A stretch of DNA of 60,685 bases, filler included, from a candidate division WOR-3 bacterium (GTDB lineage: Bacteria; SDB-A): the NCBI GenBank assembly GCA_016934535.1. It is 4 parts of 4 records of this genome, joined end to end, with 100 filler letters (N's around TTAATTAATTAA, not from the genome) between each part and the next. Parts side by side here need not be neighbours in the genome. Positions count along the whole stretch, not along the records: positions 1 to 21,811 come from JAFGSQ010000046.1; 3 more parts are not named here. The stretch is one strand, 5' to 3'. Position 1 is the stretch's first letter; each line of letters starts with the position of its first letter. A program made the translations under genes and the position numbers. The notes beneath the pieces were generated by a model. It had not been told where the DNA came from and did no database searches. It was given only the letters and a program-made list of their open reading frames with translations. Below, piece after piece: positions 1 to 60,685 of this stretch.

Positions 1-243
1 ATTCGAAACGCGGCGGAAAAGTATATGATTTTTTACGGAGCGCTGACCCCAATAATATATACATCTGTCAAGGAAAGCGGGGTCCTTTTGACTATCCGTT
101 ATCTTGTCGAACCTCGTCAGAGAAGAAAGACCGAACAGCAGATATGGGAAGCAACTCTCGAGGCATTTGAAAAGGAAAAAGACATTGAATTGGCTTATCC
201 TACGACGAGATTTTACAGCACAAACGGGAACGACCGCATTTAA
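1..243 (+). CDS. Mechanosensitive channel MscS family, C-terminal fragment (5'-truncated at window edge)
   Basis: Frame is open from base 1 (IRNAAEKYMIFY...). The ending 'GVLLTIRYLV...IWEATLEAFEKEKDIELAYPT' matches the MscS cytoplasmic C-terminus (I.xAYPT). Confidence 0.7.
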   Translation: MRNAAEKYMIFYGALTPIIYTSVKESGVLLTIRYLVEPRQRRKTEQQIWEATLEAFEKEKDIELAYPTTRFYSTNGNDRI

Positions 244-317
244 AACACTCTCACCGATTGTGATAAATTGGATGAAATTCTTCCTGTTTTTTATAAATAC
301 GAATATGGACGGATAAA

Positions 318-2087
318 ATGTTCAGAATCCGGCGGATTTACGACACTAATACACCTATTAACAAGAAAGCCATGACTCAGGTTCAAACGATTTTGAACGA
401 GCAGTTCAAGACCATTAGAACTATCGAAATCGAAAGACTCCCGGATTTGCTTAAAAATCCTCTGAAATACGGATTTCGTTCGATATTGTTCGTCGCGGAC
501 AATTTAACCGGAGAGGTCAAGGGCTTTGCGCTTCTTTTTCACGCGCCGGACCTTAATTTCTGCTATCTCGATTATATCTCTACTGCGAAAAACTATTCTG
601 GAAAAGGAGTAGGAGGCGCTTTGTATGAGAGGACGAGGGAAGAATCACTCCTTCTAGGGGCAAAAGGTCTTTTTTTTGAATGCAAACCTGACGATTCCGG
701 GCTTTGTAAAAATCCCGACCTGCTCAGGCAGAACAGGAACCGGCTGAAATTCTACGAGAAATACGGCGCCAGACCCCTGATCAATACGAAATACGAAACT
801 CCTGTTAAAGACGGCACAGGAGATCCTCCTTACCTTGTAGTTGACATCCTCGACAGGAAAAAAGAATTCAGCAAAGACGAAATGAAGGAAATCGTTAAAG
901 CCATATTGGAAAGGAAATATCCCGATTTATGCGAAAAAGCGTACGTGAAAATGGTCGTCAACTCGATACAGGATGACCCTGTTAAACTCAGACCTTACAA
1001 ACATATAAAAAACAGGCGAGTCGTTCCTGTAAACCGCTTCATCCCCGATGATAAAATGATAGACTTGGTCTATAACGACAAGCATTCAATTCATCACGTA
1101 AAAGAAAGAGGATACGTCGAATCACCGGTTAGAATTAAAACAGTACTGGCTTCTATTACTAGGACTGGTATTTTCAGGACAATACCGCTTGAGCATTTTT
1201 CCGATAAACGCATAACCGCAGTTCACGACAGAGGATTTTACAATTATTTGAAAAAAGTGTGCCAAACCATACCGGAAAAAGAATCTGTATATCCTTATGT
1301 GTTCCCGCTTCGTAATAGTTCGCGTCCGCCGAAGAAACTTCCCATGAGAGCAGGTTACTACTGCATAGACACCTTTACGCCTTTGAATAAGAACGCTTTT
1401 CTGGCAGCGAGACAAGCCGTGGATTGCGCTTTGACGGCAGCAAAATCAATATTAAACGGTTCGCGTCTGTCATACGCACTGGCGCGTCCTCCGGGGCATC
1501 ACGCTGAAAAAAAAGTTTTCGGAGGATTTTGTTATATGAATTCAACCGCCGTTGCGGCGGATTATTTAAGCGCACACGGCGAAGTTGCCGTTCTTGATAT
1601 TGACTATCACCACGGCAACGGCCAGCAGAGTATTTTTTACGACAGGAGAGACGTCTTGACAATTTCAATACACGTCAACCCGAGGAACGATTATCCGTTT
1701 TTCAGCGGATTTCTGGATGAAGTGGGAGAAGGAGAGGGAACGGGATTCAACGTCAACTATACGCTGCCCGAACATATATCTACAATAAGGTATTTCAATG
1801 CATTGAGAAAAGCGATTTCAAGAATAAAAGTGTTTGATCCGAAGTTCCTTGTCGTGGCGCTGGGAGCGGACACTGCAAGGGGAGACCCGACGGGCACATG
1901 GTCGCTCGACGCCGATGATTTTGAGTCTGCGGGAAATATGATAGGCCTGATGTCTTACCCAACGCTGTTCGTCCAGGAAGGAGGTTACGAGACTAAAACG
2001 ATAGGCAGAAACCTTAGCCGGTTTTTTAAAGGCGTGTGGGAAGGTTCGTTCGATTCCGGTAAGAAAACTGGTCGGAAGCGAATATAG
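318..2087 (+). CDS. GNAT acetyltransferase fused to a histone deacetylase / acetylpolyamine amidohydrolase domain
   Basis: N-terminal GNAT motif A 'YLDYIST..YSGKGVGGALY' and 'RLKFYEKYG'. C-terminal HDAC motifs RPPGHHA, GFCYMN, DIDYHHGNG, ALGADT and QEGGY. Confidence 0.9.
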   Translation: MFRIRRIYDTNTPINKKAMTQVQTILNEQFKTIRTIEIERLPDLLKNPLKYGFRSILFVADNLTGEVKGFALLFHAPDLNFCYLDYISTAKNYSGKGVGGALYERTREESLLLGAKGLFFECKPDDSGLCKNPDLLRQNRNRLKFYEKYGARPLINTKYETPVKDGTGDPPYLVVDILDRKKEFSKDEMKEIVKAILERKYPDLCEKAYVKMVVNSIQDDPVKLRPYKHIKNRRVVPVNRFIPDDKMIDLVYNDKHSIHHVKERGYVESPVRIKTVLASITRTGIFRTIPLEHFSDKRITAVHDRGFYNYLKKVCQTIPEKESVYPYVFPLRNSSRPPKKLPMRAGYYCIDTFTPLNKNAFLAARQAVDCALTAAKSILNGSRLSYALARPPGHHAEKKVFGGFCYMNSTAVAADYLSAHGEVAVLDIDYHHGNGQQSIFYDRRDVLTISIHVNPRNDYPFFSGFLDEVGEGEGTGFNVNYTLPEHISTIRYFNALRKAISRIKVFDPKFLVVALGADTARGDPTGTWSLDADDFESAGNMIGLMSYPTLFVQEGGYETKTIGRNLSRFFKGVWEGSFDSGKKTGRKRI

Positions 2088-2290
2088 AATAAATTGGGGC
2101 GTGAAGAAGTGTTTACAGGTACATTTGTCTTCAGAGGGAATTTACTATGAAATCCGGTGTTAATGAAATAAGATACAATCTGCTTGTTTTATACCATTTT
2201 TACGCTTGTAACAAAGATACGGTCGATCATTCCGGTGCAATATAAGGTTTTTGTAAATTTCAATGAAGAATTTCAAACAAAGGACTGAAG

Positions 2291-4333
2291 ATGAAATATC
2301 CCGTCACTAAAAAACGGAACTTTACTGAAGAGTTGCACGGTAAACAAGTTGCGGATCCATACAGATGGCTCGAGAAAATAGAAACTGAAGAAGTCGGTAA
2401 ATGGGTTTCCGAACAGAACAAATTTTCTAAGAAATTTCTCCGGGATGGCGCGGCGTACGACAAAATTCTCAAGGAGCTCAAAAAAATCTGGTATTACTCT
2501 AGTCAGAATGCTCCATCAGTAAAAGGGGGAAAATATTTCTACCTAGCAAACGATGGCACTCAAAACCACAATATCTTATACGTCAAGGAATCTCTCGATG
2601 CACCGCCGCGAATTCTTCTGGACCCGAATAAATGGAGTAAAGACGGTTCATCGTCGTTGTCGGTGCTGTATATATCTGATGACGGAAAATACCTCGTGTA
2701 CGGGATAAGCAGATCCGGTTCGGATTGGCAGGACATAAAAATATTAGATGTCGAAAAGACAAAAGACCTGCCGGAGACTTTAAAATGGTGCAGATTTACG
2801 TTCGTTTCCTGGAAGAAAGACTCTTCCGGCTTTTTTTACAACAGGTTCCCGGAAGAGACTTCAGTCCCTCCCGAAGACAGAATAAATTATTCAAAGGTGT
2901 ATTTTCACGAATTGAACTCGGATCAGTCTCAGGACGTTTTGATTTTTGAGGACAACAAAAACAAAGAGCAGGATTTTTATCCGGTTGTGACCTATGACGG
3001 TGAATATCTTTTAATATTTGCCGGTATAGGCACCGATAACAAGAATTTGGTTTACGTCAGAAAGTTAATTGAAAACAAACGTTTCATTAGATTAATTCCT
3101 GATTTTGAAGCGGAATATACTTATGTCTACAACATAGGCGACATCTTCTTTTTTAAAACAGATTTAAACGCACCGTTCGGGAAAATTGTATCAATCGACC
3201 TGAAAAATCCATCCGAAAAAGCTTGGAAAGAGGTAGTTCCGGAGACTCGGAATAAGCTTTTAAATGCAACTACAGCAGGCGAAAAATTTATTCTTGAATA
3301 TCTTTACGATGCTCACAGCGTTCTAAAAATTTACTCCCTTGAAGGCAAGCTTCTGAATGAAATCCAACTGCCGGGCTTGGGAACAGTTCTGGGCATAAGC
3401 GGGGAACCTGATCTAAAAGACATATATTTCAAGTACACTTCTTTCACTTACCCGGGGATAGTATATCAGTACGACATTAACAGGAATGAAATGAAGGAAT
3501 TCAGCAGAGACGGGCTGTCCGTTGATCAGTCTGAATTTACCATCGAAAGGCTTATTGCCGTGTCGAAAGACGGCACGAAAGTTCCATATTTTCTCGTCCG
3601 GGGAAAAAGTGTCGAAAGGAACGGATCTAATCCGACGATTCTGTATGGATACGGCGGATTCAACATACCTGAAACACCTTCCTTTTCCGTTTCGTTATAT
3701 TATTGGCTGAAAAAAGGAGGAATATACGCTCTGGCGAATCTCAGGGGAGGCGGCGAGTTCGGTGAGGTCTGGCACAAAGGAGGAATGCTAGGAAACAAAC
3801 AGAACGTGTTCGAAGATTTCATCGCCGTGGCACAATCCTTGATCGAAAACGGCTTTACACAAAAAGAAAAGCTTGCAATCAGAGGCGGAAGCAACGGAGG
3901 TCTTCTGACAGGCGCGTGCATGATTCAAAAACCAGAACTGTTCGGAGCCGTAGTATGCCAGGTCGGGGTACTCGATATGCTTAGGTATCACAAGTGGACA
4001 GTTGGAAGATACTGGATCCCCGAATACGGAGATCCGGAAAATAAGGAACATTTCCAATTCCTTTATGCCTATTCACCGGTTCATAATGTGAAAAAAGGTG
4101 TAAAATATCCACCGGTACTTATAACGACTGCCGACACAGACGACAGGGTGTATCCGGCTCATTCTTTTAAATTCGCGGCAGAACTACAGGAAAAATCTTC
4201 CGGAGAAAGTCCCGTGCTACTGAGAATTGAGGAAAAAGCAGGACACGGACACGGAAAATCATTGTCGAAACTGGTGGAACAAGCCTCAGATATATACTCT
4301 TTCCTTAATAAAACACTCGGGCTTGAAGGTTGA
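2291..4333 (+). CDS. Prolyl oligopeptidase (peptidase S9A), cytoplasmic
   Basis: DPYRWLE, YGYGGF, RGGGEFG, nucleophile GGSNGGLL, DDRV and AGHG triad motifs. No signal peptide. Confidence 0.95.
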   Translation: MKYPVTKKRNFTEELHGKQVADPYRWLEKIETEEVGKWVSEQNKFSKKFLRDGAAYDKILKELKKIWYYSSQNAPSVKGGKYFYLANDGTQNHNILYVKESLDAPPRILLDPNKWSKDGSSSLSVLYISDDGKYLVYGISRSGSDWQDIKILDVEKTKDLPETLKWCRFTFVSWKKDSSGFFYNRFPEETSVPPEDRINYSKVYFHELNSDQSQDVLIFEDNKNKEQDFYPVVTYDGEYLLIFAGIGTDNKNLVYVRKLIENKRFIRLIPDFEAEYTYVYNIGDIFFFKTDLNAPFGKIVSIDLKNPSEKAWKEVVPETRNKLLNATTAGEKFILEYLYDAHSVLKIYSLEGKLLNEIQLPGLGTVLGISGEPDLKDIYFKYTSFTYPGIVYQYDINRNEMKEFSRDGLSVDQSEFTIERLIAVSKDGTKVPYFLVRGKSVERNGSNPTILYGYGGFNIPETPSFSVSLYYWLKKGGIYALANLRGGGEFGEVWHKGGMLGNKQNVFEDFIAVAQSLIENGFTQKEKLAIRGGSNGGLLTGACMIQKPELFGAVVCQVGVLDMLRYHKWTVGRYWIPEYGDPENKEHFQFLYAYSPVHNVKKGVKYPPVLITTADTDDRVYPAHSFKFAAELQEKSSGESPVLLRIEEKAGHGHGKSLSKLVEQASDIYSFLNKTLGLEG

Positions 4334-4480
4334 TGTTTAAAAATATTAGAAATTTTAAACCGTAAATCGAAGATAACAGAACAATTCTGTTTTCTTACGG
4401 GTATTTTTTGAAATATTTAAAAAATTGGAATATTTCCATTCAGCGTTCGGTATTCATGATTGTTTTCTCAGGAGGTATTT

Positions 4481-4936
4481 ATGATTAAGAAATATTTGGT
4501 AATTGCGGTTCTGTTTTTTGCATCGACCGTAATATTCGGGGAAGAAAACGGCGAAATTCAGCTAAATCCGACAGAGGATGTAAACTCTCTTACAGGATAT
4601 TACATACCCGTGGATATTGAGGATTGTTTCATGGAGTTGAATAAGATGCTACCCGAGGAAACGATTGATAAAATGTCTGAAGGAAAGGAATCAGAAATGA
4701 TTAACTACCATCACGGTTTGGGAACCTGGATCAGAAACAACTGGGGGCTATGGTCCGATTCGCGTCTGGCTGACTATTTTAATTCTTTGGGAATTTTGCA
4801 TCCGGACGATATGTCGTCTATCATTTTAGATTCTTTTTGGAAGAGATTGAACGGGAAGCCGCTCGAACTGGAAAAACAGGTACAGTTTTATATTGATTAC
4901 TGGGAAAATCAGATGGAACAAACCGATGAAGAGTGA
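4481..4936 (+). CDS. Exported DUF6794-like protein
   Basis: AGGAGGT RBS precedes the ATG at 4481. Signal peptide present. Motif 'YHHGLGTWIRNNWGLW..SRL..YF...GILHPDDMS'. Confidence 0.75.
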   Translation: MIKKYLVIAVLFFASTVIFGEENGEIQLNPTEDVNSLTGYYIPVDIEDCFMELNKMLPEETIDKMSEGKESEMINYHHGLGTWIRNNWGLWSDSRLADYFNSLGILHPDDMSSIILDSFWKRLNGKPLELEKQVQFYIDYWENQMEQTDEE

Positions 4937-4993
4937 AAAAAATGCATGAAGAATTTACCGGTCAAAACGGCTTGTTCATTGATTTTCCGGCTA

Positions 4994-5002
4994 TGGTATA
5001 AT
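4994..5002 (+). promoter_or_regulatory. Possible extended -10 promoter (TGGTATAAT)
   Basis: TGnTATAAT in the intergenic region upstream of 5038. A second TATAAT lies at 5018-5023. Confidence 0.35.
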
Positions 5003-5037
5003 TAAATTTAATGCGGGTATAATATTTTGGAATTGAT

Positions 5038-5862
5038 TTGAAAAAAATACAGTCCTTTCTTCTTGAAAAAGCAAAAAATGAATGTCTGCCGTATCTGAAA
5101 GGTTTGCCCCAGTTTTCTTCATTTGAAAATAAATTGTCATTTCTGATTGTAGGTTCAGTGGCCTCGGGTCTTTGCAGAAAAAATTCCGACATTGACATTG
5201 CTGTTGTCAGCAGAGAAAAGATATTCGATGAAATATCGAAAAATACCTCCTGGAAGGAAGGGAAACCTTCAGAAGTGATGATTGGAGAAGCTCAACTTCA
5301 TTATTATGGTATAACGCTGGAGAAAATAGAACAAAAACTCGTGGAACTCAACGATTTTTATCTCTATGAATACAGCAATGCCATTGTTCTTGAAGATCCT
5401 TCGAAAAATTTCACAAAAAAGATATCAGTGCTGACTGCCGTTAATCCAATGGTCAGAAAACAGAGGCTTGAAGGAAAGCTCGATATGCTAATAAGGAGAA
5501 ACAGAGCGATAAAGTATTCCCTTGAGTTGAGAGACATAATGAGTGTCGGAAAAATTGTTTTTGAGGTAATGTCATTGGCCCTGAAAGTTATAGCCCTGCT
5601 GGATGATGTTTCTTTTGATCCGAGAAAAAGACTTTTCAACACCGCTCTTAAAGGAAAAATCGGCAAATCGGCTGAGGATGAAGTAAGACATTTGTTCGGA
5701 CTCATTGGTCAGATTGGAAATCTCAGGACTGATTCAGAATTTTCCAAATTCTCATTTCCTAAGGAAATGAATATATTCATTGGACTGTTGTCGCATGAGG
5801 CTGCTGCACAAGGTTTTCAAGTGGGGCTTGAAAAACCTGACATGCGTTTTGCTGAAAGATGA
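5038..5862 (+). CDS. Pol-beta superfamily nucleotidyltransferase with helical C-terminal domain
   Basis: 'LIVGSVASG....SDIDIAVV' fits the GS-x(n)-DxD signature. TTG start. Confidence 0.75.
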   Translation: MKKIQSFLLEKAKNECLPYLKGLPQFSSFENKLSFLIVGSVASGLCRKNSDIDIAVVSREKIFDEISKNTSWKEGKPSEVMIGEAQLHYYGITLEKIEQKLVELNDFYLYEYSNAIVLEDPSKNFTKKISVLTAVNPMVRKQRLEGKLDMLIRRNRAIKYSLELRDIMSVGKIVFEVMSLALKVIALLDDVSFDPRKRLFNTALKGKIGKSAEDEVRHLFGLIGQIGNLRTDSEFSKFSFPKEMNIFIGLLSHEAAAQGFQVGLEKPDMRFAER

Positions 5863-5989
5863 GGAAAGGGAGAAGATGCAGCCGGAAAAGCAAAGGTTTA
5901 TAATTGTTAAAACGTGAAGTTCTCGGTAAAGATTATGATTGGCTCAAATAAATATCTTTAAAAACATGAAAAGGTAAGAAAGGGTTTTT

Positions 5990-6124
5990 ATGAACTTGTC
6001 AAGTTGGGTATTGGGAATAATAATTGCTTTTCTGTTTGCCGTAATAATATTGTTTTCGTTTGTCACGCGATTGAAAGACGAGAAAAAGGCGCAAGAAGAA
6101 TACGAAAAGAAGGGAATAATATGA
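5990..6124 (+). CDS. Small single-pass membrane protein (44 aa), not in the ORF track
   Basis: MNLSSWVLGIIIAFLFAVIILFSFVTRLKDEKKAQEEYEKKGII*. Purine-rich RBS (AAGAAAGGG). Its stop overlaps the next start as ATGA at 6121-6124. Confidence 0.65.
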   Translation: MNLSSWVLGIIIAFLFAVIILFSFVTRLKDEKKAQEEYEKKGII

Positions 6125-6474
6125 AGAAAAGACGCATACAGTTTGTCTCGGACGATTTGGTAAAACAGATAATTGAAGGTAAAAAAACAGCAAGCGTTGT
6201 GAAAATGGGGGAAGTGGACGTCTCGGACGGAAACTACGATGATCCGCTCGTCGTCGGCGAATACTACGATGTATATGACAGCTCGTTAATCCGGAGGGTT
6301 ACTATTCGGATTACCGGCATGGAGCTTTGCAGATGGGATAAAATCCCTGAGAGTTTATGGTCGGGTGAGACTAACATTAGCGCCGATGAATTCAAGGCGG
6401 ACCACATCGAATATTTTGATAATCCTGGTCCTGAATTCGAGTTTGTCGCTTATTACTTCATAAAAGTAGAATGA
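6121..6474 (+). CDS. ASCH domain protein
   Basis: 'LVKQIIEGKKTAS' ASCH signature, 'GE' near the C-terminus and a 'VAYYF' end. Start reassigned to ATG 6121. Confidence 0.75.
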   Translation: MKKRRIQFVSDDLVKQIIEGKKTASVVKMGEVDVSDGNYDDPLVVGEYYDVYDSSLIRRVTIRITGMELCRWDKIPESLWSGETNISADEFKADHIEYFDNPGPEFEFVAYYFIKVE

Positions 6475-6475
6475 A

Positions 6476-7336
6476 TTGATTGTAAGCGCGAGCAGACGCA
6501 CGGACATTCCTGCGTTTTATACCGAATGGTTTTTCAAAAGGATAAGCGAAGGCAAAGTACAGGTCAGGAATCCCAGGAATTTGAATCTTGTTAAGGAAAT
6601 TTCTCTCGTTCCGGACAATGTCGACGGCTTTGTCTTCTGGACAAAAAATCCTTCACCGATGATCAGTAGTCTTTCAGAAATAGAAAAATACGCCTATTAT
6701 TTTCAGTTTACTTTGAACTCATACGAAAATGATGTGGAACCTAACGTCGCGAAAAAAGAAGAGAGGGTGGGCGCTTTCAAAAAACTGTCGGATCTGATCG
6801 GTCCGGACAGAATCGTCTGGAGGTACGACCCTATACTTCTGACTAAAAAATATTCTGTGGAATGGCACGTTTTATCTTTTGAAAAAACCTCGAATTCTCT
6901 CAGTGGCCGGACGAAAAAGTGTGTCATAAGCTTTGTCGATGAGTACAAGAAATGTGAAAACAATCTGAGATCTATAGGTCTTATAGATTTTGACGAACGG
7001 ACGATTTACGAATTGAGCGCCAAGCTTGCGGAAATTTCTGAAAAATCCGCTATGGAACTTACGACTTGTGCAGAGAGCTCAGATCTGTCCTCGCTAGGTA
7101 TAAAAAGAGGAAAATGTGTAGACGCCGGTCTCCTGGAGAAAATATCGGGAAGAAAAGTTACCGGTACCAAAGACCGGGCTCGGAGGGAAAAATGCCTCTG
7201 CGACACGAGCGTGGACATCGGTGTTTACGGCTCCTGCCCGGCCGGATGCATATACTGCTACGCCGGCCCATGCAATGAAAAAGTACGGAACAAATTTTTT
7301 GAGTACGATCCAAATCTTCCGCTTCTTTCTTTTTAG
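6476..7336 (+). CDS. DUF1848 family protein (radical-SAM-like, C-terminal CxxxCxxC)
   Basis: IVSASRRTDIPAFY, VFWTKNP, WRYDPI and 'CLC..SVDIGVYGSCPAGCIYCYA'. Confidence 0.9.
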   Translation: MIVSASRRTDIPAFYTEWFFKRISEGKVQVRNPRNLNLVKEISLVPDNVDGFVFWTKNPSPMISSLSEIEKYAYYFQFTLNSYENDVEPNVAKKEERVGAFKKLSDLIGPDRIVWRYDPILLTKKYSVEWHVLSFEKTSNSLSGRTKKCVISFVDEYKKCENNLRSIGLIDFDERTIYELSAKLAEISEKSAMELTTCAESSDLSSLGIKRGKCVDAGLLEKISGRKVTGTKDRARREKCLCDTSVDIGVYGSCPAGCIYCYAGPCNEKVRNKFFEYDPNLPLLSF

Positions 7337-7384
7337 ACAATCCGGTTTATAATATCGTTAAGTTACTTTCAACGGAGGCCGGTC

Positions 7385-8383
7385 ATGATTAAAAAATATT
7401 ATTATTGTCTTTTGAGTGTAATATTTCTGGCGGCAATTTCAGGATGCAGTGATAAAAATCCGAATGAACCAGGACCCGGCACTAGCAGGGATTACCGCGA
7501 AGACATGCGAATTTTTGTTCAAAAAGTTAATTCATACGCTGACAGCCTTAGGCCGGGCTTCATTGTCGTTCCGCAGAACGGTAACGAACTGATAACCTCT
7601 GACGGAGAAGCCGGCGGTCCTCTGAAGACGGAATATATCGCCGCGATAGACGGTTTAGGAAGGGAAGACCTTTTTTACGGATACGATCAGGACGACATAC
7701 CGACACCTGCCGTGGAAAGGGATTACATGACGGGATTTCTCGACCGCGCGGAAATAAACGGCATAGAGGTTCTCGTCACTGACTATTGTTCGACGAGAAT
7801 TTTTGTCGATTCTTCATATCAGATGAATTTTCAAAGGGATTACATTTCATTTGCGGCAGACAAAAGGGAATTAAACAACATTCCGTCATATCCCGCGGCG
7901 CCTTATCACTCAAACCTTTTTGACATCTTAAATATAAATGAAGCCAAGAATTTTCTTTATTTGATTAATCCGGAACAGTACCAGAGCAAAACCCAATACT
8001 TGAACGCGCTCTCCTCGACGGATTTCGACCTTCTCATAATAGACGCTTTTTTTCAAGGAACACTTCTGACTTACGACGATGTCCAGACACTCGGCAATAA
8101 AGCTTCTGGCGGAAGCAGACTCGTTCTTGCCTACATGAGCATAGGCGAAGCCGAGAATTACAGGTATTACTGGAAAAACGAATGGATAACCGATCCCCCT
8201 TCATGGCTGGGAGAGGAAAACCCAGACTGGCCCGGTAATTTCAGGGTTGAATATTGGGATCCCGGATGGCAGTCCGTAATTTTCGGCAACGACAGCTCTT
8301 ACACAAAAAAGATAATAGATGCCGGTTTCGACGGAGTGTATCTCGACATTATTGATGCGTTTGAATATTACGAGGTCAACTAG
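7385..8383 (+). CDS. Lipoprotein, endo-alpha-1,4-polygalactosaminidase-like (GH114/TM1410 type), circularly permuted
   Basis: Lipobox ISGC. Motifs IVVPQNG, IDGLGREDLFYG, AYMSIGEAENYRYYW, NPDWPGN and GFDGVYLDIIDAF. Confidence 0.85.
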   Translation: MIKKYYYCLLSVIFLAAISGCSDKNPNEPGPGTSRDYREDMRIFVQKVNSYADSLRPGFIVVPQNGNELITSDGEAGGPLKTEYIAAIDGLGREDLFYGYDQDDIPTPAVERDYMTGFLDRAEINGIEVLVTDYCSTRIFVDSSYQMNFQRDYISFAADKRELNNIPSYPAAPYHSNLFDILNINEAKNFLYLINPEQYQSKTQYLNALSSTDFDLLIIDAFFQGTLLTYDDVQTLGNKASGGSRLVLAYMSIGEAENYRYYWKNEWITDPPSWLGEENPDWPGNFRVEYWDPGWQSVIFGNDSSYTKKIIDAGFDGVYLDIIDAFEYYEVN

Positions 8384-8424
8384 ATGTTTTCGAGTTGCCC
8401 CAAAATGCACGAAATGATATATTT

Positions 8425-8997
8425 ATGATTATGATTGTGATGGTTGTTTGTTGTCTGGTAATTCAGCAGAATTTATATTTACGAGATTTCTACAAGAGCG
8501 AAGCCGATACATACTCCCTAAAAATTGACGCCAAAATCCTTTCCGGAGAACTGTACACAAGGGAAGCCTACATAAAACATCCGGTCATACCGGGAATAGG
8601 AAACACATATAACAGTCTTATGGCCTATTACGACCTTGTGGGAGATGAAGGCGAATACGACATCAAATACTGCATGATAGAAAACACATATCATTATCTG
8701 TCTTATACAGCGGTGGATGCCGCTTATTACGGAGAAGACGGCTTGCCGGTTAAAATGCTGTCGACTCTCATTCAAAATATCTCTGCGGATGAAAGCGAAC
8801 AACTTGCAGAAAAAGTGTTTTATTATGAAAACGGTTTATTTCAGAGCTATTACAGTGAAGCAGACGGCGAACCTATATCAGAAGAGAATCCGGACTCATC
8901 AGCCGCCGAATATTACAAAAAAGCATTACAGCTCAGAACTTTTTTTGAGGATTTTTCCGTTCCTGTCCCCACTATACTTTGGGACTATCTGCAGTGA
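8425..8997 (+). CDS. Hypothetical exported or membrane-anchored protein (Tyr/acid-rich)
   Basis: Open frame of about 190 aa with a hydrophobic N-terminus from ATG 8425. No recognised motif. Confidence 0.55.
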   Translation: MIMIVMVVCCLVIQQNLYLRDFYKSEADTYSLKIDAKILSGELYTREAYIKHPVIPGIGNTYNSLMAYYDLVGDEGEYDIKYCMIENTYHYLSYTAVDAAYYGEDGLPVKMLSTLIQNISADESEQLAEKVFYYENGLFQSYYSEADGEPISEENPDSSAAEYYKKALQLRTFFEDFSVPVPTILWDYLQ

Positions 8998-9059
8998 TTG
9001 AACTTTAATCTGTTTTATTTCCATAAATAGTTTAAGTAATATCAGGGAAGGGACGGGGG

Positions 9060-9089
9060 TTGACTTTACAATTTACCCATGAATAAAAT
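9060..9089 (+). promoter_or_regulatory. Sigma70-type promoter, probably giving a leaderless mRNA for the RAYT-like gene
   Basis: TTGACT (9060-9065), 18 nt, TAAAAT (9084-9089). The ATG at 9095 sits at the expected TSS and has no SD. Confidence 0.55.
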
Positions 9090-9094
9090 ATGTG

Positions 9095-9952
9095 ATGCGC
9101 AAACCGAGATTAACGTATCAGGGAGCTCTTCACTACGTCATTTCTAAGAGTATAGAAAACAAAAGAATATTTCCCGACGATTTTTGTGTTTTGAAATTTC
9201 TTAACATTCTGGAACAAAGAGCTTCGACGCTGAAAATTGACGTTTTCGCTTTTTACGTCAGCGACGTCAGTTTTCACTTACTTCTGAGGAACACATCAGG
9301 AAAATTGTCGGATTTCATGAGACAGCTTAACAGCCTTTATGCATCGTACTTCAGAAAAAAGACAAAGTCCAGAGGTTATCTTTTTCAGGACAGATTCGAA
9401 TCATTTCTCATTCAGGACAGAAAATATTTAAAAAAGACATTGGCTTTTTTTCTGAACATCCCGGTCAAAGAAAAAAAAACTGTGGACGCATTTTCATACA
9501 GGTGGTCGAGCGTAAATTTCTATTTCAACAAGAAACAGGGATTCTTGGACACAGGTTTTATAGAAAATTTATTTGAGACTGCAGAAGATTTCAGGATTTT
9601 CGTCAGGAAGAATATCGACGAAAAGCTACAACGGTTTTTTTTACATCAAGGTAAAATTATAGGAGACGGAAATTTTAATTTTCGGGATGGATTCTTTAAA
9701 AAAGATGAAAGCGCTGTTTTTCGAGGAAAGGATGAAATAATAAGTGAAACTGAAAGGAAATACGGCGTCAACCTGAGCCATGTTGATTTTAAAAGCAGGA
9801 AAATGAAAAGGATAAGATCTGAATTGCTGCTGTTGCTCAAAGACGAATGCGGCATGAGATACAGCGAGATAAACGAAATGCAGTTTTTCAAAAATCTCAA
9901 ATTGAATTCGATGGGACAACTTTACAAACGGGCAAAGGACAGACAGAGTTGA
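9095..9952 (+). mobile_element. RAYT / IS200-like Y1 (HUH) transposase homolog with C-terminal HTH; catalytic residues degenerate
   Basis: MRKPRL..GA..V, LSDFMRQLNSLYASYF, GYLFQDRF and YRWSS are RAYT motifs. The HUH site reads VSFHLLL and the catalytic Tyr motif reads FFLNIPV. Confidence 0.85.
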
Positions 9953-10947
9953 GAATACTCGTAATAAATCTCGCCGCAATAGGCGATGTGGTCCTGTCAA
10001 GCGTCGTGGCAAAAGAACTGAAAAAGAAATTTCCTGGATCCACAGTGGATTATTTAGTCCAGCCGCTGTGCGCGACGGTTATTGAATTGTCGCCATTTGT
10101 AAATGGAGTTCATGTCTACGACAAAAAAAACAGGGACAAAGGAATTTTAAGATATTGTAAACTTGTAAAATCATTGAGAAAAATAAATTATGATATGAGC
10201 GTGTCCGTGAATTTTGCCGCGAGAGGGGCCATTCTGGCGTTTTTTATTCACGCAAAGCTCAGACTCGGATACTGCCGAAAAGTCAACGGCCTGTTTTTCA
10301 CTCACAGAGCATCAGGAGACAGAAAAGAAATTAAAAAAGAAGGCCTCAACCAGCTCGAAATCCTCAAACCTCTGGGCATTATCACTAAAAACACCTATCC
10401 CTACCTCAGGGCGAAAGAAAGCGATTTAAAAACAATAAGAAAATTACTAGGGGAAAAAGAAAATAGAAAAAGGCTCGTGTTTTGTCCGGCCAGTTCGAAA
10501 AATTTCAAAAATCTTCCGATTGAGCTGAGCGCTGAAGTGATTGAAAAGCTTTCTTCCGAATTTGATATCTTCGCCGTCGGAAGTGAAGCCGAAATATGCT
10601 ATCTTGAGAATTTAACTTCATCTGTAAAAGGGAAGGTCATGATATTTCCGGGAACTCTGACACTCGGCGAACTCGCGGCGCTTATTTCTTTTTCCGACGT
10701 CCTTTTGAGCATTGACACTGGACCTCTTCACATGGCGCAGGCTCTGAATGTGCCAACAACGGCGTTATTCGGCCCCACTGATCCCAGGGTCTGGGGTCCT
10801 CACGGAGAAAGAAACGAAGTAATCACTGCGGAGCTTGAATGTTCTCCGTGCAGTTTTAACAGGGAGTGTTCGGAAAACAAGTGCATGAGATATCTTGACG
10901 TCATGAAAATCTGCAGGAGCGTATTAAAAATGGCTGAAAAATCATGA
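9949..10947 (+). CDS. Glycosyltransferase family 9 (LPS heptosyltransferase-like)
   Basis: MRILVINLAAIGDVVL, DTGPLHMAQAL, LFGPT and C-terminal CSPC..C..C. TTG start at 9949 overlaps the upstream TGA; AAAGGA RBS. Confidence 0.9.
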   Translation: MRILVINLAAIGDVVLSSVVAKELKKKFPGSTVDYLVQPLCATVIELSPFVNGVHVYDKKNRDKGILRYCKLVKSLRKINYDMSVSVNFAARGAILAFFIHAKLRLGYCRKVNGLFFTHRASGDRKEIKKEGLNQLEILKPLGIITKNTYPYLRAKESDLKTIRKLLGEKENRKRLVFCPASSKNFKNLPIELSAEVIEKLSSEFDIFAVGSEAEICYLENLTSSVKGKVMIFPGTLTLGELAALISFSDVLLSIDTGPLHMAQALNVPTTALFGPTDPRVWGPHGERNEVITAELECSPCSFNRECSENKCMRYLDVMKICRSVLKMAEKS

Positions 10948-11019
10948 ATTATTTTAACTGCAAATTCTTAAAAGTTTTGAAGATTGACATTTTGCGATAT
11001 AATATGCGGTATGGTGACA

Positions 11020-11478
11020 ATGAAAGAACTTTTTGAGTTTTTGGATGAAAAAAAAGCGGTGTATAAAAAGGTTTCTCACGCATCGACTGCTAATTCTGAA
11101 GAGTCAGCGACGGCGAGAGGAGAGGACATCTCAATAGGCGGGAAAGCTATTGTCATGAAAATTGAAAATGAATTTTACGTTTTTATTTTGAGCGCAGCGA
11201 AAAAAATTGATTCTTCTTCCCTGAGACACCGTTTTAAAGCCAAAAGAATAAGATTCGCGACCAGAGAAGAGCTTTTAGAAATTACTGGATTGGAGCCGAA
11301 CTGCGTTCCGCCTTTCGGCAGACCTCTTATAGATCTCGATCTTTTCGTTGACGAATCGGTGTTTAAGAACAAAAAAATTGCTTTTAACGCCGCTTCCCGA
11401 ACGGATTCCGTTATAATGGACATAGAGCAGTACAAGACACTTATCGAACCGGAAGTTTTTTCTTTTTCAAAAGATTAA
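11020..11478 (+). CDS. YbaK/ProX family aminoacyl-tRNA deacylase
   Basis: H..T..SEESA..RG, GGKAIVMK, RFATREEL, VPPFG and FNAAS.T.S. Confidence 0.85.
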   Translation: MKELFEFLDEKKAVYKKVSHASTANSEESATARGEDISIGGKAIVMKIENEFYVFILSAAKKIDSSSLRHRFKAKRIRFATREELLEITGLEPNCVPPFGRPLIDLDLFVDESVFKNKKIAFNAASRTDSVIMDIEQYKTLIEPEVFSFSKD

Positions 11479-11503
11479 GATTTCTATTTATTGAAAAGGA
11501 GGA

Positions 11504-11785
11504 ATGTTGGCAAAAATTTATCAGGTTAAATATGAAAGCCAGGCCGACCACAGGGCGTTAAAAGTCGATTACGAATCACAAGCCGACATCTTGGTATATT
11601 TGAGCGATACGGAAAGCGTCGCAGAAGGTGATTTTCTTTGGTTTTACGTCGATGACGAAAGTCTGGCGACGAGCAAACTTATGTGGACTGAAAGTGAGAG
11701 TGTCGCTGATATCAAAATTATGTTCGTTCCATACGAAAGCCAGGCCGGTTGGGTCACGGATCATCCATTGAAAGGCAAACTTTAG
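11504..11785 (+). CDS. DUF6150-like small protein with internal YESQAD repeats
   Basis: AAAGGAGG RBS. Repeated (Y/T)ES(Q/V)A(D/E/G) units and a C-terminal 'AGW...HPL'. Confidence 0.7.
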   Translation: MLAKIYQVKYESQADHRALKVDYESQADILVYLSDTESVAEGDFLWFYVDDESLATSKLMWTESESVADIKIMFVPYESQAGWVTDHPLKGKL

Positions 11786-11798
11786 AAAATAAATCCGT

Positions 11799-12740
11799 TC
11801 AGTGCCTTTCTGTTCTTTTTACAAGAAAGTATGTCAACACGGCCAGGACAGCCATAATTATAAGAAAAACAGGATAGGAAATATACCATTTATCTCTGCC
11901 GATAAGCTCTGTAAGCTCTGACATTCCGCCGACTCCGGCGAAAAAACTGGGAATCATAATCGCGAGAACGACTGCATTGAGATTTTTCATGAGAACATTC
12001 AAGTTGTTTGAGACGATTGAAGCGTTGGCTCCAAGAAGCCCGGTGAGGATGTTTGAGTAAATTTCAGTCTGTTTCAGGCACTGATTGTTTTCAATAATGA
12101 GGTCGTCGAGATATTCGAGATTTTCTTCGGAAAAAGACATTTTTTTCGAATATATACGCAATTTGTCGAGAACCGTCGAATTGGAATTGATCGCGTTGAG
12201 ATAATAAACGAGGCCTTTTTCAAGGGTGAAAAGATTTATGAGGTATTTGTTTTCCATTGATCTGTTAACCTTGTTTTCGAGCTCATTGGTAATCATGTTT
12301 ATTATTCTGAGATGCTCAAGAAAATGAGTTATGCAGATTTCGAATATTTTAAGTACAGCGTCCTGAACTGAGTGAATGTTCTTGAATTGTTTGGATTCGA
12401 GAAAAGCCATATCATCAGCCGAAACTATAATCAGAAAATCTTTAAAAATGAAAATACCCGCTGAAGTGACTTTGAAAAAATAATTGTCATCACTTGAATA
12501 ATTTTTAGGTCTTTTATAGATTATTGCGCAGTGATCTTCTTCAATTTCAAGACGCGCAAGTTCGTCCGGGTCCATTATGGAGAAAAGAGTGTGTTCGTCG
12601 AGTTTATATTTTTCTATTAGCTCGTGTTTCTCGGCTTCCGTTGGACAAGTGTAAAGACAAATCTGAGGAAGCAGGGCGCTTTGTGGATTTTGAATGTATT
12701 TAACAATTTTTCCTTCTGAGAATGAATAATTATGCACCAT
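11799..12740 (-). CDS. corA: CorA family divalent cation transporter (GMS variant)
   Basis: DPDELARLE, SIVSNNLNVLMKNL and two C-terminal TM helices flanking GGMSE. Confidence 0.85.
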   Translation of the reverse strand: MVHNYSFSEGKIVKYIQNPQSALLPQICLYTCPTEAEKHELIEKYKLDEHTLFSIMDPDELARLEIEEDHCAIIYKRPKNYSSDDNYFFKVTSAGIFIFKDFLIIVSADDMAFLESKQFKNIHSVQDAVLKIFEICITHFLEHLRIINMITNELENKVNRSMENKYLINLFTLEKGLVYYLNAINSNSTVLDKLRIYSKKMSFSEENLEYLDDLIIENNQCLKQTEIYSNILTGLLGANASIVSNNLNVLMKNLNAVVLAIMIPSFFAGVGGMSELTELIGRDKWYISYPVFLIIMAVLAVLTYFLVKRTERH

Positions 12741-12827
12741 GCCGACCTCCGGATTGATTGTTTTCGGGCGGATTATAACCGCAGGATTATATCATTTTAC
12801 CGATTTTTTAAGATAACGAAATATACT

Positions 12828-12879
12828 TGACAAAAAATTGTCAGGTGTTAAACATACTGAATTATTCTCATAATTATGA
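12828..12879. promoter_or_regulatory. Two palindromic operator candidates in the divergent corA / Mpv17-like intergenic region
   Basis: TGACAA-AAAA-TTGTCA (12828-12843, overlapping TTGACA) and the perfect palindrome TCATAATTATGA (12868-12879). Confidence 0.4.
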
Positions 12880-12895
12880 AAACGGGAGGAATAAA

Positions 12896-13555
12896 ATGGA
12901 TTTTGCAGGGTCTGTCTTCTGGTGTCTGCTTCTTTTGGCCGTTTTGGCTGTTTTGGCAGTGCCTGCGACGAGAACTGAATTCGTCAATCTTACACAAACC
13001 TATCCATATCCAATGGGAATGCTGAAATTCGCAATTCTGGGGACTATGGGCGAATTGGTTGGCTGGAAAATAGTCGCCGGAAAATGGAGAATTAGGAACA
13101 TAAGAATCTGGCAGAGAATTCTGGTTTGGGCGTTTTTGGGTTTTGTATTCGCGGCTGTTTTTCCTCTGTTTTCATACGGCGTAGACGGCTTGATCGGAAT
13201 CGGACTTCTCGCAGGAAAAAACTCTGTTTTGGCTCAGGCGTTTTGGAAATCGTTTTTCATGCAGGCGATATTTGCTTTTCCATTTATGATTTTTCACCGT
13301 ATAACAGATACTTTAATAGACAGCGGTGAACTATTCAGGAAATGGAAATTGATAGAAGTCTACAAAAACATAGATTGGGACAACATGTTCAGAATTGTCG
13401 GCGCAGCAATAATCTGGTTTTGGCTGCCGGTTCACACTGTAAATTTTCTCCTGCCCCCGGAATACAGGCTGATAACGGCGGCTTTACTTGCAATAGTATT
13501 GGGGATGATACTCGGAATAGCCAAGAGAATTTCAATTAAAAAATTTAACAAATAA
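12896..13555 (+). CDS. Mpv17/PMP22-like integral membrane protein
   Basis: GGGAGG RBS before ATG 12896. Multiple TM helices. C-terminal 'WFWLPVHTVNFLLPPEYR' motif. Confidence 0.7.
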   Translation: MDFAGSVFWCLLLLAVLAVLAVPATRTEFVNLTQTYPYPMGMLKFAILGTMGELVGWKIVAGKWRIRNIRIWQRILVWAFLGFVFAAVFPLFSYGVDGLIGIGLLAGKNSVLAQAFWKSFFMQAIFAFPFMIFHRITDTLIDSGELFRKWKLIEVYKNIDWDNMFRIVGAAIIWFWLPVHTVNFLLPPEYRLITAALLAIVLGMILGIAKRISIKKFNK

Positions 13556-13566
13556 AAGAAGGATCA

Positions 13567-13935
13567 GTGGCGGGTATAATTTTTTTTAACACCGAGAATA
13601 TGGATAAAACGAGAAATTTCTACATTGAAATCATGGGAATGAAAGTCTGGCTTGAGCAGAAAGACTGTATAATTTTGAGACACGACAACATGCTTATCGG
13701 GTTCTGTAAGGGTACAAGACCTTTCAGAGAATCTTTGATAACATTTTTTTATACCGAAAAAAAAGAAATAGACGAAATTTATGAAAAACTCAAAAACAGT
13801 GCCATCAGTGGACTAGTTTTCAATAAAGATTACAATATATACCATTTTTACGCGAAAGATCCTGAAGAAAGAGACATAGAGATTCAGTATTTCTGCCACT
13901 TTATTGACACTGAGTTTTTCAAATCTCAGTTCTGA
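13567..13935 (+). CDS. VOC/glyoxalase family protein
   Basis: 'TRNFYIEIMGM' and 'YHFYAKDPEERDIEIQ' are VOC-fold motifs. Confidence 0.8.
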   Translation: MAGIIFFNTENMDKTRNFYIEIMGMKVWLEQKDCIILRHDNMLIGFCKGTRPFRESLITFFYTEKKEIDEIYEKLKNSAISGLVFNKDYNIYHFYAKDPEERDIEIQYFCHFIDTEFFKSQF

Positions 13936-16900
13936 TCGGATTTTTTTTCGAAAACGAGTCTTATGGCTTTGAGAAGCTGTTCTCTTTTATATGGTTTTTG
14001 AACGAGAGAGAGTCCTTCGTGGAGAACAAAATCGGTGTGAATGGCATTAGGTGTGTAACCGCTCGAGAAAATTGTTTTTATATGCGGATGGTTGTCCCTG
14101 ATAAAGTTGTAAACTTCTTTTCCGCCCATATTGGGCATCACTACATCGAGAAGAGCAAGGTCGATTCTCGGCCAGTTTTCCTTTATGTTAGAAATCGCCT
14201 GGGCGCCGTCTTCGACCGCGTAAACCGTGTATCCTGCAGATTCGAGCATTCTTTTCAGCATTATTCTGAGAGTTTCGTCGTCTTCGGCTATGAGTATTCT
14301 TTCGTTTCCTCCTCCTATCGGGCCGTCGAGAATTCGCTCCACTTCCGAAGCTTTTTGTTCCACTATGGGAAAATACATTTTAAAATTTGTCCCTTTTCCT
14401 AATTCACTGTAAAGATTTATCATCGCGTTGTGCTGTTTTATAATTCCGTAAACAGTTGAAAGGCCCAGGCCTGTTCCTTTTCCGGGCTCCTTTGTCGTGA
14501 AAAAAGGATCGAAAGCGTGTCTTGATGTTTCCTCGTTCATTCCGATTCCCGAATCGGAAACGCTCAGAAGAACATATTTGCCCTGACAAGCCCACGGGTG
14601 AGTTCTGCAGTAATCGTCGTCAAAATACACATTTTCTGTTTCAATCAGAATTTCTCCACCGGAAGGCATCGCGTCTCTCGAATTTATGCAGAGATTCAGA
14701 AGGACCTGGTCTATCTGGACAGGGTCCGCCCAAATTGATCCGAGTTTATGACCGGGAATGAATTCGAGCCTGTTGTTCTCTCCTATGATTCTTCTTATCA
14801 TGATCAAGAGGTCTCTTATCTTTTCGTTCAAATCGAGTGAAACAGGTTTTAGGACCTGTCTTCTGCCGAAAGCGAGAAGACGGGATGTGAGTTCGATGGC
14901 TTTGGCAGAAGCGTTTTGAATTTCTATAAGTTCTTTGGAGCAGTCGCGTGACTTCGCCTGCATTTCTGAAGCGAATTCGGCGTAACCGAGTATCGCCTGA
15001 AGAATGTTGTTGAAATCATGAGCCACTCCGCCTGCTAACTTACCTACTGCTTCAATCTTCTGTGCTTGCAACAGCTGTTCTTCCAGGCGTTTTTGTTCGT
15101 TGATATCGATTGAAATCCCAACCATATGATTCGGGTTGTCTCTTGGAATTTTTCCGCAGTTTAAAACCCACTTCCAGTTTCCAGACGCACATTTCAGCCT
15201 GAAATCAGAACGAAAATATTTTTCAGGGTTTGATCTTTGTTTTTCCAGCAGGTCGATGACTCTTTCTTTGTCTTCAGGGTGAATTATGCCGAGAAGAAAC
15301 TTTATGTCGGTTTTAACTGAATTTTTTTCGTACCCCAGCATTTGAGCCCATCTTTCAGTCACTTCGAGTCTTCCGGTTTGAAATGACCAGTCCCAGAGTC
15401 CAATTTCTGCGGCGTCGACGGCGAGGCTCATTTTTTCCTCGCTTACGTGAAGTTCTTCAAGAGTTTGTTTCTGAACGAGAAAAGAAGATATTCTTGATGC
15501 TATGTCCTTGAGCATGGCTTTTTCCTCTTCGAGAAAAGGGTCTTGGTTGTCAAGACCAATACTTTCATCATAGAAAACACTCACTGTTCCGGCCGTGGTT
15601 TCTTTTATTTTTATCTCGGCAGAATACGAATGAACGAAATCGTTAAAAGGTTTTGAAGAGTAGCTTTTTCCGGAAAGTTTGATCTGCGAGAATGCGTGTT
15701 CAGGAAATGAAAGGGCGACAGGGATTTCTTGTGCGATCCGCGAAAACACATCGTCGGATTCCTCGAACTCCTCTTCGAGAAGGATCTCGGCTGTTCTGAA
15801 AAGACAGTTTAACTCTTTTATTCTCGATTTGAGATTTGACGTAGCCCTGACTCTGTCTGAAATATCCCTGTAGATGCCGTAAACCGCTTCCTGCCTTCCT
15901 TCAAAGACTATTGGTGCGCCTACGATAGAGACATTGAAAAGAGAGCCGTCTTTTTTTCTTCTGACGGTCTCAATGGAGACACCGGCTCCACTCTCTATTT
16001 TTTTTGTTATTGAAAAGGCTTCGGATCTGAGGTCTGGAGGCGCTATAAAATCATCCACGCATTTTCCGAGGATCTCTCCTCTTTCGTATCCGAAAAGCCT
16101 CGTGAATTCTTCGTTGATATTCAATACCTGCCCATCGTTGCTTGTCATGATTATGGCTTCGGGAGCGTTTTCAATCAGATTGGAATGAAATGCTTTTTCT
16201 CGCATAAGAGATAACTCTGTTTTTTTCAGCAGAGTTATGTCGGGAAAGACCGTCATCACTGCGAGTAATTTGCTTTCGTTGTCGAATAAACCCGAAGAGT
16301 TCACCGAAACCCAGGATTCCCTGTCGTTGTTTTTGATTACCATAAGCTGATTTTCTACGGAAACTCCTTCCTTAATCGCCCGGTAATGAGGGTGATTGCT
16401 TACGCAGGATAATGAGCCGTCCGGAAAGTACATCGGCCATAAATTTATAAGATCACTGGTTTTCACTTTTTTTATATCGGAAATCTTCTCCGAAGAAAAG
16501 GCTTCGGCGTATCTGTTGACCCGTGATTTTTTGAAGCCGGGAGCGAATGAAACAATAACGGGAAGAGGTATCCTGTCTATGATCATTCCGAAAAAGTCTT
16601 TCCTTCCGGCAGAGCCGCCGGGTCTGGCGCACGAAGACTCTGTCGCGACTGACACAGAACGCGCTATGTTTTCCAGATAAAACGGGTCTTTCTCAAGGCA
16701 GAGAAAACAGCCCTCGGAGATGTAGTTTTTTACATTAGTTCTGTTTTTTTTGCCTATCAAAAACACAACAGGAGCTTTGCCGGATACAAGTGAAGCGCTG
16801 CTTATATTTTCCAGCCCATTTAGAACACCGGACTCGATGTCGACAAGGGATGCGGAATATATCTTGGGATCGTTTTTTTTAAGAAATCTCGGAATGCTTA

Positions 16901-17018
16901 CGGAAAGAACCGAATGGATCGACTGCTCTGCGAGAATTTTGGAAAGTTTTTTGAAAAAAACCGCATCTTTTGTGCAGATTAAAACTTTTTTTACGTATTT
17001 TTTTTTTGATCCGGTCAT
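13926..17018 (-). CDS. Hybrid multi-PAS sensor histidine kinase (degenerate REC - PAS - PAS - GAF-like - PAS - HisKA - HATPase - REC)
   Basis: GGVAHDFNNIL H-box, NLCINSRDAM, DSGIGM, FDPFFTTK and GTGLGLS. C-terminal receiver AEDD...LLDVVMP...KP. Confidence 0.95.
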   Translation of the reverse strand: MTGSKKKYVKKVLICTKDAVFFKKLSKILAEQSIHSVLSVSIPRFLKKNDPKIYSASLVDIESGVLNGLENISSASLVSGKAPVVFLIGKKNRTNVKNYISEGCFLCLEKDPFYLENIARSVSVATESSCARPGGSAGRKDFFGMIIDRIPLPVIVSFAPGFKKSRVNRYAEAFSSEKISDIKKVKTSDLINLWPMYFPDGSLSCVSNHPHYRAIKEGVSVENQLMVIKNNDRESWVSVNSSGLFDNESKLLAVMTVFPDITLLKKTELSLMREKAFHSNLIENAPEAIIMTSNDGQVLNINEEFTRLFGYERGEILGKCVDDFIAPPDLRSEAFSITKKIESGAGVSIETVRRKKDGSLFNVSIVGAPIVFEGRQEAVYGIYRDISDRVRATSNLKSRIKELNCLFRTAEILLEEEFEESDDVFSRIAQEIPVALSFPEHAFSQIKLSGKSYSSKPFNDFVHSYSAEIKIKETTAGTVSVFYDESIGLDNQDPFLEEEKAMLKDIASRISSFLVQKQTLEELHVSEEKMSLAVDAAEIGLWDWSFQTGRLEVTERWAQMLGYEKNSVKTDIKFLLGIIHPEDKERVIDLLEKQRSNPEKYFRSDFRLKCASGNWKWVLNCGKIPRDNPNHMVGISIDINEQKRLEEQLLQAQKIEAVGKLAGGVAHDFNNILQAILGYAEFASEMQAKSRDCSKELIEIQNASAKAIELTSRLLAFGRRQVLKPVSLDLNEKIRDLLIMIRRIIGENNRLEFIPGHKLGSIWADPVQIDQVLLNLCINSRDAMPSGGEILIETENVYFDDDYCRTHPWACQGKYVLLSVSDSGIGMNEETSRHAFDPFFTTKEPGKGTGLGLSTVYGIIKQHNAMINLYSELGKGTNFKMYFPIVEQKASEVERILDGPIGGGNERILIAEDDETLRIMLKRMLESAGYTVYAVEDGAQAISNIKENWPRIDLALLDVVMPNMGGKEVYNFIRDNHPHIKTIFSSGYTPNAIHTDFVLHEGLSLVQKPYKREQLLKAIRLVFEKKSDQN

Positions 17019-17133
17019 AAACAGTTAGAATGATATTTTATGTCCATCTTCATGTCAAAGGATATAAAGCAGAAAAAACTTGAATTTATATTCATTTTGA
17101 AGTATGAAAAATCAAAATTCGAAAGGAAGTGAA

Positions 17134-18162
17134 ATGGAAAAAAAGGAATATTTAAAAGAGATGATATGCCACATAGACATAAAGTCTTTTGACTCAAAGG
17201 ATTTAATTGATCAGTTTGGAAACATGGCGTTTCAGGCTCGCAACCTTTCGAGAGCTTCTGTGATTTTCGACACCATGGTGAAGGATACTGACTGCGCTAT
17301 AATATTGTGCCTGGCCGGTTCGATTTTCAGCGCCGGTTTGAAAAAAATCGTACTGGATCTCATGGATTGCAACATGGTTGACGCTATAGTTTCAACCGGA
17401 GCCATAATCGTAGATCAGGATTTTTTCGAAGCGCTGGGTTTCAAGCATTACAAAGGCATCCCGAGCGCAGATGACGACGATCTCATGAATAACGCGATAG
17501 ACAGAATATATGACACTTTTATAGACGAGGACGAACTTAGAATATGCGACGACACGGTCCGGCTGATAGCTGACGAAGCCGAGCCGAAGCCATATTCTTC
17601 GAGAGAGTTCATAATGCTCATGGGCAGGTATTTAAAGGAAAAGAATCTGGGAAAAGAATCCGTTGTCGGAAAAGCCTTCGAAAAAGGAATACCCGTCTTC
17701 GTTCCGGCTTTTTCCGACTGCTCGGCCGGTTTCGGACTCGTCCAACATCAGAGTAAAAGAGGCGGCTCGCCAAAAGTCACGATAGATTCAGTCAGGGATT
17801 TTCTTGAATTGACTAAGATTAAAATATGGTCCGGGGAGACGGGACTCTTTATGGTTGGCGGAGGCGTGCCGAAAAATTTCGCTCAGGACATAACCGTATC
17901 CGCTGAGATATTGGGCGAACAGGTCAACATGCACAAATACGCGGTTCAGATAACAGTTGCCGACGAAAGAGACGGCGGGCTCTCAGGTTCAACTTTAAAA
18001 GAAGCTCATTCATGGGGTAAAGTAGACCAGGGAGCTGAACAGATGGTGTTTTCGGAAGCCACAATAGCTTTGCCTCTCATTGCGAGCTATGTGTATCACC
18101 GTAAAAACTGGCAGGCAAGGAAACCGAAAAATTTTAACAAGGTTTTGGATGAAAATGAATAA
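17134..18162 (+). CDS. Deoxyhypusine synthase-like protein (probable homospermidine synthesis)
   Basis: AFQARNL, IVSTGA, IDRIYDT, GGGVPKNFAQD and DERDGGLSGSTLKEAHSWGK, which includes the catalytic Lys. Confidence 0.92.
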   Translation: MEKKEYLKEMICHIDIKSFDSKDLIDQFGNMAFQARNLSRASVIFDTMVKDTDCAIILCLAGSIFSAGLKKIVLDLMDCNMVDAIVSTGAIIVDQDFFEALGFKHYKGIPSADDDDLMNNAIDRIYDTFIDEDELRICDDTVRLIADEAEPKPYSSREFIMLMGRYLKEKNLGKESVVGKAFEKGIPVFVPAFSDCSAGFGLVQHQSKRGGSPKVTIDSVRDFLELTKIKIWSGETGLFMVGGGVPKNFAQDITVSAEILGEQVNMHKYAVQITVADERDGGLSGSTLKEAHSWGKVDQGAEQMVFSEATIALPLIASYVYHRKNWQARKPKNFNKVLDENE

Positions 18163-18169
18163 AGAAGCG

Positions 18170-18715
18170 ATGGTTCCCAAGGGTGTATTTCTGACGAACG
18201 GTGTCGGAGTTCACAAAGACATGCTCGCGTCTTTTGAGCTTGCTCTCAGAGACGCGGGAATTGAAAAATGCAATCTTGTCTATGTGTCGAGCATCCTGCC
18301 TCCGAAATGCAGGATCATATCGCGTAACAAAGGCCTCGAAAAACTTAAGGCCGGCCAACTGACTTATTGCGTGATGGCAAAAAACCAGACAAACGAACCG
18401 AACAGACTGTTATCTGCGGCAGTCGGAATGGCCATGACCAAAGGTTATGAACAGTACGGATATCTGTCGGAACACCATGCTTTCGGTCAGACCGAGAAAG
18501 CCGCCGGCGAATACGCTGAGGACCTTGCCGCTTCGATGCTCGCGACAACTCTGGGAATTCAGTTCGACCCAAATCTCGCCTGGGACGAAAGAAAGCAGGT
18601 GTACAAGGCCAGCGGCAATGTTTTTGTGACACGCCCCATAGCTCAGTCTGCAAGAGGCAATAAAGACGGTTTATGGACGACGGTCCTCGCCGCCGCCGTT
18701 TTTCTCCTCGATTAG
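18170..18715 (+). CDS. pdaD: Pyruvoyl-dependent arginine decarboxylase
   Basis: SFELALRDAGIEKCNLVYVSSILPP (Ser-Ser self-cleavage site), YGYLSEH and WTTVLAAAV. An alternative ATG lies at 18155. Confidence 0.92.
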   Translation: MVPKGVFLTNGVGVHKDMLASFELALRDAGIEKCNLVYVSSILPPKCRIISRNKGLEKLKAGQLTYCVMAKNQTNEPNRLLSAAVGMAMTKGYEQYGYLSEHHAFGQTEKAAGEYAEDLAASMLATTLGIQFDPNLAWDERKQVYKASGNVFVTRPIAQSARGNKDGLWTTVLAAAVFLLD

Positions 18716-18724
18716 AGGTGAAGT

Positions 18725-19579
18725 ATTTTATATAAAAATTTCGGTGGATTGGAACCGGAATATTCAAAAAGGCAAAACTCCGGCATTGTAGTCATTCCGG
18801 TACCTTTTGACTTGACGAGTTCCTGGTTAAAGGGAGCCGATAAAGGACCTGCGGCTATTATCGAAGCTTCCTCAAACATGGAACTCTTCGACGCAGAAAC
18901 CGGCAAAGAGGTCTACAAAAAAGGAATCTTCACCGAAACTCCCGTGATTACCGACAGCACTAAACGCATGGTCGAACAAGTGAAGAAAAAAATTCAGGAA
19001 CATATTGCGGAGAATCGGTTTCCCGTTACCGTAGGCGGTGAACACTCCGTTTCGATCGGAGCTTTTCTGGCTTTCGCACGGCAATTTGACCGTGTAAGCT
19101 TACTGCATCTCGATGCGCATTCGGACAGGCGCGACGAATACGAAAACGATAAATACAATCACGCGTGCGTGGTAGCAAGAGCTGAAGAAGCGGGATTGAA
19201 CGTCGTCTCTGTAGGCATAAGAAGCCTCGACGTCACGGAAAAAAGAATATTATCGGACGAACGAGTATTTACGGCCGAAAATATAAGGAAGGACTGTGAT
19301 TGGATACGAAAGGCAGTTTCAAAACTTGGAAATGACGTTTACGTAACAATAGATCTGGACGTTTTCGATCCTTCTATTTTACCGTCAACGGGAACACCCG
19401 AACCCGGAGGGCTCGGATGGTATGATGTGCTGGATCTTCTGAAAGAGACTGCTTTGAGAAGAAACGTCATAGGATTCGACGTGGTTGAGCTTAAACCCGA
19501 TTCAAACAGGCATTCGGAATTCACTGCCGCCAAACTGATTTATAAATTTCTCGGATACGTTTTTGATAAAAGGCTTTAA
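18725..19579 (+). CDS. speB: Agmatinase / ureohydrolase (start probably ATT 18725; track start is TTG 18749)
   Basis: GADKGP, GGEHSVS, LDAHSD, TIDLDVFDPS..PSTGTPEPGG and DVVEL. The frame extends upstream through NFGGL to an ATT preceded by GAGGTG. Confidence 0.92.
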   Translation: MLYKNFGGLEPEYSKRQNSGIVVIPVPFDLTSSWLKGADKGPAAIIEASSNMELFDAETGKEVYKKGIFTETPVITDSTKRMVEQVKKKIQEHIAENRFPVTVGGEHSVSIGAFLAFARQFDRVSLLHLDAHSDRRDEYENDKYNHACVVARAEEAGLNVVSVGIRSLDVTEKRILSDERVFTAENIRKDCDWIRKAVSKLGNDVYVTIDLDVFDPSILPSTGTPEPGGLGWYDVLDLLKETALRRNVIGFDVVELKPDSNRHSEFTAAKLIYKFLGYVFDKRL

Positions 19580-20137
19580 ATGAACGAACACATAATAACA
19601 TGGGTTTTAATCCCGATCCTGATAATGTTTGCCAGAATAATAGACGTCTCTATCGGCACAGTCAGGATTATATTCGTCGCCAGGGGAAAGGCGACTATTG
19701 CAGCAGTGCTGGGCTTTTTCGAGGTCATAATATGGATACTTGCTATTTCACAGGTCCTGGCCAATCTAACTAATGTTTCATGCTACATCGGATACGGGGT
19801 GGGTTTTGCTATTGGAAACATACTGGGAATTAAGATAGAAAAGAGAATAGCTTTCGGACTGCAGATGATTACGATAGTCACAACAAATAAACTTGATGTA
19901 CTGCCTATGCTTCTCAGGGATGAAGGTTACGGGGTGACAACGGTCAGCGGAAAAGGGGCGAAAGGAGACGTCAGAATCATTTACGCAGTTGTCGAAAGAA
20001 AATTTGTTCAGAATGTTCTCGGTTTGGTAAATTCAACTGAGCCTGAAAGTTTTGTAACGGTCGAGGACATGGTCTCTCTGCACAGAGGTTTTGTAAGAGA
20101 GAGGCAAAAAATCGGTTTGTTTGGGAAAAAAAAATAA
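19580..20137 (+). CDS. DUF5698/DUF2179 (YebE/UPF0316-like) membrane protein
   Basis: ARIIDVSIGTVRII, GFFEVIIW, GFAIGN..G, and the C-terminal 'GYGVT...GKG..G' PII-like domain. Confidence 0.88.
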   Translation: MNEHIITWVLIPILIMFARIIDVSIGTVRIIFVARGKATIAAVLGFFEVIIWILAISQVLANLTNVSCYIGYGVGFAIGNILGIKIEKRIAFGLQMITIVTTNKLDVLPMLLRDEGYGVTTVSGKGAKGDVRIIYAVVERKFVQNVLGLVNSTEPESFVTVEDMVSLHRGFVRERQKIGLFGKKK

Positions 20138-20148
20138 GGAGAAATTAG

Positions 20149-20616
20149 ATGAAAAACGATAAGGAATTCGCGTCATATTTCGTTCAGAGTCAGAACATAT
20201 ACTTTCTTGATGGTAAAGATAAAAAGGAGATAATTGTCGAGCTTTTGTCGAAGACGCCTCAGGAGAACTTGAAAAACTACGACGAAGTCAAAAACGAACT
20301 GCTTAAACGCGAAGAGTTGATGTCGACCGGAATAGGTCTCGGAATAGCCTTTCCGCACATTGGATCAGTCAACGTGGAAAAACTTTCAGTCTGCGTCGGG
20401 ATACTCAAAGACGGAGTGGAATGGGGTTCCATAGACGATTTACCGGTCAAAATTGTGATTTTAATAGTTTACCCTTCCAAAAAAAGAACCGAGTATCTCA
20501 CTCTTATTTCAAAATTGAGTTCCGTTCTAAAGGAAGAAATAAACAGGGACAAAATAGAGAAATCAAGCGACAGCGGTGAGATTTTCAACACACTGACGAA
20601 GAATATAATTATCTGA
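20149..20616 (+). CDS. PTS EIIA (fructose/nitrogen-type) domain protein
   Basis: REELMSTGIGLGIAFPH with the phospho-accepting His; WGSIDDLPV. Confidence 0.88.
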   Translation: MKNDKEFASYFVQSQNIYFLDGKDKKEIIVELLSKTPQENLKNYDEVKNELLKREELMSTGIGLGIAFPHIGSVNVEKLSVCVGILKDGVEWGSIDDLPVKIVILIVYPSKKRTEYLTLISKLSSVLKEEINRDKIEKSSDSGEIFNTLTKNIII

Positions 20617-21462
20617 GTGTTGGAAATGATTATAACTGCGATTATTCTGCTCAGCACGTCGGTCGCGCTCGTTCCATCTATGCCGGATGCCGACAATCCA
20701 TGGACTATCCAGATACTTTCCATAACCGGCTTGGACGATATTTACGAAAATACGGAGCGGTTGAATTCAATTCTGGAACGGGAAGGATTTCCTCAAACGG
20801 GTGCCTATCCGCGCTTTTTCATCGCGCAGGGTGTTTTCCAAAATAAAAGAGTTTACAGAGTGTGCGCGGGTGCTTTTGACGGAACAGAAAAATCGAAAGA
20901 GACTGTATACCGGCTTAGAGCAAGGGGTGTTCCGTGTTTTTCGAGAAGGCTTGTCGGAGGTGAGGTTGAAACGTGGGAAAATTTATCAGTTTCAGAAGGA
21001 CGGATTGTTTTCGGCTCAGGTCATTTTGTCGAACTGTTTGAACCCGGAGATATGTCATGGCAGAAAGGGAGAGCATATCTGTCTTCCGACTCCGCGTACG
21101 CCGCTTTGACGTATTCAAACGGGACAGGATACGAGGGGGAAGGTGAAAACATCATTATTCTAAACTTGAAAAATTTAGGCGAGAACATTGCCGTGATAGA
21201 TCAGAGAATGGTTTTACCTGTAATGTGGTTTCAGGGCGAAGAGGATTCTGTCTTGCTTGTAGTTGAATTGATAAGCGGAGGAACGGCATACGGCAACGAG
21301 GTTATTGTTATCAACTGCGAAGACGCTGTTGTAGTTGAGCGCTACAGGCACTGTACGATAAATAACTACGGCCCTACCGCATTGACTTTAAACGTCATGT
21401 CGGTTGAAGAGACTATTCTTGGCGAGGTTGAGGTTAATCTATTAGACCTTAAAAATAAATAA
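20617..21462 (+). CDS. Exported hypothetical protein with SPOR-like N-terminal domain
   Basis: Signal peptide. 'WTIQILS...YRVCAGAF...LRARG..CF' resembles SPOR. Confidence 0.55.
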   Translation: MLEMIITAIILLSTSVALVPSMPDADNPWTIQILSITGLDDIYENTERLNSILEREGFPQTGAYPRFFIAQGVFQNKRVYRVCAGAFDGTEKSKETVYRLRARGVPCFSRRLVGGEVETWENLSVSEGRIVFGSGHFVELFEPGDMSWQKGRAYLSSDSAYAALTYSNGTGYEGEGENIIILNLKNLGENIAVIDQRMVLPVMWFQGEEDSVLLVVELISGGTAYGNEVIVINCEDAVVVERYRHCTINNYGPTALTLNVMSVEETILGEVEVNLLDLKNK

Positions 21463-21608
21463 TATTTTCCTGATTGTCTTTTAAAAGTCCGTTGAATCAG
21501 GTTACTTGCATCGCGGTTAGCGCGGAAATTTATTACAGCTTTTGAATGAGATCATTTATCTGCAAATTCCATCCCGTCGGGAATGCTGGATCTGACACCG
21601 CCTGAATC

Positions 21609-21809
21609 CTAAAACCGTTCATACGTGAACATTTCATTTTTTTCATGACTTTCTTCCGGTTTGCCATAATAATTTATTATATAAAATGGACTACAGATGC
21701 CATTATTTATTAATTTGTAACCTGAAATCACTAGTGTCCTATAAAAAATAAAAAGAAAAAGACTGGTTCCTAAAAAGAAAATATAATCAAAAAAAGCTAA
21801 AAAAAGGAA
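21609..21809 (-). CDS. 3' fragment of a putative membrane protein, truncated by the contig end
   Basis: Stop-free minus frame from the contig end: FLFLAFFDYIFFLGTSLFLFIFYRTLVISG...FTYERF*. Confidence 0.4.
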   Translation of the reverse strand, partial: FLFLAFFDYIFFLGTSLFLFIFYRTLVISGYKLINNGICSPFYIINYYGKPEESHEKNEMFTYERF

Positions 21810-21811
21810 CC

Positions 21812-21911
21812 NNNNNNNNNNNNNNNNNNNNNNNNNNNNNNNNNNNNNNNNNNNNTTAATTAATTAANNNNNNNNNNNNNNNNNNNNNNNNNNNNNNNNN
21901 NNNNNNNNNNN
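21812..21911. other. Artificial contig/scaffold spacer
   Basis: 44 N, TTAATTAATTAA (stops in all six frames), 44 N. Confidence 0.98.
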
Positions 21912-22093
21912 AATTTTTTCGCTGATTTGAAATAAAAATAGATTTCAAAAAAATACTTTATTACTGAAAAGATAATCACAAATAATATAAGAGTCGCGAA
22001 AATATACGGGATACTGATGAAGGTTTCCTGTAAACCGGATAATGACGTTATTATATTCCCCTTGAGGACAAGTGTCATAAAAAGAAATTCCAC
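21912..22093 (-). CDS. 5' fragment of a putative membrane protein running into the gap
   Basis: GTG start and a hydrophobic stretch IPYIFATLILFVIIFSVIKYFF. No stop before the contig end. Confidence 0.35.
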
Positions 22094-22241
22094 CGATTAA
22101 TATTAATTAATCCTGGAGCCGCAGTAAAGGTCATAGAACGCCGATTATCCTGTTCAGTCGTTTTATAACTCACTCGATTCAGTTAACGCTCAAGATGTGG
22201 TATATTGATTTAGAATTTCCGACCGGCAAAAAGGGGTAAAA

Positions 22242-22472
22242 ATGAAAATTCTTTTTATGTCTTTATTATTGATTCCGGTTTCACTATTCGGCAAAACATT
22301 TAATCCCTCCGATAACTTTTATTATGCAATGGATATTGCAGTAGTGAACACGGACGTCACAGCGGCTTTTCTTTTGAATTCAGCGTGGGATAAGATCAAA
22401 AGAAATCAATTGGAGAGAAAATACCTCAATAAACCAGTTCGCACCGAAAATCACTGTGATCATTTTCATTGA
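22242..22472 (+). CDS. Short hypothetical protein with signal-peptide-like N-terminus (possibly a gene remnant)
   Basis: AGGGGT RBS and MKILFMSLLLIPVSLFG. Only 76 aa. Confidence 0.35.
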   Translation: MKILFMSLLLIPVSLFGKTFNPSDNFYYAMDIAVVNTDVTAAFLLNSAWDKIKRNQLERKYLNKPVRTENHCDHFH

Positions 22473-22511
22473 GAATTAAGTGAGTGAATTTTTCAGTTCA
22501 TCATTTTCACC

Positions 22512-23234
22512 ATGCCGGCAGTAAAGATTCTGTTTCACGGATGTCTCAACGATTTTCTTCCTGAAGCCTTGAAGTTGAATTACATAACTATCGAGCTTCG
22601 TACGAGTTCGTCAGTCAAAGACGTTATGGAGAGCCAGGGCATACCTCATCCCGAGGCGGGTCAAATCCTTGTAAACGGATTACTGGTATCGTTTGATTAC
22701 AGAGTCGGAAACGATGACAGGATTGAAGTATTCCCTCTGAAACAAGATATGAAAGAATCTCCTAAGTTCGTTCTTGACGTGCATCTGGGAGCTCTGACGA
22801 GAAAACTCAGACTCCTCGGTTTTGACAGCAAATACAGGAATGATTTCGAGGATTCCCAAATCGCGGAAATATCTTATATCGAGGACAGAACAGTCCTGAC
22901 GAGAGATATAAAACTTCTCATGAGAAACAAGGTGGCTAAAGGACGGTGGCTGAGATCAAAAAACACTGACGAGCAGTTGGACGAAGTCTGGGAAATTTTC
23001 AATTTGAAAGCAAACATGAAACCCTTCAGCCTTTGCATGAACTGTAACGGAAAACTGATTCCTACTGAGAAGAAAATAATTTCATCTTTTCTTCTGCCGG
23101 GAACGGCAAAAGAGTTCAACGAATTCTATCAATGTAAGGACTGCAAAAAAATATACTGGCGCGGTTCTCATTATCCGAAACTGGTTGAAATCATCGAGAG
23201 ATATAGCGGCGATCACTTTAATAAACAATCATGA
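22512..23234 (+). CDS. Ubiquitin-like + Mut7-C RNase (PIN fold) + zinc ribbon protein
   Basis: SVKDVMESQGIPHPE (Ub-Mut7C), FVLDVHLGAL.RKLRLLGFD, LTRD and CMNCNG...CKDCKKIYWRGSHY. Confidence 0.92.
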   Translation: MPAVKILFHGCLNDFLPEALKLNYITIELRTSSSVKDVMESQGIPHPEAGQILVNGLLVSFDYRVGNDDRIEVFPLKQDMKESPKFVLDVHLGALTRKLRLLGFDSKYRNDFEDSQIAEISYIEDRTVLTRDIKLLMRNKVAKGRWLRSKNTDEQLDEVWEIFNLKANMKPFSLCMNCNGKLIPTEKKIISSFLLPGTAKEFNEFYQCKDCKKIYWRGSHYPKLVEIIERYSGDHFNKQS

Positions 23235-23259
23235 TTAAAAATTCAAGCAATACAAGAAG

Positions 23260-24495
23260 GTGCGGATGATTTATTTGATTTCGGTAATTCTTTCAAGCAT
23301 GTTGATTTCAGCAGCGTGTTCGTTGTTTGAGGCATGCATTTTGAGCATATCCAACAGCGACATAGCGGCAATGGCTCCTAAAAAGCCCAAACTCGCCGAA
23401 GTTTGGAAAACGCTGAAAGGTAACATACAAAAACCGATAGCTGTCATACTGATAATAAACACGATAGCCCACACGATAGGAGCGTCTCTTTCAGGCGCTC
23501 AATTCGATGAACTCTACGGCCCAAAATGGATAATCCTGTTCTCTCTCGTTTTTTCGTTCGCGATGATACAATGGACTGAAATTCTTCCGAAAGCGCTGGG
23601 AGTCAAGTTCAACAGGAACATCGCGGTTATAGGCACTTATCCATTGCTGGTTCTTATCAAGATTTTCACTCCGTTCATAAAATTCGTCGAACTATTAAAC
23701 TACCCTTTTATAGGCAAATACAAAGAAGAGGAAAAATACGACACTGTCCAAGAGATATCAGTTCTTTCCCGTTTCGCTTCCATAAACAATCTGATAAGCC
23801 ATGATCAGGCTAAAATAATTTCAAGAACGATCGGGCTCAAGGATAAAAAGGCTAAAGACATTATGATCCCAAAAAAAGAATTGAAGATACTGACCGACAA
23901 TATGACTCTCATGGAAGCCCTGATAGAATCACACATACACAATCACACGAGATATCCTTTGGTGAGTTCTGAAAATATTAATAATGTGCTCGGTTATATC
24001 AATTTCAAGGACATCGTCAGCGCTCTTCAGATAAATCCCTCAAATCCTTCGCTTAAAGGCATTGTACGCCCAATTCCGGTTTTAAGGGATGAAGACAGTT
24101 TTCAGACTGTGTTCAAGCGGCTCACGCTGAATCATCAGCACATAGCCGTTGTAAAAAATGACGCCGAGGAACTTGCGGGGTTAATAACGATCGAGGACGT
24201 CATTGAGGAGCTTGTCGGTGAGATCGAGGACGAATACGATATATTGCCGTCTCACATATATCCTATCACTCTGAACCGTTTCATTGCCGGAGGCGGAGCC
24301 TCAATAAGACAAATCAACGAATTCATGGATACAGACATCCCCGAACCTGACGCACAATTGAACGCCTGGATAAAAAACCATTTCGGATCAGAACAAAAAC
24401 CAGGCAACAACTTTAAATTTGACGGTGTGGTTTTCGTTATAAAAAAGATATCACGTCTTAAAGTAAACGAAGTTTTAATAGAAAAACTGACCTGA
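23260..24495 (+). CDS. CNNM/DUF21-CBS-CorC (hemolysin/TlyC-like) membrane protein
   Basis: SAACSLFEA, ILIINTIAHTIGA, TEILPK, HTRYP and TIEDVIEELVGEIEDEYD. Confidence 0.9.
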   Translation: MRMIYLISVILSSMLISAACSLFEACILSISNSDIAAMAPKKPKLAEVWKTLKGNIQKPIAVILIINTIAHTIGASLSGAQFDELYGPKWIILFSLVFSFAMIQWTEILPKALGVKFNRNIAVIGTYPLLVLIKIFTPFIKFVELLNYPFIGKYKEEEKYDTVQEISVLSRFASINNLISHDQAKIISRTIGLKDKKAKDIMIPKKELKILTDNMTLMEALIESHIHNHTRYPLVSSENINNVLGYINFKDIVSALQINPSNPSLKGIVRPIPVLRDEDSFQTVFKRLTLNHQHIAVVKNDAEELAGLITIEDVIEELVGEIEDEYDILPSHIYPITLNRFIAGGGASIRQINEFMDTDIPEPDAQLNAWIKNHFGSEQKPGNNFKFDGVVFVIKKISRLKVNEVLIEKLT

Positions 24496-24693
24496 CAGGA
24501 CGGAAACGCAGAACACCGGCGCAGATTTCAGAATACTTCCGTTTCCGGAGAATTCTTTCGACATTTATGGCTCTTCAGGAAATCCAAGGAATAAATTATT
24601 TTCATCCGCAACGGATTGGGGACCGATATATAGTATTACAACACAGAGCTCAGCTTGACTGTTTTCAGAAAATAACAGCCGTTACTCAAAAAC

Positions 24694-24731
24694 AAAAAAA
24701 GCTCTCAATTTAAAATGCTAAACTGAGAGCT
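24694..24731 (-). terminator. Rho-independent terminator downstream of the RRM gene
   Basis: Stem AGCTCTCA / TGAGAGCT followed on the minus strand by T7. Confidence 0.7.
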
Positions 24732-24776
24732 ACACAACTTTCTTATATTATTATGAGATAAATTGCCGGGAATTAA

Positions 24777-25037
24777 TCAGTATCTCGGATTTTCCTCTTT
24801 GGGACGGGCTTCGTTTACTCTGATCTTTCTGCCTTTGATGTCTTTTTCATTAAGATCCTTCATGGCATTTTCAGCTTCTTCGTTGTTCGGCATTTCGACA
24901 AAACCGAAACCTTTCGGACGTTTCGTCACTCTGTCCGTTATGATGTTTACAGATGCGACTTCTCCGAATTTTGAAAACATGTCTCTCAATTCGTCTTCGT
25001 TCAGTTCGTAGGGCAGATTACCCACATACAGCTTCAT
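24777..25037 (-). CDS. RRM RNA-binding protein (Rbp type)
   Basis: RNP2 LYVGNL, RNP1 KGFGFVEM and VNEARPK. Confidence 0.95.
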   Translation of the reverse strand: MKLYVGNLPYELNEDELRDMFSKFGEVASVNIITDRVTKRPKGFGFVEMPNNEEAENAMKDLNEKDIKGRKIRVNEARPKEENPRY

Positions 25038-25126
25038 ACAGTACCTCTTACTTGTGCGATTCTAAAAAACGACACGGAGAATCCCCATGGATTTTTTTCC
25101 ATGCCAATACCAACATTACTAGGGAT

Positions 25127-25155
25127 AGTTTATCGGCAAAGTCTCGTTTTGTCAA
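25127..25155 (-). promoter_or_regulatory. Sigma70 promoter of the RRM gene
   Basis: Minus strand TTGACA, 17 nt, TAAACT. Predicts a 5' UTR of about 80 nt containing a CATGGA/TCCATG hairpin. Confidence 0.7.
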
Positions 25156-25203
25156 CTACTTAAATTACAATTTATCAAATTGTCATTTCTGTCAGAAAAA
25201 AAT

Positions 25204-27171
25204 TCAGTAAACACTGTCTGTGTCCGGTTCGAGATTGAACTCAAAATGAAGAAAATCCTGCATGTCCGAAGAATCATTTTCTTGTTTTATTGTCGTATCC
25301 GGTTTAGAGAGTACACCCTGATTTATTGTCCCGATTTCCTGACTACTGTCATAAGTATATACGGGCATGTAGATAACATCCTGAGACAACGGCGTTATAC
25401 TCCCCACGAGAGGTTGATACGGAGAAATGTTTGTAAAATAATACTCGAATATCAGTTTCGATATCGGTGCCGCTATCCTTCCGCCTGTTCCTCCGGCGCT
25501 TTCAATTATCACTACGATGGCTATTTCAGGATCTTCTGCCGGAGCGAATCCTATGAAATACGAGTGGTCGTGCTCCCCTATGTGTTCAGCGGTACCTGTC
25601 TTACCTGCTATTGTTAGACCTTCCAAGTGACATTCGTACCCGGTACCGTCTTTGTTGTTGACAGCGGATATCAAGGCTCTCCTGACATATTCCAGATCCG
25701 AAGGATTTATACGCAAGGGTTGTTTTTCTATTTTTGCCCTGTAAACGGACTGACCTCTTTCGTCGAGTATAGAATCGACTAGATAAGGTTTAACCAAAAA
25801 ACCCCCGTTTGCTATCACGGAAAAATATCTGATCATCTGAAGCGGGGTCGCGAGCAGTTCCCCCTGACCTATGCTTAGATTCACAACCACTCCCTTGGGC
25901 CACTTTCCGACGCCGTAACGTGAATCCATCCAGACGCTGTCGGGAAGAAGGCCGTGAGATTCCGGATACAGGTCTATCCCTGTTTTTTCACCGAATCCGA
26001 ACATCCTCAGCCAGCTTATGTACTGCATGAAACCTATTCTGAGACCGACCTGATAGAAAAAAATATCGCACGAATGCATGAGTGCCCCTCCTAAATCGAG
26101 GTGCCCGTGAGGTCCTCCCGAGCATTTATGCGGAAGTCCGTCTTTAAGATCGATGTTTCCCTCGCAAGGTTCAAGCGGCGGACCGGTGTCCAGCACTCCC
26201 GCTTCAAGCGCGGCAATCGCTGTGAGGGGCTTTATTGTGGAAGCAGGTGGAAAATTGCTGGCTATGGCTCTATTCAAAAAAGGATGAAGGGGATTTGCCA
26301 CTATGCTGTCCCATAGCTCTTTTCTCAAACCGAAGGAAAGGCTGTCAGGAGGGAAAGAAGGCTTTGAAACCATAGCCAGTACGGCACCTGTTCGGACATT
26401 CATGACTATTGCCGTGCAAGCGTTATACCAGAGATAAAAATAGACCTTCTGCTGAAGCCTCGTATCTATTGTGGTATATACGTCACAACCCCTTGACGGC
26501 AGTACTGGATCTTTTTCCGAAAACGGTTGTAATATTCTTCCGAGCTTGTCGACCTCGACAAATTCGTAGCCCCTTTTTCCTTTGAGAAAAATATCGTAAT
26601 ACCTCTCGATCCCTATTTTACCTATTAAATCCCCCTGGTTGTAAACAGACGTGTCGAATCTGCTTAGTTCCTGGGAGGAAATTTCACCTAGATATCCTAT
26701 TACGTGAGCCGTGTATTTTCCCAGAGGATATTCTCTTACAGGTTCGGCCACTATCTGAACACCCGGAAGCTCATCCCTGTGCTCTTCCAGTTTGCTGATC
26801 AATTCGAGGCTGACGTCTCTTTCCAATCTCTTCATTCTAACCGAATTTGTGTCTATCTTATCGAAGATATAATTGTTGTCGACTTCGAGATAAAATGCGA
26901 GTGTGGGCGCTACGCCCGGATATTTTTTTAAAAGCTGGGGATCGACCAGAATCGAATAACCAGGCCTGTTCCTGGCCAGAAGAACCCCTCTTGAATCATA
27001 TATGTTGCCACGGGATGGTTCCACCCATCTCAGCTGAATGCTGGTTCTAGATGATTTTTCCTGCCAGAAGTCACCCTGCAGAATCTGAAGGTTAAAAAGA
27101 TTCGCAGCGATGAGAACGAAAGCGAACGCGATCATATATTTCAGTATTTTTCCTCTTTTTAGATCCATCAT
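25204..27171 (-). CDS. mrdA: Penicillin-binding protein 2
   Basis: RGNIYD, REYP, GKIGIE, PASTIK (SxxK), SCD, SIGQG and AGKTGTAE. Lies directly downstream of mreD. Confidence 0.93.
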   Translation of the reverse strand: MMDLKRGKILKYMIAFAFVLIAANLFNLQILQGDFWQEKSSRTSIQLRWVEPSRGNIYDSRGVLLARNRPGYSILVDPQLLKKYPGVAPTLAFYLEVDNNYIFDKIDTNSVRMKRLERDVSLELISKLEEHRDELPGVQIVAEPVREYPLGKYTAHVIGYLGEISSQELSRFDTSVYNQGDLIGKIGIERYYDIFLKGKRGYEFVEVDKLGRILQPFSEKDPVLPSRGCDVYTTIDTRLQQKVYFYLWYNACTAIVMNVRTGAVLAMVSKPSFPPDSLSFGLRKELWDSIVANPLHPFLNRAIASNFPPASTIKPLTAIAALEAGVLDTGPPLEPCEGNIDLKDGLPHKCSGGPHGHLDLGGALMHSCDIFFYQVGLRIGFMQYISWLRMFGFGEKTGIDLYPESHGLLPDSVWMDSRYGVGKWPKGVVVNLSIGQGELLATPLQMIRYFSVIANGGFLVKPYLVDSILDERGQSVYRAKIEKQPLRINPSDLEYVRRALISAVNNKDGTGYECHLEGLTIAGKTGTAEHIGEHDHSYFIGFAPAEDPEIAIVVIIESAGGTGGRIAAPISKLIFEYYFTNISPYQPLVGSITPLSQDVIYMPVYTYDSSQEIGTINQGVLSKPDTTIKQENDSSDMQDFLHFEFNLEPDTDSVY

Positions 27172-27671
27172 TTCTTTATAAACCTGAATAGAGCCGCAAT
27201 GTATGAAAATTTGGATACTATCAGCAGGGATAAATAAAGCAGTATTCCGCCGAGAACGGCCGAATAAAATATTCTCGGCATTATCGAAATGAGAAAGACG
27301 TCCAATATGTTATCCGGTTTGGTGGAAAACCACAAAATGAATGACTGAAGAAAATTGACCGCGAACAGGCACAAGACTTTTCCGGCTGTGCTGTCAAATA
27401 TGAACCTGTTGCCCATATGACCTACAGTAAAACCTACGGCACTGTAAAAAATAATCCCAATGCCGATGTAATATCTCGAATAGAAATCAAGTATCAAACC
27501 CGCCATAAATCCCGCCCACAAGCCCATTCTTCTGCCGCCGTAAAAAGCCGCAAACAGGACAAAAGCGGGAACAAGATTTGGAGCAACGTTTTTGATGCTG
27601 AACCATTTCGCGGCAAAAAGCTCAAAAAAAGCCGCGATAAGCCCGATTATGAGACCGTATACAATTCTCAT
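27168..27671 (-). CDS. mreD: Rod shape-determining protein MreD
   Basis: Hydrophobic protein with 'PNL', 'GF.AGLILD' motifs, adjacent to mrdA. Confidence 0.8.
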   Translation of the reverse strand: MRIVYGLIIGLIAAFFELFAAKWFSIKNVAPNLVPAFVLFAAFYGGRRMGLWAGFMAGLILDFYSRYYIGIGIIFYSAVGFTVGHMGNRFIFDSTAGKVLCLFAVNFLQSFILWFSTKPDNILDVFLISIMPRIFYSAVLGGILLYLSLLIVSKFSYIAALFRFIKK

Positions 27672-29031
27672 CAGAGAATGTACTTCCTCGAGTCTTCCTC
27701 TTTCATTACGCTTTCCATTTTTTCCTTGACTATTTCATCTGTTATCACTTTCAGACCCGGTTCTTCCGTTGCATTGAAAAGTATGTCCTCCAGGAGAACG
27801 TTTAAAATGGTCTGGAGTCTTCTGGCTCCAATGTTTTCAGAGGTTCTGTTCAGCTCAAATGCGACTTCGGCAATATTACGGAGCGAATCGCCTTCAAACT
27901 GAAGATTTACCCCGTCCTGTTTAAGAAGCTCCTGATATTGAATAATGAGCGAGTTTTTCGGTTCTTTGAGAATTCTGTAATAATCCTCTTCCTTTAAGTC
28001 ATTGAGCATTACACGAATCGGGAACCTTCCCTGAAATTCAGGTATCATGTCTGAAGGATTTGAAACATTGAAGGCTCCGGCGGCAATGAATAATATGTGA
28101 TCTGTTTTGACGGTTCCGAATCTCGTCTGAACGGTAGTGCCTTCAATTATCGGTAAAAGGTCTCTCTGAACGCCCTCACGGGAAACGTCCTGCCCGGTTT
28201 TGGAACTACCGTCTTCGCCGACAGTTATTTTGTCTATTTCGTCAATGAATATAATCCCCTGTTCTTCGGCCAGACGGCAAGCTTCCATGCCTATGTCATG
28301 TTCTTCGAGAAGAGCCGACATTTCCTCTTCGCATATCAGTTCAAAAGCGTCTCTGAGTTTAACCTTTTTCATCTTTCTTCTTTTAGGACTAATGTTTCCT
28401 ATCATGTCCTGCATGTTAATCCCCATTTCTTCCATACCGACCGGTGAAAATACTTCTATGAAAGGTTTTCCGGCCGAAGAGGAAACAGGAATTTCCACCT
28501 CTCTCTCATCGAGCGCTTTATTCCTCAGCATGTTCCTGAAATGTTCTCTTGTGCCGCCTTCGCTCTGAATGCCAGGTAATTTGTTCGCGGGTAAAAGTAT
28601 GTCGAGAATCCTTTCTTCCGTTTTTGCTTCGGCCACGGGTCTGATTTTAGCTGATACCTTGGCTTTGATCATCATCGCGGCGGTATGAACAAGATCCCGA
28701 ACCATCGAAGAAACGTTTTTACCCACGTACCCTATCTCGGTGTACTGCGTCGCTTCAACTTTTATAAAAGGAGCCTGAAGGAGTTTAGCAAGTCTTCTGG
28801 CTATTTCGGTCTTTCCGACACCTGTGGGGCCAATCATTATTATGTTCGCAGGGATGATGTCCTCCCTCAGGTTTTTGGGAACCCTGGCTCTCCTCCATCT
28901 GTTTCTTACAGCTATTGACACCGACTTTTTAGCTTCCGGCTGACCGACTATGTATTGATCGAGAAACTCGACTATCTTTTTTGGAGTCAACGAAGCCGAA
29001 TAATTCTCTATAATTTCAAAACTGCTTTCCA

Positions 29032-29035
<4 letters not shown>
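27671..29035 (-). CDS. hslU: ATP-dependent protease ATPase subunit HslU
   Basis: RNRWRR, GPTGVGKTEIARRLA, FIDEIDK, GVQRDLLP and ENIGARRL. Confidence 0.97.
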
Positions 29036-31037
<2,002 letters not shown>

Positions 31038-31064
31038 TTATTCCATAGGATCATCAACATTAAA

Positions 31065-31796
31065 TTAATCTTTTTCAGCTTTTTGTCTCCAAAAATATTC
31101 CATTGTGTCAATATTCTCGACATTCATGTCCAATCCGGACTCAGTCATTTTCTTTTTGACGTGCGCGAACCTTTTTTTGAATTTCTCTATTGTTTTACCG
31201 AGGGCGATTTCAGGATCCACCCCCAGATGATTCGCCAAGTGGACGACGACGAACAATATGTCTCCCGTCTCCTCTTCCCTCTCGGAAAAACTGCCGCTTT
31301 GGGCAAGCTCACTGATTTCTTCGTTCAGTTTTTCAATGACTTTCTCAGGACAGTCCCAGTCAAAACCGGTTTCGGAAGCTTCTTTCTGAACTGCAGAAGC
31401 TATTTTGAGTAGAGAATCGCTTTTCCGGATCTCCTTTAGCTTCATTTCCTTCCATATTCGCCACACATCTTCCGGTGTGTCGGCTCTTTCTTCTGCGAAG
31501 ATGTGCGGGTGCCTGAAAACAATCTTTTCCCGAATTCCCTTCAAAACATCCTCTATGTCAAAAAAACCCTTTTCATGGGCCACTGCAGACATCATTACGA
31601 TTACAAGAAGAAGATCACCGAGCTCTTCCCTCAGTTTTTCAGAGGTCAAAAAAACCGATTCTTTGGCTTCTGCAGCCTCTTCAAGCAGATGTTCTGACAG
31701 GCTTTCTATTGTCTGAACTCTGTCCCAAGGGCATTTCTTTCTCAACACTGAAACGGTTTCGACAAAATCCCAAAAAATATCTTTTTCTTTTTCCAT
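31065..31796 (-). CDS. mazG: Nucleoside triphosphate pyrophosphohydrolase MazG (tandem domain)
   Basis: CPWDRVQT, EELGDLL, RHPHIF, GFDW and GDILF. Confidence 0.92.
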   Translation of the reverse strand: MEKEKDIFWDFVETVSVLRKKCPWDRVQTIESLSEHLLEEAAEAKESVFLTSEKLREELGDLLLVIVMMSAVAHEKGFFDIEDVLKGIREKIVFRHPHIFAEERADTPEDVWRIWKEMKLKEIRKSDSLLKIASAVQKEASETGFDWDCPEKVIEKLNEEISELAQSGSFSEREEETGDILFVVVHLANHLGVDPEIALGKTIEKFKKRFAHVKKKMTESGLDMNVENIDTMEYFWRQKAEKD

Positions 31797-31822
31797 TGAT
31801 TATTTTACCAAAAAAAACACCG

Positions 31823-32929
31823 TCAGAGAAGTTTATCGGCCACACCCCTGGAAGAACAATTAAAACCGGATTTTTTTAGCGACATTTCCATTTCCACCAG
31901 ACGGACATCCGAAGCAAGCATCATCTCTATCAATTCGTCAAGACCGACGACCGGTTTCCAGCCGAATTTTTTTTCGGCTTTCGAGCTGTCGCCGATAAGC
32001 TTTTCGACTTCAGACGGTCTGTAGTAATTCGGGTCAACTCTGACGAGAGTTCTTCCGCTGGAGTCATCCACTCCTGTTTCTTTGTCCCCTTTACCTTTCC
32101 AGGATATTTTTATGCCTATTTTCTCGAAAGATTTTTCTATAAAGTACCTGACCGAATTGGTCTTACCAGTTGCTATGACGTAATCATCCGGTTCTTCCTG
32201 CTGAAGCATCAGCCACATCGCCTGAACGAAATCTCCCGCGAAGCCCCAATCTCTCTGCGCTTCGAGATTGCCCAAGAATATTTCGTTCTGAAGTCCGAAT
32301 TTAATCCTCGCAACCGCCCTGGTGATTTTCCTGGTCACAAAAGTCTCGCCTCTTCTCGGAGATTCGTGATTGAAAAGTATCCCGTTGCTCGCGTGCATTC
32401 CGAAAGCCTCTCTGTAATTGACTGTGATCCAGAATGAATAAAGTTTCGCCACTCCGTATGGACTCCTGGGGTGAAAGGGTGTGCTTTCGTTTTGTGGAAA
32501 TTCTACCGCTTTGCCGAACAGTTCACTCGTCGAAGCCTGGTAAAACCTGACTTTATCATGCATTTTCAGTATTCTCATAGCCTCGAGAATGCGCAAAGTC
32601 CCGACAGCATCCGATTGAGCTGTGTATTCAGGAGTTTCAAAAGAAACCTGAACGTGACTCTGAGCGCCAAGGTTGTATATTTCGTCGGGTTCAATTTTAT
32701 TGAGCAATTTGATTATACTCGATGAATCTGTCAAGTCGGCGTAATGCAAAAATAGTTTGGCTCCCGGCAGATGAGGATCGTCGTATAGATGATCTATCCT
32801 TTCGGTATTGAAAATCGAACATCTTCTTCTCATACCGTGGACCTCGTATCCTTTTCCCAAAAGCAACTCGGCAAGATAAGAACCGTCCTGTCCGGTAATT
32901 CCCGTGATGAGAGCTTTGCGCGAATTCAT
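31823..32929 (-). CDS. gmd: GDP-mannose 4,6-dehydratase
   Basis: [26 protein letters not shown] and [16 protein letters not shown]. Confidence 0.97.
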
Positions 32930-33007
32930 TATTTCTCCTTTTTCCTTAACAATGATTATGTTTATTGATACAATATACCTGACAAATAATCAATCGTAAC
33001 TGAATAT

Positions 33008-34519
33008 ATGGAAAAATTAATCCTCACTCCCACTGAAATTAGCGCATTTCTTCTGCACGACAACAAATGCGTTCTCATCGAAGAGGGCAGGATCATATAC
33101 GCAAATGAAAGCATGAGATTCCTGTTTTCCTCCGACCCGATAGGATATTTCGTCACTGATCTTTTCCAAAAAGAAGATTTCTCGGAAAATTCCAGACTGA
33201 ATGCGCTGCTCCGAAAACCTCAAAAATCTTATTGTTTTTGGCTGGGCGTTCATATGGTCATAGACAGGATCATATACCCCTCCAACATACTTGTTTCTTC
33301 AATAAGCATAAAAAACAAATGGATTTGGAGACTGTACGCCTTTTTTGACATAGACGATTTTTTTAAAAGATATTTTTCGTCGTCTTTTTTGGATTACATC
33401 CCGGACGCTGTAGCATTTCTCGATACGGAAAGCAACATAATCAGCGCCAATAAAGTTTTTCTCGAAACATTCGGCTATCAAAGCAAAGACGAGATTTTCA
33501 AAAAAAACATTGACAATCTTATAGTCCCCAAAAATGAATATAATTCCGGAAAGGAACTGACTAAAAACATAATGCGGGGCATGAGACTCGGGCAGGATGA
33601 CGTTCCGAGGATTCGCAAAGACGGTTCGGCTATCTGGGTCAGCATAGCGGGAGGACCGGTTTATTTCGAAGACGAAAAATACAGCAAAAATGACACAGAA
33701 CCTATCGGGATAGTGGTGATTTACCGGGACGTAACCGACGTCCATGAAAACCGCATAAAAACAGCCTCGCAGGAAACCAGGATCCAGAACTATTACGAAC
33801 ACAAAATGAAGGCTAACGACACAGAAAACATACAAGAAAGCATGGACATTATAGCCAACGGCTTTCTTGAAAATTCATTTTTAGGAGTTTACTTCAATAT
33901 TAATACAGAAAAAGGAAGATGTATTATCCGGAAAGGATTTTTCGAAAACAAATCTTTCGATGAAGCCGTCGAAAAAAATCTGAAACAAAAATACAGAAAA
34001 AAAATGATTTACATAACTGAAAAAAATTATCACGTCCTCGATTTACCCAAAACCTGTTCCTCTGTCGTCGGTAAAAACGAATTGAAGCTACTTTTTTCAC
34101 CTATCATTTCGGACGAAGACATTAATGTAAACGAGTTTCCGGCAAATTACATAATAGCTGTCAGTGAACCCGATAACCACGAATACAAAGAAGAACTCTT
34201 TTCGATGTACAGCCAAACCATACACATTTTGACTCAGAAGAATATACTAAAGGAAAATCGTGAAAATCTCCTGAAAACCGAGGTTCTTTTACAGACAGCC
34301 GGAGCCGTATCGCACCATATCACACAGCCCCTGACTGTCGCGATGCTGGCGATTTCTCAGGTCAAAGAGACCTGTGCGGATCAGAAAACAAAAAAACAGC
34401 TGGATATTATCATGGATTCTCTTAAAAGAATGGAAAGCGAAATCGCAAAACTCCGTAACATAGCAGAATATAACACAGAAAAGTATATTGGCGACACTAA
34501 GATAATAAATTTAAACTGA
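33008..34519 (+). CDS. PAS-domain protein ending in a HisKA-like helix pair, without an ATPase domain
   Basis: PAS 'IPDAVAFLD...ANKVF..FGY' and PAC 'RKDGSAIWV..RDVT'. C-terminal 'AGAVSHHITQPLT'. No N/G1/G2 boxes. Confidence 0.75.
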   Translation: MEKLILTPTEISAFLLHDNKCVLIEEGRIIYANESMRFLFSSDPIGYFVTDLFQKEDFSENSRLNALLRKPQKSYCFWLGVHMVIDRIIYPSNILVSSISIKNKWIWRLYAFFDIDDFFKRYFSSSFLDYIPDAVAFLDTESNIISANKVFLETFGYQSKDEIFKKNIDNLIVPKNEYNSGKELTKNIMRGMRLGQDDVPRIRKDGSAIWVSIAGGPVYFEDEKYSKNDTEPIGIVVIYRDVTDVHENRIKTASQETRIQNYYEHKMKANDTENIQESMDIIANGFLENSFLGVYFNINTEKGRCIIRKGFFENKSFDEAVEKNLKQKYRKKMIYITEKNYHVLDLPKTCSSVVGKNELKLLFSPIISDEDINVNEFPANYIIAVSEPDNHEYKEELFSMYSQTIHILTQKNILKENRENLLKTEVLLQTAGAVSHHITQPLTVAMLAISQVKETCADQKTKKQLDIIMDSLKRMESEIAKLRNIAEYNTEKYIGDTKIINLN

Positions 34520-35249
34520 CCCAAAAATCAATATTCTTGAGGACCTCCGAAACCGTTTGCAACACTTTCTTTACAACTGAATCATAGAATATTCGGGAAA
34601 GCTCAGGATCATTTACCGGATCACCTCCCGATCCGTCATATACAATCACGGTTGAAGGGACGGGTACCGAATCAATGCCTTTATGAGGGCAGTATTTTGA
34701 AATTTTTGTCGAATATTCCCATCTGACAAGCTCCGGACACACAGCTTGAATCATGGCGGTTTCATCAATCGCCGCGTGTCCTCCCGTTTTTTTGAATATT
34801 TCTTCAGACAGATCCGCGCAGTGTATCCACCAGTGCACGGTGACTACAAAAAGACCGGTTTCTCTGTATACCCTTTCGGCAACATTTTTCAGGGAAGCCA
34901 TGTTGCCTCCGTGTCCGTTGTTTATCACAATCTTTTTGAAACCGGTTTTCTTAAGAGAAACAGAAATTTCAAACAGCAAATTTTCAAAAGTGTCTTTTGT
35001 CAGCGTCATGGAGCCATTGTACGGGAGTAATCCGCCGGTCAATCCGTAGGGAACTGCCGGAGCTATCAAAGCGTTCAAACCTCCAGCTATGTCTTGGGAA
35101 ATTTTATCGGGTATGATTACGTCCGTGCCCAGAGGGGCAATTCCATGAGCTTCAATCGTTCCTACTGGAAGAATTACAGTGTCAATTGACTTCTCTCTAA
35201 TAATCTCCGTAAGTTCGATATTGTTTAAACCGAGGATATTCCTTTCCAT
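34497..35249 (-). CDS. Creatininase / creatinine amidohydrolase family protein
   Basis: PVGTIEAHG..PLGTD, NGHGGN and GHA..DET. Confidence 0.9.
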   Translation of the reverse strand: MERNILGLNNIELTEIIREKSIDTVILPVGTIEAHGIAPLGTDVIIPDKISQDIAGGLNALIAPAVPYGLTGGLLPYNGSMTLTKDTFENLLFEISVSLKKTGFKKIVINNGHGGNMASLKNVAERVYRETGLFVVTVHWWIHCADLSEEIFKKTGGHAAIDETAMIQAVCPELVRWEYSTKISKYCPHKGIDSVPVPSTVIVYDGSGGDPVNDPELSRIFYDSVVKKVLQTVSEVLKNIDFWVSLNLLS

Positions 35250-35253
35250 ACTG

Positions 35254-36561
35254 TTAAAAATACCTCATGGCCAGAACTACTCCCGCAGCGGTTCCGGCGG
35301 CGAATGACAAAAATATTATTATGGAAACAGCAGAGTTGAGAAAAGAAAGCTTTGCTTCGTATTTTTTAATTTTTTTAAAGTCTACGTCGGGAGTTTTCTT
35401 TTCAGGTTTTCCTCTGTCCCACAGATAGGATTTTTCAATTTCATCGATTTCCTGAAATTTATCGAAGGACAGTGTTTTTTCATCTTTCTTTTGTTCCTCG
35501 GTTTTTATACCTTCCTCAAATTCATCAGGAGGAGGAGGAGGCACCATTTTTTGGGCAGGAAGAGATTCTGGTACCGGTTCCGGGGGAGTCGGTTCCGGAG
35601 GAGCCGGTTCAGGTTCAATTTTTTCGGCCGTGCTTTTCTCAGGAATTTCTGCAGAAACCTGACTCATCGCGACCAAATCACCTTCACGGAAATCATCCTC
35701 TTCTTTCTCTTCCTGCAGTTGTGCGGATTCTTTCTCGGGAGGCGGCGGCGGCGCTATGATTGTGTGTTCTATCAATAAATCCTCTTCGGGGGTTTCTTCC
35801 GATTTGGAGGGTTTTAACTTTGAAATCGCCTGAGATATTTTATCCAGGTCGGCAATCTGCTGTTCTGTCTTTGCTGTGTCTTTCGCCGCTTTGAGATTGA
35901 TTTTTGCAATTTCAATGTTGCCAAGCATGATGTGGCAGTGAATCGCTCCGACAAGACTTTCAAACTTCTTCAGCTGGCTTTCCGATCCCTTCTCGTAGCA
36001 ATTTAAAGCTTTGTCGTATTGAGCTTTTCCCGCGTAGTATTTTCCGAAAAGCGTCCAAAGGTAAGGGTCGTTTTTGCTGACTGAAAGCAATGATCCAATT
36101 TCCTCCGCTGCCGCATCGTCGATTTTCGTTTCGTCAAGTTTTTCGACGAACTCGATTGATTTTTTAAGAATTCTGTTTGTGGTCAGCATTTCCTTAATGA
36201 GTGAGTCAGCCATGTTCCTCTCACCAGCGGAACTTTTCTGCAGACTGAGGTTTTTCAGCGAGAAATAAGCGTCGACATTGTGCCCGAGCACTTCTGAGTT
36301 AGCGGCTTGAATCACGACTTTTTGAGTTGCGGATTTGGAATTGTCTATAGCGATGGCAAAAGCATCCATCGCCTTCTCTTTCTCTTTCCTTTTAGAATAG
36401 ATTAGCCCTTTCTGATACTGCAAAAAAGCTGTGACTCCTTTATCCATGTCCTTTTCAGATTTGTACAGATTCTCTATAACTTCGAGAGCTCTTTCGTGTT
36501 CCCCGATTTTTCTCATCTTTTGGATTTCTTTGAGAATTTCTTTGATGTCGCCGTCGATCAT
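35254..36561 (-). CDS. TPR protein with Pro/Glu-rich linker and C-terminal TM anchor
   Basis: TPR-like helices (A...Y..G, ALNCYEKG), PPPPP/PEP repeats and a terminal hydrophobic helix. Confidence 0.7.
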   Translation of the reverse strand: MIDGDIKEILKEIQKMRKIGEHERALEVIENLYKSEKDMDKGVTAFLQYQKGLIYSKRKEKEKAMDAFAIAIDNSKSATQKVVIQAANSEVLGHNVDAYFSLKNLSLQKSSAGERNMADSLIKEMLTTNRILKKSIEFVEKLDETKIDDAAAEEIGSLLSVSKNDPYLWTLFGKYYAGKAQYDKALNCYEKGSESQLKKFESLVGAIHCHIMLGNIEIAKINLKAAKDTAKTEQQIADLDKISQAISKLKPSKSEETPEEDLLIEHTIIAPPPPPEKESAQLQEEKEEDDFREGDLVAMSQVSAEIPEKSTAEKIEPEPAPPEPTPPEPVPESLPAQKMVPPPPPDEFEEGIKTEEQKKDEKTLSFDKFQEIDEIEKSYLWDRGKPEKKTPDVDFKKIKKYEAKLSFLNSAVSIIIFLSFAAGTAAGVVLAMRYF

Positions 36562-37292
36562 TCCGTGATCCTGTTTTTCGTACGAGCTTTACTTGCTTCA
36601 ATTTCAATAATTCTATAACCTGTGTCTCTGAATCCTATCTTCTCAGCCAAAACCCACGATCTGAAGCTAATTTCAGGCGCGAGATAAATAGGTTTGATGC
36701 CGAGGGAAATAAGTTCTGAGGCCAGAGAAGACAAAACGTATACTGCCCATTTTTCGTTGTCGGATTCACCTGAACACTCCAGAGATAATTCGGCGGCTTT
36801 TTCGTACATCCAGAAAACAGACGATGAAGCTTTCGTCTCGCCTTCCAGGACAGTCTTGACCTCAATCGGAAAACCTTTAGAATCGCGGTTTATCACAACA
36901 TCACCCCTCGGCCTTTGAGTGCCGGCAATGGCAGGAGTATCACACTCCATGACCGTATAAATCTCAAAACTTCTCCCGGGATTCTCAAGCAGTTCCAGAA
37001 AACCTTGTGACTGTTCGGGTATATCTATTCTGTATCCGGAATAATCTTTAGCATCAAAAAGTTCGGTGATAAAAATATCAATAATCTTTCTTTCGTCGGA
37101 TTTTATGAAAATCATTCTTCGCACGTCGTCTATTGAAGATATAAATTTCGTCTCAAAGCCCTTTAAGCCGAACAACTCGGATGAAGGGTTGTTTTTCAGG
37201 AAAAAAACGGAGAGATAATCCCCCGCGTCTTTAATAAACATATCAATGTAGGGATAAGTCTCCCTTTCGATTTTAAAAATCCTTTTCGTCAT
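36558..37292 (-). CDS. Hypothetical protein with degenerate GNAT-like C-terminus
   Basis: 'PIY....SFRSWVLAEKIGF' resembles the GNAT terminal motif, but the acetyl-CoA RxxGxA motif is absent. Confidence 0.5.
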   Translation of the reverse strand: MTKRIFKIERETYPYIDMFIKDAGDYLSVFFLKNNPSSELFGLKGFETKFISSIDDVRRMIFIKSDERKIIDIFITELFDAKDYSGYRIDIPEQSQGFLELLENPGRSFEIYTVMECDTPAIAGTQRPRGDVVINRDSKGFPIEVKTVLEGETKASSSVFWMYEKAAELSLECSGESDNEKWAVYVLSSLASELISLGIKPIYLAPEISFRSWVLAEKIGFRDTGYRIIEIEASKARTKNRITE

Positions 37293-37675
37293 CTGTCATA
37301 ACTTATTACATAATCCATTATGCCATCAGACCCGTATCCGTATATCCGATATCCGGATCCGTCGTTTACGTAACCAACCTGTCCCTTCGACGCAGGCATG
37401 CCGTCAACAAAAGCAGGGACTCCTGAAGCGTAAGGGTTTAAAGCAGAAGGCATATCGATTTCGTTTATCGAACGGGGACAAGCCGATGAAGGAGACTCCA
37501 AAATAAACAGATCCAGTGCGTCCTTAAGTTTCTGCATATTTATCTTGACGGACTTATCTTTTGCCGCCGCGGCCTGATCAATGGAAGCTCGCCCGGACAT
37601 ATCATCCACGGCTCCGGATGAACATCCGGCGAGCGATAAAATCATGAACAAAGATAAAACTTTAAGCTTCCTCAT
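37289..37675 (-). CDS. Lipoprotein with pilin/GspG-like head domain
   Basis: Lipobox LAGC, then 'AKDKSVKINMQKLKDALDLF...P....NPY...GQVGY....YRIYGYGSDG'. Confidence 0.55.
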   Translation of the reverse strand: MRKLKVLSLFMILSLAGCSSGAVDDMSGRASIDQAAAAKDKSVKINMQKLKDALDLFILESPSSACPRSINEIDMPSALNPYASGVPAFVDGMPASKGQVGYVNDGSGYRIYGYGSDGIMDYVISYDR

Positions 37676-37684
37676 CTCTCCTGC

Positions 37685-38263
37685 TTATTTCAGGATATTT
37701 TCCAGCGCCTCCTCCATCTCTCCCTGCATGTCGGGCGAGAAGCCGACGAAAGATTTAACTATCTTTCCCGATGAATTCAGAATGTAAGTTTGAGGTATCG
37801 CTCCCCCTCCAGGGGCAAGAGCCATGGACATGAAATCGCTGTTAGTGGTATGAAGCGTCATGTAATTTATTTTGTTTGAGGAAACGAAGGCGGGCAAGAC
37901 TCCCATATTGTCGTCAACACTGATTCCTATCACAACTAAACCTTTGCTTCCCAATTCCTCCTGGAATTCAATGAGATGAGGAATCTCGGCTCTGCAAGGT
38001 CCGCACCATGTCGCCCAGAAATCTATCAAGTATGCTTTTGCTCCCAAAGAAGTGAGCTTAACTGTGTCTCCGCCGTCAAGCCAGGCCATTTCCGGAAAAT
38101 TGCTGCCGACTTTCATGTCAGAATTCGTGAAAGAAACCATTGAAAAAATTCCTGATTCGGAAGCCGAAGAATTTGTCGCTGTTCCGCTGCCTTGAGAAGA
38201 TCCACATGTGAAAATTCCTGTCAAAAGAGTTACAACCGAGAGTAAAATCATAGCGCGTTTCAA
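37685..38263 (-). CDS. TlpA/ResA family thiol-disulfide oxidoreductase, exported
   Basis: DFWATWCGPCRAEIP and IPQT (cis-Pro). N-terminal signal or lipoprotein peptide. Confidence 0.92.
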   Translation of the reverse strand: MKRAMILLSVVTLLTGIFTCGSSQGSGTATNSSASESGIFSMVSFTNSDMKVGSNFPEMAWLDGGDTVKLTSLGAKAYLIDFWATWCGPCRAEIPHLIEFQEELGSKGLVVIGISVDDNMGVLPAFVSSNKINYMTLHTTNSDFMSMALAPGGGAIPQTYILNSSGKIVKSFVGFSPDMQGEMEEALENILK

Positions 38264-38280
38264 AAATCCTCCTTTATAAG

Positions 38281-39138
38281 CTACCGGAAAAGGATCTTTC
38301 CTTTTCCTATAATTGTGTTGATGGCGTCGCGGAAAAACACGACTGCCGTGTCCCAGTCGGCATCTTTTACCGCTTCCTGTCTGTAAAATTGTAATGCTTT
38401 CTTTATTTCGTTGAGAAGATTCACCGGGATTTTTCCGGTTTTTGCCGATTCATCCGACTCTTCAGGATAATACATTTTCAACTCATTGACTACTCTGCTC
38501 GCCAGGTTTCTCAGCTTATCTTCAGGTGTTTTGGGAATGTTGAAAAATTCTTCGAGAGAGGATGTACTCTGCGTCGTTTCCTGTGAGCTTTTGCTTCTGA
38601 AATCATCAGCCGGTTTTAAATCTTTTTTATGTTGAGTAATGCCGCCTCCCGATTGTATCGAAAAAGAATCTTCAAAAACGGGTTTCGGCTTCGAAGTTAG
38701 TCCACTCAGGTCAAAAGGGTTACCCTGTTTTATTATATCGGGTTTTTCTGTTTTGGGCGTCTGTTTCTGAAAACCGAAATCGTCGGGAAAGCTCGTAAAA
38801 TCCTGCTTTTTCTGTTTAATAGGCATTTCGAACTCATTCCTGAACATTTCGGTTTCGTCCAGAATGGATTCTTTCTTTTTCGGTTGGGAAACGCTTTTTT
38901 CAAACAAATCTGATTTTCCCGAAAATGTCTGGTTTTGAACTGCTTGTCTGCTGGAAAATTTCTGAAACTCGATTTCAGCTTCTTCTCTTGATATTCTGGT
39001 TAAAATCAAAGGCAGAGGTTCAACAAAAATCGTAAAAATATTACCGCATTCAATGCACTCGACTGGTGCTCCTCCATTGGGCACCTCTGAATCTTTCACT
39101 GAATACCTTGTCTTACAACGGGGACATTCAATTATCAT
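38281..39138 (-). CDS. MJ0042-type zinc-ribbon protein with low-complexity linker and helical C-terminal domain
   Basis: MIIECPRCKTRY...VECIECGNIF and C-terminal 'LRNLASRVVNELKMYYP...FFRDAINTII'. Confidence 0.75.
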   Translation of the reverse strand: MIIECPRCKTRYSVKDSEVPNGGAPVECIECGNIFTIFVEPLPLILTRISREEAEIEFQKFSSRQAVQNQTFSGKSDLFEKSVSQPKKKESILDETEMFRNEFEMPIKQKKQDFTSFPDDFGFQKQTPKTEKPDIIKQGNPFDLSGLTSKPKPVFEDSFSIQSGGGITQHKKDLKPADDFRSKSSQETTQSTSSLEEFFNIPKTPEDKLRNLASRVVNELKMYYPEESDESAKTGKIPVNLLNEIKKALQFYRQEAVKDADWDTAVVFFRDAINTIIGKGKILFR

Positions 39139-39192
39139 AAACTTCCTCGTAAATTAGTATAAAATTACAAAAACTGTCTTTTTCTCTGAATA

Positions 39193-40737
39193 TCACAAAA
39201 ACCTTCTTTTGTCCACTTGCATATAATTCAAGGCTTCAGCAACGTGTTCGCGCTTCACAACATGGCTGGAATCGAGGTCGGCGATGGTCCTTGAAATTCT
39301 CAGAACCTTGTCGTAAGCTCTTGCCGTCATCGTCAGTTTTTTCAACGCTTCTGTGAGGTAAGACATGGCGGGATTTTCAAGCCCGCAGTATTTCTGAAGC
39401 TTAGCACCCGGAATTTGTGAATTGCATAAAATGTTCGTCTCTGATTCAAATCTTTTGGTTTGAATACTTCGCGCTTCTGTTACTCTGCTTTTAATGTCGC
39501 GAGAAGATTCAGTCGCTTTTGATTCTAGTATTTCTTCGAAAGAAAGAGACGGCACGTCGACGTGGATATCTATCCTGTCGAGGATCGGACCGGAAATTTT
39601 CGCAAGATATTTCCTGACTTCGCCGGATGAACACGTACACTGTCTGAAGCGGTCGCCCCTGAAACCGCACGGACAGGGATTCATTGCACCCAAAAGCACA
39701 AACTTTGAAGGGTAAGCTACTGATCCCTTCATTCTCGATATTGTAACGAAACCGTCTTCAATAGGCTGTCTGAGAGACTCTACTGTTTTTTTTGAAAATT
39801 CAGGAAACTCATCGAGAAAAAGGACACCGTTATGAGCAAGACTCACTTCTCCCGGTTTAGGATCGCTTCCGCCTCCAACTATTGCCACGTGCGAAGCGGT
39901 GTGGTGAGGAGAACGAAAAGGCCTTTCTTTGACAACCGGTTTATCGCGAGAAAGTAATCCCGCTGCCGACCATACAAGTGAGGTCTGTAAAGATTCCTCT
40001 TCTGTCATATCAGGCATGATTGAAGAATACCTTCTGGCTAGCATTGTTTTACCGGCTCCAGGTGGTCCGGACAACAGAATGTTGTGACTGCCTGCTGCTG
40101 ATATTTCAAAAGCTCTTCTGGCGAAAGACTGACCCTTGATCTCATTGAAATCGAACTCGTATTCAGGGATGTTTTGAGTATTTTCAATGTTTTCGCAAAG
40201 GAATCGTCCGTTTTTGAAATCGCTCAAAATAACTTCGAGAGTCTGACGGAGACTCGCTACGGGGAATACACGAACTCCTTTAATCATACAAGCTTCATTT
40301 TCATTACCCGAAGGCAAAATGATCTTTTTCACTTTTTTTGCTTTTAAACCGGCTATTATTGGCAATACACCGCTGACAGGCCTGCAAGTTCCGTCGAGAG
40401 ACAACTCTCCTATAACTGCAGCGTCTTCAGTTACTTTTTTTATGCCTCTCGATGCAAGAATAACTGATACGGCTATAGGCAGATCAAAAGATGTTCCCTC
40501 TTTTCTGACATCGGCGGGTGCCAGGTTGACCGTAATTTTCTTCACCGGAAATTCAAGGCCGGAATTGTAGATAGCCGCCTGAACCCTGTCTCTGCTTTCT
40601 TTCACTGAAGAGTCAGGAAGTCCTACAATACCAAATGAAGGAATGCCTTTCAGAAGATTCACTTCGACTTTGACCAATACTCCTTCAATACCGTTGAGCA
40701 CGGAGCTGAAAAGTACAGAATACATAGGTTGCTTCAA
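39193..40737 (-). CDS. comM: YifB/ComM Mg-chelatase-like AAA+ ATPase
   Basis: VKESRDRV, NLAPADVRKEG, GPPGAGKTM, RPFRSPHH, GEVSLAHNGVLFLDE and NPCPCG. Confidence 0.95.
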   Translation of the reverse strand: MKQPMYSVLFSSVLNGIEGVLVKVEVNLLKGIPSFGIVGLPDSSVKESRDRVQAAIYNSGLEFPVKKITVNLAPADVRKEGTSFDLPIAVSVILASRGIKKVTEDAAVIGELSLDGTCRPVSGVLPIIAGLKAKKVKKIILPSGNENEACMIKGVRVFPVASLRQTLEVILSDFKNGRFLCENIENTQNIPEYEFDFNEIKGQSFARRAFEISAAGSHNILLSGPPGAGKTMLARRYSSIMPDMTEEESLQTSLVWSAAGLLSRDKPVVKERPFRSPHHTASHVAIVGGGSDPKPGEVSLAHNGVLFLDEFPEFSKKTVESLRQPIEDGFVTISRMKGSVAYPSKFVLLGAMNPCPCGFRGDRFRQCTCSSGEVRKYLAKISGPILDRIDIHVDVPSLSFEEILESKATESSRDIKSRVTEARSIQTKRFESETNILCNSQIPGAKLQKYCGLENPAMSYLTEALKKLTMTARAYDKVLRISRTIADLDSSHVVKREHVAEALNYMQVDKRRFL

Positions 40738-40846
40738 TTTTATGGCCGTCGATTGTTAAAACTATGAATCAAGTTATAATACATGCTAATATGCTTGTTT
40801 TCAAGGACTATGGCAGTTACCGGACAAGATTTCGAAAGGAGAAAAG

Positions 40847-41581
40847 ATGATATCGGCAAAGGAAGTTATTAAAATACTTGACGATTTTGGGAATAAAAAG
40901 CCTTCTGACGCTTTATCGCCCGGTGATTTGAGACCTTACATTGAACACACTTGCCTTTCAGCAGATACGACAGAGGATACAGTCTTAAAAACATCCAAAG
41001 AAGCAGTTGAAGCGCCTTTTTACGCTTTGTGCGTTCCTCCTTCTCGAGTGCGTTTTGCAAAAGACTTGATACAGGGATCGGGTGTAAAAATAGTGACAGT
41101 GATCTCTTTTCCGATGGGGTATTCATCGGCATTAATTAAAGCCGCCGAAGCTTCTTACGCGAGAGATTGCGGTGCCGATGAAATCGACATGGTGATGAAC
41201 ATAGGAAGCGTTCTCGAGGGGAATTACACGCGAGTTGAAAAAGAGGTAAAAGCTGTTGTAGCGGCCCTGGGGGAAAAAATCCCGGTTAAAGTCATTCTAG
41301 AAACGGCTCTCCTTGAACGTGAACAGATTGTAATTTCGGCTTTTTGCGCCGCTTTGAACGGGGCTTCTTTCGTAAAGACTTCCACCGGATTTTCCACAAG
41401 AGGCGCTTCCATAGAAGACGTGTCGCTCCTGAAATCAACTGCGGATTTTGTGGAGCTGAATTACGGAATAAAAATCAAGATAAAGGCTTCGGGCGGCATA
41501 AAAGACAAAAAATTCGCCAAAACCCTGATAGCGTCGGGAGCGGAGAGGATAGGTTCGTCAAAATCCATGTCTCTTATTTGA
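40847..41581 (+). CDS. deoC: Deoxyribose-phosphate aldolase
   Basis: EHT.L, GADEIDMV, KVILET, FVKTSTGF and KASGGI. Confidence 0.95.
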   Translation: MISAKEVIKILDDFGNKKPSDALSPGDLRPYIEHTCLSADTTEDTVLKTSKEAVEAPFYALCVPPSRVRFAKDLIQGSGVKIVTVISFPMGYSSALIKAAEASYARDCGADEIDMVMNIGSVLEGNYTRVEKEVKAVVAALGEKIPVKVILETALLEREQIVISAFCAALNGASFVKTSTGFSTRGASIEDVSLLKSTADFVELNYGIKIKIKASGGIKDKKFAKTLIASGAERIGSSKSMSLI

Positions 41582-41588
41582 AATGAGA

Positions 41589-42584
41589 TCAGACAAACTT
41601 CAATCTCGGATCGGCTTTTTGTGAAAAACTATGGGATGCATAATTTCTCTTGTAAACAAATTGACCGAGATAAGCTATCATGGCGGCATTGTCACCGCAA
41701 TATTCCTTTTTGGGCCTGAAGACTCTGAATCTCTTTGATCCGGACTCCAAAGAGAATCTTTTATAAAGGATGTCGTTTGCCGCAACTCCTCCAGTCAGCA
41801 GTAATCTTCGGCATTTATACGCCTTCAAGGATTCAAGGGATTTAACCATCAGCGATTCAATCATTGCTTCGAGAAAAGAAGCCGCTATGTCATTTTTTTT
41901 CTCTGTAATCTCTTCAGCGTTCATTTCCCTCAAGGCATAAAGAACCGCAGTCTTAAGACCGGAATAACTGAATTCAAAACCTGGCAGAGCAGGTCGAGGA
42001 AATTTTATGTATTGAGAGCTGCCTTTTTCGGCAAGTTTTTCCATTTCAGGACCGGCGGGATATTTCAAACCAAGAAGAGTCCCAACCTTGTCAATGGCCT
42101 CTCCGGCAGCGTCGTCCCTCGTCGCACCTATTAATTCGTATTCTCCGTGACCTTTCACAAGGACCAGCAAAGTGTTACCCCCGGAAATAATGAGAGAGAT
42201 GAACGGAAATTCCAATTCCTCGCAGTCGAGAAGACCGGCGTATACGTGGCCTTCAAGGTGATTTACGCCTACGTAAGGTTTTTCGGTACAAAAAGCCCAG
42301 GTCTTTGCAAAAACATACCCCGTTAGAAGAGATCCAATAAGACCCGGTCCCTTGGTGACGGAAACCAGCTCAATGTCTTTTTCTCCTATACCGGATATCT
42401 TCAGGGCTTTGTAGAACAAAGGCAGTATATGCCTTAAGTGCTCCCTGCTCGCCAGTTCTGGGACCACTCCTCCGAATTCAGAATGGATCCCTTGCTCCAT
42501 TTTCACGTTAGAGAGGACTTCTTTTCCAGATAAAACCGCGACGGATGTGTCGTCGCATGAAGTTTCAATTCCGAGAGCGAGCAT
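41589..42584 (-). CDS. tsaD: tRNA N6-adenosine threonylcarbamoyltransferase
   Basis: LGIETSCDDT, GGVVPELASREH, NHLEGH, DDAAGEA and DNAAMIA. Confidence 0.97.
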   Translation of the reverse strand: MLALGIETSCDDTSVAVLSGKEVLSNVKMEQGIHSEFGGVVPELASREHLRHILPLFYKALKISGIGEKDIELVSVTKGPGLIGSLLTGYVFAKTWAFCTEKPYVGVNHLEGHVYAGLLDCEELEFPFISLIISGGNTLLVLVKGHGEYELIGATRDDAAGEAIDKVGTLLGLKYPAGPEMEKLAEKGSSQYIKFPRPALPGFEFSYSGLKTAVLYALREMNAEEITEKKNDIAASFLEAMIESLMVKSLESLKAYKCRRLLLTGGVAANDILYKRFSLESGSKRFRVFRPKKEYCGDNAAMIAYLGQFVYKRNYASHSFSQKADPRLKFV

Positions 42585-42610
42585 GGTCTTTGCACAAGGT
42601 TAGAAAATCG

Positions 42611-43546
42611 TCATTTCGGAATGATTCTAACTTTCGGAATCTCGACCCACGCAGTTTCAACGGCTTCAATATAGGGCCACACGATTTCCAAAGAAGAAGA
42701 ATGGACTTCATTTTTTAAAGGTTCAGCAATAAGCATTATGTCTTCGGTTCTCACTTCGTCGATTAACGAAGCGGAAACAAGAGCGAAAAATTTGACCGAA
42801 TCGGGCATAGCGTAGAACCTCGAGCTCTCAGTCAGCGTCACGGGTAGTTTCCTCTCTATTAATATCAGTGAATCCATGGTAAATTCAATTACAGCAAATG
42901 AATCCCGGGAAAAAGGCCTCGTAGGCATCTGTGGGATTTTTACCTGGGCAGTGCACTGTATGTCAAAACCGAAATTGCCATTTATATCCGGAACTAGGAT
43001 CAAAGGTTTCTTCTTAAGTTCTAATAAATCTTCCCTGCCGCCTATCACCCAGGTAAAGTCCGGTCTGATTGTGTAGTCAATTATTCTCCAGTTGGATCTT
43101 GGAAGAAAGGACTCTTCAATTACGATCGGGAGATATAAACTGTCGAGGCTCTGCAGAGAAATCTTTACTATACTTTTACCCTGAGTCTCTACGCCGGTCC
43201 AATCCGAGAAAATTACATTTTCGGGGAGAATGTCTATGTAATGTTCTCCGGGATTTATATTTTGCAAGTTGAGATAGACATAGGGAGATCCGAATTTCTC
43301 GAAAAGAAAAAAATCTCTCAGAGTGCCTACAAATTCAATCTTGACCGAATTCGACAACGGTTCGTCGAACAGCAACGAATCCGGCAATTCAACAGTGATG
43401 GGCACATCGAGAATCCTGTTGTAGGGTGTCTGCAGAACGACGTAAAACCACAGTATTACAGAAGAAAAAAGAGATATGAGTTTGAATTTTAAATTGTGCC
43501 TGAATATGTTCAACACAAAATAAAGAAAAGACTTGAATTTTGACAT
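42611..43546 (-). CDS. YbbR/CdaR-like domain protein
   Basis: 'HN.KFKLISLFSSVILWFYV' N-terminal TM typical of YbbR, followed by beta-rich repeats. Confidence 0.7.
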   Translation of the reverse strand: MSKFKSFLYFVLNIFRHNLKFKLISLFSSVILWFYVVLQTPYNRILDVPITVELPDSLLFDEPLSNSVKIEFVGTLRDFFLFEKFGSPYVYLNLQNINPGEHYIDILPENVIFSDWTGVETQGKSIVKISLQSLDSLYLPIVIEESFLPRSNWRIIDYTIRPDFTWVIGGREDLLELKKKPLILVPDINGNFGFDIQCTAQVKIPQMPTRPFSRDSFAVIEFTMDSLILIERKLPVTLTESSRFYAMPDSVKFFALVSASLIDEVRTEDIMLIAEPLKNEVHSSSLEIVWPYIEAVETAWVEIPKVRIIPK

Positions 43547-43621
43547 TACTTCCTTTCAAAAATCAGCTAAATGACGATTGTATTTTATAGCAAATGATGC
43601 TATTCAACAAGATTAAAGAAG

Positions 43622-44695
43622 ATGAAACAAAAACCGTGCATAATGAGAAGAAAAACCAGATCCGTTCGAATTGGAAGTGTTGTGATAGGAAGTGGATCAC
43701 CTATAGCTATCCAATCCATGACTAACACCCCCACGAAAGATGCGATGGCTACTCTTGAACAGATATTTGAACTTCACGAAAACGGGTGTGATCTCGTAAG
43801 AGTTTCTGTGCCCGACAAAGAATCTGCTGCTGCTCTTTCGAAAATAATCCGCCGTTCTCCCATACCTGTAATCGCTGACATCCATTACGATTACAAGCTC
43901 GCTCTGAAATCACTGGACTCCGGAGTTTCGAAGATCAGGATAAATCCCGGCAATATAAACTCTCTTGAAAAAATAGACTCCGTGATAAACGCGCTCCGAA
44001 AATACTGTTCCACCGTGAGAATCGGGATTAATTCAGGATCTCTCGAAAGAGAATTAATACCAATTTATGCAGAAAATCCTTCGAAGGCTCTTTCCAAAAG
44101 CGCAGAGAAGTGGACAGATTATTTTATGAATAAAGGGGTGGAAAATCTGGTGGTGTCAATTAAATCTTCTTCTGTACAGGTGACGATAGCGGCCAACAGG
44201 ATGTTCGCAAAAAGCACAGACGTCCCCCTTCATCTCGGGATAACTGAAGCAGGAACAGTCAGATCAGGAACTGTGTTCTCGTCAGTCGGATTAGGGATTC
44301 TCCTTTACTCGGGTATTGGAGACACCTTGAGAGTTTCCCTGTCGGGAGACCCTGTCGAAGAAGTGATTGTGGCAAAAAAAATCCTGTCGTCGCTGGGTCT
44401 TTACGAGAACCTGCCCAGGGTTATCGCCTGCCCTACTTGCGCAAGATGCAGTTATGACGTCATAAAAATTTCAAGAAAAATTGAAAACAAGCTCAGTAAA
44501 ATCAAATCACCGATAACAGTCGCCGTTATGGGATGCTCTGTAAACGGACCGGGAGAAGCGAAAGAAGCCGACATAGGAATAGCAGGCGGAAAGAATTACG
44601 TACTGTTGTTTAAAAAAGGCGTCGCCGTAGCCAAATTACCGAAAGAATCGGCAGAGAGATTTCTATGGCAGGAAATAAAGAAACTTGTCACATAG
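43622..44695 (+). CDS. ispG: HMB-PP synthase (flavodoxin-dependent)
   Basis: IQSMTNT, ADIHYD, RINPGN, LHLGITEAG, CPTCARC and MGCSVNGPGEA. Confidence 0.97.
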   Translation: MKQKPCIMRRKTRSVRIGSVVIGSGSPIAIQSMTNTPTKDAMATLEQIFELHENGCDLVRVSVPDKESAAALSKIIRRSPIPVIADIHYDYKLALKSLDSGVSKIRINPGNINSLEKIDSVINALRKYCSTVRIGINSGSLERELIPIYAENPSKALSKSAEKWTDYFMNKGVENLVVSIKSSSVQVTIAANRMFAKSTDVPLHLGITEAGTVRSGTVFSSVGLGILLYSGIGDTLRVSLSGDPVEEVIVAKKILSSLGLYENLPRVIACPTCARCSYDVIKISRKIENKLSKIKSPITVAVMGCSVNGPGEAKEADIGIAGGKNYVLLFKKGVAVAKLPKESAERFLWQEIKKLVT

Positions 44696-45249
44696 CTGTA
44701 ACAGGAAAAGCCGGAACGGGAAAATCTTTAGCTGCAAACTATGTATCCGGCCTCGGTTTTCTTCTTTTGGACGCAGATAAAATTGGCCACGCGATCCTTG
44801 AATATCCCGATGTAAAAAATGAAATAGTCCGTCTCATGGGTTCAGACATTATGCAAGGCGGCATGATTGAAAGATGCAAACTGGGAGAAACTGTGTTCAA
44901 ATATCCTGAAAAACTTACACTGCTCAACAACATTGTTTGGCCAAAGATAACAGGAATTATAAAAAACAAGTTGAAAGAGCATAAAAGAACAGTTACCGAC
45001 GCCGCTGTTCTGCCTCTTTGGGGGATTGACGAGTTATTCGATGTTATCTTATATTTAAGATCCGATACGGCTCAAATCTTCGAAAGGCTGAAAAAACGCG
45101 GATGGAATACAGATAAAATTGCATCTGTTCTTAAAAATCAAGACTGGACAAAACTTCCCTCATCGTACATCATAATAAATAATGACGGAACAGCCGATGA
45201 ATTAAAAACAAGAATTTTTGAAATGCTTTCATCAAGAGGTGTTATATGA
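44665..45249 (+). CDS. coaE: Dephospho-CoA kinase
   Basis: TGKAGTGKS, DADKIGH, LNNIVWP and I.NDGT. Confidence 0.88.
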   Translation: MAGNKETCHIAVTGKAGTGKSLAANYVSGLGFLLLDADKIGHAILEYPDVKNEIVRLMGSDIMQGGMIERCKLGETVFKYPEKLTLLNNIVWPKITGIIKNKLKEHKRTVTDAAVLPLWGIDELFDVILYLRSDTAQIFERLKKRGWNTDKIASVLKNQDWTKLPSSYIIINNDGTADELKTRIFEMLSSRGVI

Positions 45250-46205
45250 TATTCGCTCTCGTTTTAACTGTCGTTTCAGCAGTACAGATAGTGCCGCCCA
45301 ATATTGAGAATCTCGTCGTCCAAGGGCTTCAATTCGCCTACCTTGAAGAATACGACAGCGCTTTCGTTTGTTTCGAAAAAGCCGCCGAATCGGCTCCCGA
45401 ACATCCCGCAGGGTATTTTTTCCTGGCATACCTTTGTGACCTTTATGACAACGACATGCTATCAAAAAAATACGAATCGGATTTCAGAGCTTATTCGGAC
45501 AAGGTTTATCACCTAAGCGACGCTCTTTCATCGAGAGATCCTGTTACCGCAAGTTTCTTCAGAGGTTCTATGCTTTTTTCCGACGCCCTGAACAACGCGC
45601 AAAATGGCAATTACGTTCGAGCTCTTTCTCTTGCCACTCCGGCTCACGAAGAACTCAAAAAAGCTTTCGAGTCAGACAACGCTTTACACGACGCGGAACT
45701 TGGTATAGGAGCATATCTTTTCCTTAAAGGTAAGCTCGAAACAACAATTTTCGGGGGCAACAGACTGCGGGACGAAGGCATCAGACACATAAGAAATTGC
45801 GCTGAAAGCGGAGAGTACCTGGACGTCGCGGCAAAGAACCTGCTCTGTCTTCTGCTCCTCGAAACAGGGAAAAAACAGGATGCTTTGAACACAATCAGCG
45901 AACTCATAGCCGTATATCCTTCAAACAGGACGTTTCATTGGGCTCTGTTGAAATGCTATATAAAATTGGGAAACGACGAAAAGATTATTGAAACGGGAAT
46001 AAAACTTGTTTCTTTGATACAAGCGGGGCCTGAAGTTCCGCCCGGAAATCTCGCCAACGCTTATTACCACGTCGCACTTTCTTACTACAATTTAAGACAG
46101 AACGACAACGCGGATATTTACTGCATGAAAGTTCTCGATCTTCCTCTCGACGATCACACGAGGGATTTTAAAAGAAAAGCACAGGATCTGGCCAGAAAAA
46201 TCTAG
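45246..46205 (+). CDS. Exported TPR protein
   Basis: Signal peptide and TPR helices (PEHPAGYFFLA, DAELGIGAY, AYYHVA). Confidence 0.75.
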   Translation: MIFALVLTVVSAVQIVPPNIENLVVQGLQFAYLEEYDSAFVCFEKAAESAPEHPAGYFFLAYLCDLYDNDMLSKKYESDFRAYSDKVYHLSDALSSRDPVTASFFRGSMLFSDALNNAQNGNYVRALSLATPAHEELKKAFESDNALHDAELGIGAYLFLKGKLETTIFGGNRLRDEGIRHIRNCAESGEYLDVAAKNLLCLLLLETGKKQDALNTISELIAVYPSNRTFHWALLKCYIKLGNDEKIIETGIKLVSLIQAGPEVPPGNLANAYYHVALSYYNLRQNDNADIYCMKVLDLPLDDHTRDFKRKAQDLARKI

Positions 46206-46276
46206 CGGGCAACGGGAATCGAACCCGCGACTTTCAGCTTGGGAAGCTGACACTCTACCGGCTGAGTTATGCCCGC
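46204..46276 (-). tRNA. tRNA-Gly(CCC), CCA not encoded
   Basis: Minus strand GCGGGCATAACTCAGCCGGTAGAGTGTCAGC-TTCCCAA-GCTGAAAGTCGCGGGTTCGATTCCCGTTGCCCGC-T. Forms a cloverleaf with anticodon CCC and discriminator U. Confidence 0.97.
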
Positions 46277-46280
46277 TTGG

Positions 46281-46541
46281 TTATTTAACCGTTTCGGGAT
46301 AAATACTGACGAATTTTTTTCTTTTTCTATTTTCGAATTTAACAATTCCGTCAATCAAAGCGAAAAGAGTGTCGTCTCTGCCCTTGCCGACATTCGTACC
46401 GGGATTGATGGGAGTTCCTCTCTGTTTGACTATAATAGAACCGGCGGAAACCTTTTCTGAAGAAAATTTTTTCACTCCAAGGAATTTCGGATTCGAATCT
46501 CTTCCGTTCCTGCTTGAGCCCACGCCTTTCTTATGCGCCAT
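46281..46541 (-). CDS. rpmA: 50S ribosomal protein L27
   Basis: [20 protein letters not shown] and GRDDTLFAL. Confidence 0.99.
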
Positions 46542-46550
46542 ATATTCACC

Positions 46551-46877
46551 TCAACCTATTTTTGAAATTTTAACTTCCGTGAAATATTCTCTCGAACCCG
46601 CTGTTCTGCGGTAGTTCTTTTTACTCTTCATTTTAAAAACTCTTATCTTCTTGCCCTTTTTGTGGGAAATCACTTCTCCGGTGACCTTTATGCCTTCGAT
46701 TACGGGTTCTCCGTATTTTATTTTTTCACCGTCCCTCAAAAAAAGAACCCGGTCGAATTCAAGGCTCTTTCCGGCTTCGCTGATAAAACCAGGAACTCTG
46801 ACGACATCGCCTTCCGAGACGATCTCCTGCACTCCTGAGTTTATCTCGACCACAGCGTATTTCTTTTCAATTTTCAC
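46551..46877 (-). CDS. rplU: 50S ribosomal protein L21
   Basis: YAVVEI..Q..V.EGD, KGKKIRVFK.K.KKNYRR..G.R..FT. GTG start at 46877 after AAAGGAG. Confidence 0.95.
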   Translation of the reverse strand: MKIEKKYAVVEINSGVQEIVSEGDVVRVPGFISEAGKSLEFDRVLFLRDGEKIKYGEPVIEGIKVTGEVISHKKGKKIRVFKMKSKKNYRRTAGSREYFTEVKISKIG

Positions 46878-46926
46878 AAATTCTCCTTTAATCACATATA
46901 AATGAAACCAAGAAACTCATTTCGGG

Positions 46927-47298
46927 TCAGATAGAATCCGATGAAGAGCTGTCAAGCGCTTCCACACCACCAGTTGTGTCTTCCTGAATTTCTAAAGCAG
47001 AAAGAGTATCTTTTATCGTATCCGTTGTCAATAGCAAAGATTGATAATAATCATCTTCGCCAACTCCTGAAGTATCCTCATCCGACAATCCCTGAGTATA
47101 TTCGCCTATGTAAGGTTGTAGCTCGATTCTGCCGCCCGAAGAAGATCCTGTTTCAGTAGTTGTCCCGGTTCCGGCAAACATCCTTCTAGATCCGAAAACA
47201 ACGAGACTGAGAGTCAGCAGGGCGAAAACTATGGAAAGAACGATTGTGACTTTTATAAGGAAAGAAGTTCCTCCGCTGCCTCCGAAAAGTGTATTTCC
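46927..47298 (-). CDS. secG: Preprotein translocase SecG (5'-truncated) with long acidic C-terminal tail
   Basis: The frame upstream of the 84-aa track ORF is open to the contig end and reads GNTLFGGSGGTSFLIKVTIVLSIVFALLTLSL, the SecG loop plus TM2. Confidence 0.75.
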   Translation of the reverse strand, partial: GNTLFGGSGGTSFLIKVTIVLSIVFALLTLSLVVFGSRRMFAGTGTTTETGSSSGGRIELQPYIGEYTQGLSDEDTSGVGEDDYYQSLLLTTDTIKDTLSALEIQEDTTGGVEALDSSSSDSI

Positions 47299-47299
47299 C

Positions 47300-47399
47300 N
47301 NNNNNNNNNNNNNNNNNNNNNNNNNNNNNNNNNNNNNNNNNNNTTAATTAATTAANNNNNNNNNNNNNNNNNNNNNNNNNNNNNNNNNNNNNNNNNNNN
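47300..47399. other. Artificial contig/scaffold spacer
   Basis: N44, TTAATTAATTAA, N44. Confidence 0.98.
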
Positions 47400-50155
47400 C
47401 TGTTGTTGTAATTGCCGGTTTCGTTTCCGGAGAACATCGAATGAGTCGCGCTGTGCGAACGTCTCGTCGTGACGTGCCAGCATGTTGAACCCGTGTATGT
47501 CCAGGTGTTGGCTCCTTCGAAATCCTCGTTGAATACGACTGAACCGATGCCGAGGGAAAATGTGTCATAATAGGCGTAGCCGCCGTCTCCCTGAACCAAC
47601 AATTCGAATTCCGAGAAATATGGAGTGGGACATGTTGGCATGATGTATATTCTGTAAGCATTCTCCAGCTTGACGCTGTCGCCGGGATTTAACTGAGAGT
47701 GATTTTGGATTGAATCCAACAGAACTATGTAAGGATCCTTGCTCAATGAATTGAGAACGGTATGCACGTTCTGAGCCGTACCGCTTCCTGCGTTCTTGAT
47801 GTACGAACCGATTTCTACCGTGTCTCCGGGAAGGATTTCCGGGGGGCCGTAGTATCCCAGGACATTTATATCCGGAGCGTTGACGCTGATGTTGAAATTA
47901 GACACCCAAGTGCTTTCTGTCGCTGTAACAGTTAGAGTCATTGGAATTGAATATCCGTCCGCAAGACCTGCATCAACACTGATGTTGAACGTCGTCGAGC
48001 CTGCTGTGGAATCGTTTGAATTGATGTTTCCGTAACTGACCGTGTTCTGATTTACGGTTATGTTTGGATCGGCAGAACTGAGTGTCCCGACTGCATTGTG
48101 TGCCGTCTGAGTTCCCCAGTTTTTGACCCAAACACTCATGTTGTATGTTGCACCGGGATTTACCTGTCCGTTGCCTGCCGGTATATATCTGAGATAACTG
48201 ACATAAGCGCCGCTCGAAATGACATAGATTCTTCCAAAATGAGGATTGAGATCATGACCGGTAACTGTGACGAGAAGAGAACATGGAGTCGAATTGCTGA
48301 CATGAATTGTCGCCGATCCGGATGCATTTGTGTATCCTGTCCATGTTGAATCGTCATTTTTCAAGCATATCAGAGCGTCTTTGACAGGAGCCTTCGCCGT
48401 GTTGACCGTCATTTGAACATCTATTCCGCCGACAGGTATTGAAGACGGATAATTGACTGATATAGCGTTCGGATAATCGGTCCAGCCGTCAATAGAAGGG
48501 TCTCCGAACAGATTGTAAGCCTCGTAGTAATACTGCACGCTCGTGTTGTGTATATAAACTCCCAAAAGGCCGTAATCGTAAAAACCTCTCTCCCACGTAA
48601 TCGAAGAGTCGAACATGCCTTTAAAAACCCATCTTTCGAGAGTGTCATCTTCTGTCCAGTAAGAAGAGGGAGCGGAAGCCCAGAAACTGACACCGGCTTT
48701 ATTTCCCGCTCTAATCCATGTCTCGGCAAAACACTCTGCGACTGACCACATTCCTGTATTGCATGCGTAGCTCATGACGATTGGATACTCGCTGACATTT
48801 GTCAGGGCGTTGACGTTAGCCTGAGAAAAAGATGGACCGTCGGCCCAGCTCGTTGTTCCGCCGTGACCTGAATAGACGCCCCACGAACGTCCGTCGTTGA
48901 AGGCGGCGCTGACCTGAGCAGTCGTCGCGCCGGAATAGTTCCAGAGCGTGTCGCACGCGAATCCGGCGGGACCCAAGAAATTCTGTATGACGTATCTGTG
49001 CGTTCCCTCAGTAATTGAATGATTGTCCGAGCTCGCCATGAAGACGGCTTTTTTGCACCATTCCGTGCCCTGTGTCCAGAGACTCGGCTGTTCGTAATTG
49101 AGTGTTTTGTTTATTATATTGGTCAACTGAGCGGCGTTGGTTACGGAAAATCTTCCGAGCCAAACGTCGTGAAATATATCTCCTCCCTGAAGCTGTCCGT
49201 AAGGGTGATCGGTGATTTCTCCCGAGGAGGATCCTGTGTAAGCGGGCATTTCGTTGTCGCCGATGAGAAGAACGTATGCCGGCGGTACGGGCCAGTTGTC
49301 GTAGGCGTTTTGTATGTATGCCTTTATGAGCGCGTTAGTCGAACCGGTCTGAGATTTCAAAGCGACTGTGACGTCATAGCCTTTTCTTTCTTTCCAAGCG
49401 ATAAAATCCGTAAGACCTGAAACGAGAGCGTCAGGCACTATGATAAGATAGCCTATGGGGAGATCAGGATATGATTCTTCCCCGTACGCAAAAGCGTTGA
49501 GCATCATTTTTTTAATGAACTGTTCGTGCTGCCTGTTGTAATATCTTTCGTAGTTCAGTCTCGTCGCAGCCACATCAGATCCCGCCAAAACTAGCTCAAC
49601 GTCTATCCTGTCGCGCATGGTAAGTTTTCCCGAATAAGGTTCGTAGCGAACCGGATAGACTTCAATAGTAACAAACCTGTGTCCTCTTATGTACCCTTCG
49701 TCTGTTATTCTGGCAAGTTCTTCTCCGTAGACAGAGTTTTCTGAATAAGCCGCAATATCTATCGTAAATTCGACTTGAGCGCCGATTCTTTTTTCAAGAG
49801 ACGGCTGATTGGGATAGACTCTATTCGTCAAAAACACGTCTTTTTCACCCGCACAAACGGCGTTCAAAGACACCTGAGCTCCTGTGGGGACCTCGACCAG
49901 GCGCCTTATGACAGGTATTTGAGGTTCGCCTATGCTCCCTGAAGGGTGCGTGTTTTCAATATTGACGACCGAGAAATTTTGTCCGTCTTCAACTGTTTTT
50001 GAAATATCTACACTGTTGAATTCGGCACTCAGTCCAATGGATGAAAAATTCGAATATATCGTCGTCATCCGTGTTTCAGTTGGCAGAAGGTCGTAAGCTT
50101 CCGCCGATAAAAGCAACGGAATCAACAACGAAAAAACCGATATGATTCTTTTCAC
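47400..50155 (-). CDS. Gingipain-like C25 cysteine peptidase (propeptide + catalytic + Ig-like domains), 3'-truncated
   Basis: Signal peptide, GEPQIPV propeptide, WKERKGY, YVLLIGD, catalytic YSGHG and YACNTG, YNLFGDPS. AAGGAGG RBS. Confidence 0.92.
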
Positions 50156-50233
50156 TTTTCCTCCTTCGTTTTACGAATAAGTTACCCCGTCAAAGGGGAA
50201 TACGATAGAACAAATAATTTGTCAAATACTTTT

Positions 50234-50488
50234 TCAAAGATTGTCGCCGCTTTTTTCCAAATAAAGATTCACTTCGCTTTTCTTTACATTTTTTTTGGGA
50301 ATTGAAACTATGCGGTATTTTTCTGAAACGGAAAAACGATCAATTTCGATAACATCGTTCTCTTTTATTTCTCTAGAAGGTTTTATCCTGTTTCCGTTAA
50401 TTTTTACAAGACCTTCCGTACATGCTTTGGCAGACATGGTTCTGCTTTTATATATGCATACAGAATCGAGGAAAACGTCAATTCTCAT
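50234..50488 (-). CDS. S4 domain RNA-binding protein (Hsp15/YabO-like)
   Basis: MRIDVFL....KSRT..KAC..G.VKING...KPSREIK..D.I. Confidence 0.88.
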   Translation of the reverse strand: MRIDVFLDSVCIYKSRTMSAKACTEGLVKINGNRIKPSREIKENDVIEIDRFSVSEKYRIVSIPKKNVKKSEVNLYLEKSGDNL

Positions 50489-51803
50489 TTTCCGGCTGTT
50501 TTGTCCTTTCCTCCAAATATACGGTTTCTTTTATTTCATTCAGCCAATTCTCAAGTGCTTTCTGCCTCTCTTTCAAAAGATATACTTCGGAGAGCTGTTC
50601 TTTGACTGATTCAAAAGATTCCGGCTCTCCCATAGTCAAACCTTCGAGGCTGATTACAATAAATCCGAAAGGCGACGGTATCGGTTCGGTGTATTCACCT
50701 GGTTCGAGCATATCCAGGATTGCCCTGACAGATATGTCAAGAGACTCTGCGGGAACTTCCCCGAGGTATCCTCCCTCGTCTTTCGAATACGGATCCTGTG
50801 AGTACTGTCTCGCCACGTCGTGGAAATCGGCTCCGCCGTCGAGAAGATTCATGACTGCCTCGACGTCTGCCAGCGTCTGCAATGTGTCTTCTCTGGTAGG
50901 CAGTAGAGAAAGAAATATCTCATAAACTCTCGCGCTGTCCGCCCATTTTGCCGGGACGTAAATTATGTGTATCCCTGCCACGCTCTGAGCCACGCCCATT
51001 GTACCTGTCTCTATAGAAAATATAAGCCTTTCAAGCTCCGGTTCGGTTTCCCCTCTTCTGACAATGCCAATGTTTCCTCCGTTAATTCTCGCGTCAGGGT
51101 CATCGCTGTATATTGAAGCGAGACTTCTGAAATCTTCTCCCGAATTCAACGCCTGTAAAACAGCGTTTGCTTTACTGTTGACCTGCATCAGTTGTCTTTC
51201 GGAAGGGATGGGAGAGAGAATTATTCTAGAAAACCTGTACGAAACTGGCATGACAAGGCTGTCTTTTACGTCCTCGTAAAATTTTTCAAGCACTTCGTCT
51301 GAAACGAAATATTCATCGACATACGCCAGCCTTGGGTAATTGAAAGTTATATATCTTTCCGTAGCGATTTTAAAAAAGAACTCTCTGCGCATTATGTCTT
51401 TGGCGAGTGCCCAGTCAATTCCGGCTTCAGTAAAAAAAACATCCAGCGAATCAATCTGGGTCGAATCTCCGGTTATGTTTTCGGCCAAATTCGCGAGAAG
51501 CCCTGAAAACTCTTCGTCAACTGCTTCAGCGGATATATCCAGGACACCGCTCGTGTCTCCTGAATTGAGCACGAGAGAGATGTTTAAAAGACTTTGATAT
51601 CTTTCTCTTTCGAACTCATCCTGAAGCCTTTTGTTGGGCAGCTGTGAGCCGCCCATGAAAAGGACCGATGTTTTTATGTAAACGTCTAATTCCGATTGAC
51701 TGACAGCTTCTTTTTCGACAACGGCGATGATTCCGTCTGCGTTTGCAGAAATAACCGCATTCTGCAGGACTAATAATACGGCAATTAAGAGAGCGGTTTT
51801 CAA
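50478..51803 (-). CDS. SurA-like peptidyl-prolyl isomerase (two parvulin domains)
   Basis: Signal peptide, 'DGIIAVV', F..LA..YSDDP....GG.IG and FHDVARQYSQDP..K.EGGYLG...SPFGF. Confidence 0.85.
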   Translation of the reverse strand: MKTALLIAVLLVLQNAVISANADGIIAVVEKEAVSQSELDVYIKTSVLFMGGSQLPNKRLQDEFERERYQSLLNISLVLNSGDTSGVLDISAEAVDEEFSGLLANLAENITGDSTQIDSLDVFFTEAGIDWALAKDIMRREFFFKIATERYITFNYPRLAYVDEYFVSDEVLEKFYEDVKDSLVMPVSYRFSRIILSPIPSERQLMQVNSKANAVLQALNSGEDFRSLASIYSDDPDARINGGNIGIVRRGETEPELERLIFSIETGTMGVAQSVAGIHIIYVPAKWADSARVYEIFLSLLPTREDTLQTLADVEAVMNLLDGGADFHDVARQYSQDPYSKDEGGYLGEVPAESLDISVRAILDMLEPGEYTEPIPSPFGFIVISLEGLTMGEPESFESVKEQLSEVYLLKERQKALENWLNEIKETVYLEERTKQPENEN

Positions 51804-52696
51804 TTGCCTGCTCTGAATTTAATACTGTCTTCGTAAACGGTAACGCTTCCGGCCATAAGAGTGTCGACGAAATTATTCAGATACTGATATTTGTTGAGTT
51901 CAGTCAGATACAGCATTATGTAGGGACGTATCTGTTCATACGGCGCCATCGGAGATTCAATGTATTTCTCGTTTATCACTTTCGCAATGAAATAACCGTC
52001 TCCGACACTGAACGGCTCGCTTACTTCACCCGTTTTCAGCTTCGCGACTGCTTCTTCAATGAGTTCCATGTTTGAATAAAGTCTTCTTATCCCTTCCACA
52101 GTGTCGAGTCCGACAAGATTGGGAAGCATTGTGTCAGCCAAACCCGCCAAAATATCATCTCTCGCTATCGTCGCCATCGGTTCGCTGAAAAACTGGTACA
52201 ACACGACAATTTTTTCGTATTTTGTCTCTTCTTTCCAGCGTTCGTATGCGCTTCTGATCTCCCCTTCGGAAACCCCGGGCATTGACAGAGTCAATCTTTC
52301 AAGCACCATTTGAGACACAATTTGCCGGGTCGCATCGAAAGACATAAACAAGTACGTGGAGTCTTTCTCGTATCCTTCTTCAACTCCGATGTCGTAGACC
52401 GCTTCTCTTGAAAGCCATGTTTGAAGCACGCTCGACACTATATCCGGAGGGAAGGTGTCGGGGTCAACTCCGAGCATGAATATCATGTAGGATCTGAATG
52501 GAGCATATCTTACTTTTTTTCCGTTTACTGTGGCTATCAAAGTCGATGTGTCGTCATCCATAATAAAGCGCGTCTCGGACTGAATCTGTCCTGCGCTTCC
52601 GTTTTGCGTTCCGTTCTGTGTTCTGTCCTTGGAACAGGAAAACAGAACGACGGCAAAAAGCGAAAAGAAAATGATTTTTTTCAATTCACACCTCAT
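51800..52696 (-). CDS. Parvulin-like foldase lipoprotein (degenerate PPIase domain)
   Basis: Lipobox LFSC, IATVNG and 'LKTGEVSEPF....GYFIAKV'. Confidence 0.7.
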   Translation of the reverse strand: MRCELKKIIFFSLFAVVLFSCSKDRTQNGTQNGSAGQIQSETRFIMDDDTSTLIATVNGKKVRYAPFRSYMIFMLGVDPDTFPPDIVSSVLQTWLSREAVYDIGVEEGYEKDSTYLFMSFDATRQIVSQMVLERLTLSMPGVSEGEIRSAYERWKEETKYEKIVVLYQFFSEPMATIARDDILAGLADTMLPNLVGLDTVEGIRRLYSNMELIEEAVAKLKTGEVSEPFSVGDGYFIAKVINEKYIESPMAPYEQIRPYIMLYLTELNKYQYLNNFVDTLMAGSVTVYEDSIKFRAGN

Positions 52697-54420
52697 TAAT
52701 TGCCTATTATGGTCTGAAGTATTGCTTCGTAATTTGAAACCGTGTCGATTTTGAATTTATTTCTCAGGTCTTCGATTACGAGAAGCTTTATTGAATCTGT
52801 CTTGGATATCCTCATGTTGCCGTCAATTCTAGCCTTGACATCTTCAAAAGGAAGAAGCGTTTCGGGTATTACTTCCTCCAGCATAATTATAGCGAAAAGC
52901 CCGCTGTCGGCTGAAAACGGTTCTGAAATACTTCCAATTTCTGTCATCGAGAAAATCACCGAATCAAAAGCAGGGTATCTTCCCTGAGGGAACAAACCAA
53001 GTTTTCCGCCGCTTCTCGAAGAGAAGTGGATCGAATGCAGCTTAGCCAATGTGTCGAATCTCACCGTGTCTCCTCTGCGAAGCTGAGGAACTACCGCGTT
53101 GTTCAGCGAATCGAGCGTAGTCGTCTCAATCAGTCTCGCTCTTCTTCTTTCCGGAAGGGTGAATTCATCGGGATGGCCGTTGTAATATTCAACAAGGTCC
53201 TGATCGCCAATGACGACATTTTTCTTGATTGAGTCTTCAACAAATTGCCAGGAATAGGTTCTGTCGACCTGTGCGAAAACGTTTCTTTCGATCACGGGAA
53301 GCTTGTCTATGCGGATTTCCGCGGCCGCGGCGAGCAAAATGTCAGTCAATACTATGTTTTCGCAGTTTTTCCTGAACATAGCCGTATCTTCCGCGAAATA
53401 AGGGAGTATCCATTTTCTTTCATCGATTTTTGTTTTAAGATCGCCCAGCGTGACCTGAACATTCCCGTAAGAAATGAAAAGGTAAGCTTTTTCTTCTTCC
53501 GAAAATTCAACCGGCGGAGGTCCGAAGGGATTTGAAGAACTTCCCTGCTCCATTTTTTGGTATAGCAGTGTCAGAGCGGGATCGTGTACCTGAATGTTGA
53601 ACGCTGTTTTCAAACTGTCTATATAATCGTCGGCCAGCTGTCTCTGAAGTTCCTGCTGTTTCATCGCTTTGAGCTGCTCATAGGATTCTTCGAGAGGTCT
53701 TCTTCTTATATTTTCGCGAGCCGATATCCTGTATATCAAATGCCAACCGAAATCGGTTTTGACAGGCTGAGAAAGTTGTCCGTCGGACATCGAAAAAGCC
53801 GCATCCTCGAAAGGTTTGACCATTCTTCCCTTGGAAAAGTAATCAAGGTCTCCTCCTATAGGTTTTGTACCTTGGTCCTGGGAATAAAGCGTTACCATTT
53901 CGGTGAACAGGCTGTCTCTTTCGGCAGTTTCCCAATTGGCCTCGAGTACTTCGTAAATACTGTCGGCAAGGGCGCTGTCATTCAGAAGAATATGCTTGCA
54001 CCAAATTTCCTGAGCCATGTCTTCCCACAATTTGACTATTTCCAAAGAATCAATTACGGCTTTGTTAATGACGACCTGCCAGTATAACTCGCCCAATATG
54101 CTGTTTTCTCTCGCCATTTCAATCGTGTAAACAGCTGTGCTGTCATCAAGCATACCTGCCGCCTGTGCTCCCAATCCCAGCATGTGAGTCTCGATTAGAT
54201 TGTCCATCACCTGAGTAAGCCTCATCATCGCTGTGTCGGGCGATTCACCTTCGTATGCGAAAAAATTAGCTCTGACTTCGACTATTCCAATTTCTCTTTT
54301 CATGTCTTTGTCGCCTATCGTAATCAACAGAGTGTCTCTGTCAATTACTTTAGGTTTTCCGGAGCAGGATGTCAGAATCAAGATTGCCGGAATAATCAGG
54401 ATCGCCAGGCATTTTTTCAT
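52696..54420 (-). CDS. Parvulin peptidyl-prolyl isomerase lipoprotein (two domains)
   Basis: Lipobox LTSC, KHILL, and YSQDQGTK..GGDL.YF.KGRMVKPFEDAAF...PVKTDFGWHLI. Confidence 0.88.
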   Translation of the reverse strand: MKKCLAILIIPAILILTSCSGKPKVIDRDTLLITIGDKDMKREIGIVEVRANFFAYEGESPDTAMMRLTQVMDNLIETHMLGLGAQAAGMLDDSTAVYTIEMARENSILGELYWQVVINKAVIDSLEIVKLWEDMAQEIWCKHILLNDSALADSIYEVLEANWETAERDSLFTEMVTLYSQDQGTKPIGGDLDYFSKGRMVKPFEDAAFSMSDGQLSQPVKTDFGWHLIYRISARENIRRRPLEESYEQLKAMKQQELQRQLADDYIDSLKTAFNIQVHDPALTLLYQKMEQGSSSNPFGPPPVEFSEEEKAYLFISYGNVQVTLGDLKTKIDERKWILPYFAEDTAMFRKNCENIVLTDILLAAAAEIRIDKLPVIERNVFAQVDRTYSWQFVEDSIKKNVVIGDQDLVEYYNGHPDEFTLPERRRARLIETTTLDSLNNAVVPQLRRGDTVRFDTLAKLHSIHFSSRSGGKLGLFPQGRYPAFDSVIFSMTEIGSISEPFSADSGLFAIIMLEEVIPETLLPFEDVKARIDGNMRISKTDSIKLLVIEDLRNKFKIDTVSNYEAILQTIIGN

Positions 54421-56081
54421 AATTCCTCCTTTTTCTTCATTAGAATATTCATGACAGCGGCGCTGTCGATTTCAACCACGTGCTGATTTCTCTTGTTTAT
54501 CAATATCATTTCAATCATTTGCTTTCTCAATTCATTTTGACAGAGCATTCTGCAACTTTCAAAAACGTCGCCGAATGGCAGTACCGAATCGGTTTTGTGA
54601 AGTCCTGTTTTGAATACAACCCAGTAACCGTCAAGGAAAAAGACGTCCGAACAGCTGTTTGGTTCCAGCGAGAAAATCAGAGATTCGATCTCCTCTCTGT
54701 ACCTTCCTCTCGACACATAGCCCAAGTCACCGCCGTTTTTTGCCGAAGGCAGTATCGAGTACCTTTCGGCGAGAGTTTCAAAAGGGACTCTTCTTGCGAC
54801 CGAATCGAGAAGTTCTTCGGCAAATATGGAATCGGAGACTCCCACAATGTACAGCTCCATTCTCTCAGGTATCGTGAAAAGCTGCGGATTGCTGAGATAG
54901 TACGCGTATACTTCCTGAGAATCCGCTTCAACTCCAGTGTGCGCTACAATATAAGATTCAAGAACGAGGGAATCCTTCAGATAATCATATCTCTCAAGCA
55001 AAGCCCCCTGCAGAACGATTCCTCTTTTTTCCGCCTCCTGAATTAAAAGATACGGAGGAATTATGTCCCTTGTCAAAAAAAGCCTGAGCATGGAGGTGTC
55101 GGAAAGGTTGGGATACAATATTCTTCCGGATTTAAGTTTCTCGATCATATTTCCCACTGTTATAGTGTCTTCTCCGGCTACGGCAATCCACTTGGACAGG
55201 GCGTCTTCATCAATGTTCGGCAGTACAACAGGCTCCTCTTCCAAAATCCTCTGAAACTGAGGAAGCGAGGTAAAAATTTCAAAAACTTCCTGATTGAAAC
55301 TGATCCCATACTTTCTTCTGAGAGCGTCGGTAATCTGACTCGTCTGTTCAAAAAAGAAACGGCGGTTTTCCTGAGCGATTATTAAATCTTTCAGGTCTTC
55401 ATAATCGCCGGGATAAGGAGTCCCGGATATTCCTAGACGGGCCAAGATAAAAATGCCCGTGTCAGTGACTACAGGATCCGAAACCGACAGATCGGACATC
55501 GAAAGCAGAACATCACCAAGATTAAAAGAGACAGCATAAGGGAAAATGTCCCTCAAATCTCCCGAAGGGCCGAAATACAATTTTCCATAATTGTACCTGT
55601 CACTCAGGGAAGACACATATTCCTTGAGCAAAATCGTATCTTCCAAAAAAAGTCTCATCGAGTCGGTTATAATTTCAGCGTCTTCAAGCCTGCCGGGGGG
55701 TATCCTGATCAGCATTGTTCTGATTAGAATCTGGGAACCTTCCCAGTATTTATAGGCGAGAGTGTCGTGCGCCTCCAGGAGGCTGTCGTGAATTGAATTC
55801 CACAGCGAATCTATTATCAATATTCTGCCGAGGTCTTCTATGTCAGAACCGATTTTTTCCTGGAAATTTTCCTCTTCCGCCGCTATGAGGATCAACCTGA
55901 CATCGGTGACTGAGTCGAGAAATTGAAAAAAAGAATCTTGTTGCATATAGAAAGCGTATTCCGGTATGTCTTTTTCTGTTATCACGGGAGTCCCGTCAAT
56001 ACTTACAAGAACGGTTTCACCTCTGCATCCGCAGATAAAAACGGTAAAAAACATAAAAGCCGACAAATATTTTTTCATCAT
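54417..56081 (-). CDS. Parvulin peptidyl-prolyl isomerase lipoprotein
   Basis: Lipobox ICGC and FETLAERYS..PSAKNGGDLGYV.RG. Confidence 0.8.
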   Translation of the reverse strand: MMKKYLSAFMFFTVFICGCRGETVLVSIDGTPVITEKDIPEYAFYMQQDSFFQFLDSVTDVRLILIAAEEENFQEKIGSDIEDLGRILIIDSLWNSIHDSLLEAHDTLAYKYWEGSQILIRTMLIRIPPGRLEDAEIITDSMRLFLEDTILLKEYVSSLSDRYNYGKLYFGPSGDLRDIFPYAVSFNLGDVLLSMSDLSVSDPVVTDTGIFILARLGISGTPYPGDYEDLKDLIIAQENRRFFFEQTSQITDALRRKYGISFNQEVFEIFTSLPQFQRILEEEPVVLPNIDEDALSKWIAVAGEDTITVGNMIEKLKSGRILYPNLSDTSMLRLFLTRDIIPPYLLIQEAEKRGIVLQGALLERYDYLKDSLVLESYIVAHTGVEADSQEVYAYYLSNPQLFTIPERMELYIVGVSDSIFAEELLDSVARRVPFETLAERYSILPSAKNGGDLGYVSRGRYREEIESLIFSLEPNSCSDVFFLDGYWVVFKTGLHKTDSVLPFGDVFESCRMLCQNELRKQMIEMILINKRNQHVVEIDSAAVMNILMKKKEEL

Positions 56082-56200
56082 TTTTCCCCGTCAGTTTTCA
56101 CAGCGTCGAGAAAATTCCGCAGTTTGCCAATATCTCTATTCCAACCTCTGATTTCCACGTATAATTTTCCTGTGCCGTCTCTTTTGAAATATGGGTGCCA
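56078..56200 (-). CDS. 3' end of an upstream gene (possibly mfd, by gene order only), truncated by the contig end
   Basis: Open frame WHPYFKRDGTGKLYVEIRGWNRDIGKLRNFLDAVKTDGEK*. Its stop overlaps the PPIase start (ATGA). Confidence 0.5.
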   Translation of the reverse strand, partial: WHPYFKRDGTGKLYVEIRGWNRDIGKLRNFLDAVKTDGEK

Positions 56201-56300
56201 NNNNNNNNNNNNNNNNNNNNNNNNNNNNNNNNNNNNNNNNNNNNTTAATTAATTAANNNNNNNNNNNNNNNNNNNNNNNNNNNNNNNNNNNNNNNNNNNN
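56201..56300. other. Artificial contig/scaffold spacer
   Basis: N44, TTAATTAATTAA, N44. Confidence 0.98.
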
Positions 56301-56370
56301 CACGAAGTTATAAAATTTGTGATACAAATTTTATAAAGAAATATTTCTTTATGATTTTCTTCACTTCGTG
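56301..56370. repeat. Nested palindromic element at contig start
   Basis: Outer IR CACGAAGT/ACTTCGTG. Inner 13-bp IR TTATAAAATTTGT-GAT-ACAAATTTTATAA. Perfect 20-bp palindrome ATAAAGAAATATTTCTTTAT. Confidence 0.7.
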
Positions 56371-56402
56371 GTTGATATTATTTTATTTCTGATTTTATTG
56401 AC

Positions 56403-57161
56403 TTAACTGAAAAACGTTTTTTTAGTCTTTAGCCTTATTTCCACTGGCATGATTGAAGAAGGTTTTTCACCGGAAAAGATTTTCTCGGGATTTTCAGACA
56501 TCAGTACATTAAACGCTTTTTCACCCAATATTCTTTTTGCTTCTTCGATTTCAGCCGCAAGAGAGTTTTTGAAAGAGTTGGGCCCGTGCGAATCCGTCGC
56601 CAGAAAATGGCAGATTCCGGCTTCGAGTATTCTTTTGCTCTTTTTTTGCGCGGCTCCGCCGTATTTTCCAGAAAGTGATCCCAGATTCACCTGGATCAAC
56701 GAACCGTGGGATACCAGGTTCTCGAGTTTATTCATTCCCAAAACGGTATATCTGCATGGATGGGCGATTATTACTCCGTAACCGTTTGTTTCGGCGCTGA
56801 ATCTGAATTCTTCGTATCTTTGGACAGCGTTTAAAAAACCGAATTCAACGAGCAGAAATTTCGACGAAGCGAGGGAGAGGCAGGAATGAAACGTTTCTTC
56901 GAAAACGGCAGAATCTTCAAAATAGATTTCAGTTCCACGGAAAACAGACATTTCAATTTTCAATGCCGAAAGCATTTCCATTGTCTTTTTCACGAGGAGC
57001 TCGATCTTGCCGTGATAGAAAGAAGCCCCCCAGCTGTGCGGAGTGGCAACGATTTTAGTGAAACCGGCTTTTTCGAGTATCGATAGCAGTTCGATAGTTT
57101 CTTCCCAGGTCTCCGGACCGTCGTCGACACCGGGAAGCAGGTGACAGTGGATGTCAATCAT
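56403..57161 (-). CDS. CpsB/CapC/YwqE family PHP-domain protein tyrosine phosphatase
   Basis: MIDIHCHLLPGVDDG, IVATPH, LVEF, IIAHP.RY and LATDSH. Confidence 0.92.
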   Translation of the reverse strand: MIDIHCHLLPGVDDGPETWEETIELLSILEKAGFTKIVATPHSWGASFYHGKIELLVKKTMEMLSALKIEMSVFRGTEIYFEDSAVFEETFHSCLSLASSKFLLVEFGFLNAVQRYEEFRFSAETNGYGVIIAHPCRYTVLGMNKLENLVSHGSLIQVNLGSLSGKYGGAAQKKSKRILEAGICHFLATDSHGPNSFKNSLAAEIEEAKRILGEKAFNVLMSENPEKIFSGEKPSSIMPVEIRLKTKKTFFS

Positions 57162-58632
57162 AGACGAGATCGCCGTCTATGTAAACCTGTTCGATCTTCA
57201 GACTGTCGAGATTCGTATCGCGAGGTATTTCCGACAAAACGACGAAGTCGGCTCTTTTTTCTTTTTTTATTTCACCCCGGTCAAAATCGCCCAAAGACTG
57301 TGCGGAGTCGAGAGTGTAGTGTTTAATAGAGTTTTCGAGGTTCACTTTCTGTGATTCAAAAAACGCATTTATCGCTCCGTGAATCCCCCATAATGGTCCC
57401 GGAGGCATGGTGTCGCTTCCGAAACAAAGCCTGCATCCGGCTTTTTCAATTTTTGAAAGCGGATTGTTGTTTTTGAGAATATTTTCAGGCAGGCATTTTT
57501 CATACAATTGCGCGGGTCCGGACCACGCTCTTATAAAATTTGGCTGCATGCTGAGATAGACGCCGATTTCTGCGGCGCGTTCGATGAGCTTTTCGGAAGG
57601 AAGCTCGAAATGTTCTATTCTGAAGTTCTTTTTATCGTAATCTCCGAAAGCCTCGAAGGCGCCGAGAGCCTGCGAAATAGCTCTGTCTCCTATTGCGTGC
57701 ATCCAGACTTTTTTTCCGGCATCCACAGCCGAACGCACGTACGAGATGACGTCGGCATCGGAAATCAAAAGCGCTTCGGGATCGGATTTTCCCGTGTCCA
57801 GCCATGGGAAAGACACCGCCGCGGTTCTCGCACCAATAGATCCGTCCAGAAAAATTTTTAATGCAGTTATGTGCTCCATGCCTTCGTCTTGATTCCGGTA
57901 AAGCGACATGAAATCTTTTTCGACAGCGGCGAATCTGAACCTCAGTTTTAAATCTCGCGCCGAAAGAATTTTTTTTCTCGATGCATTCGATGTTATCTCG
58001 CCGACGGAGGTGACGCCCATAGAGAAATATTTTCGGACTGCTTTTTTCAGGGCGTCCATGAACTGCTGATCGTCGGGCGGGAACATCTCGTTTATTCTAA
58101 GAACGGGAATCTCTTTAAGGACGCCAGTTTCAATATCGGTCATATCTTTTCTGAATCCCTGTAAAAAAGGCGCTTTTTCAGATATGGCCGTAAGAGCGGG
58201 AGTGTTTGCAACTGCCAAGTGTCCGCATACCCTTCTCGCGACCAACGGTTTAACAGATGACAATGAATCGAGGTCTTCCTTTGTGAATTTTCCGGGTGGT
58301 TTCCAAAGACTTTCATCGTAATCACACGCCAGATAATGATCTGACGCCGGATTGTTTTTAATGAAAGACGCCATCACATCGAGACATTCCTCTTTGTTGG
58401 AGGCGTTTGCCAGATAAGGTCCCGAAAGAGACAATCCCCACTGAGACAAATGGGTATGGCAGTCTGTAAAACCCGGTAAAACAGGTTTGCCCAAAAGATC
58501 CTTTTCTTCGGTTCCTTCGATTGTGATCTTTTTCGGAACGGAGATGTCTTTTATGATCCCGTCCTGAACGAGAATATCGCTGAGCCTGTATGCAGAAAAT
58601 GGCAGACAATTTCTGAAAATGATTTCTTTCAA
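57154..58632 (-). CDS. Amidohydrolase family 3 (YtcJ-like)
   Basis: PGFTDCHTH, KIFLDGSIGARTA, HAIGDRA, RIEH and FGSD. Confidence 0.92.
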   Translation of the reverse strand: MKEIIFRNCLPFSAYRLSDILVQDGIIKDISVPKKITIEGTEEKDLLGKPVLPGFTDCHTHLSQWGLSLSGPYLANASNKEECLDVMASFIKNNPASDHYLACDYDESLWKPPGKFTKEDLDSLSSVKPLVARRVCGHLAVANTPALTAISEKAPFLQGFRKDMTDIETGVLKEIPVLRINEMFPPDDQQFMDALKKAVRKYFSMGVTSVGEITSNASRKKILSARDLKLRFRFAAVEKDFMSLYRNQDEGMEHITALKIFLDGSIGARTAAVSFPWLDTGKSDPEALLISDADVISYVRSAVDAGKKVWMHAIGDRAISQALGAFEAFGDYDKKNFRIEHFELPSEKLIERAAEIGVYLSMQPNFIRAWSGPAQLYEKCLPENILKNNNPLSKIEKAGCRLCFGSDTMPPGPLWGIHGAINAFFESQKVNLENSIKHYTLDSAQSLGDFDRGEIKKEKRADFVVLSEIPRDTNLDSLKIEQVYIDGDLVYD

Positions 58633-59498
58633 GGCGCAACAGCTGGTGAAATTGACGATCTTTCAGACATGTCTAAATCCAGAAATTCCTCTTTGTCAGG
58701 GGCATACAGCCTCACGTTTAGCAAAACAGAGTGTATTAACTGATCGGAAGCGTTTTGCAGGATATCGTTCAAAACCGTCACTGAAGCGGGATGTTCTGAC
58801 CTTATGAAAAAAAGAACGTACTGGTCGGCCTCCTCGAGAAAGATATCTTTGTTTCTCAGAAGAATTTCGGCGGCGGCTGAATCTTCGACAAGAAGAACGT
58901 CGACGGCTTTTTCACGAATGAACAGGTTGGAGTCGCACAAAAGCCGGGATGCGGTTTCAATTATATAATCCGGTATGTTTTGAAATTTTCCGATTGAAAT
59001 GATGGCGTTGAGTCTGACGGAAGGAATGCTGTCGCGCAGAAGAAAATGAAGAATAGTTAGATGTGAAGTGTCGGGGGCAACTCCGAGAGTTCTTGCAGCG
59101 TTTGATCTGACCCGCCAGTTCCCGTCGAAAGCGAGGTTGGCAGAAGCTTTTATGAGCGTTGTGTCTTTCATTTCTCCGGCTATGTAAACCGCCGATATTC
59201 TCATTTCTTCGTCGGGATCGTTCATCAATTTCAAAACTGTTTCTCGTGCTCTATCATTCATCAGCTTGAAAATTTCGATGATTGCTCCGAATTCCCTCGC
59301 CGAAGCGTTTTCGAGTTTTCCGCAGAGAAAATCAAGGACCTCTTCATCGCCTATTTCTGCGAAAGATTCTCTGGCCGGCTGATTCAGATCGAGCCAGTCG
59401 AATCTGCCGACAGAAGCCCTGACGAAAAGGCTGTCGAGAGGAGTGAGTTCAACCGGCATGATCGGGAGAGAGAGGACAAACAAAAAAGTGAACATCAT
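58629..59498 (-). CDS. HEAT repeat protein with hydrophobic N-terminus
   Basis: Repeats D...MRISAV..AG, WRVRSNAARTLG and SVRLNAIISIG. Confidence 0.8.
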   Translation of the reverse strand: MMFTFLFVLSLPIMPVELTPLDSLFVRASVGRFDWLDLNQPARESFAEIGDEEVLDFLCGKLENASAREFGAIIEIFKLMNDRARETVLKLMNDPDEEMRISAVYIAGEMKDTTLIKASANLAFDGNWRVRSNAARTLGVAPDTSHLTILHFLLRDSIPSVRLNAIISIGKFQNIPDYIIETASRLLCDSNLFIREKAVDVLLVEDSAAAEILLRNKDIFLEEADQYVLFFIRSEHPASVTVLNDILQNASDQLIHSVLLNVRLYAPDKEEFLDLDMSERSSISPAVAP

Positions 59499-60685
59499 AT
59501 CCCGTCCTCGATGTCGAGAAAGAGCCCGAGATCCGGCCTCAAAAATGAAGTCGAATCGCCTCCGATGCCGACGTATAAGTCATTTCCCCTTATATCTATA
59601 AAAAGTCCGGTGCCCCTGTATCCTCTTCTCGTGTCCGACCATCCTCTCGAATTTTCCGATATTTTTACGGCATATAAATCGTCGCCCGCCGATTCTATGA
59701 AAAAACTCCAGGAGTTGGCATTTCCGGCTCCCTGACAGAGTCCCTCGGCAGTATAAAAATCGTTCCCTCCCTCGTCTATTAATATTCCCGTCGAAAGGTC
59801 GTGTCCGCAGCCCTGAGAGACGGATTTACTGACATAAGTATCGTCTCCGTCGCTGTCTACAAGAACTCCGAGCGCAAGGTGAACTCCGGAACCCTGAACA
59901 TACTGAGAAGCGGTGTATGTGTCGTTGCCGAGCGCGTCGTACAATCCTCCGAAGGCGTACCAATAAGCGCAGCCCTGGGAAAAAACGTCCGAGTCGTATG
60001 TGTCGTTGCCTCCGCCGTCGACGAGCATTCCGAAACCTCCGGGAATGTCCGGCCTCAGACCTATTGAAAATCCCTGCCCGAACGCGAGATATCTTTGGCT
60101 GAACCTTAGATCGTCGAGATAAGCGCCCTTGCATACGTATGAATCATTTCCTGACAGGTCCGCGAGAAGACCAACGCCTGAAGTCCCCGCGCAGCCCTGG
60201 GAATACGCTTTCGAAAGATATCTGTCGTTTCCTGCTCTGTCCATCAGAACACCGATTCCGCATGCCGAAGAGCCGCAAGAACCGATCTCTCCGATATAAA
60301 TGTCGTCGCCGGACAAATCTTCGAGCAGAGCTATACCGAATATCGATGCGCCCAGGCAGGCGTATTTACCCTGATAGATGTCATCACCCAGGCTGTCAAT
60401 TATGACTGAGACGCCGCCGAATGTTCCGGCGACCGAAAAATCCGACGTCGCAAAATACCTGTCGTCTCCGGCGGCATCAACAATCAGCAATGTGGAAAAA
60501 ATATTTTCTCCCAAAAAATATTCGTCGTCGCCTCCGGAGTCGAATATAATCCCGCGATCTAGTTTGTATGTGTTAGGACCAATGCCGCCGATTATTACCG
60601 GCCCAGCCGGCCCGTCTTTCCATTTAACTATTTCTCCCGTGGCGTACGGGCACGCGGTCGGGTCGGGTTCGAAGTTCGAAAAATC
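59495..60685 (-). CDS. Gly/Asp-rich repeat protein (D-x-x-G-[DN]-D-x-Y repeats), 5'-truncated at window edge
   Basis: The frame is open to 60685 (DFSNFEPD...). About 12 units such as DSLGDDIY, DRAGNDRY and DGGGNDTY, each followed by an SQG.G...G.G.L segment. Confidence 0.8.
   Translation of the reverse strand, partial: DFSNFEPDPTACPYATGEIVKWKDGPAGPVIIGGIGPNTYKLDRGIIFDSGGDDEYFLGENIFSTLLIVDAAGDDRYFATSDFSVAGTFGGVSVIIDSLGDDIYQGKYACLGASIFGIALLEDLSGDDIYIGEIGSCGSSACGIGVLMDRAGNDRYLSKAYSQGCAGTSGVGLLADLSGNDSYVCKGAYLDDLRFSQRYLAFGQGFSIGLRPDIPGGFGMLVDGGGNDTYDSDVFSQGCAYWYAFGGLYDALGNDTYTASQYVQGSGVHLALGVLVDSDGDDTYVSKSVSQGCGHDLSTGILIDEGGNDFYTAEGLCQGAGNANSWSFFIESAGDDLYAVKISENSRGWSDTRRGYRGTGLFIDIRGNDLYVGIGGDSTSFLRPDLGLFLDIEDGI

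What the first reader, a model, noticed from the sequence alone, without database searches (positions are those of the whole stretch)
9095..9952. Full-length but catalytically dead HUH (RAYT/Y1) transposase: candidate domesticated regulator
Seen: an uninterrupted 285-aa ORF that keeps the structural RAYT motifs (R.PR, LS.FMR.LN..YA.YF, G.LFQDRF, YRWSS) and a C-terminal HTH-like region. The metal-binding M.NHxH reads SDVSFH, the nucleophile motif YIHxNP reads FFLNIP (Tyr to Phe), and YHV.SRG reads HYVISKS. Known: HUH enzymes need both His residues and the Tyr. Inference: targeted loss of catalytic residues with no frameshift or stop points to selection for a non-catalytic role (ssDNA/hairpin or DNA binding) rather than decay. 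No REP array is visible in the window.
Basis: partly seen in the sequence, partly recalled or inferred. Interest (0 to 1): 0.8.

Follow-up and report, generated by a model that had tools for sequence, protein, structure and literature searches.

The report
Dead, tamed TIR-type tyrosine transposase gene
This gene is a transposase that has lost its DNA-cutting residues and one end of its mobile element but has been kept intact by selection at the head of a cell-envelope operon, so it most likely now works as a DNA-binding protein rather than a jumping gene.

Summary
Window 9095-9952 (+) is an open 285-aa frame. Its N-terminal 180 residues model as the E. coli REP-associated tyrosine transposase fold (4er8, Z 16.4). 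Residues 208-285 model as a DnaA domain-IV-like helix-turn-helix (Z about 9).

The first His of HUH (S59), the nucleophile Tyr (F118) and the metal-binding Asn (I122) are replaced. So is H14, which is invariant in 67 intact relatives. H61 is kept.

The parent family is not the REP-flanked RAYT but the TIR-flanked TIRYT/TIRtron type (subclass 2.1). 11 of 11 intact relatives with full flanks carry 12-40 bp terminal inverted repeats starting (G)GGGACGG. 5 of 5 dead copies carry no pair.

The window and its 54% ortholog keep only the left repeat, at -45, and it holds the -35 box of the gene's promoter. The stop codon overlaps the start of a GT9 glycosyltransferase gene in both. Ten genes are collinear. 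dN/dS is 0.15, with dS saturated.

Domestication is therefore well supported. A role as a regulator acting at the retained repeat and promoter is inferred, not shown. Several other dead lineages exist in the family, but their independence is not statistically established. This is a new variant of a known kind, of moderate interest.

The parts
9050..9064 (+). Left terminal-inverted-repeat remnant (GGGACGGGGGTTGAC), 45 nt before the ATG. No inverted partner lies anywhere in the window.
   Evidence: It aligns with the left TIRs of intact relatives (L027, L004a, L005, L002) and with GGGACGAAGGTTGAC at the same place in the ortholog L001. It is the single match in the window at up to 3 mismatches on both strands. 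In 8 of 11 intact elements the left TIR starts at -43 to -48.
9060..9089 (+). Sigma-70-like promoter TTGACT-18-TAAAAT. The -35 lies inside the TIR remnant. The -10 ends 5 nt before the ATG, so a leaderless mRNA is possible.
   Evidence: It is the best consensus match (10 of 12) in 8300-12000. This is a pattern match only: 8 sites were found against 8.4 expected in shuffles. Both hexamers are conserved in L001 while the spacer is not.
9095..9952 (+). Gene for the 285-aa catalytically dead TIRYT-type Y1 transposase homolog.
9095..9634 (+). N-terminal domain (residues 1-180) with the RAYT/TnpA_REP fold. Changed active-site codons: Y14 (9134-9136), S59 (9269-9271), F118 (9446-9448), I122 (9458-9460). 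H61 (9275-9277) is kept.
   Evidence: AlphaFold2 model with pLDDT 87. 4er8_A scores Foldseek E 1e-5 and VIA Z 16.4, rmsd 2.6 over 155 residues. Site table.
9716..9949 (+). C-terminal domain (residues 208-285) with a DnaA domain-IV-like helix-turn-helix. The recognition helix NSMGQLYKRAK is conserved.
   Evidence: VIA-align gives 8btg, 1j1v, 1l8q and 3pvp at Z 8.7-9.0, rmsd 1.8-3.0, 73-76 residues, ranked above other HTH proteins at Z 6.4 or less. Pfam Bac_DnaA_C was not detected by sequence. G274-K281 is invariant in the 4-member clade.
9949..10947 (+). GT9 (heptosyltransferase-family) gene. Its TTG start overlaps the TGA stop of the dead transposase gene (TTGA).
   Evidence: Pfam Glyco_transf_9, E 1.7e-31. 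The same 4-base overlap (GTGA) is seen in L001 at 1696/1699. Sequence.
10984..11478 (+). YbaK-like tRNA_edit domain gene, the next gene on the same strand. It is syntenic in L001.
   Evidence: Pfam tRNA_edit, E 2.6e-21. 73% identity to L001 2726-3190.
8395..8997 (+). Upstream 200-aa protein with no Pfam family. It is syntenic in L001 and in the X2 contig.

Best explanation
The gene is an immobilised, catalytically inactive descendant of a TIRYT/TIRtron insertion element. Such an element is a RAYT-like Y1 (HUH) transposase with a DnaA-domain-IV-like C-terminal HTH, flanked by GGGGACGG... terminal inverted repeats.

The history I infer is this. In the common ancestor of the window's organism and of the L001, P0001 and P0002 organisms, an element sat in front of a GT9 glycosyltransferase gene. 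It then lost its right end, so that the stop codon now overlaps the GT9 start. It also lost the active-site constellation (H14Y, H59S, Y118F, N122I/V).

The rest of the protein has been kept by purifying selection, both the hairpin/ssDNA-binding scaffold and the HTH. The left repeat has been kept too, and it carries the -35 box of the gene's own promoter.

Shown here: homology, fold, residue losses, loss of the TIR pair, single copy in the ortholog genome, synteny and constraint.

Inferred: the protein still binds the TIR-derived site, as a transposase binds its own end. By sitting on the promoter it would autoregulate the operon it heads (dead transposase, GT9, YbaK-like gene). It would then be a transposase turned into a local DNA-binding regulator.

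My odds are about 0.8 for 'domesticated, non-catalytic, selected' and about 0.4 for the specific regulator-at-the-TIR mechanism.
For: Family and fold:
- 4er8 matches at Z 16.4. DnaA domain IV matches at Z 8.7-9.0 (Foldseek).
- Quentin 2018 passages describe subclass 2.1 with a Bac_DnaA_C/HTH C-terminus and no REPs, equated with TIRYT.
- Di Nocera 2013 passages give the TIR motif GGGGWSAS.

Catalytic loss:
- Seven sites are 100% invariant in 67 intact subfamily members. R5, H61 and R100 are kept. H14, H59, Y118 and N122 are changed in all 4 clade members.
- 32 of 49 sites that are at least 80% conserved in intact members are fully kept in the clade.
- The E. coli active site is Y115, H59, H61, N119, H123 and E161.

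Immobilisation:
- 11 of 11 intact loci with full flanks have TIR pairs of 12-40 bp. 0 of 5 dead copies do (WIN, L001, L004a, L004b, L009).
- No inverted partner lies in the 60.7-kb window or in the 9.7-kb L001.
- The ortholog genome G001 holds one copy. G003, G004 and G005 gave 6, 3 and 21 matches (matches, not copy numbers), many at contig ends. G003 has two pairs of about 98% identical copies.

Selection:
- dN/dS is 0.147 against L001. Three of the four neighbouring genes give 0.07-0.29.
- 263 of 285 residues are identical and 278 of 285 similar, with no gaps, against P0001.

Synteny and coupling:
- Ten genes are collinear with L001.
- A 39.6-kb contig in run X2 covers 8395-10947 collinearly, with 196 differences and no indels.
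- The TTGA/GTGA stop-start overlap with GT9 is seen in both loci.

Operator idea:
- The left-TIR block GGGACGnnGGTTGAC is conserved at 13 of 15 positions between WIN and L001, while the promoter spacer has diverged.
- It contains the -35 of the best promoter-like site.
- A second dead lineage (L004) has three exact direct copies of GGGACGGAGGTTGAC upstream of a tandem dead pair, with no inverted copy.
Against: - No binding, expression or phenotype data exist.
- dS against L001 is saturated (2.56), so the dN/dS value is imprecise. No DNA of the 92% and 57% orthologs could be read in full: one search listed only 40 of 196 differences, all of them before 8939.
- Conservation of the TIR block may partly reflect the promoter alone, since TTGAC is the -35.
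- The third dead lineage (L009) shows no TIR-like motif upstream.
- In G001 the other matches to the motif lie inside coding sequence, so no regulon is visible.
- The gene is the fastest-evolving of the five compared (dN 0.374).
- H61 and the invariant Y111 remain, so residual chemistry is not formally excluded. I could not measure distances in the model.
Confidence: 0.6

Rival explanations
1. It is a decaying relic: a dead transposase gene drifting toward loss, open only by chance or through polarity constraints of the GT9 operon.
For: It has the highest dN of the five neighbouring genes compared (0.374). Its GC is lower than the window's (0.366 against 0.429). Quentin 2018 treated sequences lacking the core motifs as probably non-functional (passage). 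A truly broken copy exists elsewhere (L014, split into two frames).
Against: Four orthologs down to 54% identity all keep full-length frames with no internal gaps. dN/dS is 0.147 at saturated dS. 32 of 49 family-conserved sites are kept, while the losses concentrate on active-site positions. The HTH recognition helix is invariant in the clade.
Confidence: 0.08
2. It is still an enzyme. It would cut or join DNA with a rebuilt active site, using H61 plus Y14, H13 or Y111 in place of the lost residues.
For: H61, H13 and Y111 are kept. A Tyr appears at position 14 in three dead groups (window clade, P0031/L009, P0007/9/11/L004a). This could be read as a replacement nucleophile.
Against: Tyr-to-Phe at the nucleophile is the classical inactivating change. 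It was used to trap ISDra2 complexes (2xo6, named). The metal site loses two of its ligands (H59, N122). There is no TIR pair or REP to act on. Other dead lineages lose different combinations, including H61, which looks like relaxed constraint on the whole site rather than a redesigned one.
Confidence: 0.05
3. It is domesticated but not a local regulator. It would be a non-catalytic ssDNA/hairpin or replication-fork-binding factor, or a trans-acting inhibitor of active TIRYT copies. Its position before GT9 would be a historical accident.
For: The HUH scaffold of relatives binds hairpins and ssDNA (4er8 complex). Quentin 2018 suggested that the DnaA-like domain might target replication forks (passage). 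Dead lineages sit in unrelated contexts: GT2 and surface proteins in L004, NRPS and a two-component system in L009.
Against: The ortholog genome G001 holds no other copy to inhibit. No DnaA-box cluster lies near the gene: 4 matches in the window against 5.4 expected, none within 5 kb. The retained TIR block over the promoter and the conserved translational coupling fit a cis role better.
Confidence: 0.2

Closest known systems
TIRYT / TIRtron elements (Di Nocera et al. 2013, PMC3733652), equated with subclass 2.1 TnpA_REP-like Y1 proteins (Quentin et al. 2018, PMC6006769)
   Same: The N-terminal RAYT-like domain is homologous. It has the class-2 'Y---NP' helix context, the C-terminal HTH (DnaA-C-like) extension, the serine motif YxWSS and no REPs. 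The intact relatives found here are flanked by TIRs starting GGGGACGG, close to the published GGGGWSAS.
   Different: HUH reads SFH, the Tyr is Phe and the Asn is Ile. Only the left TIR survives. The gene is single copy, syntenic and fused into a host operon. Both papers kept only sequences with HUH and Tyr conserved (passages).
E. coli TnpA_REP / RAYT (PDB 4er8; Messing et al. 2012, PMC3479197)
   Same: It is the best structural match, at Z 16.4 with 155 residues aligned. RAYTs are themselves regarded as domesticated, single-copy transposases (abstract start of PMC8266576 in the listing).
   Different: RAYTs keep Y115, H59, H61 and N119 and cleave REPs. They are flanked by REP/BIME hairpins and lack the DnaA-like HTH. 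NCBIfam REP_Tyr_transpos scores 27.3 bits against a cut-off of 80.
TldR, nuclease-dead TnpB homologs exapted as RNA-guided repressors (bioRxiv 10.1101/2023.11.30.569447; title and start of abstract seen)
   Same: The concept is the same: a transposon-encoded nuclease loses catalysis and is reused as a transcription factor next to host genes.
   Different: It is a different protein family (the RuvC-type TnpB, by recall) and is guided by RNA. Here targeting would be by protein-DNA recognition of a former transposon end. No experiment exists for the present protein.
DnaA domain IV (1j1v, 3pvp, 8btg, 1l8q)
   Same: The fold of residues 208-285 is similar, at Z 8.7-9.0.
   Different: There is no sequence-level Pfam Bac_DnaA_C match. 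There are no DnaA boxes nearby. The published TIR consensus does not resemble DnaA boxes (passage).

Membership tests
HUH Y1 transposase superfamily (Pfam PF01797 Y1_Tnp) | Fold of the Y1/HUH nuclease domain | tested here: met
   4er8 at Z 16.4, 2vhg at Z 9.9 and 2ec2 at Z 8.2. Foldseek probability is 1.00 to the IS608, ISDra2 and IS200 transposases.
HUH Y1 transposase superfamily (Pfam PF01797 Y1_Tnp) | Score at or above Pfam's gathering threshold | tested here: not met
   21.3 bits against a cut-off of 23 for the window protein. 18 of 18 members of alignment A2 match at E <= 0.1, best 1.8e-10.
HUH Y1 transposase superfamily (Pfam PF01797 Y1_Tnp) | His-hydrophobic-His metal-binding motif | tested here: not met
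   It reads S59-F60-H61. H59 is invariant in 67 intact relatives.
HUH Y1 transposase superfamily (Pfam PF01797 Y1_Tnp) | Nucleophilic tyrosine on helix alpha-D, with Asn/Gln at +4 | tested here: not met
   F118 and I122 stand where the family has Y and N. Both are invariant in 67 intact relatives. Their roles are given in the passages.
RAYT / TnpA_REP (REPtron) | Gene flanked by REP/BIME hairpins with a GTAG guide | tested here: not met
   No flanking inverted repeats or hairpin arrays were found in 8700-10300. The subclass is reported to have no REPs (passage).
RAYT / TnpA_REP (REPtron) | NCBIfam NF047646 equivalog cut-off | tested here: not met
   27.3 bits against a cut-off of 80.
TIRYT / TIRtron (subclass 2.1) | Homology to TIR-flanked RAYT-like proteins with a C-terminal HTH extension | tested here: met
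   It is sister to intact P0004 (= L002, a perfect 40-bp inverted repeat that includes the TIR) with SH-aLRT support of 95-97. The HTH fold is shown.
TIRYT / TIRtron (subclass 2.1) | Pair of terminal inverted repeats around the gene | tested here: not met
   Only the left repeat remains, at 9050-9064. No inverted partner lies in the window at up to 3 mismatches. 11 of 11 intact relatives have pairs.
TIRYT / TIRtron (subclass 2.1) | HUH and catalytic Tyr conserved (stated for all published TIRYTs) | tested here: not met
   The published statement is in the passage.
DnaA domain IV (Pfam Bac_DnaA_C) | Sequence-profile match | tested here: inconclusive
   No Pfam hit at E <= 1 for the window protein, nor at E <= 0.1 in 18 relatives. 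The fold match is Z 8.7-9.0, with four DnaA entries ranking above other HTH proteins.
Transcription regulator | Sequence-specific binding to an operator with an effect on transcription | not testable with these tools
   There are only indirect hints: the TIR remnant over the -35 and the conserved recognition helix.

The most novel reading that the evidence does not exclude
TIRYT transposases have been turned, possibly more than once, into nuclease-dead DNA-binding regulators. These would recognise former transposon ends now serving as operators. In this lineage the dead protein would sit on its retained left TIR and promoter and control a cell-envelope glycosyltransferase operon. In another lineage (L004) a tandem dead pair lies behind three direct TIR-derived sites. 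This would be a protein-guided counterpart of the TnpB-to-TldR exaptation, and the first functional non-catalytic HUH/Y1 protein in bacteria.
Probability: 0.35. Interest if true: 0.7.

Novelty: new variant of a known kind. Interest (0 to 1): 0.5.

Why it matters
Domesticated transposases that have lost catalysis are common in eukaryotes, but few are documented in bacteria. RAYTs are called domesticated yet keep their active site. The two surveys of this family that I could read kept only sequences with HUH and Tyr.

This locus has several useful properties:
- The parent element type is identifiable.
- The steps of taming are readable in the sequence: loss of one end, loss of the active-site constellation, fusion to a host operon, and retention of the other end over the promoter.
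- A simple hypothesis follows that can be tested with EMSA and reporter assays.

The locus also flags H14 as a probable unrecognised active-site residue of this subfamily. It is invariant in 67 intact members and replaced in 9 of the 14 dead sequences.

The scope is modest. The clade has four known sequences from uncultured bacteria, and no function has been shown.

Tried and rejected
- **Whole-genome search of the window's own assembly.** None is held. Copy number could therefore be checked only in the 60.7-kb window (one copy) and in the ortholog genome G001 (one).
- **Single-protein locus scan of genome contigs.** It found nothing. Alignment-based scans found 25 loci plus 6 metagenome loci, but only L001 belongs to the dead clade.
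- **Sequence search of PDB.** With the protein and with the A2 profile, only chance-level hits came back; 4er8 had E 0.83. Fold search was needed.
- **Regulon search.** GGGACGNNGGTTGAC in G001 gave 3 exact and 2 one-mismatch hits (reversed control 0). The four hits other than the ortholog's own site lie inside long open reading frames. They are rejected as operator sites.
- **DnaA boxes.** There are 4 in the window against 5.4 expected, none near the gene.
- **Population-level dN/dS.** Run X2 has a collinear 92%-identical contig, but only 40 of 196 differences were listed and none lies in the gene. No syn/nonsyn count was possible. My rough guess of omega about 0.15 from 22 amino-acid changes and about 7.7% DNA divergence is arithmetic, not a measurement.
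- **RNA evidence.** No RNA holder was listed. The one RNA run laid (X8) gave no cover.
- **Independence of the dead lineages.** The free trees need 5 changes (87 rows) or 4 changes (37 rows). AU tests did not reject all 14 dead rows as one clade (p 0.147). They also did not reject the window clade plus the YYC clade as one (p 0.092). The groups were named after the tree was seen.
- **Earlier findings of this scan.** Nothing was found by sequence.
- **Messing 2012 search for a residue equivalent to H14.** No passage was found.
- **Not done.** I sent no complex-prediction job, because I make no claim of protein-protein binding.
Full report
**1. The observation**

Window 9095-9952 (+) is an uninterrupted frame of 285 codons. 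A GTG one codon upstream is also in frame. All relatives begin MRKPR, so ATG 9095 is the start.

Sequence-profile matches are weak:
- Pfam Y1_Tnp scores E 3e-4 and 21.3 bits, just under the cut-off of 23.
- NCBIfam REP_Tyr_transpos scores 27.3 bits against a cut-off of 80.

Homologs are nonetheless plentiful:
- The word-indexed search gave 29 proteins at E <= 0.001 among 557 candidates. They include P0001 (92% identity), P0002 (57%, named 'transposase [candidate division WOR-3 bacterium]' by its source) and P0003 (54%).
- The exhaustive search of 50%-identity representatives gave 9613 proteins at E <= 0.001, 1853 at <= 1e-10 and 50 at <= 1e-30.

- HYVISKS stands where the subfamily consensus is HHVMNRG.
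- VSDVSFHLL stands where the consensus is IMDNHYHLx.
- AFFLNIPVK stands where the consensus is xYVLLNPVR (YIHxNP in the more canonical relatives P0020-P0025).
- SGKLSDFMRQLN, GYLFQDRFES and YRWSS are kept.

**2. The fold**

I built an AlphaFold2 model on an 18-sequence alignment. It has mean pLDDT 87 and pTM 0.80.

The N-terminal domain matches the RAYT fold:
- Foldseek ranks the E. coli REP-associated tyrosine transposase first (4er8_A, E 1e-5, TM 0.72 on the target). The IS608, ISDra2 and IS200 transposases follow.
- The Foldseek-independent scan gives 4er8 at Z 16.4, rmsd 2.6 Å, with 155 residues aligned to model residues 1-180.

The C-terminal domain matches DnaA domain IV:
- Four DnaA domain-IV entries (8btg, 1j1v, 1l8q, 3pvp) score Z 8.7-9.0, rmsd 1.8-3.0 Å, 73-76 residues, for model residues 208-285.
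- They rank ahead of other HTH proteins (DeoR at Z 6.4).
- By the tool's own caution these Z values are middling. Pfam Bac_DnaA_C is not detected by sequence in the window protein or in 18 relatives.
- The assignment does agree with published work on the family (section 3).

**3. The family**

Passages of Quentin et al. 2018 (PMC6006769; found) describe class-2 'TnpA_REP-like' proteins:
- The tyrosine sits in a Y---NP context.
- The Asn (N119 of the E. coli enzyme) completes the metal site.
- Subclass 2.1 has a C-terminal Bac_DnaA_C / HTH_23 / HTH_28-like extension and no REP sequences nearby.
- Subclass 2.1 probably equals the TIRYTs of Di Nocera et al. 2013.

Passages of that paper (PMC3733652) define TIRYT genes and 'TIRtrons'. 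These are RAYT-like genes flanked by terminal inverted repeats, many sharing GGGGWSAS. The paper states that HUH and Tyr are conserved in all of them.

Passages of Messing et al. 2012 (PMC3479197) give the E. coli active site as Y115, H59-M60-H61, N119, H123 and E161.

I tested the TIR prediction on the loci I fetched:
- 11 of 11 catalytically intact relatives with complete flanks carry an inverted-repeat pair of 12-40 bp starting (G)GGGACGG or GGTGACGG. These are L002, L003, L005, L006, L007, L008, L010, L012, L013, L015 and L027.
- In 8 of the 11 the left copy starts 43-48 nt before the ATG. The right copy ends 12-71 nt after the stop.
- In some genomes the family is multi-copy and breaks assemblies. 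G003 gave 6 matches, G004 gave 3 and G005 gave 21, many of them cut by contig ends.
- In G003 two pairs of copies are about 98% identical from a shared GGGGACGG boundary onward.

The parent is therefore a mobile, TIR-bounded element.

**4. What is lost and what is kept**

I compared 67 intact subfamily members with the window clade (WIN, P0001, P0002, P0003). These 67 are full-length rows of P0001-P0111 of at least 270 aa with H59, H61 and Y118 present, outgroups excluded.

- 49 positions are at least 80% conserved in the intact set. 32 of them are fully kept in the clade.
- Seven positions are 100% invariant in the intact set. R5, H61 and R100 are kept. H14, H59, Y118 and N122 are replaced in all four clade members (Y, S, F and I/V).
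- So the nucleophile, two of the three core metal ligands and a further invariant His are gone.
- Kept are the LFQDR strand, the YxWSS serine motif, G186/G190 and the HTH. G274-K281 (GQLYKRAK) is invariant in the clade.

**5. Immobilisation and synteny**

- The window holds one copy.
- The genome of the 54% ortholog (G001, locus L001) also holds one.
- The window and L001 are collinear over ten genes at 54-91% protein identity.
- The order in both is: a 200/187-aa protein of no family, the dead gene, a GT9 glycosyltransferase, a YbaK-like tRNA_edit protein and a membrane protein.
- In both, the dead gene's stop overlaps the GT9 start by four bases (TTGA in the window, GTGA in L001).
- A 39.6-kb contig in run X2 covers 8395-10947 collinearly, with 196 differences and no indels. 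P0001's longest contig has the same length, so I take this to be its contig.
- None of the intact relatives shares a neighbour with the window.

No TIR pair exists at the dead loci. The window has only GGGACGGGGGTTGAC at 9050-9064, 45 nt before the ATG. No inverted partner lies anywhere in 60.7 kb at up to 3 mismatches. L001 has GGGACGAAGGTTGAC at the same place and nothing else in 9.7 kb.

Across all loci, 0 of 5 dead copies have a TIR pair (WIN, L001, L004a, L004b, L009), against 11 of 11 intact ones. The five dead copies represent three lineages, so they are not five independent events.

**6. Selection**

- Nei-Gojobori estimates between the window and L001 give dN 0.374, dS 2.56 (saturated) and dN/dS 0.147 for the dead gene.
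- The neighbours give 0.289 (upstream protein), 0.196 (GT9) and 0.071 (membrane protein). The YbaK-like gene could not be computed because pS was above 0.75.
- The dead gene has the highest dN of the five but is clearly constrained.
- Against P0001 there are 22 differences in 285 residues, 15 of them conservative, and no gaps.
- I could not count synonymous changes against P0001. Only 40 of the 196 differences were listed, and all lie before 8939.

**7. How it most likely works**

The left-TIR block contains the -35 hexamer of the best promoter-like site in 8300-12000 (TTGACT-18-TAAAAT, 10 of 12; 9060-9089). This is a pattern match only: the region has as many such sites as shuffles do.

Between the window and L001 the block GGGACGnnGGTTGAC matches at 13 of 15 positions and the -10 region is conserved. 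The spacer has diverged. The -10 ends 5 nt before the ATG in both, so the mRNA may be leaderless. That is inference.

Transposases generally bind their own ends. Here the end overlaps the promoter, and both the DNA-binding parts of the protein and that end have been kept while the chemistry has gone. The simplest mechanism is that the protein binds the TIR-derived site and autoregulates the operon it heads.

A second dead lineage gives a parallel. In L004 a tandem pair of dead genes (HUH reads YYC and RYC, Tyr reads His) lies behind three exact direct copies of GGGACGGAGGTTGAC, with no inverted copy in 10.6 kb. The third dead lineage (L009) shows no such motif.

Nothing here demonstrates binding or regulation.

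**8. Other dead lineages**

Among 87 aligned rows (81 subfamily plus 6 outgroup), 14 lack H59, H61 or Y118.

Rows I left out:
- Everything under 270 aa. This drops the dead-looking fragments P0052, P0054, P0096, P0099, P0102 and P0164.
- P0025, P0027, P0028 and P0108.

The losses take different forms:
- SFH/F in the window clade.
- YYC, HYC and CYC, mostly with Tyr kept, in P0007/9/11/73.
- EFH and ECH with His for Tyr in P0014/47.
- DYQ/F in P0031.
- Others in P0091, P0095 and P0098.

N122 is replaced in 14 of 14 dead rows. H14 is Tyr in three groups.

The free trees need 5 changes (87 rows) or 4 changes (37 rows). They place the window clade next to intact P0004 (SH-aLRT 95-97) and the YYC group next to intact P0008/P0012 (97).

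However, AU tests did not reject one clade of all 14 dead rows (p 0.147). They also did not reject the window clade joined with the YYC group (p 0.092). Recurrent independent loss is therefore the favoured reading but not an established one.

**9. Comparison with what is known, and novelty**

By descent the protein belongs with the TIRYT / subclass 2.1 proteins. It fails their defining functional features: HUH, Tyr and a TIR pair.

It is not a REP-associated RAYT. It has no REPs and falls below the NCBIfam cut-off.

Conceptually it resembles TldR, the nuclease-dead TnpB homologs reused as repressors. I saw only the title and the start of the abstract of that preprint (10.1101/2023.11.30.569447).

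My literature searches turned up no description of a catalytically dead RAYT or TIRYT kept by selection. Quentin 2018 set such sequences aside as probably non-functional (passage). From recall only: the older COG1943 label 'transposase and inactivated derivatives' shows that dead copies were noticed in bulk, and Bertels et al. 2017 argued that RAYTs are domesticated.

I rate this a new variant of a known kind.

**10. Verdict**

'Dead, selected, immobilised' is well supported. 'Regulator' is a reasonable, testable inference.
- Interest is 0.5.

Noticed in passing
L004:1280-1625 and L004:1680-3606: Two tandem dead TIRYT genes (HUH reads YYC and RYC, Tyr reads His) lie behind three exact direct copies of GGGACGGAGGTTGAC. 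A fourth, degenerate copy lies about 150 nt before the first of the three. A second roughly 34-nt motif (CAGGAGGT.TCTTGTCAAAT.AGATAAG.AC) is repeated before the second gene and before the next ORF (3659-4633).
   Followed up: partly
Residue 14 of the protein (window 9134-9136) and the matching column in relatives: H14 is invariant in 67 intact subfamily members and is replaced by Tyr in three dead groups. It may be an unrecognised active-site residue of this subfamily. No passage on an equivalent residue was found in the E. coli structure paper.
   Followed up: partly
window 9084-9097; L001 822-835: The -10 hexamer ends 5 nt before the ATG in the window and in L001. Spacing is similar in intact L027 and L005. 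This suggests leaderless mRNAs as a compact design of these elements. The G003 copies instead have a roughly 100-140 nt leader with an AGGAGG site.
   Followed up: no
L014:8001-8906: A relative is split into two frames (136 and 131 aa), which is a genuinely broken copy. It lies in a genome (titled Aminicenantes) that also holds an intact TIR-flanked copy (L006).
   Followed up: no
window 11799-12740 (-): A CorA-like Mg2+ transporter gene on the opposite strand sits between the YbaK-like gene and the membrane-protein gene. It is absent at that place in the otherwise collinear L001.
   Followed up: no
window 6476-7336 and 7385-8383: A DUF1848 protein (E 4.5e-100) and a GH114-like lipoprotein lie upstream. 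L001 begins too close to its contig end to show whether they are syntenic.
   Followed up: no
G005 (loci L036-L061): There are 21 matches to the family in one 2.5-Mb genome, many of them short N-terminal pieces at contig starts or with internal stops. This points to a heavy, partly decayed expansion of the element.
   Followed up: no
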